In this document: in pieces, positions 1 through 64,000 of the stretch | How positions within the stretch are numbered: position 1 is the stretch's first letter | How the letters are laid out: each line of letters starts with the position of its first letter | From: Nitrospirota bacterium | GTDB lineage: Bacteria; Nitrospirota; UBA9217 | Length of the DNA: 64,000 nucleotides | Assembly (NCBI GenBank): GCA_035623825.1 | Contig: DASPSR010000028.1 | Location: 1 to 64,000, forward strand | Reading direction: 5' to 3' | Notes under the pieces: model-generated | What the model saw: only the letters and a program-made list of their open reading frames with translations | Database searches by the model: none | What the model was told of the DNA's origin: nothing | Program-made: the position numbers and the translations under genes

Positions 1-419
<419 letters not shown>

Positions 420-534
420 AATTTGACCCTTTACAATGTTACTCAAGGTAACTTGACTAGTTTTATACTCAAAAACCCGCCGATCCCAAACATCTTTTTT
501 AGGAAAAATGTTTGGGATTCTTGCACCTATTTAG

Positions 535-547
535 TTTTCAAAGACCA
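535..547 (-). promoter_or_regulatory. rrn boxA-like antitermination element
   Basis: Minus strand TGGTCTTTGAAAA in the rRNA leader downstream of the promoters. Confidence 0.65.
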
Positions 548-574
548 TTTTTCTGCATCATCCGCAGAATAATA

Positions 575-603
575 ATAATAACAAAATAGAATTTCTTTGT
601 CAA
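575..603 (-). promoter_or_regulatory. rrn promoter P2 (sigma70)
   Basis: TTGACA-17 bp-TATTAT on the minus strand, TG extended -10, AT-rich upstream. Confidence 0.75.
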
Positions 604-707
604 GAAAATTTATTATTCCGTAAATTATGCGGTGATTAATGTAATGCTCGGTTGATATGCATACAACTTCGAGGTTTTACCCGAGGTTTACCGCCGAACG
701 AGCGCGC

Positions 708-736
708 AATTTATCACAAGCAATATCCCCTGTCAA
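708..736 (-). promoter_or_regulatory. rrn promoter P1 (sigma70) with GC-rich discriminator
   Basis: TTGACA-17 bp-TAAATT followed by GCGCGC; A-tracts upstream resemble an UP element. Confidence 0.7.
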
Positions 737-764
737 GATTTTTCTTCATCGTAAAGTTACTTTT

Positions 765-2012
765 TTATTTCTTCGGTACAACCTTTAAAAAACGTTTCTT
801 CCCGATGCGTATTGTATATACCTCGTTGAACGGAATCGCGGTCACCACCGAAGCGTCCGCCGATAGTTCGGCATCGACGTCGGTTACTTTCTGCCTGTCA
901 ACTTCTACCGCTCCTGCCTTGATAAGCCTTCTCGCCTCTGAACTGCTCGGAACCGCAGCGGTCGCGGAAATAACCTTTGCGAGTTTCATTTTATCGCTGT
1001 CCCAGGGAACCTCCACAACGTCGATATCGTCGGGAATATCTTTCCTGCTGAAGACCTTCTCGAACTCGGCCCTCGCGTTCGCTCCCTCGTTTACGCCACA
1101 GAAACGGTCCACAAGCTCCACAGCAAGCCGCTTCTTTGCCTCCATGGGATGGAGGGTGCCGGCGGCAATGTCCTTCTTGATCCCTTCCAATTCAGTCAGC
1201 GAGACCGAGCTCACCAACTCATAGTACCGGAACATCAGCTCGTCGCTCACGGACATCACCTTGCCGAATATTTCCCGCCCCGGCTCGGTAATGCCGATAT
1301 AATTCCCCAGGCTCTTGCTCATCTTGTTAACGCCGTCGAGCCCTTCGAGGAGCGGCATAAGCACGAGCGACTGCGCCTCCTGGCCGTAATCCCTCTGAAG
1401 CTCCCGCCCTACAAGCAGGTTGAACTTCTGATCTGTCCCTCCGAGTTCCACATCTGCCTTCAGCATCACTGAGTCATACCCCTGAATAAGCGGATAGAGG
1501 AACTCATGGATGCTGATCGGCAGTGCCGCCATATACCGTTTTTTGAAATCTTCGCGCTCGAGCATCCGGGCAACGGTATGTTTGGCTGCAAGCTGGATCA
1601 TCTCTTCGGCTGTCATCTTCGACATCCAGTCGCTGTTGAATACAATCCTGGTCAATCCCGGGTCGAGTATCTTGTAGATCTGCTGCCGGTACGTCCTGGC
1701 GTTCTCGATGACCTCCTCTTTCGTAAGGTGCTTCCTGGTCTCGGACTTGCCCGTGGGATCGCCGATCATGCCCGTAAAGTCGCCGATGAGGAAGATCACC
1801 TCGTGCCCGAGCTCCTGGAACTGCCGCATTTTGTTCAACAGCACCGTATGGCCAAGATGGATGTCCGGGGCAGTCGGGTCGAAACCTGCCTTCACCTTGA
1901 GAGGCTTGCTGCTCTCAACGGAGCGCTCCAGCTTCTTCAGCAGATCATCCTCATTGATGATCTCGACTGCACCTCGCTTTACAACATCAAGTTGTTCCCT
2001 GGCAGCAAGCAT
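765..2012 (-). CDS. tyrS: tyrosine--tRNA ligase
   Basis: [13 protein letters not shown] (HIGH-like), [14 protein letters not shown]-terminal S4 domain. Confidence 0.97.
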
Positions 2013-2176
2013 GGACTTCAGAACCTCATCCTTATGATCTTAAGCTTCAGAATCCGGAGTTTCGATGGCTATTCTACGGATCTTGCCTGTTTCGACCCTT
2101 AACAGTCTTTTGCAAATCGACCTCTGATAAGAATATTTGTATTTTTCTAAATGGTCCGTATCCTTCAAGCGCGAAA

Positions 2177-2542
2177 TTATTCGGCTTTCCCGATCAGATC
2201 CGTCACGATCTGCGCCATCAGAGGATGCGCGCCCACACAATCCGTTACGACGATGTCTATATTCGCATACTGTTTCTTTGCCTTCTCAACCAACTCCGGG
2301 ATGTCTCTTGATACGTGAGCACCTGCCTGTATAAAAAAAGGCACGATCACAATCTTTTCCACCTGCTGCTGGACGCATTTTTCCAATGCTTCATGCGGTG
2401 TGGGCCGTACGTGCTGCAGAAACGCGTGCTCCACGATCTCATAGCCGCCGATCTTCCTGACCTCGACCACCACCCGCTTTACTGTTTCATCCGCTTCTAT
2501 GCTTCGGCTTCCATGCCCCAGGATTATGACAGCTGTCTTCAC
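2177..2542 (-). CDS. CbiX/SirB-family short sirohydrochlorin chelatase
   Basis: LGHGSR, VPFF..G.HV..DIP and G.HP motifs; GTG start. Confidence 0.85.
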   Translation of the reverse strand: MKTAVIILGHGSRSIEADETVKRVVVEVRKIGGYEIVEHAFLQHVRPTPHEALEKCVQQQVEKIVIVPFFIQAGAHVSRDIPELVEKAKKQYANIDIVVTDCVGAHPLMAQIVTDLIGKAE

Positions 2543-2694
2543 GCAAACTCCTTGCGACGTGTGAGACTGAAGTTTCTATCACAACCTGCCGTAAAAGTCA
2601 ATTTAATATTGACAGAAGGGAACCCTGAAGGTTAAATTATCTCTTACAAAAACAATAGGATCGGAAAGATCCTGACGCATGGAGGCCGATAACT

Positions 2695-3132
2695 ATGGAA
2701 GGAGAAAATAAGGAAAAAGATTTTGTCATCCGCGATCGCCGCGTATACTCGTCCGAGGCCAGCGGGGGCTCTTCGGAACCCAAGGACAAACAGCCTGAAA
2801 AAGGACATTCCAATACGGAAAACGTTACGGGGGGCCCTGCGGAGCGGGCAGGAACCGGGTCTTATCAAGAACTGGATTTTTCATCGTTTATACTGTCCCT
2901 TGCCACCACCGCTCAGGTGGGCCTGGGGAACATACCGAATCCCCAGACGAACGAGCCTGCACAAGATCTTCCGGTTGCGAAGCAGATGATCGATATCCTC
3001 GGGATGCTGAAGGATAAGACCAAGGGCAACCTGACCGATGATGAGCAGGGACTGCTCGACTCGGTCTTATTCAACCTACGGATGCTGTATGTCAGGTCTG
3101 CGGGAAGTAATAAGACGGAGGAGAAAAAATAA
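2695..3132 (+). CDS. DUF1844 family protein
   Basis: LDFSSFILSL, AKQMIDILGMLKDKTKGNL..DE..LL...L..LR signature; GGAGG RBS. Confidence 0.85.
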   Translation: MEGENKEKDFVIRDRRVYSSEASGGSSEPKDKQPEKGHSNTENVTGGPAERAGTGSYQELDFSSFILSLATTAQVGLGNIPNPQTNEPAQDLPVAKQMIDILGMLKDKTKGNLTDDEQGLLDSVLFNLRMLYVRSAGSNKTEEKK

Positions 3133-3274
3133 GGAATATAACCAATACGAGGAACCTGTTCCCAGGCCTTTCCGTTCGCCCTTTTTTGTGAGGCTCATCG
3201 CTTAGCACGCCATAGGTTTCTGAGTAATCGGATTGTTTGCTTCTTTCGGTCTCACGGCAGCGCTTTCCCACAGC

Positions 3275-3304
3275 AAAAAAACGGCGGGTAGTTTCACCCG
3301 CCGC
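3275..3304 (-). terminator. intrinsic terminator
   Basis: Minus strand CGGCGGGT-GAAACT-ACCCGCCG followed by T7, directly after the small ORF at 3314-3379. Confidence 0.8.
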
Positions 3305-3313
3305 ATGTCCGAG

Positions 3314-3379
3314 CTATTTCTTCTTAGCCGTTTTCTTCGTGGTCGTCTTCTTCGTTCCGCATTTTTTGCCGCATGCCAT
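3314..3379 (-). CDS. 21-aa Cys/Lys-rich microprotein MACGKKCGTKKTTTKKTAKKK
   Basis: ATG..TAG preceded by GAGGAGGTGA Shine-Dalgarno and followed by a terminator; below the ORF-track size cutoff. Confidence 0.7.
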   Translation of the reverse strand: MACGKKCGTKKTTTKKTAKKK

Positions 3380-3546
3380 CGATCATCACCTCCTCGTGCT
3401 CATTATCTTTCACGACCAAACAACCATGGCTGGAATCATTCATTAAAACAACCCATTTCAGGAATCCCGATGGGGGGCTGCAGCCGGCGCCATGGAATAC
3501 CCTGCAGTTGGTGCAAGGAAACCAGCCGTGAACGTGCCAACAGGAA

Positions 3547-4473
3547 TCAGAGGCCTTGCAGAACCAGCTCTGCCTCCTGCACATCTTTCCGGATCTGGCG
3601 CACCAGCGACTCGGCACTGGGGAATTTCTCCTCCCCTCGCAGCCGCTTCACAAAAGATACGGTTATTTGCTTGCCATACAGGTCCCCGGCATAATCGAAG
3701 AGATAGACCTCGACAGACACCGAACCGGTATCGAAGGTGGGCCTTACTCCTATGGAGGCGACCCCTTTGAGCCTTAGCCCATCCACTGTGGCAAGCACAG
3801 CATAGACACCATATGCCGGAAGGAGCTCATTGGAAATGCGAAGGTTCGCCGTAGGAAACCCGAGCGAATGGCCACGGTGTGAGCCGTGCACGACCTCGCC
3901 TTCGATCGTATAGCGCCTGCCGAGAAAGGGAACCGCTTCGGTTACCCGCCCTGTCGAAATAAGGTCCCGGATGATGGAGCTGCTCACCACGGTCCCATCC
4001 ACCTGCACCGCATCAACGACCCCGACCCTGAATCCATGGGTCTTTCCCATCACTTTGAGCGATTCGATGCTCCCCTCGCGCCCCTTGCCGAAGGCGTAGT
4101 CGTATCCCACATACACCTCCCGGACGCCTATTTTTTTATGGAGCACATCTCGAGCAAAATCTTCTGGGTTCTGATCGGCGAACTCGCGGGTGAAGTTCGC
4201 ACAGATGACCACTTCGATGCCTGCGGCCTCAAAAAGCTCCATCTTCCCATGGAAGGTGTTGAGGAGTTTCGGCGAGCGTTCCGGAGCAAGCACCTTGAGC
4301 GGATGAGGCTCAAACGTGAAGGCGATGCTCGTGCCGCCTATTTCCGCCGCCCGGTCCACGACTCTCCTGAATATCGCCTGATGCCCCAGATGCACACCGT
4401 CAAAATTGCCAAGGGTCAGCACGGGGTTCGGAAGCTTTTCGCTGTAGTTTTTTACGCCGCGGACAATTCTCAT
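3547..4473 (-). CDS. ribF: bifunctional riboflavin kinase/FAD synthetase
   Basis: GNFDGVHLGH, LGFPTAN, G.RPTF, LRGE.KF; start moved to MRIV. Confidence 0.96.
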   Translation of the reverse strand: MRIVRGVKNYSEKLPNPVLTLGNFDGVHLGHQAIFRRVVDRAAEIGGTSIAFTFEPHPLKVLAPERSPKLLNTFHGKMELFEAAGIEVVICANFTREFADQNPEDFARDVLHKKIGVREVYVGYDYAFGKGREGSIESLKVMGKTHGFRVGVVDAVQVDGTVVSSSIIRDLISTGRVTEAVPFLGRRYTIEGEVVHGSHRGHSLGFPTANLRISNELLPAYGVYAVLATVDGLRLKGVASIGVRPTFDTGSVSVEVYLFDYAGDLYGKQITVSFVKRLRGEEKFPSAESLVRQIRKDVQEAELVLQGL

Positions 4474-4614
4474 ATGCGCAGGGATAATCGCACAATGAGA
4501 CGAAATTGTCAACCACGTGTTATGCAAAATCTATTGACAATAAAACAGGCGCTGTGCTATAAAAGAAGTCTTTTGGAGCATAGTTACGGCGGGATTCCGG
4601 CAAGGATTCAATAG

Positions 4615-5940
4615 ATGGCAACAATAACCCCCTTCAGGGGAATCTTATATGATCAGACGAAAGCGGGCTCTATCGGTAATCTCGTCTGTCCGCCCTATGA
4701 CATCATATCGCCGGTCGAACAGCAGGAGCTCTACAGAAAAAGCCCCCATAACATCGTCCGGCTCGAATTCGGTCTCGAGAGCCCCGCTGACACCGAGGAC
4801 GACAACCGGTATACCCGTGCGGCCGCTCTTCTGGAGGATTGGTTCAAAGCGGATATACTGCGGCAAAGTCCGGAACCTTCACTCTATATCTATGAGATGG
4901 AGTACCCTATCGGAAAAGTCGTCAAGCGGCTGCGAGGATTCATCTGCCTGGTCAGGATAGAGGACTACGACTCGGGCGTCGTCAGGCCTCACGAGACGAC
5001 GCTCTCGGGCCCCAAGACGGACCGCCTGAACCTCCTGCGCGCATGCAAGGCGAGCTTCAGCCAGATATTCTCGCTCTTCTCCGACCCGCAGGGGAAGACA
5101 TCAGGAATTCTCGCGAAGATGACCTCGAGGCCCGACATGGAAGTGAAGAACAGCGATGGTGTCCTGCACCGCGTCTGGACCCTGAATGGTAAACAGGATA
5201 TCCAGGCCATTGTCCGGGAAATGGTGGACAGGCCCTTATTCATCGCTGACGGCCATCACCGCTACGACACATCGCTGAACTATCGAAATGAACGGCGCAA
5301 AGAAGACGGGGCATTCACCGGCGACGAGCCGTACAACTATGTAGCCATGTATTTGGCTCGCCTTGAAGACCCGGGGCTGACTATCCTTCCGGCACACCGG
5401 GCGCTCTTCAACCTGACCGGCTTCAATCCGCAACGGTTCGAGGATGATTTGAACCGCTACTTCAATATCGAGCGTATCGATTTCGACGAGAAGTCAGAGC
5501 ATGCGGACCGGCGGACGGTCTTGGACACCATGGTTCACCGCGCAGACCATGCCCATGTCTTTGGGATGATAGTCAAGGGCGAGCACAGCTACTATCTCCT
5601 GTCCTTGAGGAACGAGGACGACATGGATGTCCTTCTTCCGGACAAATCGCCCGCTTACCGGAGGCTGGATGTCTCGATCCTGCATCACCTGGTCATCGAC
5701 AAGCTTCTGGGGATCAAGATAAAGACCCACAAGCTCGGTCTCAATATTGAATACATCAAAGATGTCGATGATGCGGTAAAGCGGATTCAGAACGGTTCTG
5801 CGGATATCGTCTTTTTCATGAATCCCACGAAGGTGAGCGAGGTCAAGGAGGTCGCTGCCGCAGGCGAGCGCATGCCGCAGAAGGCCACCTACTTCTATCC
5901 AAAGCTCCTGACGGGGCTCGTGATGAACAAGCTGGGCTGA
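4615..5940 (+). CDS. DUF1015 domain protein
   Basis: PPYDII, RPHE.T, IADGHHRY, MPQKATYFYPKLLTGL; upstream TTGACA-18-TATAAA promoter. Confidence 0.9.
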   Translation: MATITPFRGILYDQTKAGSIGNLVCPPYDIISPVEQQELYRKSPHNIVRLEFGLESPADTEDDNRYTRAAALLEDWFKADILRQSPEPSLYIYEMEYPIGKVVKRLRGFICLVRIEDYDSGVVRPHETTLSGPKTDRLNLLRACKASFSQIFSLFSDPQGKTSGILAKMTSRPDMEVKNSDGVLHRVWTLNGKQDIQAIVREMVDRPLFIADGHHRYDTSLNYRNERRKEDGAFTGDEPYNYVAMYLARLEDPGLTILPAHRALFNLTGFNPQRFEDDLNRYFNIERIDFDEKSEHADRRTVLDTMVHRADHAHVFGMIVKGEHSYYLLSLRNEDDMDVLLPDKSPAYRRLDVSILHHLVIDKLLGIKIKTHKLGLNIEYIKDVDDAVKRIQNGSADIVFFMNPTKVSEVKEVAAAGERMPQKATYFYPKLLTGLVMNKLG

Positions 5941-6019
5941 ATCAAATCTGGAAATGATAGACTAAGATAACTGGGCATGCTCGCGCATGCTTAAGCTAAC
6001 GATGCGATTCCCGTTTTGA

Positions 6020-7057
<1,038 letters not shown>

Positions 7058-7205
7058 GAGAAGACGACCTTCGAACAGACAATCGCAAACGATTGCCAGG
7101 CTCCACACTTCAGTGCCCGAAGCCGTTGGAATTTGATCCTTGGCGCTTTAATCCTTTCGGAATTCTGTGTTTGAAATTCTGAATTCTTCTCCCGTGAGGT
7201 GCGGC

Positions 7206-8399
7206 ATGGACAAAAAGACGATCAAAAATGTTGACTTAAAAGGCAAGCGGGTCTTCATCCGGGCTGACTTCAATGTGCCGCTCGATGAGAACGGCAACAT
7301 TACCGATGACGGCAGAATACGCTCGACGCTGCCGACCATCAACTATGCGATCGACGAGGGCGCGAAAGTGATCCTCGCATCGCACCTCGGCCGTCCCAAG
7401 GGCAAGCCCGACGCGAAATACAGCCTCGCCCCGGTGGCAAAACGGCTCAACCGACTCCTCAACAAGGAGATAAATTTCCTGAACGACTGCGTCGGACCGG
7501 ACGTCGAGTACGCTGTACAGGGAATGCGGCCGGGAGATGTGGTCCTTCTCGAAAATCTCCGGTTCCACGCCGAGGAAGAGAAGAACGACGAGGCGTTTTC
7601 AAAGGCACTGGCTTCCCTTGCCGACGTATACGTGAACGACGCCTTCGGCACCGCCCACCGGGCGCATGCATCGACGTTCGGCATCGCTAAACACGTGAAA
7701 TACGCCGTAGCGGGGTTTCTGATGAAGAGGGAAATCGACTACCTTCAGAAGACTGTGGCTGATCCCGTGCGGCCCTTCGTGGCCATTCTCGGCGGGGCGA
7801 AGGTCTCAGGAAAGATCGGCGTCATAGAGAACCTTCAGAACAAGGTGGACAAGATCATCGTCGGCGGCGCCATGGCCTTCACGTTCATCAAGGCCCGGGG
7901 CCAGGAAGTGGGCAACTCACTTGTTGAGACACAGATGCTCGAGATGGCCCAGAACATCCGAAAGGGTCTGCGGGATACCGGGATAAAATTCTACCTGCCG
8001 GTCGATTTCGTGGTCGCCGAGAACATGAACGATGGGGCTGAGGCAAAGATCGTGACCTCTCAGGAGATCCCCAAGGACTGGGTGGGGCTTGATATCGGTC
8101 CGGCTACGACGAGGCTCTTTTCCGAAGCGCTCCAGAACGCGAAAACCATCATCTGGAACGGCCCCATGGGCATGTTCGAAAAAGACGCCTACTCGCGCGG
8201 GACCTTCGCCATTGCGCGCGCAGTGGCCGATTCGTACGCCCTGACCATCGTCGGAGGCGGCGACACCGATGTGGCGGTGCACAAGGCAGGCGTATCCGAC
8301 AGCATCACTTTCATCTCGACGGGCGGCGGCGCATCGTTGGAGCTGCTGGAAGGGAAGAAACTCCCCGGACTTGCAGCCCTCACGGACGATGGGGATTAA
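7206..8399 (+). CDS. pgk: phosphoglycerate kinase
   Basis: RADFNVP, SHLGRP, LENLRF, DAFGTAHRAHAS, STGGGASLE. Confidence 0.98.
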   Translation: MDKKTIKNVDLKGKRVFIRADFNVPLDENGNITDDGRIRSTLPTINYAIDEGAKVILASHLGRPKGKPDAKYSLAPVAKRLNRLLNKEINFLNDCVGPDVEYAVQGMRPGDVVLLENLRFHAEEEKNDEAFSKALASLADVYVNDAFGTAHRAHASTFGIAKHVKYAVAGFLMKREIDYLQKTVADPVRPFVAILGGAKVSGKIGVIENLQNKVDKIIVGGAMAFTFIKARGQEVGNSLVETQMLEMAQNIRKGLRDTGIKFYLPVDFVVAENMNDGAEAKIVTSQEIPKDWVGLDIGPATTRLFSEALQNAKTIIWNGPMGMFEKDAYSRGTFAIARAVADSYALTIVGGGDTDVAVHKAGVSDSITFISTGGGASLELLEGKKLPGLAALTDDGD

Positions 8400-8495
8400 C
8401 AAGATCCGAGTCCCTCGCAGGGCCGATCGACATGCCCGCAAGACCAATGGGAGTTTTTTCTGTTCTCAATCTTTGCACGATGAAAGGAATTCAAG

Positions 8496-9257
8496 ATGAA
8501 TCCAAAAAGACGGCCCATCATGGCAGGAAACTGGAAGATGAACAAGACCACGGCCGAGGCGCGTGACTTGGCGGGCAAGCTCATCCCGCACATCGGCGGG
8601 GTCAGGGACAGAGACGTCGTTCTCGCTCCTCCGTTCACCGCTCTTCAGGCCGTGGCCGAGGCGATCAAGGGAACGGGGGTCGCCCTTTCGGCCCAGAACC
8701 TGCATTGGGAGGATAAAGGAGCCTTCACCGGGGAGATATCGGCCGAAATGCTGTTGGATTTGGGCTGCAAATATGTTATCATAGGCCACAGTGAACGCAG
8801 ACAGTTCTTCGGCGAAACCGATGAGACGGTGAACAGAAAGATCAGACAGGCCCTGAACAAAGGCTTGCTTCCCATCGTCTGCGTCGGAGAAACCCTGAAA
8901 GAGCGAGAGGCAGGCGCTGCAAACGCGGTGATTGAGCGACAGGTCGCCGGTGCGCTTCAGGGCGTCACGGCGGCAGAGATGGATAAAGTGATCGTCGCCT
9001 ACGAACCGGTCTGGGCCATCGGCACAGGCAAGACCGCAACCCCGGACCAGGCGAACGAGATCCACAGCTTCATCAGGAGCAAGGTCCAGATCTCTTACGG
9101 CAAAGATGTCGCCGGTTTGCTTCGCATACAGTATGGCGGGAGCGTCACACCGGAGAATGTGTCGGCGCTCATGTCCATGCCTGACATCGATGGAGCACTC
9201 GTGGGCGGCGCAAGCCTCAAGCCAGAATCGTTTGCGGCGCTCGTAAAATTTACCTAG
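8496..9257 (+). CDS. tpiA: triosephosphate isomerase
   Basis: AGNWKMN, GHSERR, AYEPVWAIGTG, YGGSV. Confidence 0.98.
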   Translation: MNPKRRPIMAGNWKMNKTTAEARDLAGKLIPHIGGVRDRDVVLAPPFTALQAVAEAIKGTGVALSAQNLHWEDKGAFTGEISAEMLLDLGCKYVIIGHSERRQFFGETDETVNRKIRQALNKGLLPIVCVGETLKEREAGAANAVIERQVAGALQGVTAAEMDKVIVAYEPVWAIGTGKTATPDQANEIHSFIRSKVQISYGKDVAGLLRIQYGGSVTPENVSALMSMPDIDGALVGGASLKPESFAALVKFT

Positions 9258-9392
9258 ATATTCGGTTCACAGGGGCGCAGAGAAGGACTTCGCAGCGCTT
9301 TCCGGCTGCACATTATATGATGCTTCCGGCTTCGGCGATTTTCCCGGAGATCTCGGTGCTGCTGTGGTTAAGAATGAGGAGGGAACTCAGCA

Positions 9393-9722
9393 ATGCGTAT
9401 TTTCTTAATAACGCTTCATGTCATCGTCTCCGCCATCCTGGTGTCGATGGTCCTTTTACAGAAAGGAAAGGGCGCTGACATCGGCGCGGCCTTCGGAGGT
9501 GCGTCTCAGACCGTTTTCGGGCCGAGGGGGGCGCAGAGCTTCATGGCCAAGCTCACCACCGGCGCCGCTGTCCTTTTCATGATAACGTCGCTCGGCCTCG
9601 CGCTCACAACGTCGAAAAAGAGCTCGGTCATGGAAGGGGTAAAACAGGAGCAGACACAGCAGGCTCCGGCAGTGCCGCTCGCCCCGCCCGCGCAGGCCCC
9701 GGCACCGGCGCCAGCAAAATAA
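9393..9722 (+). CDS. secG: preprotein translocase subunit SecG
   Basis: VLLQKGKGADIGAAFGG, two TM helices, conserved position after tpiA. Confidence 0.95.
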   Translation: MRIFLITLHVIVSAILVSMVLLQKGKGADIGAAFGGASQTVFGPRGAQSFMAKLTTGAAVLFMITSLGLALTTSKKSSVMEGVKQEQTQQAPAVPLAPPAQAPAPAPAK

Positions 9723-9758
9723 TCTGATTATGGCGCTTTGATGTCGCAGCACATCCTG

Positions 9759-9789
9759 AAGGGTAGGCCATGCCTACCCTTTTGTTTTT
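9759..9789 (+). terminator. intrinsic terminator
   Basis: AAGGGTAGGC-CAT-GCCTACCCTT stem followed by a T-rich tail. Confidence 0.8.
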
Positions 9790-9933
9790 AATACGATAGT
9801 TGCGGCTAACCGCGGGAGGCTGTCATTGCGAGCGGACATCGGGAGTGCGGCGACCCGGTCACGTGAAAGTTCAGTTGCTTCTTCGAACCGCGCCTCCTGG
9901 TCCCCTCGCGCGCCGCTGACACAGTTCTGAAGC

Positions 9934-11523
9934 ATGAATAAACAGCTCACAATTTATATAATTCCCTTCTTCTTTCTCGTCCTTGCCTGCGGTCAGCAAG
10001 CGGAGCGAAACCCCAACACGTTCGTAGAGAGTTCAATCGGAGACGCCCGGAGACTGAACCCGGTAATAGCGAACGATTCGGCATCGGGATCGATCAATGA
10101 CCAGGTCTTCAATGGCCTCGTAAAGTACGACAAGGACATCAGGCTCGTGGGCGACCTCGCCGAGCGATGGGACGTATCAGCCGACGGCAAAGCCGTCACT
10201 TTCCACATTCGCAAGGGCATCAAATGGCATGACGGCGTGGAATTTACCGCCGATGACTGTCTGTTCACCTATCAGAAACTCATCGATCCCAAGGTTGTTA
10301 CTCCCTACAGCAGTTCATACATGGACGTCAAGAAGGCCGAAGTCGTTGACCGTTACATCTTTCGGGTGTCCTACGCGGAGCCATTTTCCCCGGCCCTGGA
10401 GAGCTGGGCCATAGGCATGATTCCGAAGCACGTGCTGGAGGGGAAGGACATAAATAACGATGAATTCAACCGGAACCCTGTCGGAACGGGGCCGTATAAG
10501 TTCAAGGAGTGGATTACAGGCCAGAAGATCGTGCTCGATGCGAACGATCAGTACTTTGAGGGGAGGCCGAACATCGACCAGTTCATCTATCGGATCATTC
10601 CCGACAGCTCAACCATGTTCCAGGAACTCCTCTCCGGCGGCGTGGACATGATGGGGCTTTCTCCACTCCAATACCTCAGGAAGAGCGAGACGCGGAGGAT
10701 CAGGGAGAATTACCGCAAGTTCCGCTACCCGGCGAATGCGTACACCTATATGGGATATAATCTGACGAACCCCCTCTTCGGCGACGTCAAGGTGCGTCAG
10801 GCGCTCTCCTATGCAATCAATCGGCAAAGCATCATCGACGGCATACTCCTCGGCCTCGGCAAACCCTGTACCGGGCCCTTCTCATACGTCTCCTGGGCTT
10901 ATAATCACAAGGCCAAGAGCTACCCCCATGACCCGGAACGCGCCAAGAAGATGCTTGCCGAAGCAGGCTGGAAGGACTTGAACGGCCAGGGCATCCTGGA
11001 GAAGGATGGGAAACCATTCAGATTCACAATCCTCACAAACCAGGGGAACAATGAGCGAATCCGCTCCGCCGAGATCATCCAGCAAAACCTTAAGGCGGTC
11101 GGTATCGACGTAAACATTCGGGTCATGGAATGGCAGGCTTTTTTGGAACAGATAGACAAGCGTTCCTTCGACGCCATTATCCTCGGATGGGGCATGGGCC
11201 GCGACCCGGATATCTACGACATCTGGCATTCGAGCAAGACCAAAAAAGGAGAATACAATTTCATCGGCTACAAGAATGCGGAGGTCGACCGGCTTCTCGT
11301 GGAGGGTCGCCGCACCTTCGATATCGAAAAGCGCAAGAAGATCTACTACCGCATCCATGAGATCCTGGCCGAGGAGCAGCCCTATGCATTCCTGTATGTT
11401 CCCGACGCCCTGCCGGTCGTTCACAAGCGCTTCAAGGGAATCGAGGTGGCGCCTCTCGGCATCATGTACAACTTCATCAAGTGGCACGTGCCAAAGGACA
11501 GGATGGAGTGGCAAATCGAATGA
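9934..11523 (+). CDS. ABC transporter family-5 (peptide/nickel) substrate-binding lipoprotein
   Basis: Lipobox VLAC, GDLAERW, KWHDG..FTADD, PVGTGPYKF, VRQAL..AINR. Confidence 0.9.
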   Translation: MNKQLTIYIIPFFFLVLACGQQAERNPNTFVESSIGDARRLNPVIANDSASGSINDQVFNGLVKYDKDIRLVGDLAERWDVSADGKAVTFHIRKGIKWHDGVEFTADDCLFTYQKLIDPKVVTPYSSSYMDVKKAEVVDRYIFRVSYAEPFSPALESWAIGMIPKHVLEGKDINNDEFNRNPVGTGPYKFKEWITGQKIVLDANDQYFEGRPNIDQFIYRIIPDSSTMFQELLSGGVDMMGLSPLQYLRKSETRRIRENYRKFRYPANAYTYMGYNLTNPLFGDVKVRQALSYAINRQSIIDGILLGLGKPCTGPFSYVSWAYNHKAKSYPHDPERAKKMLAEAGWKDLNGQGILEKDGKPFRFTILTNQGNNERIRSAEIIQQNLKAVGIDVNIRVMEWQAFLEQIDKRSFDAIILGWGMGRDPDIYDIWHSSKTKKGEYNFIGYKNAEVDRLLVEGRRTFDIEKRKKIYYRIHEILAEEQPYAFLYVPDALPVVHKRFKGIEVAPLGIMYNFIKWHVPKDRMEWQIE

Positions 11524-11641
11524 AACATCGAAGCACGGCTCTGCCGTGGAATGCTGAACTCCAAATTTGCTGAGCATACTGCTTGGCCCTTGTCATGCGA
11601 GCATTATGTGCATTTGAGCCTTGCAAGTCAGCAGTCGGAAA

Positions 11642-12625
11642 ATGACTATCATTAGCGTACAAAATCTTTCCAAACAGTTCAAGGATGTACACGCCGTAGA
11701 CGGAATATCCTTTGCGGTGAGCGAGGGAGAAATCTTCGGCTTCCTCGGGCCGAACGGGGCGGGCAAGACCACGACAATCAACGTCCTTTGCACGCTCCTC
11801 TCGCCCACCGGCGGAAGTGCTGCGATCGCCGGATACGACTGTGCCAAGCATCCGGATGAGGTGCGGTCGGCAATAGGACTCATCTTTCAGGACACCACGC
11901 TGGACACGGGGCTCACGGCCTATGAGAACCTGAAGTTTCACGCCTATCTCTACAACCTCGACCGCAAGCTCACCGAGCGCAGGATCGATGAGATGCTGAG
12001 CGTCGTAGAGCTCCAGCACCGGAAGCATGACCTCATCAAGAACTTCTCCGGCGGCATGAAGCGTCGCCTTGAGATCGCGCGGGGCCTGCTTCACTATCCG
12101 CGCGTCCTGTTCCTGGATGAGCCTACTCTCGGCCTCGACCCGCAGACGCGGACGACGATCTGGGACTTCATCAACATGCTCAGAAAGAAAGAGAAGATCA
12201 CCGTGTTCATGACCACCCATTACATGGAAGAAGCCGAGAACTGTGACCGCATTGCGATCATCGACCACGGGAAGATCATCGCCATGGGCACCCCTTCGAA
12301 ACTCAAGGAGATGGTGCACGGTGACATCATCCATCTCGTGACCGCGGACAACCTGCGTGCGATCCAGGAAATCGGATATACGTTCAACATCGCTGCGCGC
12401 GAGGAGAACGGCGGCCTCTCGCTTGAAACCGAGAAGGGCGAAGAATTCATCCCGAAGCTGATCCACGCGCTGACTGTCGAAACTCTTTCCGTGAGCCTCA
12501 AGAAGCCGACGCTGAACGATGTGTTCCTTCTGCTCACGGGCAGGACCATAAGGGACGAAATGCTCCAGAACGATAAAGAGGTCACGCGTGAGTTCGTCCG
12601 GAGCCACAGAAGGGCGCAGAGGTGA
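11642..12625 (+). CDS. ABC exporter ATP-binding protein (DrrA/NodI-like)
   Basis: GPNGAGKTT, FSGGMKRRLEIA, LDEPT.GLDP, TTHYMEEA. Confidence 0.92.
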   Translation: MTIISVQNLSKQFKDVHAVDGISFAVSEGEIFGFLGPNGAGKTTTINVLCTLLSPTGGSAAIAGYDCAKHPDEVRSAIGLIFQDTTLDTGLTAYENLKFHAYLYNLDRKLTERRIDEMLSVVELQHRKHDLIKNFSGGMKRRLEIARGLLHYPRVLFLDEPTLGLDPQTRTTIWDFINMLRKKEKITVFMTTHYMEEAENCDRIAIIDHGKIIAMGTPSKLKEMVHGDIIHLVTADNLRAIQEIGYTFNIAAREENGGLSLETEKGEEFIPKLIHALTVETLSVSLKKPTLNDVFLLLTGRTIRDEMLQNDKEVTREFVRSHRRAQR

Positions 12626-13389
12626 TCCAGTTCCGGCCCATATATGTCATCTGTCTGCGGGAGTTCAAAAAATTCTTCCGGGAAAAGAGCCGCCTCCTCG
12701 GTACGCTGGCGCGGCCCGTGCTCTGGCTCTTCGTGGTCGGGAACGGCATGAGCGCCCTCATCCGCCCGCAGGCCGGCTTCTCCTATCTGCAGTTCATCTT
12801 TCCCGGCATGATCGGCATGACGATCCTCTTCGCATCGATCTTCTCGTCCATCTCGATCGTCTGGGACCGGGAATTCGGGTTCATGAAGGAGATGCTCGTG
12901 GCCCCTATCTCCCGACTTTCCATCATCATGGGCAAGGCTATTTCGGGCACGGCCATCTCCGTGGCCCAGGCGGTCATCATCCTGGTCCTCATCCCCTTTC
13001 TCGGCATACGAATCACTTCTCTGCAGTTCGCTGAGGTCGTCGCGGTGTCCACACTCGTTTCCTTCTGCATCACCTCCATCGGCATCCTCATAGCGGCGCG
13101 TCTCACCTCCTTCGACGGGTTCAATATCATCATGAATTTCATCGTGATGCCCATGTTCTTCCTTTCCGGGGCCATGTATCCGGTGTCATCCATGCCGCAT
13201 GCCCTCCGCGAGTTAACGCATATCAATCCGCTTACCTACGGAATCGACGCTTTAAAGCATGCACTGCTGAGCAACGCAGAATCTCGTCTCGGCCCGGAGT
13301 TCCCTCTCTCGCTGGACCTAACCGTCGTGATCGGCATATCCGCAATCATGCTCACGTTCGCAGCCCTCTCTTTCCGGAGAAAGGATTAA
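12622..13389 (+). CDS. ABC-2 type permease
   Basis: About 6 TM helices, DREFGFMKEMLVAP, NPLTYGID; GTGA overlap with the ATPase gene. Confidence 0.9.
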   Translation: MIQFRPIYVICLREFKKFFREKSRLLGTLARPVLWLFVVGNGMSALIRPQAGFSYLQFIFPGMIGMTILFASIFSSISIVWDREFGFMKEMLVAPISRLSIIMGKAISGTAISVAQAVIILVLIPFLGIRITSLQFAEVVAVSTLVSFCITSIGILIAARLTSFDGFNIIMNFIVMPMFFLSGAMYPVSSMPHALRELTHINPLTYGIDALKHALLSNAESRLGPEFPLSLDLTVVIGISAIMLTFAALSFRRKD

Positions 13390-13499
13390 CAGGGGCTTTT
13401 CAGGGAAAATCACAAAATTTCCTTGAGTTTTCCCCGGCAACAGACTATTATGGGGCTTTGCGGCACAGTGCTTACCATTTCCAGGATAGAGGAGACACG

Positions 13500-14531
13500 A
13501 TGTCCAGAGCAGACAGGTTCTTGAAGGCATGCAGACGTGAAAGCGTTGACTGTACCCCGGTATGGATGATGCGCCAGGCGGGAAGATATTTGCCGGAATA
13601 CCGCGAGATCCGGGCAAAGCACACCTTCCTGGAGATGTGCAAGACGCCTGAGCTCGCCGCAGAGGTGACGATCCAGCCAGTGCGGCGCTACGAGATAGAC
13701 GCTGCGATCATCTTTGCCGATATCCTGCTCCCGCTGGAACCCATGGGAATCGGCTTGGAGTTCGCCAAGGGCGAAGGACCCGTGATCCATAACCCTGTGC
13801 GCACCATGGCCGACGTGCAGAAGCTCAAGCCCATCGATGCGGCCAACCAGATCGAGTACCTCATGAAGGCCATCAAGCTCGTGCTCAGGGAGCTTGATGG
13901 AAAAGTTCCGCTCATCGGCTTCTCCGGAGCGCCCTTCACCCTCGCGAGCTACATCATCGAGGGCGGCGGATCGAGAAATTACGAGCATGCCAAGGCCATG
14001 ATGTTCGCCGAGCCCGGGGCCTGGCACAAACTGATGGAGCACCTCACCGGCGTCATCATCAATTACCTCAATGCACAGATCGATTCTGGGGTGCAGGTGG
14101 TCCAGCTCTTCGACAGCTGGGTGGGTGCTCTCGGTCCGAGCGACTACCGCGAGTTCGTGCTGCCGCACCAAAAGAACGTGATCGCCGGGGTCAAAGGTGA
14201 CGTGCCGCTCATCCATTTCGCTCATGGGGCAACGCACCTCCTCGAGATGGTGGCCGAGGCAGGCGGCGACGTAATCGGGCTTGACTGGCGCTGCGATCTC
14301 GATGCTGCCTGGAAGCGGGTGGGATTCGACAAGGCCGTGCAGGGAAACCTGGATCCTGTTTCGCTCTTCGGCTCCAGGGATTTCATCCGGAAGCGCACAA
14401 AGGAGATCCTCGACCGGGCAGCAGGCAGGAACGGCCACATCATGAACCTCGGCCACGGCATCCTGCAGCAGACGCCGCTCGACCATGCCGCGGAATTCAT
14501 CAATGCAACGCATGAACTGAGCACGAGATAA
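13500..14531 (+). CDS. hemE: uroporphyrinogen decarboxylase
   Basis: PVWMMRQAGRYLPEY, FADIL, QGNLDP, NLGHG. Confidence 0.97.
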   Translation: MSRADRFLKACRRESVDCTPVWMMRQAGRYLPEYREIRAKHTFLEMCKTPELAAEVTIQPVRRYEIDAAIIFADILLPLEPMGIGLEFAKGEGPVIHNPVRTMADVQKLKPIDAANQIEYLMKAIKLVLRELDGKVPLIGFSGAPFTLASYIIEGGGSRNYEHAKAMMFAEPGAWHKLMEHLTGVIINYLNAQIDSGVQVVQLFDSWVGALGPSDYREFVLPHQKNVIAGVKGDVPLIHFAHGATHLLEMVAEAGGDVIGLDWRCDLDAAWKRVGFDKAVQGNLDPVSLFGSRDFIRKRTKEILDRAAGRNGHIMNLGHGILQQTPLDHAAEFINATHELSTR

Positions 14532-14628
14532 CGCCGGAAGCATCAAAGCTCCCCTTGCCGCACAAGGCCGATTTTCTGGAGCCTGAACGTTTGGGATTTC
14601 TTTGATATCCGGATTTTAAATTTCCGTC

Positions 14629-15525
14629 ATGACCCGTACAGCCATCATACTCATTGCCCTCGGCGGTCCGCGGTCGCTCAGCGAAGTGGGACCGTTCATG
14701 GCCGCCTTTATGGGAAGACCGGTGCCGCCGTCCGTTGTGGACGCCGTAGTGGATCGATACAAACTCATTGGCGGCAAGTCGCCGCTGCCTGAGATCATTA
14801 AGGCGCAGGCCGAAGCCTTGACTGAGGAGCTCGGTAACGGCTACCGGGCCTATGAAGGATTCCGTTATTCAGAGCCGACGGTTGCTGAATCATTTGAGCA
14901 AGCCGTTAAAGACGGTGCGCGACGCGTTATCGCCCTCTCGATGTCGCCCTTCTCGACCGAAGTCACAACCGGGGCATACAAAAGCGCGTGCGAAGGGTTG
15001 GGAGGCGGGGATACCTGCCCGCTCTTCATTGCAAGCTGGCACGATAACCCCTTTTTCATCAGGGCATGGCAGGAAGGGGTGTCCGCAGGCCTTAAGCGTT
15101 TCAGGCCGGAACAGCAAAAGTGCGTCGCCGTCCTCTTCACCAGCCACAGCATCCCCGTGCGGTACATCGCCGCAGGCGATCCGTACAAGCGGCAGGTTGA
15201 GGAGACCGTAAAGCTCGTTGTCGGCAGCCTTGACATCAATCTGTGGCGCATAGCCTGGCAGAGCAAAGGCACGCGGGCGACAGAGCCCTGGATCGAGCCC
15301 GAGGTGGAGCCAACCCTGGACAAGCTCGCTCTGGAAGGGTGCAAGGCCGTGCTCGAGGTCCCGATCGGCTTTACCTGCGACCACATGGAGACGCTCTACG
15401 ACATCGACATCGTCCATCGTGCGCACGCAAAAAGGCTGGGAATGGAATTCGAGCGTGCAGAGTCGCTAAACACATCGCCACTCTTTATTAAGGCGCTTGC
15501 GGACATTGTGAGGAGAGCGGTTTGA
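14629..15525 (+). CDS. hemH: ferrochelatase (coproporphyrin or protoporphyrin type)
   Basis: LGGP, RY..IGG.SPL, FTSHSIP, GDPY, F..DH.ETLYDID. Confidence 0.93.
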   Translation: MTRTAIILIALGGPRSLSEVGPFMAAFMGRPVPPSVVDAVVDRYKLIGGKSPLPEIIKAQAEALTEELGNGYRAYEGFRYSEPTVAESFEQAVKDGARRVIALSMSPFSTEVTTGAYKSACEGLGGGDTCPLFIASWHDNPFFIRAWQEGVSAGLKRFRPEQQKCVAVLFTSHSIPVRYIAAGDPYKRQVEETVKLVVGSLDINLWRIAWQSKGTRATEPWIEPEVEPTLDKLALEGCKAVLEVPIGFTCDHMETLYDIDIVHRAHAKRLGMEFERAESLNTSPLFIKALADIVRRAV

Positions 15526-15629
15526 GCCTTTGTTTGTTATATGGGGGGAATCGAGCTCTATTAAAAGCCTTTATCATCTCATTTCAGCGAATCCGGGCGA
15601 ACTCTGCGCCCAAATATGGGGTTTAAACT

Positions 15630-17048
15630 ATGCCGAAAGTCATTATCGTGGGCGGCGGTATTGCCGGCCTGGCCGCTGCCGTACATCTGAAATCCGGGGC
15701 GAAGGCCCATGGGAAGGCCATCGATATCGTGTTGCTTGAAAAGGACAGGCGCATCGGTGGAAAGTTTATCACCGAAAAGATCGGCCCTTTCACCGTCGAA
15801 GGCGGGCCTGACAGCTTCCTGCCGGAAAAGGTCTGGACCGTGAACCTCGCGCGCCATCTCGGTCTCGAGTCCGAGATGATGCCCACGAACGAGCAGTTCA
15901 AAGGCACCTATCTCTATTCGAAAAATAAGCTCCACGCGCTGCCCGATGGCGTGATGCTCATGGTGCCGACCATGCTCTGGCCAATGGTGAAGTCCGGCCT
16001 CATCTCCTGGCCAGGGAAGCTCCGGATGGGAATGGAAGTAATCATTCCAAAGAGAAAGGACCGGGGAGACGAAAGCCTGGCCGACTTCGTGACCCGCAGG
16101 CTGGGTCGCGAATGCCTGGAGAAGATAGCGGAACCGCTCGTCGCCGGCATCCATACGTCGAACCCGGACAACATGAGCGTCCTCGCCACATTCCCGCGCT
16201 TTGTCCAGATGGAACAGAAGAGCGGCAGCCTCATTCTCGGAATGCTCTCGGCGATGAAGAAACGGCCTTCGAGCGCGCCGCCACCCAAGCCCGGTGCGCC
16301 TAAGATGACCTTCTTCATGAGCTTCAAGGATGGCATCCAGGCCCTCTCGGACAAATGCGTCGAATATATCGGAAATGAATCGATCAGGGTCGGCGCGGGG
16401 GTCAAGGCCGTTGAGCCGCGCAGTGGCGGAGGATATGCCGTTTTGCTCGAAAGCGGAGAGACCCTCGAAGCGGACCATGTCATGCTCGGCACGGCGTCAT
16501 ACGATTCCGCAGAGATGATCAAGGGTCTGGACGCGGACCTTGCCGCGCAGCTGAATAAAATCGAATGGTCGACATCGGCTACGGTCTCGATCGCTTTCCG
16601 TAAGGAAGACGTGAAAGTGCCGCTCAAAGGGTTCGGCTTCATAGTCCCTCGCGTCGAAGGCAGAAGTATCAATGCGGCCACCTACAGCTCCATCAAATGG
16701 TCGTTCCGCGCTCCCGACGATCATGTCCTCGTCCGCGGCTTTGTCGGAGGCGGGCATCATGAAGAGCTCGTGAACGAGCTCGATGATGCGAGGCTCGTGA
16801 GGACAGTCCTGGAAGAGCTGGACGCGATCGTCGGCATCAAGGCAGAGGCCCGGTTCTCCAAGGTCTACCGCTGGTACAGAGGCATGCCCAAGTATACCGT
16901 TGGACACTTGGACCGGATATCCGTCATCGACCGGTCCGTCGCCATGCATCCGGGTCTGCACCTTATCGGCTGCTCATACAAGGGCATCGGCATCGGGGAT
17001 TGCGTCCACGAGTCTCAGATCGCGGCGGAGAAGATACTGAAGGCGTAG
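15630..17048 (+). CDS. hemY: HemY-type (copro/proto)porphyrinogen oxidase
   Basis: GGGIAGL FAD motif, EGGPDSF, EPLVAGIH, GFGF.VP, MPKY.VGH, GIGIGDC. Confidence 0.92.
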   Translation: MPKVIIVGGGIAGLAAAVHLKSGAKAHGKAIDIVLLEKDRRIGGKFITEKIGPFTVEGGPDSFLPEKVWTVNLARHLGLESEMMPTNEQFKGTYLYSKNKLHALPDGVMLMVPTMLWPMVKSGLISWPGKLRMGMEVIIPKRKDRGDESLADFVTRRLGRECLEKIAEPLVAGIHTSNPDNMSVLATFPRFVQMEQKSGSLILGMLSAMKKRPSSAPPPKPGAPKMTFFMSFKDGIQALSDKCVEYIGNESIRVGAGVKAVEPRSGGGYAVLLESGETLEADHVMLGTASYDSAEMIKGLDADLAAQLNKIEWSTSATVSIAFRKEDVKVPLKGFGFIVPRVEGRSINAATYSSIKWSFRAPDDHVLVRGFVGGGHHEELVNELDDARLVRTVLEELDAIVGIKAEARFSKVYRWYRGMPKYTVGHLDRISVIDRSVAMHPGLHLIGCSYKGIGIGDCVHESQIAAEKILKA

Positions 17049-17248
17049 CACATTCTCCCAGCCCGCATGAGCGCTACGGGAATGAGCGCAGTCTCAAGAA
17101 GAACGCAAGACTGGTTCACAGCCCATAATGAGATCCGTCCGTGTCATTCGACCGTTTCGCGCAGTAATCGTCTTGCCTTGAACTGCGTTTGACCGTGTCT
17201 GTCGATTTCTTCTCGACAAAGTCATAGATATACTTTAAACTGCTTTTT

Positions 17249-17641
17249 ATGAACCACTTCATGGATGTAAAGATATACTATGAGGACACGGACTGCGGCG
17301 GCGTAGTGTACTACGCGAACTACCTAAAGTACATGGAGAGGGCGCGGACCGAATACCTCGCGAGCCGAGGCTACTCCGTCAAGAAGATGATGGATGAAGG
17401 CACGATCTTCATGGTGCTTCGCGTGGAGATCGATTACAAGGCTCCGGCGCATTACGGGGACATGATCGAAATCGAGACATGGGTCTCGGACATCTCCCGC
17501 GTTACCGCGGTCTTCAACCACATAATGAGGGAAAAGGCTACCCGCAGGGTCATCGTGGAATGTAAAGCCAAGATCGTATACGTCGACAAGAACGGAAAGC
17601 CCAAGCGCCTGCCTGATGAATACGTAGAAAGGTTGAACTGA
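17249..17641 (+). CDS. YbgC/FadM family acyl-CoA thioesterase
   Basis: YYEDTDCGGVVYYANYLKYMERARTE hotdog-fold motif. Confidence 0.9.
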   Translation: MNHFMDVKIYYEDTDCGGVVYYANYLKYMERARTEYLASRGYSVKKMMDEGTIFMVLRVEIDYKAPAHYGDMIEIETWVSDISRVTAVFNHIMREKATRRVIVECKAKIVYVDKNGKPKRLPDEYVERLN

Positions 17642-17792
17642 TACCGTCTCCGGCAAAGACACAAAGTGCGCTCCAGAGATTCCGAACTGCCTCTGCATCG
17701 TAAGCCCAGATCCATCAGGACGGCATCACAAGTATCGCTCGTGGCAGTCAACCTCAGCATCCCGCCGGGCTTTGCGGGCGACAGAACCTCAC

Positions 17793-18524
17793 ATGGCTTC
17801 ACTGACATATGACAGCATTTCCCTCCGTGGCGCCGGAGTCGTAACCATCGTCCAGCATAAGAAAGGTCATCGCTTCACCCTCGACAGCCTCCTGCTCGCG
17901 GACTTCTGCCGCATCAAACCTCGAGGCAGAATACTCGAACCTGGTGCAGGGACAGGGATCATCTCGATTTTGCTCGCAAGAAAATTCCCCAAAGCGCTGT
18001 TCGTGGCGGACGAAGTTGAACCGTCTTCATACAGCCTCCTGTGCGACAATATCGAGAGGAATGGGCTTCTTGACCGTATCCTTCCCGTCAATCGGGATGT
18101 TAAATATCTGGGCCGATCGATCATGCCGGAGGCCTTCGATGCCATCGTCGCGAATCCGCCCTATATCAGATCAGGAACAGGCAGAAAAAGCCCCTCGCCC
18201 GAACGTCAAATGGCCCGGCAAGACCTGACGGCATCCCTGCATTTCTGGCTCAATCTCCAATCGCTTTTAAAGAACAAGGGCAGGTACTTCATCGTCTATC
18301 ACGCCGGCAGGCTGGCAGAACTGGTTGCGCTGATGAGAATGCGCAATATCGAACCCAAACGTATGCGCCTTGTGCATCCCCGTGCGGATAAACCCGCATC
18401 ACTTGTTTTGATCGAAGCAGTAAAGTCTGCCGGCATCGGCCTCGATGTCCTGCCACCACTCGTCGTGCATCAAACGGACGGTAAATATACCGAAGAGATG
18501 CACCGTATCTACAATCTGACGTAA
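17793..18524 (+). CDS. tRNA1(Val) adenine(37)-N6 methyltransferase (YfiC/TrmN6-like)
   Basis: G.RF..DSLLLA.F, LEPGAGTG, ANPPY, PKR.R.VHP. Confidence 0.85.
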   Translation: MASLTYDSISLRGAGVVTIVQHKKGHRFTLDSLLLADFCRIKPRGRILEPGAGTGIISILLARKFPKALFVADEVEPSSYSLLCDNIERNGLLDRILPVNRDVKYLGRSIMPEAFDAIVANPPYIRSGTGRKSPSPERQMARQDLTASLHFWLNLQSLLKNKGRYFIVYHAGRLAELVALMRMRNIEPKRMRLVHPRADKPASLVLIEAVKSAGIGLDVLPPLVVHQTDGKYTEEMHRIYNLT

Positions 18525-18652
18525 AGCCCTGTCCAACTATGCTATAATTCTAGCAATAAGCTCCTGTTTATTTATTGTGGTCTTTCCTGCGCCTCTCAAT
18601 AGAGGCACTGCTCCGTACCCGTTTCCGTGTGACAAACTAAGGAGGGTCTCTT

Positions 18653-19858
18653 ATGGCGGAACAGTCATTTACGTATATTATCATCGGTGGGGGACTTGCA
18701 GGCGCTTCGGCCATAGACGGCATCAGGGAACTCGACAAGAAGGGTTCTCTTCTCATGATCGGAAGAGAAAAGCACCTGCCGTACGACCGCCCGCATCTCT
18801 CCAAGAAATTGTGGTTCGGCAAGAAGAAGGTCGAGGACATTTTTCTTCATAAGCACGAATTCTATGCGCAAAATAACGCCGCGATAGCCGTCGGTGCCAC
18901 CGTAAAGACGCTCGATGCCGTAACCAAGACTGTGACCGACGACAAAGGCAAGACCTATCGTTTTGAGAAACTCCTGCTGGCCACAGGAGGCATTCCGCGG
19001 ACCCTGCCCATCCCCGGAGGGAATCTCGAGGGCATCTGCTATTATCGCTACCTCGATGATTACCTGCGGATACGGCAGGAGGCGTCAGCGGGAAAATCCG
19101 CCGTGGTCATCGGCGGCGGATTCATCGGGTCGGAGGTGGCCGCTGCACTCAACATCAACAATGTTGACGTGACCATGATCTTCCCCGATCCCTACCTTGT
19201 GAGCAGGGTCTTCCCCGAATACCTGGGACGGGCTCTACAGGACCACTACCGTGCACGCGGGATAAAGATTCTCGCAGGTGAGCAACCCTCGGTCTTCTCA
19301 AAAGATGGAAAGGGTTTTACGACATTCACGCTGAGCGGCAAGAAAATCGAGTCGGACATGGTGATCGTGGGTGTCGGCATCAGACCGTCCATCGAACTCG
19401 CCGGTGCCGCGGGCATCCAGACGGGAAACGGTGTCGTGGTGAATGATTACCTCCAGACCTCGAACCCCGAAATCTTCGCGGCTGGAGATAATGCATTCTT
19501 TCCTTACCAGGCGCTCGGTATCCAGACGCGGATCGAGCACTGGGACAATGCGTTGAATCAGGGCAAGTGGGCAGGCCGGAACATGGCTGGTGCTCATGAG
19601 CCGTTCACCTACATGCCGTACTTCTTCTCGGACCTCTTTGAATTCGGGTACGAGGCCGTCGGCGAGGTGGACGCACGGCTCGAGACCTTCGCTGACTGGC
19701 AGAAGGAAAACGACACGGGAGTGATCTATTACCTCAGAGACGGCAAGGTCAGGGGGGCCATGATGTGCAATGTGTGGGAGAAGGTCGAGGCTGCCCGTGC
19801 GCTTATCCGGCGGGGCGAGACGATGATGCCGGAGAATTTGCGCGGAGTTATCCGCTGA
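18653..19858 (+). CDS. FAD/NAD(P)-dependent oxidoreductase (ferredoxin/monodehydroascorbate reductase-like)
   Basis: GGGLAG, PYDRP.LSK, GGGFIGSE, AAGD, RIEHWDNA, PYFFSD. Confidence 0.88.
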   Translation: MAEQSFTYIIIGGGLAGASAIDGIRELDKKGSLLMIGREKHLPYDRPHLSKKLWFGKKKVEDIFLHKHEFYAQNNAAIAVGATVKTLDAVTKTVTDDKGKTYRFEKLLLATGGIPRTLPIPGGNLEGICYYRYLDDYLRIRQEASAGKSAVVIGGGFIGSEVAAALNINNVDVTMIFPDPYLVSRVFPEYLGRALQDHYRARGIKILAGEQPSVFSKDGKGFTTFTLSGKKIESDMVIVGVGIRPSIELAGAAGIQTGNGVVVNDYLQTSNPEIFAAGDNAFFPYQALGIQTRIEHWDNALNQGKWAGRNMAGAHEPFTYMPYFFSDLFEFGYEAVGEVDARLETFADWQKENDTGVIYYLRDGKVRGAMMCNVWEKVEAARALIRRGETMMPENLRGVIR

Positions 19859-20060
19859 CTATACAATCTTTCCAGCGCAGAAGGCGCAGAAAGCTAAATT
19901 GTAATCCATCCGGTCAAACAGGGCAAATGGCCCAATCATGCTCTTCTGCGGCTGCGGATTGGCCTTCGTGTCATATGGTGCCTGAGACTGAAGAGAGCTT
20001 TTCCCCTGTGCTTTGATGTCTGAATTCAAGCTTCTTACCTGCATCGAAGAGGAGGACGGC

Positions 20061-20396
20061 GTGAAACTCGCAGAGCTGGCTTGCAAACCCGTGCGGACAG
20101 GTACCGCCTCTCTTTCGCGAAAGGAGGCCGAGACCCTGCTGCCTCAGGTCCCGACATGGTCGCTCGGGGAAAGGGAGATCACAAGGGAGTTCCGCTTCAG
20201 GGATTTTCGCCAAGCCATGGATTTTGTGAATAACGTGGCTTCGATTGCGAATGCTGAGGACCACCATCCGGATATTTTCGTATCCTATAATAATGTTCGT
20301 CTCACGTTGTCGACACACAAGATCGGCGGATTGTCCATGAACGATTTCATCATGGCCGCTAAGATTGATCTGCTGGCAATCCAGTGGAAGGTGTGA
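20061..20396 (+). CDS. phhB: pterin-4a-carbinolamine dehydratase
   Basis: EDHHPD and THKIGGLS.NDFIMAAK motifs; GTG start after GAGGAGG. Confidence 0.9.
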   Translation: MKLAELACKPVRTGTASLSRKEAETLLPQVPTWSLGEREITREFRFRDFRQAMDFVNNVASIANAEDHHPDIFVSYNNVRLTLSTHKIGGLSMNDFIMAAKIDLLAIQWKV

Positions 20397-20406
20397 GAGC
20401 GCACTT

Positions 20407-21198
20407 ATGGCCCGTCATTCGATTGAACAGGGCGCCGGACAGAATACGTTGCAGGGCAAGATCGCACTGGTCACCGGTGCAAGCAGGCGCATCGGCCGCG
20501 CAATCGCCATTGCACTTGCCGAAGAAGGCGTGCATATCGTTGCACATGACCGTCGTTCGCTGGAATCGGAAACGATCAAGGTCTGTGACGAAGTGGTCGG
20601 CTGCGGGGCGAAGTCATGGAGGGTCATCGCTGATCTGGAGAAGCCTGAGGAATATGCGGCGCTGATGACCCGTGCGCTGCAGGCCGCGGGATCGCTCGAC
20701 ATCGTGATCAATAACGCGTCCGTATTTCTTCCGAACACGCTCATGGATGTGGAGTTCGGAGACCTGACGCGGCACATCCAGGTAAATGCATGGGCGCCAT
20801 TCGTGCTCTGCCGTGAGTTCGCAAGGCTTGCCGGGCGGGGCAAGATCATCAATCTCCTCGATACCAGGATACAAGGGTACGACCGGGCGCACGTGGCCTA
20901 TATCCTCAGCAAGCATATTCTCGCAGTGCTCACAAAGATGTGCGCCCTCGAGTTCGCTCCTGCCATCACGGTGAACGGCGTCGCTCCCGGCCTGATCCTT
21001 CCGCCGCCAGGAAAAGATCAGAGCTACCTTGAGCAGTTGGCACACGCAACGCCGCTCAAACGACACGGGGGTCCGGAAGATATCACGAGAGCGGTCGTAT
21101 ACCTGCTCACAAGCGATTTTGTGACTGGCCAGATCATCTTTGTTGACGGTGGTCGGCACCTTCTGGAGGGGGACAATGGACCGCATCCTGATCAGTGA
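20407..21198 (+). CDS. pteridine reductase-type SDR (FolM/PTR1-like)
   Basis: TGASRRIG (Arg-containing pteridine reductase variant), NNAS.F, Y..SK, VNGVAPG. Confidence 0.82.
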   Translation: MARHSIEQGAGQNTLQGKIALVTGASRRIGRAIAIALAEEGVHIVAHDRRSLESETIKVCDEVVGCGAKSWRVIADLEKPEEYAALMTRALQAAGSLDIVINNASVFLPNTLMDVEFGDLTRHIQVNAWAPFVLCREFARLAGRGKIINLLDTRIQGYDRAHVAYILSKHILAVLTKMCALEFAPAITVNGVAPGLILPPPGKDQSYLEQLAHATPLKRHGGPEDITRAVVYLLTSDFVTGQIIFVDGGRHLLEGDNGPHPDQ

Positions 21199-21532
21199 CC
21201 TGCTTGTGCGCTGCATCATTGGCGTGAATGAAGAAGAACGGCGCGAAAAGCAGGACGTCCTGATTAACCTGGCGATCTCATTAGACCTCGACAAGGCCGG
21301 GAACAGCGACCGGTTCGAGGACACCGTGGATTATCGCGACATCAAGAAGCGGATCATGGCCATGGCTGAGAACTCCCGGTATTACCTGGTAGAGGCTTTG
21401 GCTGAAGCCGTGGCCCGCATCTGCCTCGAACATCCGGCGGTGGCCGAGGCGCAGGTGCGTGTCGAAAAGCCTTCGGCGCTGCGCTTTGCCAGAAGCGCAG
21501 GAGTCGAGATCACGAGAAGACGTCAGGGCTGA
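21176..21532 (+). CDS. folB: dihydroneopterin aldolase/epimerase (FolB/FolX family)
   Basis: IIGVNEEER..KQ, SD...TVDY, LVE.LAE, V.KP.ALRFA. Confidence 0.85.
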   Translation: MDRILISDLLVRCIIGVNEEERREKQDVLINLAISLDLDKAGNSDRFEDTVDYRDIKKRIMAMAENSRYYLVEALAEAVARICLEHPAVAEAQVRVEKPSALRFARSAGVEITRRRQG

Positions 21533-22086
21533 TGATGGAGCGTGCGTTCGTAAGCGTGGGATCGAACATCGATCCTGAGAACAATGTAATAAAGGCCGTA
21601 CGCCTGCTCGGCGCACAAACGCACGTTCGGGCGATATCCACGGTCTATCTCACTGAGCCCATAGGGCGGGCCGGACAGCCGCCGTACTATAACTGTATGC
21701 TGGAGATCGAAACCGTGATGCCTCCTCTGGACCTGAAGCGGACCGTGCTGCGGCACATTGAGGACTCGCTGGGGCGAGTCCGAAATAAGGATAAATTTGC
21801 GCCGCGCACGATCGACCTCGACCTCGTCCTGTACGACGGCATCACGATGGACGCTGAGGAGCTCACGCTTCCCGATCCCGAAATCCTCCATCGGCCCTTT
21901 CTCGCATTTTCACTTCACGAGCTCGCACCGGATCTGATCCTGCCGGGTTCGGGTGCACGCATTGCGGACGTCGCGGCGGGGATGCAGCGGGAAACGATGA
22001 ACCCGCTTGAATCGTACACCGATATGCTGAGGGAGGAGATAGGACATGGCTCTAAACACGGAAAGGATCCAGAATCTCGTTCGTGA
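21532..22086 (+). CDS. folK: 6-hydroxymethyl-7,8-dihydropterin pyrophosphokinase
   Basis: [24 protein letters not shown]....R.F. Confidence 0.93.
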
Positions 22087-22624
22087 GCTGCTGATCGAGA
22101 TCGGCGAAGACCCGGAGCGGGAGGGTCTCGCCGACACGCCGAAAAGGATCGCCTCGGCTCTCACGTTCCTCACGTCGGGATACCGCACCGATGTCCAGAA
22201 ACTGATCAATGAAGCATGCTTTGCCCAGGAAACGACGAGCATGGTCATTGTGCGGGACATCGAGGTCTACAGCCTCTGTGAGCACCACATGCTGCCCTTC
22301 TTCGGCCGCTGCCACATAGGCTACATCCCGAGGGGCAGGGTCTTCGGCATCAGCAAGCTGGCGCGGCTCGTCGATCTGTACGCCAGGAGACTCCAGATCC
22401 AGGAGCGGCTGACAGAGCAGATCGCCTACGCCATAAAGGAGTCAATCAACGCCGATGGCGTCGGTGTCATGATCGAGGCACGCCACCTCTGTATGATGAT
22501 GCGGGGCGTTGAAAAGCAAAATTCCATGTTCGTTACCTCGTCGGTGCTCGGCGTTTTCCGCGAGAATCCTGCGACCAGGCAGGAGTTCATGTCCATCATC
22601 ACGAGGCCGCGGCCGGGCCTGTAA
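22046..22624 (+). CDS. folE: GTP cyclohydrolase I
   Basis: [40 protein letters not shown]. Confidence 0.96.
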
Positions 22625-22789
22625 CGACTTTTCTGCAGGGGCTGTTGATTCCCTGTGCGGTAAACTGTTTTTTCCATGAGCCACGGCGACACTGCAGGGC
22701 AGCAAATCGTCATGGCGTACGCTGCCGCTGCAAGCAGGAGTTCATGAGGCGCCATCATCTCTGCCGCGGATGATCAGGACCTCCCCTCT

Positions 22790-23308
22790 ATGCCGGTCAT
22801 ATATACCATCGGTCACTCAACCCGTCCCTTGGAGGAATTCCTAGAAACTCTCAAAGCGCATGCCATAGAGCTCGTTGCCGATGTGCGCACCATTCCCAGG
22901 TCGCGGCATAACCCTCAATACAACGGCGATACGCTGGCGGCAGCGCTGCGGGAACACGGGATTTCCTATGAACACCTGAAGAACCTCGGAGGCCTCCGCC
23001 ATGCGAGGAAAGACTCGGTTAACACGGCCTGGGAGAACGCTTCGTTCCGGGGTTTTGCAGACTATATGCAGACTGCGGATTTTGAGAAGGGGCTGAATGA
23101 TCTTATCGATATCGCACAGAGGGGAAGGACTGTCATCATGTGCGCCGAAGCCCTCCCCTGGCGGTGCCACCGATCGCTGATTAGCGACGCGCTGTTGGCG
23201 CGTGGGATCACGGTCATGGACATCATGAGCGCGAGCTCTGCCAAAGCTCATGCGCTCACTTCCTGGGCAAAGGTTACAGGCGCCAGTATCTCCTATCCAA
23301 AGGGGTGA
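22790..23308 (+). CDS. DUF488 domain protein
   Basis: YTIGHS, DVR..P.SR, LGG.R, MCAE..PWRCHR. Confidence 0.9.
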   Translation: MPVIYTIGHSTRPLEEFLETLKAHAIELVADVRTIPRSRHNPQYNGDTLAAALREHGISYEHLKNLGGLRHARKDSVNTAWENASFRGFADYMQTADFEKGLNDLIDIAQRGRTVIMCAEALPWRCHRSLISDALLARGITVMDIMSASSAKAHALTSWAKVTGASISYPKG

Positions 23309-23364
23309 CATCCTCCACCGATTTAGTACGGGAAGGATATCACAAGACGATCCTCATGGAGGCA

Positions 23365-23832
23365 TCATTTCTTTCGCCCCTTTTTGGCCAAGAAATCCTT
23401 CTCCATGACCCGTCTTACTGATTCCCTGATCTCGGCATCGGTTATCTCTCGGAGAGCATTTTCTATCTTTTCTCGCTCATCCCTGGTGAGTTCAGAAGGA
23501 ACAGGACGCTCCCCTGTCTCCTTCCCGCGTGGCGTCACCTCGCCGAGCTTCAGCGTTATGTCCCGGATGGCGTTATGCCCCAGACTCCTGTTTACTCTTT
23601 CGATGATATCGGGCTTGAGGAGAGAGAGCTGTTGCATCCACGCGGGACTATCCACGATCAGGGCCATCTTTTTGCCCCGCAGGGAATACGGTTGAGCGTG
23701 TCGCGCGATGGTGGCTCCAACGGCTCTGTCCCACTGCCCGTGGATCCGGTATTCCCTAAGGCGGCCCTCCATCCCCCGTGCCCGCAGCATTTTGACGAGC
23801 GTATCGGAAAGCTTATCGAGCTTGCTACGCAT
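23365..23832 (-). CDS. DUF721/DciA family protein
   Basis: W..AVG..IA.HA.P, V.SPAW.QQL motif. Confidence 0.82.
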   Translation of the reverse strand: MRSKLDKLSDTLVKMLRARGMEGRLREYRIHGQWDRAVGATIARHAQPYSLRGKKMALIVDSPAWMQQLSLLKPDIIERVNRSLGHNAIRDITLKLGEVTPRGKETGERPVPSELTRDEREKIENALREITDAEIRESVRRVMEKDFLAKKGRKK

Positions 23833-23840
23833 GGTGGACC

Positions 23841-23891
23841 ATCATAGCACACCAAGAGTTCTTTGACAACGGGCGGTAACATGGCTATAAT
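23841..23891. promoter_or_regulatory. overlapping divergent sigma70 promoters (DUF721 / galT)
   Basis: Plus strand TTGACA(23863)-17-TATAAT, perfect consensus; minus strand TTGTCA(23869)-17-TATGAT; the -35 hexamers overlap. Confidence 0.75.
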
Positions 23892-23944
23892 AAAATGGAT
23901 TTATTTCATTGAACCGGTTGCGGAAAGGAATCAGAGGAGCACAT

Positions 23945-24940
23945 ATGCCAGAATTACGAAAAGACCCCATCACCGGCCGCTGGGTAATCATCTCATCGGA
24001 ACGGGGCAAACGGCCCACGGACTTTCATGATGAGCGCAGCAAAAAAAGGGGCGGCTTTTGTCCGTTCTGCGCAGGCAACGAACGTACGACGCCGAACGAA
24101 ACGCTCGCCTACCGGGATAACGGACAGCCCAACGGGCCTGGCTGGAGGCTGCGTGCGGTGCCGAACAAGTTTCCAGCTCTCCAGATAGAAGGAGGCCTAG
24201 ACAAGCAGGGCGAGGGAATTTTCGACAAAATGAACGGGATCGGCGCCCACGAAGTGATCATTGAAAGTCCCGACCACAACGCCACGCTGGCCTCCCTCCC
24301 GCAGAAGGCCATGGAAGAAGTGTTCTGGGCGTACCGCGACCGCATGGAAGACCTGAAAAAGGACACCCGCTTTCAATATACCATAATCTTCAAGAACGAA
24401 GGTCTTTCTGCCGGAGCAACGCTCGAGCACACGCATTCGCAGCTCATCGCCCTCCCGATCGTGCCTATCCAGGTGCAGGAGGAGATCGAAGGCTGCAAGC
24501 GTCACTTTAATTTGAAGGAACGCTGCATATTCTGCGACATTATCCGGCAGGAGATACAATCCGGGTCGCGAATCGTCAGCGAGACGCCGCTCTTCATCGC
24601 GCTCGCCCCGTTCGCACCTCGCTTCCCGTTCGAAACCTGGATACTCCCCAAAAAACACATCTCCTGCTACCCCTGCTCCTCGAAAGAGGACTACCGGGAC
24701 CTCGCAGGCCTCATGCAGACCATCCTGAGGAGGATCGATCGGGCGCTGTCGAGCCCACCCTATAGTTACGTGATCCACACTTCTCCATTCAAGGACGAGC
24801 GCAACGAGTACTATCACTGGCACATAGAGTTCATGCCCAAGCTTACCAACGTCGCGGGCTTCGAATGGGGATCAGGGTTCTACATAAACCCCACCCCGCC
24901 GGAGGAAGCAGCGAAGTTCCTGCGGGAAATAAGATTATGA
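23945..24940 (+). CDS. galT: GalT-family nucleotidyltransferase (glycogen-cluster type)
   Basis: ELRKDP, R.KRP, CPFC.GNE, NKFPAL, G.HEVIIE, HTHSQ, HWHIE. Confidence 0.88.
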   Translation: MPELRKDPITGRWVIISSERGKRPTDFHDERSKKRGGFCPFCAGNERTTPNETLAYRDNGQPNGPGWRLRAVPNKFPALQIEGGLDKQGEGIFDKMNGIGAHEVIIESPDHNATLASLPQKAMEEVFWAYRDRMEDLKKDTRFQYTIIFKNEGLSAGATLEHTHSQLIALPIVPIQVQEEIEGCKRHFNLKERCIFCDIIRQEIQSGSRIVSETPLFIALAPFAPRFPFETWILPKKHISCYPCSSKEDYRDLAGLMQTILRRIDRALSSPPYSYVIHTSPFKDERNEYYHWHIEFMPKLTNVAGFEWGSGFYINPTPPEEAAKFLREIRL

Positions 24941-26382
24941 GGATCCTGTTCGCGGCATCTGAGGCGGCCCCCTTTGCGAAGACCGGTGGACTCGCAGACG
25001 TTGCCGGGAGCCTCCCTCCCGCCCTCGCCGCTCTCGGGCATGATGTACGCGTGGTCATGCCGCGCTATCAGGGCGTGGACGCGGTGAAGTTCAATCTGAA
25101 ACATATTGCGACGTTTTACGTGCCGTTCGCGTCATGGAAAGAGCGATGCGATGCACTGGTCGGGAAAATGGGGAGACATGTCACGGTCTATTTCATCAGT
25201 AAGGACATCTACTTCGACCGCCCGGAGCTCTACCGTACGGCACGCGCCGACTACCAGGACAACGCGGAGCGCTTCACCTTCTTTTCGAGAGCCGTCGTGG
25301 AGCTTTGCCTCGCGCTGGGCTTCAGCCCCGAAATCGTCCACTGCAATGACTGGCAGACGGGCCTCGTGCCGCTCTACCTCAGGATGCTTCCCCTTGGGGG
25401 TACGCCCCTCGCCCGCTCCAGGAGCGTATTCACGGTTCACAACCTCGGGTACCAGGGCGTCTTCTGGCACTGGGACATGCGCTTTATAGGCCTCGGATGG
25501 GATGCGTTCACGCCCGAGGGATTGGAGTTCTGGGGCAAGATAAATTTTCTCAAGGCCGGACTCGTGTATGCAGACATTATTACTACCGTGAGCAAAACGT
25601 ACAGCCGCGAGATCCAGACCCCTGACTACGGAAATGGTCTAGATGGTGTGCTCGCAAAACGGGCCAAGGACCTCTACGGCATCGTAAACGGAATCGATTA
25701 TGCCGAGTGGGACCCCGAACGGGACATCGGCATCGCGCAGAAGTTCAGCGCCGCCAGTCTCGCGGGCAAGGCTGACTGCAAAGAGGACATCCTGAAACTC
25801 ACGGGCCTTTCCCCGTCCGATGCCCCCCTGATCGGCATGGTTACGCGCCTCGTTGAGCAGAAAGGACTGGACATCCTGGCCGCGGCCATTCCGGAGATTA
25901 TGTCGATGGGCATGCGCTTGATCATCCTCGGCACCGGCGAAGAGAAGTATCATACCATTTTGGCAGACGCCGCACGGAGCTATCCAGACCAGATGCGCGT
26001 CCTCCTGCGGTACGACAACACCCTCGCGAAAGCTATTTATGCCGGCTGTGATATGTTTCTGATGCCGTCTCGCTATGAACCGTGCGGCCTGGGACAGATG
26101 ATCGCGCTCCGGTACGGAACGGTGCCGGTCGTCCGGAAGACGGGAGGGCTCACCGACACGGTCATGGACTATCACACGAAAACGGGCCGCGGCACGGGCT
26201 TCGTCTTCGATGATTATTCGGCCGAGGCGCTCTCCGGCTGTCTTCGCCGTGCGTTTGAGATCTATCGTCGTCCCCGGAAATGGAAACGCTTGATCCAAGC
26301 CTGCATGAGGCAGGATTTTTCCTGGGAGCGCTCGGCGAAGGAATACATCAATATCTACCGGCAGGTGCTGAAAAAAAAGTGA
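24937..26382 (+). CDS. glgA: glycogen synthase
   Basis: KTGGLADV, HCNDWQTG, MPSRYEPCGL.Q, TGGL.DTV, FSW..SA. Confidence 0.96.
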   Translation: MRILFAASEAAPFAKTGGLADVAGSLPPALAALGHDVRVVMPRYQGVDAVKFNLKHIATFYVPFASWKERCDALVGKMGRHVTVYFISKDIYFDRPELYRTARADYQDNAERFTFFSRAVVELCLALGFSPEIVHCNDWQTGLVPLYLRMLPLGGTPLARSRSVFTVHNLGYQGVFWHWDMRFIGLGWDAFTPEGLEFWGKINFLKAGLVYADIITTVSKTYSREIQTPDYGNGLDGVLAKRAKDLYGIVNGIDYAEWDPERDIGIAQKFSAASLAGKADCKEDILKLTGLSPSDAPLIGMVTRLVEQKGLDILAAAIPEIMSMGMRLIILGTGEEKYHTILADAARSYPDQMRVLLRYDNTLAKAIYAGCDMFLMPSRYEPCGLGQMIALRYGTVPVVRKTGGLTDTVMDYHTKTGRGTGFVFDDYSAEALSGCLRRAFEIYRRPRKWKRLIQACMRQDFSWERSAKEYINIYRQVLKKK

Positions 26383-26505
26383 CCCTGCGGACACAGGTTT
26401 GCGTCGAGGAGGCTCGAGCTCAGCCTCGATTTCTGTTTTTGACCATATCAGGACGAATAACATTTTTGATCACCGTGTCCCCTTGAAGCTATAATATATA
26501 TCATT

Positions 26506-28896
26506 ATGGAAACGACTGAAAAAACAGAATTGAGCATTCTGAGTGAGATCGGCCGGATATCGAACTCCTACCTTCCCCTTTCGGAAAAGCTCCGGAGGAT
26601 CGTTGAGGTCGTGGCACGGGGTATGGAAAAGGACGGCGCATCCGTGTTTCTCATCGACCGCTCAGGAAAGAATGTCACGCTCAGTGCCGCGATCGGCCTG
26701 AATCAGGAATCCGTAGGCAAGCTGAGTTTTCCGCTCGGCATGGGCATCGCCGGCTGGGTCGCTGAACAGAAGGTTCCGCTCGCCCTCGAAGACCCTTACG
26801 CGGACCCGCGGTTCCAGTATATCCCGGAATCGGGGATTGGTCATTTTAAATCGCTCGTCGCCGCTCCGATCATGGACCAGGATGCCTGTCTCGGCGTAAT
26901 CTTTGTGCTTTCATCATCGTCCTGGCAAGCGACATCATCCGAGATCACGCTCTTGACCACCACGGCAAACCAGATCAGCGGCGTCATAAAAAGCGCTCTG
27001 CTTTTCCAGAACATCCAAGATCGTCTCGCGGAACTTGACAACATCTACAAAATCGGCATGGTTCTCACATCCACCCTTGACATCGAGCAGCTCCTCTCGC
27101 TCATCGCCAGGAACAGCACACAGTCCCTTAGGGCGCAGGGCTGCACCATCAGGCTCATGAACCTGCCCGAGATAGAGCAGGGCAAGACATTCGCGCTTCA
27201 TGACCCTGTCGGCGCCGACATCAAGGCCATGGATGCGACGCTGGGGGGTATTATCGCCGACAAGGTCGTGCAGGAAAGACGATCGCTCCTCATCCAGGAT
27301 ATCACGAAGGAACCGGCATTCCGGAATATTCCCGGGATCGCCGCAGGGTCAATTGTCAGCGTCCCGCTCATCTTCCAGGATAAGGTTATCGGCGTCATCA
27401 CGCTCTATAATAAACAGGAGGGGCAGCGGTTTAACGAGGACGACCTGCAGTTTTTGACGCTCGTGGCAAGCGGCGCCGCAGTTGCGGTCGAGAACGCCGC
27501 CATGTACGAGCGCATGGAGGATCTTGCAACGGAGGCGAGGAATAGAGCGCAGGAGCTCTCGATCCTCTACGATATCGGCACCGCAATGAGCTCGACCCTG
27601 AACCTCGATCGCCTGCTCAGGATCATCCTTACGGCAGCGACCATGGGCGGCAGCGGCCTCGGCTTCAACAGGGCAATCCTCCTGCTGACGAACGAGCGCA
27701 CGCACACACTCCATGGCATGATGGGCGTCGGCCCGACGAACTGGGAAGAGGCTGGCCATGCCTGGAGCGAGGTCTCTAGCAAGCACCGCAGCCTCATCGA
27801 GTGGATCCAGACTGGCGAGCTCTTCGAACACCGGGATTCCCCCCTCAATGCCCTGGCACGAAGCATCCGGGTGCCTCTTGAGCCGAGCGCCGGCGTGCTG
27901 GCACTCACCGTGCTCGAGAAAAAGCCCTACAATATCACCGATGCCGCCTCAAGTCCTGTCGTGCTCCGGGATCTTCGGGAAACGCTCCACGTGAACAGTT
28001 TCGCGACCGTCCCGCTCGTAGCAAAAGACAGGGCAATCGGCGTCATACTCGTGGATAACATGTTCAACCAGCGGCCGATCACCGCCCGCGACATGCGCTT
28101 TCTCACCATGTTCACTCACCAAGCCGCGCTTGCGATAGAGAACGCCGTCATCCACACCAATCTCGAGACCATGAACAAGGATATGCGCACCCTGCATGAG
28201 CAGCTTGTCCAGTCCGAGAAGATGGCCGCACTCGGCGCGATGATGGCTGAGATCACCCATGAGATCCGGAACCCGCTCGTCTCCATCGGCGGGTTCACCA
28301 GGCGGCTCGCGAAAAAGGTGCACAACAACGAAGAAAAAAAGTACATCGACATAATCATGAGCGAGGTCACGCGCCTCGAGGGCATCATCCAGGACAACCT
28401 CCTATACATTAAAGAGGTCGCTCCACAATTATCCGAGTCGGACCTCAATAGCGTGATGCAGGAGATCCTGACGCTCTATGAGGACGAGATCGCCCAGAGG
28501 AACATCCGTCTGGAGAGGAACCTTTCGCCCTCGTTGCCGCACCTTATGAGCGATGTGTCGCAGATCAAACAGGCGATCATAAACATCATCAAGAATGCCG
28601 TAGAGGCCATGGAGAACGGAGGAGTCCTCTCGATCAGGACGTATTTCCTGCCCGAAACGCAGGAAGTCGCGATCGAGATCGGCGATACAGGCCCCGGCAT
28701 CTCGGTCAAGGTCATGCACAATATCTTTAATCCCTACTACACTACCAAGCCGCGAGGCACCGGGCTGGGACTGCCCATAACAAACAGGATCATCAAAGCC
28801 CATAACGGCAAGATAGAGATAGGGAACAAGGAGACCGGCGGGGCGGTTTTCACGATCAAATTGCCCCTGGGGATTCCCTCTGCACATAAAGGCTGA
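26506..28896 (+). CDS. cytoplasmic triple-GAF sensor histidine kinase
   Basis: Three GAF-like repeats, HEIRNPL..IGGF H-box, N-box, DTGPGI, F.P.YTTK..GTGLGL. Confidence 0.92.
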   Translation: METTEKTELSILSEIGRISNSYLPLSEKLRRIVEVVARGMEKDGASVFLIDRSGKNVTLSAAIGLNQESVGKLSFPLGMGIAGWVAEQKVPLALEDPYADPRFQYIPESGIGHFKSLVAAPIMDQDACLGVIFVLSSSSWQATSSEITLLTTTANQISGVIKSALLFQNIQDRLAELDNIYKIGMVLTSTLDIEQLLSLIARNSTQSLRAQGCTIRLMNLPEIEQGKTFALHDPVGADIKAMDATLGGIIADKVVQERRSLLIQDITKEPAFRNIPGIAAGSIVSVPLIFQDKVIGVITLYNKQEGQRFNEDDLQFLTLVASGAAVAVENAAMYERMEDLATEARNRAQELSILYDIGTAMSSTLNLDRLLRIILTAATMGGSGLGFNRAILLLTNERTHTLHGMMGVGPTNWEEAGHAWSEVSSKHRSLIEWIQTGELFEHRDSPLNALARSIRVPLEPSAGVLALTVLEKKPYNITDAASSPVVLRDLRETLHVNSFATVPLVAKDRAIGVILVDNMFNQRPITARDMRFLTMFTHQAALAIENAVIHTNLETMNKDMRTLHEQLVQSEKMAALGAMMAEITHEIRNPLVSIGGFTRRLAKKVHNNEEKKYIDIIMSEVTRLEGIIQDNLLYIKEVAPQLSESDLNSVMQEILTLYEDEIAQRNIRLERNLSPSLPHLMSDVSQIKQAIINIIKNAVEAMENGGVLSIRTYFLPETQEVAIEIGDTGPGISVKVMHNIFNPYYTTKPRGTGLGLPITNRIIKAHNGKIEIGNKETGGAVFTIKLPLGIPSAHKG

Positions 28897-28944
28897 GATC
28901 GAGCCTTGCATTTGGATTTGGACCGAGATCTAAGGAGGCTGATA

Positions 28945-29295
28945 ATGAAGAAGATCCTGGTTGTGGATGACGAAGAAAACATCAGGCAGCTCTACAAGGA
29001 GGAGTTCGAGGACATGGGATATCAGGTGACGACGGTGGCCGACGGCAGCGAGGCCCTTGCAGTGCTCGACCGGGGAAAGTTCGACCTGGTCACCCTGGAT
29101 ATGCGCATGCCTGACATGGACGGGATCGAGACCCTCCGCAAGATGAAGGAAAAGGACAGTACGCTGCCTGTCATCATCTGTACAGCCTATGAAGAATACA
29201 AGCACGATTTCGGGAGCTGGTGTTCCGATGCGTACGTGGTGAAAGCGGCCGACACCTCATTGCTCCGTGACACCGTCAAGAAGATTCTCGGATGA
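28945..29295 (+). CDS. single-domain response regulator
   Basis: ILVVDDE, TLDMRMP, ICTAY, YVVK; AAGGAGG RBS. Confidence 0.92.
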   Translation: MKKILVVDDEENIRQLYKEEFEDMGYQVTTVADGSEALAVLDRGKFDLVTLDMRMPDMDGIETLRKMKEKDSTLPVIICTAYEEYKHDFGSWCSDAYVVKAADTSLLRDTVKKILG

Positions 29296-30581
29296 ACCAA
29301 CAGGCAGAGCTCGTGATCGAAAAACTCGTTCACGGAGGCAGCGGCCTGGGGAGACTCGACTCAGGCCATGCGGTCTTTGTGCCGGGCGTGCTTCCTGGTG
29401 AACGTGTCACAGTCGCTCTTAGAAAAAAGAAAAAGGGATTTTTAGAGGCCGACCTCGTTCAGATTATTACACCATCCAGGGATCGCATCAAACCTCCCTG
29501 TGAGGGCGAAAAACAGTGCACAGGGGCAACATGGTCCTATATCGCCTACCAGGCCCAGCTCAGATTCAAACAGGAAATTCTTCTCGACAGCCTCAAAAGA
29601 ATCGGCGGCATCGAACCGAAACGCCTTCTCGCTACCGTGCCGGCACCCCGCACGGATCACTACCGGTTGCGCACACAATTCAACGTACGTTCTCTGGATG
29701 GAATGCAGAAGATAGGATTCTTCCGTCAGGGTTCGTACGACCTCATCGAAGTCGAGAATGCCTTCCTCATCCACCCGCTGATCGACAAGGTGCTTAAGGC
29801 CATTCGGAGCATAGCGCATGGCCTGCCCCAGCTCGCTGAAATACACATCAACGCAACGCCTGCTGGAGAGGTCCATGTCCTGTTCTTCAACAAACTGCAA
29901 TCCTATCCTCCGCTCGAACCGATCTTGAACGAACTCCGGGAAAAAGCGCCCGAGGTGATCGGGATCACGGGTTTCGCGGGGAAAAAGAAGGTGGCGGCGC
30001 ACGGTAAAAACTATCTTACGCTGGATATCGAGGGGCTGACGCTCCTCGCAACAGAGGGGAATTTCTATCAGGTGAACTGGGACCAGAACAGGAACATGGT
30101 TCGCACCGTCATCGATTTCGCCGGTCTGACAGGGAATGAGACCGTGCTCGACCTTTACTGCGGAATCGGAAACTTCGCTCTGCCGCTCGCCAAAAAGGCG
30201 AAGAGCGTCATCGGCATCGAGTCCGGTTATTCCGCGATCGAAGATGCGACAAGGAATGCGGAACTGAACGGTATAAGCAATGCGGAATTCATAGCCGACG
30301 ACATGCAGAAAGGATTAAAAACGCTGCTCCAGAGGAAAGTGCGGGCTGATATCATCGTCCTCGATCCCCCCAGGGCCGGAGCCACGCTCAAGACCTTGGA
30401 GCGCGTGCTCGCCTTTCTCCCGCGGAAGATCGTCTACGTTTCCTGCAACCCTGCCACACTGGCGCGAGACCTCAAATTTTTCCACCTCTTTGGCTTCCGT
30501 CTCGAACAGCTCCAGCCCGTCGACATGTTCCCGTACACATATCACATCGAGTGCGTGGCGGAGATGGTGGGGACGGAATAA
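29292..30581 (+). CDS. rlmD: 23S rRNA m5U1939 methyltransferase (RlmD/TrmA family)
   Basis: TRAM domain, FYQVN, DLYCGIGNF, LDPPRAG, YVSCNPATLARD, DMFP.T.HIE. Confidence 0.9.
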   Translation: MNQQAELVIEKLVHGGSGLGRLDSGHAVFVPGVLPGERVTVALRKKKKGFLEADLVQIITPSRDRIKPPCEGEKQCTGATWSYIAYQAQLRFKQEILLDSLKRIGGIEPKRLLATVPAPRTDHYRLRTQFNVRSLDGMQKIGFFRQGSYDLIEVENAFLIHPLIDKVLKAIRSIAHGLPQLAEIHINATPAGEVHVLFFNKLQSYPPLEPILNELREKAPEVIGITGFAGKKKVAAHGKNYLTLDIEGLTLLATEGNFYQVNWDQNRNMVRTVIDFAGLTGNETVLDLYCGIGNFALPLAKKAKSVIGIESGYSAIEDATRNAELNGISNAEFIADDMQKGLKTLLQRKVRADIIVLDPPRAGATLKTLERVLAFLPRKIVYVSCNPATLARDLKFFHLFGFRLEQLQPVDMFPYTYHIECVAEMVGTE

Positions 30582-30590
30582 CGCAAGGGC

Positions 30591-31619
30591 TCATCCCATT
30601 CTCAGCACCTTTGCCCCTCGGATCTTCCTCTCTTTCAGTTCGAGGAGCGCCCTGTTGGCCTCTTCGAGCCCGTACTCCTGGATCTCAGGCCGGATCGGGA
30701 TCTCTGCCGCCATCTGCAGAAACTCTTTGATATCCTGTCGCGTGATGTTCGCCACGCTCTTGATCTCTTTCTCCTTCCAGAGGTCCCGTGGATAATCAAG
30801 TCTGAGCAGAGAGTCCTTGTCGCCGTCCTCCTTCCTGATCGCATTGATCACGAGCCGCCCGCCTTTTTCGAGGTTTCTCAAGGCCTCGATAAACGGCCGC
30901 CATGCCGGAGTGGTGTCGATCACGGCGTACAGCTTCTCGGGGGATTCCTCTTCCATGCCGCCTGCCCAGGCAGCCCCGAGCTCTCGGGCGAACTCCTGCT
31001 CGCGCTCTGTACGGGAGAAGACGAAGACCTTCGATTTCGGGTATTTGTGTTGCACCATCCTGAGCACCAGGTGGGCAGAAGCGCCGAAGCCGATGAGCCC
31101 GATGTTTTCGCCGTCCTCTATGTTGGTGAGACGCAGAGAACGGAAACCAATGGCTCCGGCGCATAAAAGCGGCGCTGCTTCAGCATCGGAAAAGCCTTCG
31201 GGAATCGGATAGGCAAAGGCATCAGAGACCGTCGTATATTCCGCATATCCTCCGTTGACGTCCCTCCCCGTAGCCTTAAAATCGTCGCAAAGGTTCTCCA
31301 TCCCGTTTTTGCAACTTTTACAATGTCCGCAGGCCGAATGGATCCAGGCAATGCCAACCCTGTCTCCGGGCTTGAACCTGCCTGCTCTGCCCCCGGCCTT
31401 TTCCACGAAGCCAATTACCTGGTGCCCGGGTACAATCGGAAACTTAGAGGGCGGCGTCCTTCCTTCGATCTCATCGAGCTCGGTATGGCAGACGCCGCAG
31501 GCCGATACCTTCACCAGGATCTCATGCTCTTGTGGAACCGGCGTCGGCAGATCAGCCACTTCAAGAGGCAGTCTGTTTTCAGGCAGGCTGGTAATGCCCT
31601 TCAACACCATTGCCTTCAT
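30591..31619 (-). CDS. zinc-dependent alcohol dehydrogenase family protein
   Basis: CGVCHT, PGHQ, CGHCKSC..G.ENLC, PLLCAG, GFGASA. Confidence 0.9.
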   Translation of the reverse strand: MKAMVLKGITSLPENRLPLEVADLPTPVPQEHEILVKVSACGVCHTELDEIEGRTPPSKFPIVPGHQVIGFVEKAGGRAGRFKPGDRVGIAWIHSACGHCKSCKNGMENLCDDFKATGRDVNGGYAEYTTVSDAFAYPIPEGFSDAEAAPLLCAGAIGFRSLRLTNIEDGENIGLIGFGASAHLVLRMVQHKYPKSKVFVFSRTEREQEFARELGAAWAGGMEEESPEKLYAVIDTTPAWRPFIEALRNLEKGGRLVINAIRKEDGDKDSLLRLDYPRDLWKEKEIKSVANITRQDIKEFLQMAAEIPIRPEIQEYGLEEANRALLELKERKIRGAKVLRMG

Positions 31620-31906
31620 TCGATTCACCACGAACAAAACGCGGATGGCAGCAAGGAAATATCTTTGGCTTAATTATAGCAGACACTGATCGAGGGGAAC
31701 AGATAACGAGGAGGTCACTTGGGTCAAAAATTACACCAACAACAATCAACGTATGCAATTTTGGAAGTTAAGATTGTTGTCGCGGAGCCGATGATAAATA
31801 AACGATCAGGAGATTTACTAGAATAAAGCACGGAAAGAGGAAGAGTGTTTTTTCAGAAAGCTGAAGATGCCTGATGCTAGATGCGGACGCAGCTGCCCGC
31901 AAGTGG

Positions 31907-32713
31907 CTATTTGACCAGATCTCCATACTCGTCCGGCCTTCTATGCTTGAGAAATCCCCAGGTCTCGGACGCTGCTTCACGCTCGTTACGGTCAATATCC
32001 GCCAGCACGACAGCCTCCTTGCCGCCGGCAAGCTCCGATACCATCTCGCCCCAGGGACCAACGCAGAAACTCCTGCCATAGAACGTTATGCCTTCCTCTT
32101 GACCCACGCGGTTCACCCGGAAAATGAAGATGTTGTTGGCGAAGGCATTGGCGGAGATGGCGCATTCCCAAAGGCTGTGTGTGTTGAGCGCTGCAGCGGT
32201 GGGCGCGAACACGATCTCGGCACCTCTGAGCGCCAGCACGCGCGCACCTTCAGGGAACAGGTTGTCCCAGCAGATTTGTACGCCGATCTTCCCCTGTGAC
32301 GTTTCAAACACGGGAAGACCCGCGTCACCGGGCGAAAAATAGAACCGCTCGCGGTAGAGCTGCAGGTCAGGCAGATGGATCTTACGGTACGTGCCGATGA
32401 GCCTGCCTGAATCGATAACAGCGGCGCTATTGAAGTATTTTCCGCTCGAGAATTCGAAAAAGGGAACGATGAGAACTGTCTTGGTGGTGCTTGAGACATC
32501 GCAGAAGCGCTTGATGATTTCGGAGGTGCTATCCTGCGCAAGAGAGAAAAGGCCCTCATCCTCCTGCAGGGGGAACCAGGTGGTGAGGAACAGCTCGGGG
32601 AAACCGATGATCTTGGCGCCCTTCCCTGCAGCAACCTCGGACATCTCGAGGGCGCGCTGGATGTTCCGCTCGATCTCCGGGCCAGCGCTTATCTGTATGC
32701 CGGCGATTCTCAT
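31907..32713 (-). CDS. carbon-nitrogen hydrolase (nitrilase superfamily)
   Basis: FPELF, YRKIHLP, ICWD..FPE catalytic triad, NRVG.E. Confidence 0.9.
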   Translation of the reverse strand: MRIAGIQISAGPEIERNIQRALEMSEVAAGKGAKIIGFPELFLTTWFPLQEDEGLFSLAQDSTSEIIKRFCDVSSTTKTVLIVPFFEFSSGKYFNSAAVIDSGRLIGTYRKIHLPDLQLYRERFYFSPGDAGLPVFETSQGKIGVQICWDNLFPEGARVLALRGAEIVFAPTAAALNTHSLWECAISANAFANNIFIFRVNRVGQEEGITFYGRSFCVGPWGEMVSELAGGKEAVVLADIDRNEREAASETWGFLKHRRPDEYGDLVK

Positions 32714-33073
32714 GGCAAATCCAAAATCTCAAATAATCGCCAGGCATCCATCGCTAAAGCACCTGAATCCGGGAATAGAAACATCGTCCCTGTGAACTTG
32801 TTTGTGCCTGACATTTATTTATTCTTTGGTGGTATGTACTTGGAGCTTATTGTTTAATTTTTATTGAATCCGTACAGAATACGATATTTAGCTTCTTGAA
32901 TTATCAATGAGATACATGTTTTATCGCAACGACGCTCGAAATATGAACAAATTGAGTGAAATAAAACTGGAATATTTTTGCGGATAAATTGAATATTACT
33001 TATTCCGGTAAAAATATTATATCGTTTTCCGTTGGACATGTAAAATGTTTTTATGAAAAGATTCTTTCAACTA

Positions 33074-34531
33074 CTATTTTGCCGGTCCTAAATCAAAAAG
33101 AAGCCATTTCCCGCTGAGAAGAATTCTAACCCCGGGCGCTGAAACGAGGCGGTTGAACAGTACATATTTTGACTCATAATTTAAGCCCATGACATAACGT
33201 GAGTGGAAATGGTTACGGATGAGTTCGGCTGAATTCTCGGGACCGTTTCTAATGATGTCGAACCATTCGTCGTAAAGCTGAGGGTTTTGCATGTAAAAAA
33301 ATGTCGGATCAAGCGCGACGATGAATTTCCTATCAGGTAGAGCAAGCATGTACAACCCGGTATATTCCCAATCGGTTGTAAAAACCTGCGACCCGGGCGG
33401 TATCTGTTCTTGGAGGTACGGCCAGACCTCTTCTGCCAGGTCTTCTTGATGATTGAAGGCGTCAATAGCAAGTTGTGGGGCAAGAAGCAGACTCAGCGCG
33501 AGAGAGGCGACGGCTAGGACTGGGGGAAACCACTTCCACGTGATCCGATGCGAAAGAAGAGCCAAAGAGAGGACGGAGAAGGGGATGAGGTACTCCGCAA
33601 ATTTTCCAGACATGAGAGTGAAAATGAAGAAGACGACAGACGCAAGAGTGAAGGTGACGCCCATGCGGTCCTGCTTACGGTCTCTCCAGGCAAGAATACT
33701 AGCAGCGACCAGTATGGAGACTGTAGGCACCATCCAAGTCAACCATTCCTGCGGACTTAAAGGGAGCAGTTCATTGCCCATCTCAAAGTTGGCTCGTGAG
33801 CCGAGAGTGTTTTTGAAAAACATTTCGGTCATGTTGACCCAACTCGTTATGAAAACCTCTTTCCCGTTCGGATGGAGGAGGACCGATAATAGTATTGTCG
33901 AAAATACTATCAGGGCTGGTCGGAAAGAAACTTTCTTAGCCGAGAGGAATCTGCTTGCTTCGGCGATGGCGAGCATCATCAATGGCAGTTGCCAGAAAGC
34001 CACATACAACCAAGGATAAAGTGCTGCGGCGATGGCGAGAGCAGGTAGCTTTTCGCGACGGGCGGCCCATAGAATTACAGCTGCAAGGGCAACTGATAAA
34101 AGAAATGGCCGGACTAATGTGAAACGAAAGATGAAAAACGACGAAGCAGCAAGGGGGGCAATTGCCCAAATGGATGCGAGACGGACTTTTTCTCTCTCCA
34201 AAACGAAATACATCGTCCAAAGAAAGAGGGCTCCGCACAAAGTGCCGATGATCTTTGATGCAAGGATCCAGTCTACAGACGAGAGAGGGACAAATAACAG
34301 GTGAAAAAGGAGCTCTTTATCCCCATAGTGAGACGAGAGCCAACTAAAGGGGGTCCAGGGAAACGAATGAAGAATCCCATGCTTTGCAATTAATCGACCG
34401 ACAGCTGCGTGGTATGCTGTGTCGGCGTCAGGTGGGCATAAGACACTATACTGTATTAGTCCGGCGATAGAGAGTGCCGTCAAAAAAAAAGCAGGATGTT
34501 TAACAACCTGCCGATAGTCGAGATTTTTCAT
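33074..34531 (-). CDS. multi-pass membrane protein, probable GT-C fold glycosyltransferase
   Basis: About 11 TM segments, D.D..YH motif after TM1, RP motif, periplasmic C-terminal tail with V..DPTF; AT-rich. Confidence 0.6.
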   Translation of the reverse strand: MKNLDYRQVVKHPAFFLTALSIAGLIQYSVLCPPDADTAYHAAVGRLIAKHGILHSFPWTPFSWLSSHYGDKELLFHLLFVPLSSVDWILASKIIGTLCGALFLWTMYFVLEREKVRLASIWAIAPLAASSFFIFRFTLVRPFLLSVALAAVILWAARREKLPALAIAAALYPWLYVAFWQLPLMMLAIAEASRFLSAKKVSFRPALIVFSTILLSVLLHPNGKEVFITSWVNMTEMFFKNTLGSRANFEMGNELLPLSPQEWLTWMVPTVSILVAASILAWRDRKQDRMGVTFTLASVVFFIFTLMSGKFAEYLIPFSVLSLALLSHRITWKWFPPVLAVASLALSLLLAPQLAIDAFNHQEDLAEEVWPYLQEQIPPGSQVFTTDWEYTGLYMLALPDRKFIVALDPTFFYMQNPQLYDEWFDIIRNGPENSAELIRNHFHSRYVMGLNYESKYVLFNRLVSAPGVRILLSGKWLLFDLGPAK

Positions 34532-35438
34532 TGCAAACCGACAACAGTTGTTGTTCAACTTGAAATATTACAGGAAGAATCAGATTGCGCTCGATGAAAT
34601 TTTCCTGTATTTTTTGTCCAATAAGTGAAGAAAAATCAATCTCAAGAATATTCCCTTTGTTTTCGCAATATTACACTAGGTCCTAGCAAAATGCAATGCA
34701 ATTTCATTGATAGGATAAATTGACTAGTTGCCTTTTATTAGAAAATCAACAATTCACCTGTTATAATATTTCTGATGATATTCCTTTGAATAAAATACAC
34801 AGCGGAGCCAACCATTTGCTTCTGCTTCAACAATCCTCCAATTCCGGTATTGTTTTCACTGCCATTGAGTGCATCCCTCCTCTTCTTGCATGAGATGGCC
34901 AAAAGGAGAATACACTTTTCGTTATAGCGATTTACACAGTACCTTTCACACTACCTTGAGTCTCCACTGATTTGATTAACACCCAGAATAGTTGTACAAT
35001 ATGAAGGCGCTAAATTGGAATTAGGAAAGAAAGCCGAAATTTCAGCCAAGTGTGCAAGCCGTGGGGAGAAACGGCAAAAAAAAGAAGCGATTTTAGGGGT
35101 AGTTCCATAGGAGTAAGGTAGCTCGAGAACGCTGGAACCGCTGTAGTATAACAATTTCATCGAAGATGAAATTTTCCGGAAGAGTATCCTGCTCTTGTAT
35201 GGAAGGGACGAGTCCAGACGCGACGGTTTCACTTTGTTAATGGCTACGGTTTATGGATATTCAGGTCGATTCGAACGTCCTCACGAAATGACTAATGCCA
35301 GCCAGCAAATTGAACGACCGATCGTGATGTCCCGCGTGTATACCACCACCTTTCCATGGTGATATAATTGCGCAGATTTCCGTCGGAATTCAACATGGCG
35401 CTACCGGCCATACAAACAATTTATCAAGGACCTCGACG

Positions 35439-36866
35439 ATGATACCTGTATCAGCCAAAAAAAGAGATGTTATGGACCACATGGACCGGATGGCCGTGGA
35501 AAGAGATAAATATTTAAAAAGGAATTATTACTATTACGAAGACCTAATAAAAATGCTCAGATACAATATCCCCGAAGGCGCCTCGGTGTTGGAAATAGGC
35601 TGCGGCACCGGGTTTGTTTTAAACAGCTTGAAACCCTTAAGAGGCGTGGGCATTGATATCTCGGGAGAAATGATCAAGAAGGCGAAAGAAAGATATCCAC
35701 ATCTGGAGTTTCAACAGATGGATTCGGAGGATATAACCCTCGGTGAAACTTTTGATTACATCCTCATCACTGATACTCTCATATATTTAGAAGACATCCA
35801 GAAGGCATTCAAGGAGATGAAAAAAGTCTCTCATCCCGATACAAGGATATTGATAACATTGCATAATTTCTTGTGGTCGCCGATACTCGGCCTGGCTGAG
35901 TTCTTGAAACTGAAGATGCCCCAAAAAAGGCTTAATTGGCTGTCTGTTGAAGATATTGCCGGTCTTCTCTATGTGGAAAATTATGATGTCATAAAGCAAG
36001 GCAGAAGATTCCTTGTCCCCAGGTATCTTCCTGGAATCTCATGGTTGTTCAACAAGTTTGTTTCGCAACTGCCACCATTTAATCTTTTCTGTTTGACTGA
36101 ATATATCATTGCGAGACCGCTCGATGCGACCGCGATTGCAGGGCAAAAGAGCGTAAGTGTGGTAATTCCAGCAAGGAACGAAAAAGGGAATATAAGAAAT
36201 GCTGTTACGAGGATGCCCCAAATGGGCGAACACACGGAAATTATCTTTGTTGAGGGGCATTCCGGCGACGGGACCCTGGATGAAATAAGGAATGTATGTG
36301 AAGAATACAGGGATGATTGGGACATCAAATACACGGTCCAGGACGGTACAGGGAAAGGTGATGCCGTGCGAAAGGGATTTGCCATGGCTAAAGGAGACAT
36401 TCTGATGATACTGGATGCCGATTTGACTGTGCCACCCGAGGAGCTTCCAAAATTTTATGATGCCATTGCTTTTGGGAAGGGAGAATTCATAAATGGATCA
36501 AGGCTCATTTATCCCTTGGAAAAGGAAGCGATGAGGCTTTTGAATATGGCGGGAAATAAGTTTTTTTCTTTTATGTTTTCATGGATCCTCGGTCAACGGT
36601 TAAAAGACACCCTGTGCGGCACAAAAGTCCTTTCCAAAAAAAATTATGAAAGACTTATTTCAAACAGGAACTATTTTGGGGAATTTGATCCATTCGGTGA
36701 TTTTGATCTGATTTTCGGCGCTTCCAAGCTGAATCTGAAAATTGTTGAAATCCCCATCCGCTATCAGGCCAGGACATACGGCGAAACGAATATTTCACGG
36801 TTCAGGCATGGATGGTTATTATTAAAAATGACTTTATTCGGCATGAACAAAATTAAGTTTAATTAG
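35439..36866 (+). CDS. class I SAM methyltransferase fused to GT2 (DPM1-like) glycosyltransferase
   Basis: VLEIGCGTG and GIDIS; then SVVIPARNE, S.DGT, GKGDAV..G, ILDADL, DTLCGTK. Confidence 0.88.
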   Translation: MIPVSAKKRDVMDHMDRMAVERDKYLKRNYYYYEDLIKMLRYNIPEGASVLEIGCGTGFVLNSLKPLRGVGIDISGEMIKKAKERYPHLEFQQMDSEDITLGETFDYILITDTLIYLEDIQKAFKEMKKVSHPDTRILITLHNFLWSPILGLAEFLKLKMPQKRLNWLSVEDIAGLLYVENYDVIKQGRRFLVPRYLPGISWLFNKFVSQLPPFNLFCLTEYIIARPLDATAIAGQKSVSVVIPARNEKGNIRNAVTRMPQMGEHTEIIFVEGHSGDGTLDEIRNVCEEYRDDWDIKYTVQDGTGKGDAVRKGFAMAKGDILMILDADLTVPPEELPKFYDAIAFGKGEFINGSRLIYPLEKEAMRLLNMAGNKFFSFMFSWILGQRLKDTLCGTKVLSKKNYERLISNRNYFGEFDPFGDFDLIFGASKLNLKIVEIPIRYQARTYGETNISRFRHGWLLLKMTLFGMNKIKFN

Positions 36867-36911
36867 CGTATTTTTTTGCTTCTATGTGTTAGATGTTACT
36901 GAAAAGGAGAA

Positions 36912-39353
36912 ATGCTCCAGGGAAAGGCGTTGCCGGCAGGCTCGGTTCAGAAACTTTATAAAATCCTTATGACGCAAAGATTTCTCGAAAAAATAATTTC
37001 TCATAGGACAAAAAGCCTTAAATATTATCTTGCGGTTTCGCTTTCTCTGATAACTTTTTTGGTTTATCTCGCATCCCTTCGAAACGATTTCGTCAACTGG
37101 GACGATGATCTGAATGTATATAACAACCTACACATTCGTTCGTTGAATGCATCTTTCTTCAAGTGGGCCTTTCTGAATATCTCCCAAGTTGACTACTGGC
37201 GTCCGCTTTCTTACCTTTCCCATGCACTGGATTATGCCGTGTGGGGTTTAAACCCCTTGGGACATCATCTGACCAACAATATCCTCCATGCGGTCAATAC
37301 GTTTTTGGTGGTAATTCTGGTTGTGAGGCTTCTTTCGATTGTAAATGAAAAAGCCGCCCTTTCTTCTATCCACCCGCCTCAAAAGGAGGGTACAGCAATT
37401 CCCCTCGCCCCGTCCGGGGAGGGGGAAGGGGTGGGGACAATTTTCATCGCCGCTGCGACCACCGGCCTTCTCTTCGGTCTTCATCCTCTTCATGTGGAAT
37501 CCGTGGTATGGGTTACCGAAAGGAAGGACCTCCTGTGCGCTTTGTTCTTCCTGTTGAGTATCTTGGCGTATATTGAATATGGAGGCAGCATAACGCTTTT
37601 ATTGCCCTCTTATTTTAAGCGGGGCTGGCGCAGCTGGGAGCCTTTTCTCCTCTCCCTTGCCTTATTCACCCTCGCCCTCATGAGCAAGCCGATGGCCGTT
37701 ACCCTCCCTATTGTTTTGCTGATTCTAGACTGGTATCCTCTTGAGAGAATAAGAACTCTCAGAACATTTTGGAACGCCCTTGTCGAGAAACTCCCTTTTA
37801 TTGCCTTAAGTTTTATTGCCTCAATTTTGGCAGTTATGGCCCAAAAGGCGGTCGGGGCTATGACAATGACGGAATCCGTGCCTTTGTCATTGCGGGTGTC
37901 TGTGGCTGCCAAATCTTTTATTGGTTATGTCGGGAAGATGATTCTGCCAACAAATTTAATCCCGTTTTATCCCTATCCAAAGGACATATCCCCTATGTCT
38001 TTATCATATCTTCTCCCGGTTGTTTCAATGGTTGGGATCACGCTGATCTGCATAATCATAGCAAGGAAACGACGATCATGGTTATCGCTCTGGGCTTATT
38101 ATGTTGTAACCTTAATTCCAGTCATAGGTCTTGTTCAGGTGGGAAAGCAAGCAATGGCTGACAGGTATACTTATTTGCCTAGCCTAGGACCTTTCCTTAT
38201 GGCGGGCTTAGCGATGGCGTGGGGTTGGAGCAGGGTGAATACCCCCGGGAGAATGAGTGCCGTCGTCAAACTATTCGGCATTTCGGCATTCATGCTTTTG
38301 TCCGCCACTATGATGTATTTGACCTTTGAGCAGACAGGGATTTGGAAAGACAGTATGACGCTATGGAGCTACGTTATAGAAAAAGAACCTGAATCGGCAC
38401 CTTTTGCCTATAATAATCGAGGCCTGGTCTTTGACAAAGTGGGAAAGCTGGATAAGGCGATAGAGGACTATGACAAGGCAATTGCCCTGTCTCCTTCTTA
38501 TGCTCTTGCTTATAATAATCGAGGCTTGGTCTTTGACAAAATGGGAAGGCTGGATAAGGCAAAGGAGGACTATGATAAGGCAATTGCCCTGGCTCCTTCT
38601 TATTCTTACGCCTATATTAATCGAGGCTTGGTCTTTGACAAAATGGGAAGGCTGGATAAGGCAATAGAGGACTATGACAAGGCAATTGCCCTGTCTCCTT
38701 CTGATCCTAACGTCTATAATAATCGAGGCTTGGTCTTTCACAAAATGGGAAGGCTAGATAAGGCAAAGGAGGACTATGACAGGGCAATCGCTTTTAACCC
38801 GTCTTATCCTAACGCCTATTATAATCGGGGCTCGGTCTTTGCCCAAATGGGAATGTTCGACAAAGCAATGGAGGACTATGATAAGGCAATTGCCCTTGCT
38901 CCTTCTGATCCTAACGTCTATAATAATCGAGGTGTAGTCCTTGAGAAAATGGGAAGGGTCGACAAGGCGATGGAGGATTATGACAAGGCAATTGCCCTGG
39001 CTCCTTCTTATGCTCTTGCTTATAATAATCGAGGCTTGGTATTTGACAAAATGGGAAGGTTCGATAAGGCAATAGAGGATTATGACAGGGCAATTGACTT
39101 GAACCCGTCCGATCCAAACGCCTATTATAATCGGGGACTAGTCTTTGCCAAAATGGGGAGGCTAGATAAGTCAAGGGAGGATTATGACAAGGCAATTGCT
39201 TTGAATCCTTCTGATCCTGACGTCTATTATAATCGGGGCTTGGTCTTTGACAAAATGGGAAGGCTTGATAAGGCAATTGCAGATTTCAAGAAATCGTGTG
39301 ATTTAGGACATAGAGAAGGCTGCAGAGCAGCGCAGACTTTAAGGAGACGATAG
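36912..39353 (+). CDS. TMTC-like GT-C glycosyltransferase with C-terminal TPR array
   Basis: WDD, YWRPL, HPLHVESV.W..ERKD, SKP.AV, ADRYTYLP, then 9 TPRs. Confidence 0.88.
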   Translation: MLQGKALPAGSVQKLYKILMTQRFLEKIISHRTKSLKYYLAVSLSLITFLVYLASLRNDFVNWDDDLNVYNNLHIRSLNASFFKWAFLNISQVDYWRPLSYLSHALDYAVWGLNPLGHHLTNNILHAVNTFLVVILVVRLLSIVNEKAALSSIHPPQKEGTAIPLAPSGEGEGVGTIFIAAATTGLLFGLHPLHVESVVWVTERKDLLCALFFLLSILAYIEYGGSITLLLPSYFKRGWRSWEPFLLSLALFTLALMSKPMAVTLPIVLLILDWYPLERIRTLRTFWNALVEKLPFIALSFIASILAVMAQKAVGAMTMTESVPLSLRVSVAAKSFIGYVGKMILPTNLIPFYPYPKDISPMSLSYLLPVVSMVGITLICIIIARKRRSWLSLWAYYVVTLIPVIGLVQVGKQAMADRYTYLPSLGPFLMAGLAMAWGWSRVNTPGRMSAVVKLFGISAFMLLSATMMYLTFEQTGIWKDSMTLWSYVIEKEPESAPFAYNNRGLVFDKVGKLDKAIEDYDKAIALSPSYALAYNNRGLVFDKMGRLDKAKEDYDKAIALAPSYSYAYINRGLVFDKMGRLDKAIEDYDKAIALSPSDPNVYNNRGLVFHKMGRLDKAKEDYDRAIAFNPSYPNAYYNRGSVFAQMGMFDKAMEDYDKAIALAPSDPNVYNNRGVVLEKMGRVDKAMEDYDKAIALAPSYALAYNNRGLVFDKMGRFDKAIEDYDRAIDLNPSDPNAYYNRGLVFAKMGRLDKSREDYDKAIALNPSDPDVYYNRGLVFDKMGRLDKAIADFKKSCDLGHREGCRAAQTLRRR
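38400..39317 (+). repeat. nine tandem 102-bp TPR-coding repeats
   Basis: Near-identical 34-aa units AYNNRGLVFDKMGRLDKAIEDYDKAIAL.PS with strong DNA-level similarity. Confidence 0.92.
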
Positions 39354-39494
39354 TCACCCAATTGCCCATGCCAACCAGACAAAAACCAGAACGAATGTAA
39401 AATAAACGGCATGCGCAATTTAACAAGCAGGGCACCAAGAATTTCACTTTATGTGTTATTTCTTTTCACCTTATGTGTTCTCCGACAGCTGCTC

Positions 39495-42131
39495 CTACTT
39501 CCCATGACACTTCTTGTACTTCTTCCCGCTGCCGCACGGGCAGGGGTCGTTCCGTCCGACCTTCGCGCCGACATGCACCGGCTCGGCTGCCTTGGCCGCG
39601 GCATCTCCCGCGCCGACAAAGCTGAGGGACGCGATCTGCCGGCGCTGCCTCCGCTCGATTTCTTGCCCCTGCTCCTTGGCGGCTACCTTGATTCTGAAGA
39701 GGTTTTCGACGGTCGATTCGACGATGCGCTGTTTCATCTCCTCAAACATCTCGAAGCCTTCTTTTTTATATTCGATGAGCGGGTCCTTTTGGCCGTAGCC
39801 GCGCAGGCCGATGCCTTCCTTCAGGTGGTCCATGGCGAGGAGATGGTCCTTCCACTGATGGTCTACTGCCTGCAGCATGAACACTTTCTCGAGGTGGCGC
39901 ATCAGCTCAGCGCCGATTTGCTGCTCCTTATCATCGTAGTTCTTGTTGATCGCTTGCCAGAGCTTCTCGCGGAATTCCTCCCGGGACAGGGTCTGCGGGT
40001 CAATACCGGTCATACGGTACGAGAACTTTGCCGCTAACGCGTCCGTGAGGCCCGTGATGTCCCAGGTCTCGGGATAGGCATCCTCCGGGCAGTAGAAGGC
40101 GATCATGCCGTCCAGCATGTCCTCTGCCAGGCCGAGCACTTCTTCCTTCAGATCCACGCCAGCGAGGATCTGCCTCCTTTGCTCATAGATCACCTTGCGT
40201 TGCTGGTTCATTACGTCGTCGTATTCCAGGATGTGCTTGCGCACTTCGAAGTTGTGAGCCTCGACCTTCTTCTGGGCGTTCTCGATGGCGCGCGAAACCA
40301 TGCGGTGCTCGATCGGCACTTCTTCCTCCATGCCGAGCTTGCCCATGAGGCCGGCGATGCGGTCGGAGCCGAAAATCCGGAGGAGGTCGTCTTCGAGCGA
40401 GAGGTAGAACCGCGAGGAACCGGGGTCGCCCTGCCTGCCTGACCGTCCGCGGAGCTGGTTGTCGATCCGGCGGGCCTCGTGCCGTTCGGTACCGAGGATA
40501 TGAAGTCCGCCCGCTGTAATTACCTTTTCCTTTTCAGCGGTACAATGGGTCTTGAACTCTGCAAGAGCCTGTTCCCATTCTGCTTTCGTATACTCCTTGC
40601 CCTTGAGCGACTGGCGCGTGAGCCCCTCTGGATTGCCGCCGAGGACGATGTCAGTGCCGCGGCCTGCCATGTTTGTGGCGATCGTGACCGCCCCGAACCG
40701 CCCCGCCTGGGCCACGATCTCGGCCTCCATCTCGTGGTACTTGGCGTTCAATACGGTGTGCCTGATGCCCTTCTTCTTGAGCATCGAAGACAGTGTCTCG
40801 GACTTCACAATGGAAATCGTGCCTACAAGCACAGGCTGCCCTTTCTTGTGCCTATCCTCGATCTCTTTGATTGCCGAATTGAACTTGCCCGTCTCTGTCT
40901 TGTAGATGAAGTCGGAATTGTCCGATCGGATCATGGGCCGGTGGGTGGGAATCACGACGACGTCAAGGTTGTAGATCTTCGCGAACTCCGCTGCTTCGGT
41001 CTCCGCCGTGCCGGTCATGCCGGCGAGCTTGCCGTAGAGGCGGAAATAGTTCTGGAATGTTATGGACGCCAGCGTCTGGTTCTCGTTCTCGATCTTCACT
41101 CCTTCCTTGGCCTCGATGGCCTGGTGCAAGCCGTCGCTCCAGCGTCTGCCCGGCATGAGCCTGCCGGTGAACTCGTCGACGATCATGACCTGATTGTCCT
41201 TGACCACGTAATCCACATCGCGGTGGAACAGGGCGTGCGCCTTGAGCGCCTGATGCACATGGTGCACCAGGTCTACGTTGGAAGGATCATAGAGGTTGCC
41301 CGCTCCGAGCATCCGTTCGACCTTGATGTTCCCCTCCTCGGTGAGGGCCGCAGTCTTGGTCTTCTCCTCAATGGTATAATCAGCGTCCTTCTTCAGGTTG
41401 GGAATGATGCGGTCGATCTTGTAGTACTTGTCCGTTGACTCTTCCGTGGGGCCCGAAATGATGAGCGGCGTCCTCGCCTCGTCTATGAGGATCGAGTCCA
41501 CCTCGTCCACGATGGCGTAATTCAGCTCGCGCTGGACATAATCCGAGAGATCGAACTTCATGTTGTCCCGAAGATAGTCAAACCCGAACTCGTTGTTGGT
41601 GCCATAGGTTACATCCGCACCGTATGCATTCTGGCGCTGCTCGTCCGTAAGGCCATGGACGATCACGCCGACGGTGAGCCCGAGATAGGTGTAGACGGGC
41701 CCCATCCACTGCGCGTCGCGCCGGGCAAGATAATCGTTCACCGTTACAACATGCACTCCCTTGCCAGTGAGACTGTTCAGGTACACGGGCAGCGTGGCTA
41801 CGAGGGTCTTGCCTTCGCCCGTCTTCATCTCGGAGATCTTGCCCTCATGAAGCACGATGCCGCCGATCAGCTGCACGTCGAAGTGCCGCATCCCGATCAC
41901 CCGCTTGGAAGTCTCGCGTACGACGGCAAAGGCATCGGGGAGGATATCGTCGAGCGTCTCCCCGTCATCGATCCGCTTCTTGAACTCGCCTGTCTTTGCC
42001 TTTAATTGCTCATCCGTGAGACGGGATAGTTCAGGCTCACGAGCATTTATCTGCTCCACAAGGGACTGAATGCGTTTCAGCTCCCGGTCGTTTTTTGTAC
42101 CGATAACTTTCTTAAGAATTGCTCCGATCAT
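39495..42131 (-). CDS. secA: preprotein translocase subunit SecA
   Basis: [45 protein letters not shown]-terminal [13 protein letters not shown]. Confidence 0.99.
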
Positions 42132-42166
42132 CTATCTTGTCTCCGGTTTCTCTTAGAATAACATGC

Positions 42167-42195
42167 ATTTTAATCATTTTCAGCCGGCAATTCAA
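42167..42195 (-). promoter_or_regulatory. secA sigma70 promoter
   Basis: TTGAAT-17-TAAAAT about 35 nt upstream of the ATG. Confidence 0.6.
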
Positions 42196-42643
42196 GGGGA
42201 AAGATAGCAACAGACGGAGATCCTGGTATCTGGGATGCCGTGCGAGTAAAACACGAGCTGGTTCCCTCTCGCCTGACAGTAGTGACACCTTGATGGGCAG
42301 AAATTGGCCTCAGTGGCCGCTTTGGTGCACCAAGGGTTTGACCGGAGGACACTTATCACATCATCTGCGGTATAACGCTCAAGGATGAAATAGCTCAGCT
42401 CCATCCTCGCGCACTCGGCCTTGATGAGGCATCTTGTTCCAGCTGTTGCTCGGGCTTCTCGCGGAAAGGCGCTGCGTCCCGCAAGCAGCTGGCTGTCGTA
42501 AAAGCGATTGTCTGACATGTCGGTACGGCCAACACTCCAAGACGCGTTCGAAAAAAAATAAAACCGGTGTTTTTAATTATTAATCGTTTAAAATATTAAT
42601 TATTGCTTGACAATAAAACGCATTACATGTTAAAAAAGTAACT

Positions 42644-42976
42644 ATGAAAACCATGATATCCGATAAGTCCCTGTACGAAATGCAGGCCGAAATATGCAAA
42701 ACGCTCACAAACCCGAAGAGAATAGAGATCCTGAACACGCTAAAAAATGAAGAGAAGACGGTGACCGAACTGGTCGCCGCGCTCGGCGCCTCAAAAGCAA
42801 ATGTGTCCCAGCATCTCGCGGTGATGAGACACAAAGGCATACTGTCGACGAGGCGGGTCGGCGTAAATATATATTATAGAGTCTCGAACCCAAAGGTCAT
42901 TGAGGCATGTGCCTTAATGAAGGAGGTTCTGTTCGATCAGCACGCAGCCAGAAAAAAAACCATAACCGGTGCATGA
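42644..42976 (+). CDS. ArsR/SmtB family transcriptional regulator
   Basis: K.L.NP.RIEIL..L, ANVSQHLAVMR..GI...RR.G..IYY; Cys near both ends. Confidence 0.92.
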   Translation: MKTMISDKSLYEMQAEICKTLTNPKRIEILNTLKNEEKTVTELVAALGASKANVSQHLAVMRHKGILSTRRVGVNIYYRVSNPKVIEACALMKEVLFDQHAARKKTITGA

Positions 42977-43127
42977 AATTCAGCGTAGTGATTGTAGCGC
43001 CTTTTTGTCAACATGTTTTAATATTACAATAAGCAATAGGGTCTGGGGACGGTTTCAGCACGACCCGCCTAAAAGGCAGGCAGCGTGAGTCCGCAGCTTC
43101 AGAGGCGAGAGATCAACCGGCAGGATG

Positions 43128-43165
43128 CAAAACAAAACCCCGAAGATGGGGGGCCCTTCGGGGTC
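43128..43165 (-). terminator. intrinsic terminator after cold-shock gene
   Basis: Minus strand ACCCCGAAG...CTTCGGGGT stem followed by TTTGTTTT. Confidence 0.65.
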
Positions 43166-43225
43166 ATTTACCAACAATAAAACGCGGCAAAACCATGCGC
43201 GAAAAACCCGCAGAGGGTGTTCTCG

Positions 43226-43432
43226 TTAGGAAGATTTCATCACATTGGATGCCTGAGGGCCTTTTTCGCCCTGCGTGATCTCAAATTCGACAAGTTGACC
43301 TTCGGCTAGCGTCTTGTATCCTTCGCCCTGGATCGCTGAATAGTGCACGAAGACGTCTCTTCCGCCTCCATCAGGCTCGATGAATCCGTACCCTTTCGAT
43401 TCGTTGAACCACTTCACTTTCCCGGTAGTCAT
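43226..43432 (-). CDS. cold-shock protein (CspA family)
   Basis: [27 protein letters not shown]; AAGGAGG RBS. Confidence 0.97.
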
Positions 43433-43658
43433 AATACTTACTCCCTCCTTGCTTGTTTCCGCTGTCGGCGGGGTTCCATTCTTTCTGGTCCGGTCACCTC
43501 ATGGCGGAACGCGGTTTTAGTTCAAAGGGAAAGAGCCTCCTTAATATCCCCCACGCTCTTATTCCCGGCCAATCATTCTTGGATACAGTATATGTAAAAA
43601 GGGATGAGAAAACCATAGGCAAGCTTTGATCAGGGCAGATCGTCGCGGACGGCACCTC

Positions 43659-44594
43659 TTAGTCCAAGTATTTTATCGGGTTCACCGGCAGGCCATTCAG
43701 CCGGACCTCATAGTGGAGATGGGGACCCGTGCTGGTGCCGGTATCTCCAACATAGGAAATGACATCTCCGCGCTTTACTCGCTGGCCCGCCTTTACATTA
43801 AGGCGAGTGTTATGCCCGAAGATCGTCCTGATGCCGTATCCATGGCTTATCTCGACCATGTTGCCGTACCCCGTGCTGAAACCTGCCTTGATGACAACGC
43901 CGTCAGCCGGAGACACGACGGGAGTTCCGGTCTGGGCGGCGATATCCATGCCTTCATGAAACTTCATAATGCCGCTGAACGGCGAAGTCCTGTTGCCGAA
44001 CGGCGATGTGACCCATCCATGGACCGGCCAGACGGAAGGGGTCGAAGCATAGAGAGAACGCTTGTCCTCAAAATACTCTATCAACATCTGGAGGCTTGCT
44101 TCTTGTTTTGTGGCCGCGCCTTTTAGTTGTGTCAGTTCCTGGTGCATCTCTCTGAGCGCTTCCGCCTGCTTTTTTTCTCCCATAGTGGTCAAGTTCTGCA
44201 GACCGAGCTCATCAGGACCCCCGATACCGAGCACCTGCTGGGCCCTGTCACGGGGCCCCAGGCTCACAGCGCGGCGGAGTTTGGTGTCAAGGTCACGAAG
44301 CAGGAACATCTGGCGCTTGTAGTCGAGGATGTTGAGCGCGAAATTCTGGACTTGCGCTTTTTGCTGCATCAACTCCTCGCGCATCGTTTGCAGTTCCCAT
44401 ACCTTGTCTTTAACATCGTTGTATTCGTAGATCAAATAAAAGGAGAGAAGGATGACGCCCGCGACAGAGAGGAGCGCTGATTTTATGACGGACTTTGAAA
44501 TGCTTAATGTTCTGACTTTGGCATTCGGCCCGGGCAGGAACATGAAGGTAAAGTATTCTTTTTTCTTGATATTTCGAGACTTCCTTGCCTGCAT
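43659..44594 (-). CDS. M23 family metallopeptidase with N-terminal TM and coiled coil
   Basis: TPS.WPV.G, HEGMD, GHN, STGPHLHYEV. Confidence 0.93.
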   Translation of the reverse strand: MQARKSRNIKKKEYFTFMFLPGPNAKVRTLSISKSVIKSALLSVAGVILLSFYLIYEYNDVKDKVWELQTMREELMQQKAQVQNFALNILDYKRQMFLLRDLDTKLRRAVSLGPRDRAQQVLGIGGPDELGLQNLTTMGEKKQAEALREMHQELTQLKGAATKQEASLQMLIEYFEDKRSLYASTPSVWPVHGWVTSPFGNRTSPFSGIMKFHEGMDIAAQTGTPVVSPADGVVIKAGFSTGYGNMVEISHGYGIRTIFGHNTRLNVKAGQRVKRGDVISYVGDTGTSTGPHLHYEVRLNGLPVNPIKYLD

Positions 44595-44748
44595 CATACC
44601 TCCGGGAAAAAGGCGCAAACGACCGCTTAAAAACTATCATAAATCACGTTGTCATGTCAAGGGCTTATTAATTTTTGTTGTAAAACTTTAATTTGTTGTA
44701 CAACATCTTGTGCTAATCTCTGGGGATTATTCTATATATAGAGGAGAT

Positions 44749-45420
44749 TTATCTGTTTCTTCGAGGAAGGAGCGATTCGAGCGAGCACTCACTGCAAAGG
44801 GGATTGCTCTTTCTGCAACGTTCCTTGCCGACCTTGACGATCAGGGCATGGAATTCATTATAGAGCCGTGTATCTTTCGGCAGGTTTTCCGTGAATAGTC
44901 TCTGCACTTCATGGTAGTCGGCATTGTTCGAAATGAATCCGTGCCTGTACAGGAGCCTTCTGGTATAGGCATCCACCACGAAGAACGGCTTTTTCGCTGC
45001 GTAGAGCAAAATCGAGTCGGCGGTCTCGGGTCCGATGCCGTTTACGCCGAGCAGGCTCTCGCGCAGCGCTTCAGGGTCATCTGAGAACATCCTTTTCAGA
45101 CTTCCACGGTAACGGTTACGGACCAAGATTAGCAGATTCTTGAGTCGCTGTGTCTTTATGTTGAAATAACCGCTCGGCCGTATGAGCGCAGCAAGCTTTT
45201 TCGATGGTACGCTGGTCAAACGCGAGGGGGTCAGCAGACGCCGCCTCTTGAGATTGGCGATGGCCTTTTCCACGTTGCCCCATGCCGTGTTCTGGGTGAG
45301 AACTGCGCCTGCGATCACCTCGAAGGCTGTGTCGCCGGGCCACCAGTGCTGGGGGCCATACGATCGGTAGAGGGCCCGATAGAGGGCCATGAGTTTTTTC
45401 CTGATACATCGGTCAGGCAT
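44749..45420 (-). CDS. endonuclease III-domain (HhH-GPD) DNA glycosylase-like protein
   Basis: WWP, GAVLTQNT.W.NV, GIGPETADSILLY, VDAYT.R, C-terminal Cys cluster. Confidence 0.9.
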   Translation of the reverse strand: MPDRCIRKKLMALYRALYRSYGPQHWWPGDTAFEVIAGAVLTQNTAWGNVEKAIANLKRRRLLTPSRLTSVPSKKLAALIRPSGYFNIKTQRLKNLLILVRNRYRGSLKRMFSDDPEALRESLLGVNGIGPETADSILLYAAKKPFFVVDAYTRRLLYRHGFISNNADYHEVQRLFTENLPKDTRLYNEFHALIVKVGKERCRKSNPLCSECSLESLLPRRNR

Positions 45421-45525
45421 TTTTGCTTGATCTCCGCTCGCCATGCGCGATGCGAGGTGCGGAATTCATTTGCGTTTATCCTTTCTCATGATTCCTGCGC
45501 CGTATCTTCTTTCCTCGTCCCGCGT

Positions 45526-45849
45526 CTATTCTTTCACCGTTTCATTCACCCAGGCGAGATACTCCCGTGAACCGGCAACTATCGGGAGCGCGATGATTTC
45601 CGGCACGGTATACGAGTGGAGTTCCTTCACGCGCTTGATGAGCTTCTCGATGAGCGGCAGTCTGCTCTTGCAGACAAGGAGCGTCTCGCGTGCATCCTGC
45701 GTCTTGCCCTCCCAGAAGAACAGGGAGTGCACTTCAGGCACGATGTTCACACAGGCGGCAAGATGCTCATTTACGAGCGTGGCAGCTATCTTCACGGCCT
45801 CGTCATCCGAGCTGGCGGTTATCAGGACAATGATCCCTTCCGTAGTCAC
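45526..45849 (-). CDS. cutA: divalent cation tolerance protein CutA
   Basis: LAACVN, W.GK, HSY.VPEI. Confidence 0.93.
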   Translation of the reverse strand: MTTEGIIVLITASSDDEAVKIAATLVNEHLAACVNIVPEVHSLFFWEGKTQDARETLLVCKSRLPLIEKLIKRVKELHSYTVPEIIALPIVAGSREYLAWVNETVKE

Positions 45850-45859
45850 GACAATCCTC

Positions 45860-47956
45860 CTAAAACTTCATCCCTCCCAGTCCCTTGAGGTCAAGCAGCA
45901 CCTTGTACTGCCTGTTACCAGGTGTGTTTATGTATTCCATGGCGATACCCCAGCACTGGGACGCGTAATGAACCTTGTAGTCCTGCTGTTGAGTCAGTTT
46001 ATTTATTATATCACGCGTGATCTGCGCGTTGACATCCCATCTCCCGGCTTTGAAACCTATTCCGCCGATCAGGTATTCCGTCGTGTTGGGATTCGTCGGT
46101 GAGGAATGCAGGTACTCGTGCGTCAAGTTAAACCGTACCGTGCCGGCGTCCACGGCGACGCTCTCAATTGTCGTGACGAAGACATGGGTATACGTATCAT
46201 AATCCGTGGTGGACGAAAAGGTCAGCAACTTGGGCGTTTTCACATACAGCTCGCCGTGAAGCGCGGAGCGCGCCTCCCCGGATAGGGTCGTATCGGTGCT
46301 CCTCGCTTTATAGAAGTCATACGACTCCGAGAGCAGAAAAACGACCATGTCAAAGCTCCTGGTCCCGGCCGTATCCTTATAATGCGCCGTGAGGCGATTG
46401 ATGAGGGAGACGGTAACCAGGTTCTGAGCCGTCACGGCATCGACAGAGTCAACCTGAGGGATGCCTGTCTGGTCAATGTGGGGAATGTAGCTGTATGATA
46501 TGGTCGGCTCGATCGAGTGTCGAATCCGCCCGAAGCCCGTTTCGCTGTCCGTGCCGTAAACACGGGATATCCGGGAGTTCAGATCGACGCTCGCATAGTA
46601 AAACTCCCGCTCCGTAGGCTCTGCAATTTCAGCATTGGTGCCGCTCCGGTCGTAAAAGGTCGCCCGTGCTCCCAGGCGGGGTGTAAGGGTCAGCCCGCTC
46701 ACGCCGAAGGGGGCGCTGAGCTGAGGATTGAAGTCCGCCCTCCGCACGTCAGCCCCTTCCTGTGAGGTAAAGTTCGACGCGGACCCGTCAAAATTGAGAT
46801 GGAATGGGCCGGTTATATTTTCCTCGAACATATTGTAGCGGAGTTGAGGGAGCGTTTGAACCGTATTCTCGTTCGTCTGCGTGAGGTCCGTGGTATACTG
46901 GCCCAAGAGATAGAGCGATGCGGTCTCCCAGCGCTCAACATAGAAGATATTGGAGTCCAGATACGGCGGCGATCTGAGCTCGAGCCTTGTCTCAAGATCG
47001 CGGTAGTAGGCGAAGTCGCTCACGAGGTTGACGTCGGCACGGATAGAGAGGTCTTCGGCAATCTCCTCGTCATGCTGAGCCTTGAATTCCCAGCGGCCTT
47101 CGGGAAGCCCGCTGACCCGGTACTTCGAGAACGTGTCGAAATAGTTATAGTAGATCTTGCCGGCGGAGTCCTTGGAATTCACATAGCGGAATTCTGCGCC
47201 CACGCCGTTCCCGTGCCTCGACCGGTAATCGTCATAGAACGTCATGTCCTGATAATCCGATATGGCCCAGAAAAACGCGTTCTTCATCAGGAACCCTTCA
47301 CTGCTGCTGTATCCCAACTCCGGCATCAGGAGGCCGGTCTGCCTCTTCACCGGGAAGAGCAGATAGGGGCTGTAGAAAACCGGGAGACCGGACAAATTGA
47401 ACGAAACATCATCGGCCGTCGCGTATTTGTCCATGTCGACATCGATCGTTCGTGCCTTCAGGTACCACTCACTCTTGTCGCAGGTCGTGAACGTTCCGTT
47501 CTCAACATGATAGACGCTTTCCGATTTCCGCTCGATCTTCTCGCCCTGCAAGTGGTAGTTGTCCTTGCTCATGAACAGGTCGCCGTTATATATGATCCCG
47601 GCCTTGGTGTTTATGTTAAACTGGACCTTGTCTGCCCGGATGATATCGCCTTTGTCCTGAATATATACCTTGCCCTCGGCCACGGCCTCTCCGGTCCTGT
47701 TGTTCAGCACCACTTTGTCGGCCTCGACCCTCAGGCCTTCCTGCTCGACGCGGACATGGCCCACCGCGACATAGATGTCGTTGGTGCGGTCATAATCTAG
47801 TTTGTCGGCATTGACCGTAACGGGGACCTTCTTCAGCTGCTCAGCCTTCGGAAGATCCAGCTTCGGCAGTTCCACGGCAAAGACGAGGTGCGGCAAAGCG
47901 GCCGGAATACCGGAAAGAAAAAACACGGTAAGGATGAACGCCATGCCGCGTTTCAT
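45860..47956 (-). CDS. lptD: LPS-assembly protein LptD
   Basis: Signal peptide, OstA-like N-domain, FTTC, PVFY.PY..FP..RQTG.L.P, beta-barrel, QCWG. Confidence 0.85.
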   Translation of the reverse strand: MKRGMAFILTVFFLSGIPAALPHLVFAVELPKLDLPKAEQLKKVPVTVNADKLDYDRTNDIYVAVGHVRVEQEGLRVEADKVVLNNRTGEAVAEGKVYIQDKGDIIRADKVQFNINTKAGIIYNGDLFMSKDNYHLQGEKIERKSESVYHVENGTFTTCDKSEWYLKARTIDVDMDKYATADDVSFNLSGLPVFYSPYLLFPVKRQTGLLMPELGYSSSEGFLMKNAFFWAISDYQDMTFYDDYRSRHGNGVGAEFRYVNSKDSAGKIYYNYFDTFSKYRVSGLPEGRWEFKAQHDEEIAEDLSIRADVNLVSDFAYYRDLETRLELRSPPYLDSNIFYVERWETASLYLLGQYTTDLTQTNENTVQTLPQLRYNMFEENITGPFHLNFDGSASNFTSQEGADVRRADFNPQLSAPFGVSGLTLTPRLGARATFYDRSGTNAEIAEPTEREFYYASVDLNSRISRVYGTDSETGFGRIRHSIEPTISYSYIPHIDQTGIPQVDSVDAVTAQNLVTVSLINRLTAHYKDTAGTRSFDMVVFLLSESYDFYKARSTDTTLSGEARSALHGELYVKTPKLLTFSSTTDYDTYTHVFVTTIESVAVDAGTVRFNLTHEYLHSSPTNPNTTEYLIGGIGFKAGRWDVNAQITRDIINKLTQQQDYKVHYASQCWGIAMEYINTPGNRQYKVLLDLKGLGGMKF

Positions 47957-48003
47957 ATTATTCCTTTACGCCCTTCTTCTTGTCATTCCGCAATTGTTTT
48001 CCC

Positions 48004-49353
48004 TCAACCCTTCAAGCCCGATAGCTGCTGCGACCGACCGGCTTCCCGGACGAGCACTGACCGCGCTTCTCCCACCACATAGAGCGAACCCGTCACCAGG
48101 ATCAGGTCGTCAGCTCCTGCGGTTTGCCTGGCCATGGCGATTGCATCACCTACGGTCTCGGCCGTAACGACCGCACTGTGCAGCCTCTGGACTTCTGACG
48201 CAAGTGCCTGGACATCCATGGCCCGCGAGTACTGCGGCCTCGTCACGATCACGCGTTCAGCCAAAGGAACAAGCTCGGCCAGGATCCCCCGGTAATCCTT
48301 GTCGCCGAGAATCCCGATGATCAGGACCAGCCGTCGGTATGCGGATTTCATTTCTTGAACGGCCCCGGCGAGCATCTTCGCAGAGGCCGGATTGTGGGCT
48401 CCGTCAAGATATATATCGGGTCTCCGTCCGACGCGTTCCAGCCTCCCTTCCCACTGGGCCCGTTCCAGGCCCAGGCGCAGGGCAGGCTCGGAGAGGATGA
48501 TTCCGGAGACCTCCATGCATTCCGCCGCGGCTATCGCGAGCGAGGCATTGTCTACTTGATACCTGCCATGCATGGTTATGCGCACGTTGTTATACGAAGC
48601 CCGCATGCCCTGGTAGTCGAAAACCTGGGTGCGATCGTGGCGGACGTTCTTCAGCAGAAAATCTTTTGTCAGCCGATAAACCGGAGTGCGTTTCGACGCG
48701 GCTTCTCGCTCAATGACCTCAATGACCTTCGGCTGAGCCACCCCTGTAATGACGGGAACACCCGGTTTGATGATTCCGGCTTTCTCCCGCGCGATCGATT
48801 CCAGCGTGTCCCCCAGGAACTCGGTGTGCTCCAAGTCGATGTTCGTGATAACGGACACGAGCGGGGTGATCACGTTCGTGGAGTCCATCCGGCCCCCCAT
48901 GCCGACTTCGATCACCGCGATATCAACGGACTCCTCAGCAAACCAGGTGAACGCCATTGCGGTCGTGACCTCGAAAAAAGTAGGGGTGAGGGCTCCCGCG
49001 CCGTCAGCAGCAGGGACCCCGCGGTAGCCGTCCCGAACTCTCTGCGCAAGCGCCACTACCTTCTGCTCAGATATCTGGACATTGTCGATTCTGATCCGTT
49101 CTGTAAAACTGACCAGGTGCGGCGAGGTATAGAGCCCCACGCGATACCCCGCGGCCCTGAGCACGTCCGCGAGGAACGCGGAGGTCGACCCTTTGCCATT
49201 CGTGCCGGCAATATGCACTGACCGAAATTTTTTGTGGGGATCGCCCATGACCTGCATGAGCGTGTGGCTGTTTGCCAGGGCAAGCTTTATCCCGTGTTTC
49301 TGCAGCCCGAAGAGATAGTCAATGGTGTTCTGGTATGAACTGTCTTGTGACAT
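48004..49353 (-). CDS. folC: dihydrofolate synthase/folylpolyglutamate synthase
   Basis: GTNGKGST, YTSPHL, EVGMGGR.D.TN, EKAGIIK, LDGAHN, GSLY.VG; start moved to MSQD. Confidence 0.95.
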   Translation of the reverse strand: MSQDSSYQNTIDYLFGLQKHGIKLALANSHTLMQVMGDPHKKFRSVHIAGTNGKGSTSAFLADVLRAAGYRVGLYTSPHLVSFTERIRIDNVQISEQKVVALAQRVRDGYRGVPAADGAGALTPTFFEVTTAMAFTWFAEESVDIAVIEVGMGGRMDSTNVITPLVSVITNIDLEHTEFLGDTLESIAREKAGIIKPGVPVITGVAQPKVIEVIEREAASKRTPVYRLTKDFLLKNVRHDRTQVFDYQGMRASYNNVRITMHGRYQVDNASLAIAAAECMEVSGIILSEPALRLGLERAQWEGRLERVGRRPDIYLDGAHNPASAKMLAGAVQEMKSAYRRLVLIIGILGDKDYRGILAELVPLAERVIVTRPQYSRAMDVQALASEVQRLHSAVVTAETVGDAIAMARQTAGADDLILVTGSLYVVGEARSVLVREAGRSQQLSGLKG

Positions 49354-49429
49354 CCTCGTCCTTGACCGCCATTCCGGTTTTAGCTGAAACCATGGCCCTT
49401 TGGGGCGTGACAATCTCCGCCCATTTCCG

Positions 49430-50293
49430 CTATGGGGACGGTGACTGCGTTGGCGCAGAGGCAGGCTCCGTCGAGGACGCGGCCTCGGCTGGAGACGCTG
49501 CCGGCTGCGCGGGCTGCGACGGCCTCTCTGCAACGGGCGAAGCGACCTTCAGGATCATGACAAAGGGCACAGGTTGATCACTTGGAAACGCATTGAGACG
49601 CGTCCGGCTGTAACCGATCTTTCCCTCAGACTCGATCTGGCTGAAAAAGGAAAGCAGCTCCCTGGAGTTCAGGCTTCCGGATATTTCCCGCACCGAGCCG
49701 CTGAATCTTTTTTTCCCGAGTTCCCTATACCCCCTCATGGCTTCGTTGATCTTCTGGATGGCCGCTTCTTCATTTGTTACGGTCATCGAGACCTGCAGCG
49801 GCTCTAAATGGCGGACCACTTGATTGGGACGGGATGCGGGTGCCTTTATCGTCGTAGTCTCATTCGTCACTGGAGCGAGCGCGGTCTGGTCAGGCGAAAC
49901 AGCGGGAGATGTAGAAGAGGGTGCCGAGTCAGCGGAGTCGGGCTTTTGGAGGTTCTCGATCTCCAAATCGCGGCGCGGCGGAGTGACCGCGTAGATGTAA
50001 ACGAGCACGAGGACGGCGATGATGCCGGTCATCCACAGCGGCCGGTAAAGTATCTTCTTGAGCTTGGAGAGTCCGGAGACGCCCGCCTTCACCCGCTGCA
50101 CCACCCCTTCGGGCGGCGTAATATCCTTCAAATACTGTTTGGCCTCGGCTGCCTGCTTGAGGGCCTGGAATTCGGTATAGCACATGACACAGGATCGCAG
50201 ATGACGTTCTATCCTGATCTGTTCCGGCATGAACAGATGGCCGTGCAGGTATTTTTGAAGTGATTTTCTGGTATATGCGCATTCCTTTTTCAT
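49430..50293 (-). CDS. zf-HC2 (anti-sigma-type zinc finger) bitopic membrane protein
   Basis: N-terminal C...HLRSCVMC, one TM helix, Pro/Ser-rich linkers, small extracytoplasmic domain. Confidence 0.72.
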   Translation of the reverse strand: MKKECAYTRKSLQKYLHGHLFMPEQIRIERHLRSCVMCYTEFQALKQAAEAKQYLKDITPPEGVVQRVKAGVSGLSKLKKILYRPLWMTGIIAVLVLVYIYAVTPPRRDLEIENLQKPDSADSAPSSTSPAVSPDQTALAPVTNETTTIKAPASRPNQVVRHLEPLQVSMTVTNEEAAIQKINEAMRGYRELGKKRFSGSVREISGSLNSRELLSFFSQIESEGKIGYSRTRLNAFPSDQPVPFVMILKVASPVAERPSQPAQPAASPAEAASSTEPASAPTQSPSP

Positions 50294-50380
50294 GAAGACC
50301 ACCTCATATAGCTCTCTCTTGACTCTTCCTGCTTGAAGATGGACTGCGGGTCACAACGGGAGTCTCTATTCACACTCGCA

Positions 50381-51184
50381 CTACACCCCTCCTACCTTCA
50401 CCTGCTGCGCTCGAAGGGAGGAATCACCGAGGAACCACTTCCCGATCTTTTCAAATCGCGAAGGCGAGTCGGTGACGTAGAACTTTCGAATGCCTTCACC
50501 CTTTCCGTTCCCTCTCCACCTGAGCTTATCGAGTACATCCATGACTTCTTTTGCCGTCTCGGTGGCCGAATCGATGAGTGTGATCTCCGGCCCCAAGACC
50601 CTGCTGATCACCTTCTTGAGCAGGGGATAGTGCGTGCAACCAAGAACGAGGGCGTCGATTCCCCTGCCTCGAAGGGGCGCCAGGTACTTTTCCGCCACGA
50701 GATGCGCCACGTCGTTGTCCGTCCACCCCTCTTCGGCCAGGGGAACAAAGAGCGGACACGGCAGGCTGTGTACCTTGATGTCAGGGGCGATCTGCATGAT
50801 TGCTTTCTCGTAGGCGCCGCTACCAATCGTGGCCTCCGTTCCAATCACGCCCACCTTGCGGGTCTTCGTTGCCGCAGCCGCGGCCCGCGCCCCGGGCTCG
50901 AGCACGCCGATAACGGGGAGAGGGAATTCCTTCTTCACCGCCTCGAGGCTGATGGCAGACGCTGTATTGCAGGCTATCACGAGCATCTTTATCTCCTGCT
51001 CGAGCAGAAAGTCCGTGTTCTCGAAGCTGTAGCGCGTGACCGTCTCGGGGGAACGTATCCCGTACGGAACGCGCGCCGTGTCGCCGAGGTAGATGATGTT
51101 TTCTTCCGGTAGCTTCGCCACGATAGCTCCGAGCACCGTGAGTCCGCCGATCCCAGAGTCGAATATGCCGATTGCCTTTTGCAT
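50381..51184 (-). CDS. murI: glutamate racemase
   Basis: FDSGIGGLTV, GDTARVPYG, IACNTAS, LGCTHYP. Confidence 0.97.
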   Translation of the reverse strand: MQKAIGIFDSGIGGLTVLGAIVAKLPEENIIYLGDTARVPYGIRSPETVTRYSFENTDFLLEQEIKMLVIACNTASAISLEAVKKEFPLPVIGVLEPGARAAAAATKTRKVGVIGTEATIGSGAYEKAIMQIAPDIKVHSLPCPLFVPLAEEGWTDNDVAHLVAEKYLAPLRGRGIDALVLGCTHYPLLKKVISRVLGPEITLIDSATETAKEVMDVLDKLRWRGNGKGEGIRKFYVTDSPSRFEKIGKWFLGDSSLRAQQVKVGGV

Positions 51185-51312
51185 AGTGATTTCGAAAACA
51201 GCTTGCAAAACCACACAGGAGTTCAAAAAACGAAAACAGATCACTCATCTCAAGGCCAGTGGCTTCAGTCTCCCTCGTTGCCCTCTGTGTTTCTTCGAGG
51301 GACCGGCTGTTG

Positions 51313-51909
51313 TCACTGTTTCACGAGATCCATCCTCTTGCCGAACGTCCTGGTAAGATCGATGTGACCGGCGAGCGTCTGCGCCTCTCTTCCATCGAGC
51401 AGGATCCGGATGCGCTTGATCTCTTCGATGTTTTGCATCAGCGTGTTTACAATCGCGTAGATCGCCGTAAGCTCCTCCCATGCAGATGCCCTGATCTCCT
51501 TTTGCGGGGCCGTGGCAAGATCGACATAGGCCGTTCCCATGGTGTCAAGATAGAGCTCTCTGAGCCTGACATCCTCGAGGAGCGCTGTCTGCGCGGAGCG
51601 CTTGTCAGCGAGCATGGCTGCGAGAATTTCCCGTGCCTGTGACTGCCCATCGGGCTGTCTCTTTACCGTAACGGACCCGGATGCCATCATGCCGTCCGAA
51701 GGAAAGTACAACGTGATCATGAGCGGTTCGTCCGGGATGGACGGTCCGGCAAGAACAGGCTGGACCGGTGCTTCTGTGTTTTGCGGCGCGCCAGGGTTGC
51801 GCATCAGCGTCCAGACATACACCCCGGCTGCAGCAATGGCTAAAATGATCACAACCACGCCGAACAGCAGCCGGTCGTGGCCTATCCTCCTATCGATTCT
51901 CTCTGGCAT
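51313..51909 (-). CDS. GerMN domain membrane-anchored protein
   Basis: TM helix, LYF, AYVDL, E...IYAIVNTL, L.DG...TLAGHID. Confidence 0.85.
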   Translation of the reverse strand: MPERIDRRIGHDRLLFGVVVIILAIAAAGVYVWTLMRNPGAPQNTEAPVQPVLAGPSIPDEPLMITLYFPSDGMMASGSVTVKRQPDGQSQAREILAAMLADKRSAQTALLEDVRLRELYLDTMGTAYVDLATAPQKEIRASAWEELTAIYAIVNTLMQNIEEIKRIRILLDGREAQTLAGHIDLTRTFGKRMDLVKQ

Positions 51910-52909
51910 ACTGTTCGATCCCCTTGGCGATGGCCTCGGCCGCCTTTGCTCGGTCCTGGTCCATGCCGACCTCTACCATTGCCGCGGCTGCGTCCATTGC
52001 CTTAAGCCCGGCAATCGGGGCCTGCACAGGCTCTGCGCCCTCTCCGCCCCCGAGCTGCCGCGCAAGTTTCCTGCCGAAACTGCCGCTCTCTTTCATATGC
52101 GCGGCCTGCTGCCTGCCCCAGAGTTTCTCCTGCTCTTCGCTCCCCGCTTCAAAACTGAGAAAATCCCGGTTTGCGGGCCGGGTCGCCTCCTGCCCCGCCA
52201 GATCATCATCGGGGTCCAGAATATAGACCCGCCCAGCCGAACCGGCTGCGGCATGGATGCTCACTATAAGCGTCGCCCCGGCAGCGTTCGCGATTCCGGC
52301 CCTCTCGTCGAGCGAGAGCGCCTGGTCCCTTTCCCTGGTCAGGACTACCCAGAGATGGCTGTCCCTCTGCAGAATTCTTCTGACCGCCTGCGCAAGTTCG
52401 AGGGTCAGCGACTTTTCCTGCCCCCGCGCCGTCACGATTCCCGTGTCCCTGCCTCCGTGCCCTGCGTCGAGAACGACCACGACGGGCTTATCTGCTTGCA
52501 CGGCCGGGGCCGAAGAAGCCGTGCCCTTCGCGATGTCGAGAACGATCCGGTCGGGCCCCCGGAGCACAAAATCCTTGACGTCTCCAGCCGCAGCGTCCAG
52601 ATGGATCAAGATAACGTTCCTGCCTGCCTCCTCCTTCGATTCCACACCGCTCACCACACCGTCATGGATGACCGGCAGCTGCGCCTTGAGGCTGAAGGGA
52701 CCCTCGTAGGCGGAAAAGAGAAGCACTCTGCCCTCGGCGGTTCTCGTCAGGACATAGGGGGCCGCGGCCTCGATCTCGAAAACGATCCGTGTGAAGGCCG
52801 CATAAGAAAAATACCGCACGCCCCTCACCGTGAGTCCCTTTTCTGCTGAAAACGTGATGGCAGGCACCAACAAGAGGGACACAAAAATAAGCAAAACCAG
52901 CCTTCGCAT
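51890..52909 (-). CDS. N-acetylmuramoyl-L-alanine amidase (AMIN + Amidase_3)
   Basis: Signal peptide, AMIN (TRIVFE, PDRIVLDI), LDAGHGG.D.G, EK, SIHA, VEVG. Confidence 0.85.
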   Translation of the reverse strand: MRRLVLLIFVSLLLVPAITFSAEKGLTVRGVRYFSYAAFTRIVFEIEAAAPYVLTRTAEGRVLLFSAYEGPFSLKAQLPVIHDGVVSGVESKEEAGRNVILIHLDAAAGDVKDFVLRGPDRIVLDIAKGTASSAPAVQADKPVVVVLDAGHGGRDTGIVTARGQEKSLTLELAQAVRRILQRDSHLWVVLTRERDQALSLDERAGIANAAGATLIVSIHAAAGSAGRVYILDPDDDLAGQEATRPANRDFLSFEAGSEEQEKLWGRQQAAHMKESGSFGRKLARQLGGGEGAEPVQAPIAGLKAMDAAAAMVEVGMDQDRAKAAEAIAKGIEQYARENR

Positions 52910-53033
52910 ACAAGTAGGCATAGTAGCACAACAAAAAGATTTGTGCAAGAAAAAGGCTGAAAAAACCCTAAAAAAACCAGTAAGTACAAGTAGAATTTGC
53001 ATTCCCACCCTCCGCGTGTTAATCTATCGGCAG

Positions 53034-54968
53034 ATGAACACCATAAAGATATTCGGAGAATCCGGCATGATCAGCCAGGCCATGCGCACTGCCTACGAGC
53101 ACCGTCCTCAGCAGATTGAGATGACCGTGGCCGTGGAGAAGGCGCTCGGCGCAAAGACGCATTTGATCGTCGAGGCGGGCACGGGCGTGGGCAAGAGCCT
53201 CGCGTACCTCGTGCCGGTAATCCTCTGGGCCAGAGAGGAGAACTGCCGTGCCGTCATTTCCACTTACACCAAAGCGCTGCAGCAGCAGCTCGTGGACAAG
53301 GACCTGCCCTTTCTGAAAAAGGTGGTCGGCGACTTTCGATTTGCCCTGTGCGTCGGCGGCGAAAACTATCTCTGCCTCCGGCGGTTCGACAATCTTCGCA
53401 TGGGCGACCTCTATGAGCAGTCCGAGGTCCAGGCATTGAACCGGCTGTTCGAATGGTCCACCGTGACGCGAACCGGCCTGCGTAGCGACCTCGATATCGA
53501 GCCGCCCCCCGCTCTCTGGGGCAAGGCCTGCCGCCAAGCCGACCTCTGCTTCAGCAAGGATTGCGGTTTTTATAAGGACTGCTTCTATCAGAAGGCCAAG
53601 GCCTACGAGCAGCAGGTGCAAATACTCGTGGCAAACCATCACTTGTTCTTTGCAGACATGGCCACAGGCGGCAACGTGTTGCCGCATTATAAAGCAGTGG
53701 TTTTCGACGAAGCGCACCAGGTCGAGGAGGTGGCAACGGATTATCTTGGCGTCGAGGTTACAAACTTCTCGGTTCGCTATCTGCTCGACTCGCTTCTGAG
53801 CCAGCGAACGCGCAAGGGCCTGCTCACGCGCCTCACCGCACAGGGTGCTGGGACGCAGATCGCGCGAAACATGGTCGACGCTCTCCGGGTCATATCTGAC
53901 AATTTCTTCCTGAACCTCCATCCCCTCCTTCACAAGGAACCGGCAATCAGGATTCGGAGGCAGAACTCCGTCCCCGACATCCTGAGCGAACCCCTCACGG
54001 AGCTGAAAGACGCGCTCCTCGAACTTACGGTCGAGACGCACGAAGAGGAACTGGAGGTCAAGGCGTTTGCCGGCCGGGCGCAGACGCTTGCGACTGCCGT
54101 GCGCGTGAACCTCAACCAGTCAGCAGAGGGATTCGTGTACTGGGCAGAGCGGGAGAACATGCGGTACCGGCTTGTTGCCTCACCCATCGATGTGGCCGAA
54201 ACGCTGCGTGAGAATCTCTTCGGAAAATTGGAGGTGGCAGTCCTTACCTCAGCCACGCTCTCGGCGGCTGGAACTTTTACGTTTATCAAGAGCCGTCTGG
54301 GCCTGGACGCGCCCATGGAACTCTTGCTCGACTCGCCCTTTGACTTCCAGAACCAGGCGATGCTCTACATCGCGTCCGGCCTTGACGACCAGCAAACAGC
54401 AGGTTATCAGGAAAAGTTCGATGAAGAGCTGGTATCCGTGCTTGCAATCACAAAAGGAAGAACACTTGTGCTGTTCACGAGCTACGGTCAGCTCAGGAAA
54501 AGTGCCGAGACGTTGCGGCAAGAGATACCGGACCTCGGTTTGCTATGTCAGGGAGAGATGCCGGCCTACCGGCTTATCGAGCAGTTTAAAAGCGCGCCGG
54601 ATACGGTCCTCATGGGAACAGCATCGTTCTGGCAGGGCATCGACATTTCCGGCGATGCACTCCAGTGCGTTGTGATCGCGAAGCTCCCCTTCGCCGTTCC
54701 CGATGACCCTATCGTTGAGGCGCGCATGGAGCGGCTCAAGAATCCCTTTCTTGAATATCAGGTCCCGCAAGCCACGCTGCTGTTTCGTCAGGGCTTCGGC
54801 AGGCTTATCCGAACCAAGACAGACAAAGGCGCCGTTGCCGTGCTCGACTCTCGCATCATGACCAAGAACTACGGTAAATTGTTTTTGCGGTCTATCCCGA
54901 AATGCCGGATAACGGATGAAAGGGAAGATCTCAAGAATTTTTTTGAAGGGCTACGGAAAGCGCAATAG
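53034..54968 (+). CDS. DinG/YoaA family ATP-dependent Fe-S DNA helicase
   Basis: EAGTGVGKS, NYLC plus Cys cluster, DEAH, SATL, LFTSY, FWQGID, QG.GRLIR; start moved to MNTIK. Confidence 0.92.
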   Translation: MNTIKIFGESGMISQAMRTAYEHRPQQIEMTVAVEKALGAKTHLIVEAGTGVGKSLAYLVPVILWAREENCRAVISTYTKALQQQLVDKDLPFLKKVVGDFRFALCVGGENYLCLRRFDNLRMGDLYEQSEVQALNRLFEWSTVTRTGLRSDLDIEPPPALWGKACRQADLCFSKDCGFYKDCFYQKAKAYEQQVQILVANHHLFFADMATGGNVLPHYKAVVFDEAHQVEEVATDYLGVEVTNFSVRYLLDSLLSQRTRKGLLTRLTAQGAGTQIARNMVDALRVISDNFFLNLHPLLHKEPAIRIRRQNSVPDILSEPLTELKDALLELTVETHEEELEVKAFAGRAQTLATAVRVNLNQSAEGFVYWAERENMRYRLVASPIDVAETLRENLFGKLEVAVLTSATLSAAGTFTFIKSRLGLDAPMELLLDSPFDFQNQAMLYIASGLDDQQTAGYQEKFDEELVSVLAITKGRTLVLFTSYGQLRKSAETLRQEIPDLGLLCQGEMPAYRLIEQFKSAPDTVLMGTASFWQGIDISGDALQCVVIAKLPFAVPDDPIVEARMERLKNPFLEYQVPQATLLFRQGFGRLIRTKTDKGAVAVLDSRIMTKNYGKLFLRSIPKCRITDEREDLKNFFEGLRKAQ

Positions 54969-55069
54969 CCGCGATTCGATTGTGCACCGCCTCCAGACGT
55001 GCAGAGCCGGTAAGCAGGATTCAGCCGCTTTTTTGTCACTCAGGCTATTCAACGCTCCGCCTCCTGTGC

Positions 55070-57019
55070 TCAGGAGGAGCAATGCTTTTTGAATACCAGG
55101 AGGCCCAGGGGTGGCAGAGTGAGCGAGAGCGAATGTCGCCTGCCGTGGATGGGCACGGCTTCACCCTCCGCACCCCCTGAGTTCCCGTATCCATCACCTC
55201 CGTATTCCGTGGCGTCGCTGTTCAACACCTCTTTCCACCAGCCTCCCTCGGGGATCCCCACACGGTAGTTGATTCGCGCAAGGGGCGTGAAGTTGAAAAC
55301 CGCTAGGAATACATCCGTTGTTTTTCTGCTCCTGCGGATGAAACTGATGACGCTCTGCTCCTGATCGCTGAAATCGACCCACTCGAACCCCGTATGATCG
55401 AAATCGGTCTCATGGAGAGAAGGCTCCATGCGGTAGATCAGGTTCAGGTCCCGAACCCACTGCCAAACCCCGCGATGCTCTTGATAACGCAACAGGTGCC
55501 AGTCGAGGCTCCGTTCATGGTTCCACTCATTCCATTGCCCGAATTCGCCACCCATGAACAGAAGTTTTTTACCTGGGTGCAGATACTGCATGCCAAGCAG
55601 AAGACGGAGGTTGGCCAGCTTCTGTTTTCCATTTCCCGGCATCCTGCCTGCAAGGGAACCCTTGCCGTGCACGACCTCGTCGTGGGACAGCGGGAGCATG
55701 AAGTTTTCAAAGAACGAGTACCAGATGCTGAAGGTGATCAAGCCCTGGTGGTACTTGCGGAAGATCGGGTCCGTGGAATAGTATTCCAGCGTATCGTGCA
55801 TCCATCCCATGTTCCACTTCATGCCGAAACCGAGTCCACCCACGTGCGCCGGCCTTGAGACCATGGGCCAGGCTGTGGACTCCTCGGCAATTGTCTGAAC
55901 GTCTGGGAACATCCGGTATACTTCACGGTTCAGGCTCCGGAGGAAATCAATCGCCTCAAGGTTCTCATTGCCGCCATAGGAATTCGGAATCCAATCGCCC
56001 TCTTTGCGCGCGTAGTCGAGGTAAAGCATGGAAGCGACCGCGTCGATCCTGAGACCGTCGGCGTGATATTTGTCAAGCCAAAACAGGGCGTTGCTGATCA
56101 GGAAATTGCGAACCTCGTACCTGCCGTAGTTGAAAATGCAGCTGCTCCACTCCGGATGGAACCCCTTTTTTGGGTCCGCGTGCTCATACAAGTGCGTTCC
56201 GTCGAAATATACAAGGCCGTGGCTGTCGTCCGGGAAATGGGATGGTACCCAGTCGAGGATCACGCCGATCCCCTCCTTATGAAGGCGGTCGATGAGATGC
56301 ATGAAGTCCTGAGGACTGCCGTACCTGCTGGTGGGCGCGAAGTATCCGGTGATCTGGTAACCCCAGGATCCGTAGAAGGGGTGCTCCATCACCGGCGTGA
56401 ATTCCACGTGGGTGAAGCCCCCCTCCTTGAGGTACGTGGCGAGGGGGTCCGCCAGTTCCCGATACGTGAAGGAGCGGCTGTTCTCCTCGGGAATCCTGCG
56501 CCACGATCCGGGGTGGATTTCGTACACGGAGATCGGCGAGTTCAGCGAATTTCTGCCGTGTCGGTCTCTCATCCAGTCGGCGTCGCTCCACGCATACGAT
56601 GTATCCCACACGATTGATGCAGTTCTTGGCGGGACCTCCCAGAAGAACGCAAAGGGGTCGCCCTTGGTTGCCTCGTGATTATTTATGCGGGAGCGGATGT
56701 GATACTTGTACAGCGTTCCGCGAGATACCCCAGGGATGAAACCTTCCCATATGCCCGAGCCGTCATCCCTCACGCGAAGCGCATGAGAATTTTTGTTCCA
56801 TCCGTTGAAGTCTCCGATCACCGACACCTGTGCCGCATTTGGTGCCCAGACCGCGAAGAGGGTTCCTTCCATACCGTCCGAGGCCATGATGTGGGAGCCG
56901 AGCTTCTCATAGAGCCGGAAGTGGTTTCCCTCCTTAAAGAGGTAGATATCGTGGTCCGTCAGGAGGCTCACGCCGTGAAGCACGGCGCTCTTTCTTTTTT
57001 TCTCGCTTTTAACTTTCAT
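55070..57019 (-). CDS. glgB: 1,4-alpha-glucan branching enzyme
   Basis: WAPNA, SWGYQ, DWVPSHF, LRIDAVASMLY, AEEST, LSHDEVVHGK. Confidence 0.97.
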   Translation of the reverse strand: MKVKSEKKRKSAVLHGVSLLTDHDIYLFKEGNHFRLYEKLGSHIMASDGMEGTLFAVWAPNAAQVSVIGDFNGWNKNSHALRVRDDGSGIWEGFIPGVSRGTLYKYHIRSRINNHEATKGDPFAFFWEVPPRTASIVWDTSYAWSDADWMRDRHGRNSLNSPISVYEIHPGSWRRIPEENSRSFTYRELADPLATYLKEGGFTHVEFTPVMEHPFYGSWGYQITGYFAPTSRYGSPQDFMHLIDRLHKEGIGVILDWVPSHFPDDSHGLVYFDGTHLYEHADPKKGFHPEWSSCIFNYGRYEVRNFLISNALFWLDKYHADGLRIDAVASMLYLDYARKEGDWIPNSYGGNENLEAIDFLRSLNREVYRMFPDVQTIAEESTAWPMVSRPAHVGGLGFGMKWNMGWMHDTLEYYSTDPIFRKYHQGLITFSIWYSFFENFMLPLSHDEVVHGKGSLAGRMPGNGKQKLANLRLLLGMQYLHPGKKLLFMGGEFGQWNEWNHERSLDWHLLRYQEHRGVWQWVRDLNLIYRMEPSLHETDFDHTGFEWVDFSDQEQSVISFIRRSRKTTDVFLAVFNFTPLARINYRVGIPEGGWWKEVLNSDATEYGGDGYGNSGGAEGEAVPIHGRRHSLSLTLPPLGLLVFKKHCSS

Positions 57020-57530
57020 GCTGTCCCCTCCGCCAGTGCGGCATAAGTTAATATTACCACATTAACCGCATAAGGACATAGGTTCGCACGAAAAAAGCAG
57101 CAGATGAAGCGGCTCCGCATCTCTGAATCAAACTACAGGTGATGTCCATACCGCATTTCCCTGGTCTTTGTCTTTTTAAGCGGCTGCCTCTGCCTCTGAG
57201 CCCTAAGCCTTTGGATGTAATAGAGACGAACGAGTGGAAAAGATCTTACAAGATTTTAAAGGAATAAATGAGCTGGCCAAGATCATGCCGACTGGATATG
57301 CAGGCCTCGATCCATCATTTGCCGTCCGGTCGGGAGGCTCATGCACGTTTGGAATTTTTCGGGGGAAACGTCTGATGATGGCAACTGGTTCCTGCATGCG
57401 GTCGGATGGAGGGCCGGCTCCGGTATGGAGTCGGGCGGGTCATGAACTATCTTTCTGATGCTTAGCTACGAAAGTGCACATGAGGCCTAAGTTGCCCTGA
57501 GTGGTTCGCGATACGTGGCCCGATGACCTA

Positions 57531-58478
57531 CTAGGACGACGTCGGCCTGTCCAGAAGTTCAACAGGATAGCCGTGCTCGCGCCAGGCGCTGAGCCCCCCG
57601 GCAAGCGGTCGGACGCGGATTATCCCGCGCTGGATCAACTGCATTGCCACTCTGGCGCTCGACGCCTCGTTGGGACATGTGCAATAGAGGACCACCTCGC
57701 GCTCCCGCGGCATGTCCGGTTGCTGCTTTAAAGATTCCAGCGGAAAGTGCAAGGCGCCTGGAATAATATACGGGTCTGCCTCAAAGTCAAGTGTGTGGCG
57801 TACATCGAGAATTATGATATCTTCACCTGCATCAATTTTCTGTTTCAGCTGTACCGGGGTTATGCGGGCGCTGAAGAGCTGGCGCAAAAAACGTCGTCGC
57901 AGAGCGTACTTCCGAAGGATATAGAATGCCAGGCCTCCGACCAAAAAAATCAAAACCGTGTTGCCAAATCGCAGCGCAAAGAAAATAGCGTCGTCCAGTT
58001 GTTCGCTGAACACGTAGCCAAGGACCGTGAACGAACCAACCCAGAGAATCGCCCCCAGGGCGTCAAAGAACAAAAAACGTGACAGATGCATGCGGACGAT
58101 GCCCGCTAACGGCGTCGTTACAGCGCTCAGGCCGGGGATGAATTTTGTCACGAGCAGAGAACGCTCGCCATAGCGCGCAAAGATGACTTCCGCCTTCCTC
58201 ACGCAGTCGTCGGGCGCGAGAGAAATGCGGCAGAGCCAGGATAATATCCGGCCGCCGCTACGTCGGCCCATACCGTACCAGAAAACATCTCCCAGCAGCG
58301 CAGCACAGACCCCGAGGCCGACGCAGACAGGTAAGCGCAAGTGCCCCATGCCGGCCAGCGCCCCGGCAGCGATGAACAGCGGCGCGCTCGGCAGGGGAAG
58401 GCCGATTGTTTCTGCGAGAACCCATAAGAACAGCACGGTGTACCCGTGCTCTATCAGGAAGGGCAAAATTTCATGCAT
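57531..58478 (-). CDS. DedA (SNARE_assoc) membrane domain fused to rhodanese domain
   Basis: E.IGLPLP, GD..WY..GR, KFIPG; then LDVR, IPGA, LYCTCPNEASSA, L.GG..AW. Confidence 0.9.
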   Translation of the reverse strand: MHEILPFLIEHGYTVLFLWVLAETIGLPLPSAPLFIAAGALAGMGHLRLPVCVGLGVCAALLGDVFWYGMGRRSGGRILSWLCRISLAPDDCVRKAEVIFARYGERSLLVTKFIPGLSAVTTPLAGIVRMHLSRFLFFDALGAILWVGSFTVLGYVFSEQLDDAIFFALRFGNTVLIFLVGGLAFYILRKYALRRRFLRQLFSARITPVQLKQKIDAGEDIIILDVRHTLDFEADPYIIPGALHFPLESLKQQPDMPREREVVLYCTCPNEASSARVAMQLIQRGIIRVRPLAGGLSAWREHGYPVELLDRPTSS

Positions 58479-58613
58479 CCTTAATTCCGTGGTGTAAAAT
58501 GAGCATATTGCTGATTCTAGTCTTCACTGGAGCGACATCGGTCGATCCTTGAACGAAACTCCACTGCTAACATTTTACGCGCTGCTTTAATTTGCCGATC
58601 GGGTAATACCCTC

Positions 58614-59261
58614 TCAATAGGCATACTTTTCCAATTTCTCCAGCACTTCTACGTGCAGGAATTCTGAGGGAACAATACGGAACTCCACTATATTGCTTCT
58701 TGTCTCATTCGGGATGGTCGGTTGGACGGCGCTAGCAAAGTAGGGCGCATATCTTATACCGAGTTCGGGCTCCAAGTGAAACAGGGCATCCTGAATGAAC
58801 GCGGTCATTTGCTGCACTTTCATCCTCTCCATGATAGTAGCATCCGTCATCCCGTACGAAGGGTAGCGGCCGATGATCAGCACCTGGCTGATCTCGGACC
58901 TCATATGGTCATCCGTCATAAGGGACATAAAGATGCGGGAGACCTTCTGCAAATCTTCCCGTGCCGAGGCCTTCGGAGTTCCATCCTTAGAAAACAAAAG
59001 TGACGTATCCATGAGAATAGAACTCGTCTTGACCTTGAGTCCACTGATCGATTTTGCCCCGAATTCCTTCTCGAATATCGCGTTTATGCCCTTGGTAAAT
59101 TCGTTTCGCGGCTGTGAAAGCGCAAGGGCGGGTTCCAGAAACCGCTGGATCTTGACCGCCCGGTAATAGAGGAGTGCGCTCAACAGCACCAAACCAATCA
59201 GCGTGAAGCTGAGGATCGGTCCCGCGGGCGGCACATATTTCAGCAGGGCTTTGACGTTCAT
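58614..59261 (-). CDS. bitopic membrane protein with degenerate OmpA/MotB/ZorB-like domain
   Basis: One N-terminal TM; SLLFSKDG, ISQVLIIG and NIVEFRI echo OmpA-fold elements; ATGA overlap with the upstream regulator. The fold call is an inference. Confidence 0.6.
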   Translation of the reverse strand: MNVKALLKYVPPAGPILSFTLIGLVLLSALLYYRAVKIQRFLEPALALSQPRNEFTKGINAIFEKEFGAKSISGLKVKTSSILMDTSLLFSKDGTPKASAREDLQKVSRIFMSLMTDDHMRSEISQVLIIGRYPSYGMTDATIMERMKVQQMTAFIQDALFHLEPELGIRYAPYFASAVQPTIPNETRSNIVEFRIVPSEFLHVEVLEKLEKYAY

Positions 59262-60148
59262 GGTGCCGATTCCTCCAGGAGATTCAGCTTTTTGACGGCC
59301 GTTTTGAAGTCCGCCTCGGAGACGTTGGTCGGCTGATGGATGGCCTTATTCCGCAATCCCAGCAAATCACTGAAGAGTTCCCTTTTGAAGTGGCTGATGC
59401 GGCGTCCCTGCTCCATCTCTTTCAGGCCTTCGGAGAGTGCGGGGAACGTCCTGCCGGTCGCCGCCTGGGTGAATTCCTTCAGCCGATTTTCCAGATGATA
59501 TCCGAGCAGGAGGGCGGCCACGACCTTCTCCCCGGTCCTATAATATTCCAATGCCTGCTCGGCCGACACGTTGCCTTTGACGATGCGGATATTCTCCGTT
59601 GATTCGATTTCGCCAGGGGCCAGATGCTGTATTTTTTGATAGACCTCCAGGCACTTGTCAATCATGTTCTTCTCAAGATAGGTCTCGGCAAGGAGAAAAA
59701 GATCCCGGATGCTTTCCGCGCCTTCCTGCTGCTTCTTGGAAAAGGAATAGGCGCGACGGAGAGCATCCGTCTTGTCGTCCTTCTTGTCGAGCACGTCGAA
59801 ATGCCTGGCCCAGCGCTTGCCCTTCAGCACATTGTCCTTCGTGAAGCGGAAAAGTCGTTCCGAAACCTCGCTCTTGTCCAGCTTCCCGCTGATAACGATG
59901 ATGTTCAGCGTCGGGTGGGTTTCAAAGAGATCCGGCAAGGCGTCGATCCCTTCGTTCATCCGGTCGAACTCTATATCGAGCGTCATGAGGTCGAATACCT
60001 GAGTCGTCAGGACACGCAGTGCATCCCTGACGCTGACCGCCTCGTGAAACCGCAGGTCGGGCTCGTCACCCCCGAGCGCCCGCTGAATTTCGAGTTTGAG
60101 GAGCTCACGGTCCTCGTAGTCGTCGTCGGCGATGAGCACCTTAAACAT
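59258..60148 (-). CDS. response regulator REC-TPR-HEPN(DUF4145-like)
   Basis: VLIADDD, LDIEF, ISG, LDKK receiver residues; one TPR-like hairpin; C-terminal AALLLGYHLE..LK ... LRNKAIH. Confidence 0.8.
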   Translation of the reverse strand: MFKVLIADDDYEDRELLKLEIQRALGGDEPDLRFHEAVSVRDALRVLTTQVFDLMTLDIEFDRMNEGIDALPDLFETHPTLNIIVISGKLDKSEVSERLFRFTKDNVLKGKRWARHFDVLDKKDDKTDALRRAYSFSKKQQEGAESIRDLFLLAETYLEKNMIDKCLEVYQKIQHLAPGEIESTENIRIVKGNVSAEQALEYYRTGEKVVAALLLGYHLENRLKEFTQAATGRTFPALSEGLKEMEQGRRISHFKRELFSDLLGLRNKAIHQPTNVSEADFKTAVKKLNLLEESAP

Positions 60149-61175
60149 CGGGTGCCTCCTCGACGAAGGGAAGATTGATGATTATTTCCGTTCCAGTGCC
60201 GGGAGCCGTATATCCCTTGCCGATTCTGATTTTTCCGGCGTGGAGACCGACAACGTATTTGGCAAAATAGAGCCCCTGCCCCCAGCTCTCGCCGATGCCT
60301 CTCCCCTTATAAAAGCACTGGTCCGCTTGCTGCTCATCCATCCCGACTCCCTCGTCCCGTACGGAGACCGTCACATATCGTCTGCCGACGTCCCGGTCCA
60401 TCGCGCATGACACCTGAACGCGCGCGCGTGGCTGGCCCGGTTTTTTATACTTGACGGCATTGTCTATTACATTTTCAAACACCGTCTTCAGCAGCGGCGG
60501 TGCTGCATAGATCATTGGCACATTCATGCTCTCATGGATCGTGATGTCGGCGAGGTCGCCGTATTGAACTGCCAAGTCCCCAAGCATGGTCCTGAGGTCG
60601 CAATTCTTGAACTCGACCAGGCTCGCCTCGCGCTCATCGGATATTTTTTTAAATATCTGGATGTCGGCAAACAATTTGTCCAGATTGTCGTCAATGCGCT
60701 CTCTTGAGTCCTGCGGAAGACCGGGAAGCAGGTCGATCCTTCGCTTGATCCTCCCAAGGTTATTTTTGAATTCATGCCCTATCGTTGCAGAGATGTAGCG
60801 GATAAATTCGTTCCGCCTCGCTATTTCCTGGTTTTTAAGTACGAGCAGCATGTTCTCTCGCGCTCTCCTCTGTTTTTGCTGGTAGACGACGGAGAGATAC
60901 AGGCTGAAGGTGGTAAATGAAACGATCATGGTCACAAAAGCGTAATGGGCGATCCTGTTGGAGGCGTCGAGCTGTTCCTGCATGATGGAAAGGCGTTGGT
61001 CGAGGCTGGCCTCCGGAGGGGTCGCTCCCTTCCACGGCATCAGCCATAGTTCTAGACGACCAAAAGGCGGGATGAACCGGTCAAGGTAGACCATGCCAAG
61101 AACAAGCAATATAAACACCATCAGGGCGGTCAGCACCAGGGCCCTTAGCCTTTGATAAATGTCAGGGTCGGACAT
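60141..61175 (-). CDS. compact two-TM sensor histidine kinase
   Basis: Two TM helices, HEFKNNL H-box, ENVIDNAVKY, DEGVGM, G.GL; 8-nt overlap with the regulator. Confidence 0.9.
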   Translation of the reverse strand: MSDPDIYQRLRALVLTALMVFILLVLGMVYLDRFIPPFGRLELWLMPWKGATPPEASLDQRLSIMQEQLDASNRIAHYAFVTMIVSFTTFSLYLSVVYQQKQRRARENMLLVLKNQEIARRNEFIRYISATIGHEFKNNLGRIKRRIDLLPGLPQDSRERIDDNLDKLFADIQIFKKISDEREASLVEFKNCDLRTMLGDLAVQYGDLADITIHESMNVPMIYAAPPLLKTVFENVIDNAVKYKKPGQPRARVQVSCAMDRDVGRRYVTVSVRDEGVGMDEQQADQCFYKGRGIGESWGQGLYFAKYVVGLHAGKIRIGKGYTAPGTGTEIIINLPFVEEAPDV

Positions 61176-61414
61176 AATCATACAATTTATTACAAAACAC
61201 CGATTTTTACAACAGGAAAAGAAGCAGCACAATTGATGGTCTGTGCGGCCTCTGCACTTGTTCAGTGAGGCCCTATCTCTTCATGTGCCTCATGCTCACT
61301 GCGCCAAACAACTTTCGACTTTGCATTTTATACCGGCCTGACGCTCCGTCGCTCGGGCACCCTGTGCGTTGGCTGATTTCAAAAAAACCAGGGCAAGCAG
61401 TACTGTCCAGCGAA

Positions 61415-61743
61415 ACGGCGTAAAAAAATTGTTTGACACCTCCGACCGATCATAAAAGGTGGAACAGCGCCATGCCGGTCGGGAACAGTTAGAATAACAA
61501 CAGCATTGGCGCAAAACCAAAGTCGCTCCCAGGCCGTGTGTGAGGGAATGACACGGCAATCTTAACATCCGAAAGGGAGCAGATAGTGAGCCAGGGGTTC
61601 GGACGGCTCTGCAATGGGTTGCGGGTGCGAATAATGAAAACAACGAGCACCTGCATAGCCATGGACTCAATGAACCAACCTGTATGAAAGAGTGGTTTCA
61701 GCGTGAAAAACGGCAAGCATGACGAAGAAAGTGAGGAAGTCAA
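61415..61743 (-). pseudogene. mgtA: C-terminal remnant of Mg2+-transporting P-type ATPase (mgtA-like)
   Basis: DFLTFFVMLAVFHA, frameshift, LFHTGWFIES..QVLVVFIIRT..P..SRP, FGF.P, then VKQFFY in another frame; no N-terminal part. Confidence 0.8.
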
Positions 61744-61777
61744 GTCACCGTTCGTGCTAAAATAGTAAGATACTTCC

Positions 61778-64000
61778 ATGCTCGACAATCTCATCATAGA
61801 AGGGGCGAGACAGAACAACCTCAAGAACATATCCCTCGTCATCCCCCACAACCAGGTGACAGTGGTCACGGGCCTCTCGGGCTCGGGCAAGTCCTCCCTT
61901 GCCTTTGACACGATCTTTGCCGAGGGACAGTGGCGATATATCGAGTCCCTCTCTGCCTACGCGCGCATGTTCCTCGAGAAGGTGAGCAGGCCTGAGCTGG
62001 ATGCAATCCGGAACGTACGGCCCGCTGTCGCCCTGGAGCAGAGAAACCCGGTCAAGACGTCACGTTCCACGGTGGGGACGGTCACTGAGGCAGCAGATTA
62101 TCTGAGAATCCTGTATGCGAAAATCGGGAGGATCTTCTGCCCCCGCTGCGGAAGCGAGGTCAAACAGTTTAACTCCTTGTCAGTGGGGGACGAGATCCTG
62201 CGACTCTATCGTGACCAGAGGTTGCAGGTCCTCTTCCCCGTCGCAGTGCCGAAGGGAGAGCTCCACAATGTCCTGACGGATCTCACGAGGAGAGGGTTCG
62301 GAAGGGTGAAGACGGAGGCCGGGCTCACGGATGCGGACGCGGTCTCGGAACTCCCGCAGGAACCATCCGAGATCTTCGTGATCCTTGACAGGATCGTCGT
62401 GAGGCCCGGGGTCCGTTCCCGTCTTGCAGAATCCCTTGAGACCGCCTTTCTCGAAGGTACAGGCGAGGCGGTGATCGAGACGGAAGGGCAGGTCAGGCGG
62501 TACTCGCTCGCACTTCGGTGTATGAACTGCGGCATTTCATTCGAGCGCCCCCGGCCTCTGCTCTTCTCCTTCAATCATCCCATTGGCGCATGCCCAGAAT
62601 GCAAGGGGTTCGGCAACGTCCTTCGTTACGACGAAAATTTAATTCTGCCTGACCTCTCCCTCAGCCTCGAGGAAGGGGCCATCGAACCATGGACCAAGCC
62701 CGCCTACCGGTGGTGGATGGAGCAGATGCTCGAAGGAGCCCCAAAAGAAAAGATCGACACCGCGCGGCCGTTCCATGACCTTTCGAAGCGGGCCCGCTCC
62801 CTTGTCTTCAAGGGCTCGGATGCCTTCTACGGAGTAAATGACTTCTTCGAGCATCTCGAAAAGAAACGCTACAAACTCCACGTGCGGGTCTTCTTGAGCA
62901 GGTACCGGAGAGCTGTCACCTGCTCCGCGTGCGGGGGGACAAGGCTCAAGCCCGAGGCGCTGCAGGTGAAGATTGCGGGTGTAAATGTGGCTGCGCTCTC
63001 GGCCATGCCGGTGGAACAGCTCAATGAGTGGTTCCGTAACCTCGCACTCTCCGATTTCGAACGCCGGATGTCCCGGGAGCTCGTACGTCGCATAGTGCTC
63101 AAGCTTGCATTTCTTCAGAGTGTCGGCCTCGGTTATCTGACCCTTGACCGCCAGACGAGGACGCTTTCCGGCGGCGAAGCGCAGCGGGTGAACCTGGCGA
63201 ACCAACTCGCGTCGAAATTGACCGGCACCCTCTATGTGCTTGATGAGCCTAGCATCGGGCTCCATTCGCGTGATACGGTGAGGCTCGCACAGATTGTGCG
63301 TGAGCTTGCGGAAATGGGCAATACCGTGATTATCGTTGAGCACGACCGGACGCTCATCGAGGCCGGCGACCATGTCGTGGAGATGGGCCCTGCTGCTGGC
63401 GAGCGCGGCGGACGGGTGGTCTTCGCCGGCCCGATGGCCCCCTTCCGCGAGAGCTCCTGCCTTACAGCGCGGTATCTGCGCGGCGAGGAAAGGATCCCCG
63501 TCCCGAAGAGGAGAAGGAGACAGGAGAAGAGGTTTCTCGTGATCTCAGGAGCCGCTGAGCATAACCTCAAGGACATCGACGTGAAGATCCCGCTTCATAC
63601 TATGACCTGTATCACCGGCGTCTCGGGCTCGGGAAAGTCCACCCTTGTCCAGGACACGCTCTACCGGGCACTGGCGCGCTCTTTCAAAATGTCCTCTGAT
63701 ACGCCGGGGAAATACCGGGACATCTTCGGAATCGAACATGTGAAGGGAGTAAGGCTTATCGATCAGGAGCCCATCGGCAAGACGCCGAGGTCGAATCCTG
63801 TCACCTACGTGAAGGCATTCGATCTCATCCGGAAATTTTATGCGGAGCTCCCCGAGGCGAAGATGAAAGGGCTTACCCCCGGCCATTTCTCCTTCAATGT
63901 TGCAGGAGGACGGTGCGAGATGTGCAGGGGAAGCGGAGTTCGGAAGATCGAGATGTACGTCTTCGGGGACTTCTTCGTCACCTGTGATGAGTGCAGAGGC
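61778..64000 (+). CDS. uvrA: excinuclease ABC subunit A (runs past window end)
   Basis: GARQNNLKN, GLSGSGKSSLAFDT, FSFN.P.GACP.C.G, LSGGEAQR, LDEPSIGLH, second GVSGSGKS; absent from the ORF track because no stop lies in the window. Confidence 0.96.
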   Translation, partial: MLDNLIIEGARQNNLKNISLVIPHNQVTVVTGLSGSGKSSLAFDTIFAEGQWRYIESLSAYARMFLEKVSRPELDAIRNVRPAVALEQRNPVKTSRSTVGTVTEAADYLRILYAKIGRIFCPRCGSEVKQFNSLSVGDEILRLYRDQRLQVLFPVAVPKGELHNVLTDLTRRGFGRVKTEAGLTDADAVSELPQEPSEIFVILDRIVVRPGVRSRLAESLETAFLEGTGEAVIETEGQVRRYSLALRCMNCGISFERPRPLLFSFNHPIGACPECKGFGNVLRYDENLILPDLSLSLEEGAIEPWTKPAYRWWMEQMLEGAPKEKIDTARPFHDLSKRARSLVFKGSDAFYGVNDFFEHLEKKRYKLHVRVFLSRYRRAVTCSACGGTRLKPEALQVKIAGVNVAALSAMPVEQLNEWFRNLALSDFERRMSRELVRRIVLKLAFLQSVGLGYLTLDRQTRTLSGGEAQRVNLANQLASKLTGTLYVLDEPSIGLHSRDTVRLAQIVRELAEMGNTVIIVEHDRTLIEAGDHVVEMGPAAGERGGRVVFAGPMAPFRESSCLTARYLRGEERIPVPKRRRRQEKRFLVISGAAEHNLKDIDVKIPLHTMTCITGVSGSGKSTLVQDTLYRALARSFKMSSDTPGKYRDIFGIEHVKGVRLIDQEPIGKTPRSNPVTYVKAFDLIRKFYAELPEAKMKGLTPGHFSFNVAGGRCEMCRGSGVRKIEMYVFGDFFVTCDECRG

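Follow-up and report, generated by a model that had tools for sequence, protein, structure and literature searches.

Three coupled minus-strand genes of a Nitrospirota contig, encoding a membrane histidine kinase, a regulator that joins a receiver to a HEPN-like domain, and a single-pass membrane protein with a ZorB/MotB-like fold, are by a modest measure likely to form a signalling module of three components, complete in itself and belonging to Thermodesulfovibrionia-type Nitrospirota, with an envelope input, a relay and an output by HEPN RNA cleavage. The gene order and coupling, the conserved catalytic and phospho-acceptor residues, the affinities with HEPN and with ZorB/MotB, and a context that is limited to one lineage and lies outside defence islands are observations made on the window (the whole 64,000-nucleotide stretch of DNA that was analysed) and on related loci. 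The features of the locus, with the gene boundaries of the trio taken from the ORF list and the promoter read from the sequence, are the following:

61184..61212, minus strand: candidate promoter, TTGTAA (61212-61207), 17-nt spacer, TAAATT (61189-61184)
60141..61175, minus strand: histidine kinase gene, 344 aa
59258-60148, minus strand: regulator gene (REC, linker and HEPN-like domain)
59780..60148, minus strand: REC domain, regulator residues 1-123
59564..59779, minus strand: helical linker with one TPR-like hairpin, residues ~124-195
59261..59563, minus strand: HEPN-like domain, residues ~196-296, with the motif R266-N267-x3-H271 (59353-59336)
58614..59261, minus strand: third gene, single-pass membrane protein, 215 aa
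57531-58478: DedA-rhodanese gene, between glgB and the trio

The kinase stop codon (60141-60143) and the regulator ATG (60148-60146) overlap by 8 nt, and the ATGA at 59258-59261 holds both the regulator stop and the ATG of the third gene, a 4-nt overlap; these junctions, read from the sequence, and the ORF list bear out what a sequence-only reading of this DNA had claimed, namely three coupled genes on the minus strand. The same reading let the locus end at 61212, a position that is the first base of the -35 hexamer but holds no start codon. Its description of an accessory-looking segment does not hold, since GC content over the trio (0.49-0.58) is like that of the flanks (0.50-0.60) and the DedA-rhodanese neighbour is kept in one same-genus relative (locus L003). 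A recent insertion or island was rejected for want of a compositional signal, the module looking vertically inherited.

The kinase consists of two membrane helices around a conserved loop of ~45 residues, followed by the DHp and HATPase_c domains, the latter matched by the Pfam model with E 1.7e-14. It carries the H-box (with its His at codon 60776-60774), N, G1 and G2 boxes of a classical two-component kinase; indeed, H134, N235/D238/N239, D274/G276/G278 and G299/G301 are invariant in 18/18 aligned orthologues. The NCBIfam models of EnvZ, CpxA and CreC align with the protein from the H-box to the C-terminus, while the Pfam HisKA model gives no match and neither a HAMP nor a PAS domain is present. 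The loop is the best-conserved extracytoplasmic part of the kinase.

In the regulator, the elements looked for in a receiver (an acidic pocket, an Asp as phospho-acceptor, Ser/Thr and Lys) are all present, with D8-D9-D10, the phospho-acceptor D58 (codon 59977-59975), S87 and K122, and the alpha4-beta5 region (residues ~101-122) holds an invariant basic stretch. The best NCBIfam match at the receiver level is RssB, with an E of 1.9e-5 that is far below the cut-off. The earlier description of an intact receiver with an output other than DNA binding was right. Of the "TPR" part of that description, a single TPR-like hairpin stands, but it is sub-threshold and lies in a stretch of low model confidence (pLDDT 33-50 in the AlphaFold model). 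In particular, the linker matches TPR_2 and TPR_1 at E 0.013-0.017, below threshold, and no TPR repeat passes the family cut-off (16 bits against 27 for TPR_2); TPR_6 is sub-threshold in 23/23 members of the family, as a single hairpin with a best E of 4.9e-4, and the phmmer matches to TPR proteins fall within the linker stretch.

The regulator's C-terminal domain is HEPN-like by sequence and profile comparison. Its motif reads R266-N-K-A-I-H271, and in a set whose pairwise identity falls as low as 54%, R266 and H271 never vary (85/85) and N267 is kept in 84/85. Aligned with hhalign to DUF4145, the domain reaches a probability of 93.3% (E 2.8e-7, 93 columns, score 41.6), a score that none of 60 shuffles attains, the shuffle maximum being 17.8. 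Against HepT the probability is 47% and the score 28.2, again reached by 0/60 shuffles; as a control, HepT aligned with DUF4145, both of them accepted HEPN families, gives 47%, and unrelated controls give 0.3%. In the alignment with HepT, the regulator motif falls on the RNxxxH that is catalytic in HepT-like RNases. These alignments and the invariant Rx4H support the HEPN assignment proposed from the sequence on the basis of an RxxxxH motif, it being understood that many HEPN domains are non-catalytic.

Sub-threshold Pfam matches of this domain across the members include DUF4145 in 15/23 (best E 3.7e-4), HepT-like in 8/23, HEPN_Swt1 in 3/23 and RiboL-PSP in 1/23, and no Pfam HEPN-clan model passes its curated cut-off in the window protein or in the 23 members; the window regulator scores 13.2 bits with HEPN_Swt1 (cut-off 27.5) and 12.9 with DUF4145 (cut-off 23.1). 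With phmmer, residues 120-296 retrieved from 1.84 billion representatives only their own family, its fragments and the TPR proteins that match the linker. A profile search of the C-terminal domain among proteins of 56-189 aa returned 20 fragments of this family and nothing else, and among PDB sequences the domain profile found no meaningful relative, the best being cytochrome b562 at E 0.68. The full-length AlphaFold model predicts helices at 208-231, 238-247, 253-271 and 278-292 with pLDDT of ~80-94. Fold searches with the whole chain (Foldseek against the PDB, VIA-align wide, Foldseek against viral structures) were filled by receiver matches and are thus hardly informative on the C-terminal domain; the one match that bears on its fold is that of the whole-chain model to Csm6 of T. 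thermophilus (5fsh_B; Foldseek E 3.5e-4, rank 41), a similarity that fits a layout of sensor domain plus HEPN. The best ESM Atlas match (0.88), in a cluster with DUF4145 in 13% of members, serves as a lead only.

The third protein has a membrane helix at ~residues 15-33 (59163-59219) with basic residues at either side, then a conserved juxtamembrane helix, which is its best-conserved extracytoplasmic part, and an OmpA-like domain at ~residues 70-200 (58662-59054) that would, by homology, lie in the periplasm. The fold is ZorB/MotB-like, with ZorB chains as the best structural matches and YfiB (6iki_B, E 5.3e-5) among the others, and PADLOC gives a weak ZorB match (E 6.4e-4), in agreement with the degenerate MotB/ZorB-like protein that the sequence-only reading had described. 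No Pfam model, OmpA (PF00691) included, matches the protein at E<=1. MotB has a proton-carrying Asp in its membrane helix, and no acidic residue (D/E) occurs in the hydrophobic helix of the third protein in 22 aligned sequences; canonical OmpA-like domains have a binding Asp within a strand motif, and the equivalent strand here reads G-R-Y-P-S. A direct contact between the kinase and the third protein is weakly suggested by complex prediction, in which kinase residues 1-140 and the third protein score 0.44, against 0.03 for the best of 3 controls, with at least 93% of contacts in agreement between runs and a partner pLDDT of at least 71. The mark set for this score was reached by 58/80 solved complexes and 2/110 mismatched pairs, and scores of 0.60 or less were seen in only 7/80 solved complexes, together with both mismatches that passed.

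Taken as a signalling chain, these components would work as follows. The input would come from a dimeric membrane kinase that has a short conserved periplasmic loop, lacks a sensor domain of its own and is paired with the MotB/ZorB-like protein, whose degenerate OmpA-like domain would report the state of the cell wall or envelope. The kinase would then pass its phosphate onto D58 of the receiver, and phosphorylation would pair the receivers so that two HEPN domains meet and their R-N-x3-H motifs form an active RNase. Instead of acting on transcription, the system would cleave RNA, either to arrest growth or to control particular transcripts. The pairing of HEPN domains, and with it their putative activation through receiver dimerisation, is proposed because other HEPN RNases, namely Csm6 with its CARF domain, Ire1 and RNase L, act only as dimers. 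That phosphorylation gates the RNase can reasonably be inferred, and the regulator would be expected to have RNase activity and RNA targets. The more detailed version, in which a two-component system with a post-transcriptional output uses a cell-wall-linked MotB-like co-sensor and a minimal membrane kinase to form a receiver-HEPN RNase dimer that serves dormancy, stress adaptation or abortive infection, is put forward tentatively, as a possibility short of probable.

A comparable arrangement is present in Csm6/Csx1 of type III CRISPR and in Ire1/RNase L, where an N-terminal alpha/beta regulatory domain controls a C-terminal HEPN RNase that is active as a dimer. The sensor differs, since it is here a receiver fed by a histidine kinase, whereas the CARF domain of Csm6/Csx1 binds cyclic oligoadenylate and Ire1/RNase L use a Ser/Thr kinase domain; outside the HEPN motif region, these proteins have no sequence relationship to the regulator. 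By profile, residues 196-296 match best to DUF4145 (PF13643) and to the HepT-like RNases (PF01934), at 93% and 47%, respectively, and HepT has as its partner the MNT antitoxin, which has no equivalent in the trio. On the input side, LiaFSR, BceAB-RS and YfiBNR likewise combine a kinase or cyclase that has little extracytoplasmic domain with a co-encoded membrane or envelope protein, which acts as an accessory sensor and is OmpA-like in the case of YfiB. Their outputs are transcription or c-di-GMP and they have no HEPN domain; the accessory proteins of LiaFSR and BceAB-RS are unrelated to the third protein, while YfiB has the OmpA-like fold in common with it.

The three genes occur together in 78/80 named related loci; of the two exceptions, one runs into the end of its contig and the other (L089) lacks the third gene. 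The trio is also complete in 14/14 loci that belong to other families within the phylum; the check on synteny proposed with the sequence-only reading thus came out in favour of a unit. All of the 80 listed loci with the module lie in Nitrospirota (Thermodesulfovibrionia-type) genomes, and identity is ~90% between members of the genus, 74-83% inside the family and 60-72% when other families are compared. The latter range applies to the regulator and the kinase, while the third protein is 37-47% identical across families. Presence within some genera is patchy (8/15 in g19, 3/6 in g10 and 0/6 in g11), and some genomes hold 2-3 divergent copies of the module. No further gene family goes along with the trio, and even the largest cluster of neighbours is present in 10/80 loci only. 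The neighbours are metabolic or housekeeping genes, and the ten commonest neighbour families hold no recognisable defence gene.

These data also bear on the defence role that was one of the possibilities named in the sequence-only reading. According to this explanation, the ZorB-like protein and the kinase would sense perturbation of the envelope by phage, and the HEPN RNase, switched on by the phosphorylated receiver, would arrest the infected cell, as in a Zorya/Detocs-like hybrid for anti-phage defence or abortive infection, which we consider unlikely. It draws on the ZorB chains that head the structural matches of the third protein together with the weak PADLOC match, on the compactness of a module whose flanks are not conserved, and on the patchy presence and multiple copies, which would also fit a conflict system. 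Moreover, HEPN RNases are common defence effectors according to passages of PMC3710099, and the main text of the Detocs preprint shows that a kinase-receiver-effector relay can defend (10.1101/2023.01.24.525353). However, the module is confined to one lineage among the listed loci, its identity tracks taxonomic rank, with values for regulator and kinase across families that are unusual for fast-evolving defence genes, no conserved defence neighbours were found, and PADLOC, run on the three proteins, gives only weak ZorB and REC-level matches (ZorB, PDC-M60B/C, E>=6e-4), its other models being unmatched. Detocs resembles the trio as a three-gene, two-component-like operon whose regulator has an enzymatic effector in place of a DNA-binding domain, but, as presented in the same main text, it consists of the DtcA kinase, the stand-alone buffer receiver DtcB and the receiver-effector DtcC, with no MotB-like protein; the effectors named there are PNP, REase, TOPRIM and TM domains, and "HEPN" occurs 0 times in that text (10.1101/2023.01.24.525353). 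The trio has instead a membrane kinase, one receiver protein and a membrane protein as third gene, and membership of Detocs was rejected because the buffer receiver is missing. As for Zorya, the third protein differs from ZorB and from the stator proteins MotB/PomB/MotS in that it has no adjacent ZorA/MotA gene, has no acidic helix residue and is paired with a histidine kinase. The four MotA_ExbB matches of this genome lie on other contigs (C13, C52 and C55) than the trio (C67), and PADLOC found no ZorC/D/E-type effector gene among the three proteins, the flanks not being conserved; Zorya membership was rejected because ZorA is absent.

A different question is whether the output domain cleaves RNA at all. 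The HEPN-like domain may be a non-catalytic module that binds RNA, nucleotides or proteins, so that the regulator would be a phospho-controlled adaptor or anti-adaptor of the RssB type or an antiterminator-type RNA binder. The RssB match at the receiver level and the TPR-like hairpin, an element of the protein-binding type, point this way, and several HEPN families without the catalytic motif serve as binding domains according to the 2013 survey PMC3710099. Inactive HEPN families, however, usually lose the motif, which is here almost without exception conserved and aligned with that of catalytic HepT-like RNases, making a purely binding role rather improbable. It is also conceivable, though we give it very little weight, that the third gene encodes a passenger envelope protein with no sensing role and that the kinase itself is the sensor, by its loop or its membrane helices. 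Such a role would suit the locus with kinase and regulator alone (1/80), the much faster divergence of the third protein and the weakness of the complex prediction. Against this stand the presence of the third gene in 79/80 loci, the overlap of its start with the regulator stop in the window, a complex score well above the controls, and the conservation of the juxtamembrane helix and the kinase loop above the other extracytoplasmic parts.

Since the module is, among the listed loci, confined to Nitrospirota and its neighbours are housekeeping rather than defence genes, we interpret it as a lineage-specific module for signalling from the envelope to RNA and not as a mobile defence island. Known outputs of response regulators comprise transcription, the turnover of c-di-GMP, a methylesterase activity, adaptors for proteolysis and, in the case of Detocs, an ATP nucleosidase. 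If the signalling model is true, direct RNA cleavage joins these outputs in the form of a simple phosphorylation-switchable RNase, a prokaryotic counterpart of the Ire1/RNase L logic made from two-component parts. In agreement with the sequence-only reading, which did not recognise the architecture from described systems, literature searches found no published description of it and no receiver-HEPN regulator in print. In parallel, a histidine kinase paired with a stator-like (MotB/ZorB) protein that has lost both the motor partner and the residue for ion binding suggests a way in which stator units were re-used as envelope sensors, which bears on envelope sensing by Zorya-type systems. As all catalytic residues are invariant, the model is open to direct tests with point mutants.

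Expression of the trio can be considered from the upstream region. The longest kinase ORF begins at TTG 61232, and the conserved start is the ATG at 61175. Both promoter hexamers and this ATG are conserved in 6/6 aligned orthologous upstream regions from relatives, which makes TTGTAA-17-TAAATT a plausible promoter of the trio and 61175 the most likely translation start of the kinase, giving the 344 residues listed above. The promoter proposed in the sequence-only reading is thus present with its hexamers and 17-nt spacer and is conserved, but it agrees with the sigma-70 consensus at only 8/12 positions, and the pair is absent from the list of a consensus promoter scan. Because the conserved ATG follows 8 nt downstream of it, the mRNA of the trio is probably leaderless or nearly so. 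An Rfam scan of 56500-62500 gave zero matches at E<=1, and the listed sequencing runs that contain this stretch are peat-metagenome DNA only, with no RNA run among them. In the window, the trio has glgB, the DedA-rhodanese gene, uvrA and a DinG-like gene as neighbours, none of which was found next to it at the 14 distant loci.

The kinase, the regulator and the membrane protein encoded by the third gene form a real, conserved two-component signalling variant. The trio has an output of RNase type together with a stator-derived accessory protein; this architecture is firmly established, and the function is inferred. The genes and their nearest neighbour lie in the window as follows.

Minus-strand genes of the trio and adjoining gene
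58614-61232, minus: three ORFs of 363 aa (from TTG 61232), 296 aa and 215 aa
60141-61175, minus: kinase, from the conserved start
59258-60148, minus: regulator
58614-59261, minus: third protein
57531-58478, minus: DedA-rhodanese ORF, 315 aa, with a DedA/VTT membrane domain (Pfam, E 3.2e-15) and a C-terminal rhodanese domain (Pfam, E 1.4e-11)

The translational coupling read from the sequence is present, as the kinase stop and the regulator ATG overlap by 8 nt (60141-60148) and the regulator and the third gene by ATGA (59258-59261). When the upstream region is aligned with that of five orthologous loci, ATG 61175 proves to be the kinase start kept in relatives, so that the kinase comprises 344 aa. 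The promoter proposed by the sequence-only reading, TTGTAA-17-TAAATT (61212-61184), recurs in each of the six aligned sequences; as a consensus match it fared less well, with 8 of 12 positions and no place in the list of a generic scan. Within the stretch from promoter to start codon (window 61173-61212, minus strand), only 8 nt separate the -10-like element from the conserved ATG, the six orthologous loci share this spacing, and a Shine-Dalgarno sequence cannot be seen upstream of the kinase ATG; for these reasons the operon mRNA is likely to be leaderless or near-leaderless. A 545-nt gap (61233-61777) separates the operon from the divergently oriented uvrA; Rfam gives no match in it at E<=1, and only the roughly 60 nt nearest the kinase start can be aligned with same-genus relatives.

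In the kinase, Pfam recognizes HATPase_c (E 1.7e-14) and does not match HisKA, while the NCBIfam models of EnvZ, CpxA and CreC align from the H-box through the C-terminus. Among 18 orthologues there is no variation in the H-box histidine (H134 of the 344-aa protein), the N box, G1 or G2. Two hydrophobic helices, with a conserved loop of some 45 residues between them, make up the N-terminal 100 residues; the second of these helices leads directly into the DHp, with neither a HAMP nor a PAS domain. Such a layout is typical of kinases that rely on an accessory membrane protein for sensing.

The putative output of the regulator resides in residues 196-296, whose helices are modelled confidently and carry the motif R266-N-x3-H271. 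All 85 sequences compared have R266 and H271, and 84 of them have the N, in a family with pairwise identity down to 54%. The preceding region (about 124-195) is helical and poorly modelled (pLDDT 33-50), and contains one TPR-like hairpin, matched only below threshold. No Pfam HEPN model reaches its cut-off on the regulator; among 23 family members, four HEPN-clan families match below threshold, namely DUF4145 (15/23, best E 3.7e-4), HepT-like (8/23), HEPN_Swt1 (3/23) and RiboL-PSP (1/23). An alignment of the last 107 residues of the regulator (A4) was then compared with reference alignments of true HepT-like domains (20 sequences) and DUF4145 domains (18 sequences) from genomes of the same phylum.

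Alignment comparisons: probability, score, aligned columns
A4 vs DUF4145: 93.3%, 41.6, 93 columns (E 2.8e-7)
A4 vs HepT: 47%, 28.2, 48 columns
HepT vs DUF4145 (positive control, two accepted HEPN families): 47%, 27.7, 57 columns
A4 vs kinase alignment (negative control): 0.3%, 15.0, 13 columns
A4 vs third-protein alignment (negative control): 0.3%, 14.1, 1 column

The motif N, A and H are aligned with DUF4145, and none of 60 column shuffles scored above 17.8. With HepT, RNxxxH is aligned and none of 60 shuffles exceeded 17.0, the reversed template reaching 19.0. A Foldseek search with the whole-chain model returned Csm6 (CARF-HEPN, 5fsh_B) at E 3.5e-4 and rank 41, the other hits being receivers. 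These comparisons make it very probable that the C-terminal domain belongs to the HEPN superfamily, with DUF4145-like domains as its nearest relatives. Within the receiver, an invariant basic stretch, K-D-N-V-L-K-G-K-R-W-A-R-H-F, occupies the alpha4-beta5 region (residues ~101-122; window ~59783-59848, minus strand), with N106, R112, W113, R115 and H116 present in 85/85 sequences and low model confidence at residues 107-114. Such a stretch is not usual in receivers, and it might serve to bind RNA or a partner.

The third protein belongs to no Pfam or NCBIfam family, and its PADLOC ZorB match is weak (E 6.4e-4). Its AlphaFold model (pLDDT 82.5) displays a membrane helix extended by a long helix and followed by an alpha/beta domain, for which the top five Foldseek hits are ZorB chains (8vvi_A at 2.4e-8, 8vvn, 8qyd), then OmpA-like domains and MotB. 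Across 22 aligned sequences the membrane helix is free of acidic residues, Pfam OmpA fails to recognize the sequence, and no MotA/ZorA-like gene lies at the locus, the four MotA_ExbB matches of the genome being on other contigs. The earlier description as "degenerate MotB/ZorB-like" is accurate, since the fold is retained without these features. The protein cannot be a conventional stator or Zorya unit.

Among 24 same-family genomes, the regulator is full-length in 12 and partial in one; the genomes of 16 other relatives gave no match. In all 11 loci compared the third gene lies next to the regulator, and in 10 the kinase is present, the remaining locus stopping just beyond the regulator. Across the phylum, the third protein occurs in 48 of 401 sampled genomes, the window's own included. 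By family label, these fall in f1 (33/63), f13 (4/5), f25 (3/4), f27 (3/9), f24 (2/14), f4 (1/7) and f11 (1/35), with zero in the remaining sampled families (e.g., f9 0/76 and f17 0/40). The order kinase-regulator-third gene is preserved in 14/14 loci from families other than the window's own, at identities of 58-66% for the kinase, 60-72% for the regulator and 37-47% for the third protein. A scan with one genome per species yielded 80 loci, labelled Nitrospirota, Nitrospirae, Thermodesulfovibrionia/-ales, Candidatus Sulfobium or unclassified, with the sole exception of two contigs from one bin labelled Betaproteobacteria. The trio is complete in 78 of the 80, and one locus is truncated by a contig end. 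At one locus of the 80 (L089:4947-5315, plus strand), a GroES-like 122-aa ORF lies downstream of the kinase and regulator, where the third gene is expected. Six bins hold two or three copies, including L070, L096 and L102 (one genome), L066/L073, L056/L076, L101/L120 and L049/L126; in five of the six, the regulator copies are 60-77% identical and each is nearer to a copy in another genome. The multiple copies may stem from old paralogous subfamilies or from transfer within the class, or the bins may be mixed.

The evidence best supports a three-component module, in which an envelope or cell-wall signal would enter via the MotB-like protein and the loop-only kinase, phosphate would pass from the kinase to D58 of the regulator, and a HEPN RNase would thereby be controlled. 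REC phosphorylation often drives dimerisation and HEPN RNases such as Csm6, Ire1 and RNase L require a dimer for their active site, and a simple gating mechanism is thus on offer. When kinase residues 1-140 and the third protein were modelled as a complex, the score was 0.44 (best of three controls, 0.03), which lends weak support to the pairing. It passes a mark also reached by 58 of 80 solved complexes and by 2 of 110 mismatched pairs; the range in which it falls (<=0.60) holds only 7 of the 80 solved complexes and both of those mismatches. Contacts agree between runs by at least 93%, with a pLDDT of at least 71 for the third protein. With operon conservation as a prior, a predicted contact between the two proteins stands at roughly even odds.

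Abortive infection, the phage-defence role raised by the sequence-only reading, is a less probable alternative that lacks support from genomic context: none of the ten commonest neighbour families of the trio is a defence gene. Those families include radical SAM, Memo/AMMECR1, multihaem cytochrome, aminotransferase, glycosyltransferase, TPR, REC-PilZ and NHL proteins and one without a family. In addition, the kinase and regulator diverge slowly, tracking taxonomy, which argues for a lineage-specific physiological role. A kinase-receiver-effector layout does occur in defence, in the Detocs operons (10.1101/2023.01.24.525353), whose effectors are given in the main text as PNP, REase, TOPRIM or TM; that main text does not contain the term HEPN, and Detocs features a buffer receiver. 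The receiver protein of Ambrosia, in the accessible part of its description, bears a wHTH, and a term search of the HEF_HK/Response_reg_2 paper gave zero mentions of HEPN. The accessible text of a HEPN survey (PMC3710099) describes many HEPN fusions, none to a receiver, its lone receiver mention being of a TM domain that can accompany a receiver or, alternatively, a DUF4145-type HEPN. Full-text literature searches turned up no published receiver-HEPN fusion, and by these searches the trio is undescribed.

The trio has no constant companion gene: the biggest cluster of neighbours covers 10 of 80 loci, and none of the window's own neighbours recurs in distant loci. In a same-genus relative (L003), too, the DedA-rhodanese gene adjoins the trio. 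Its match to the NCBIfam "rhodanese-related (seleno)protein" model reaches 79 bits, short of the cut-off of 115. Further along the window, an ORF labelled DinG-like from its translation (52830-54968, plus strand) has GTG as its listed start, which places about 80 low-complexity-looking residues ahead of the helicase part; its true start is probably further downstream.
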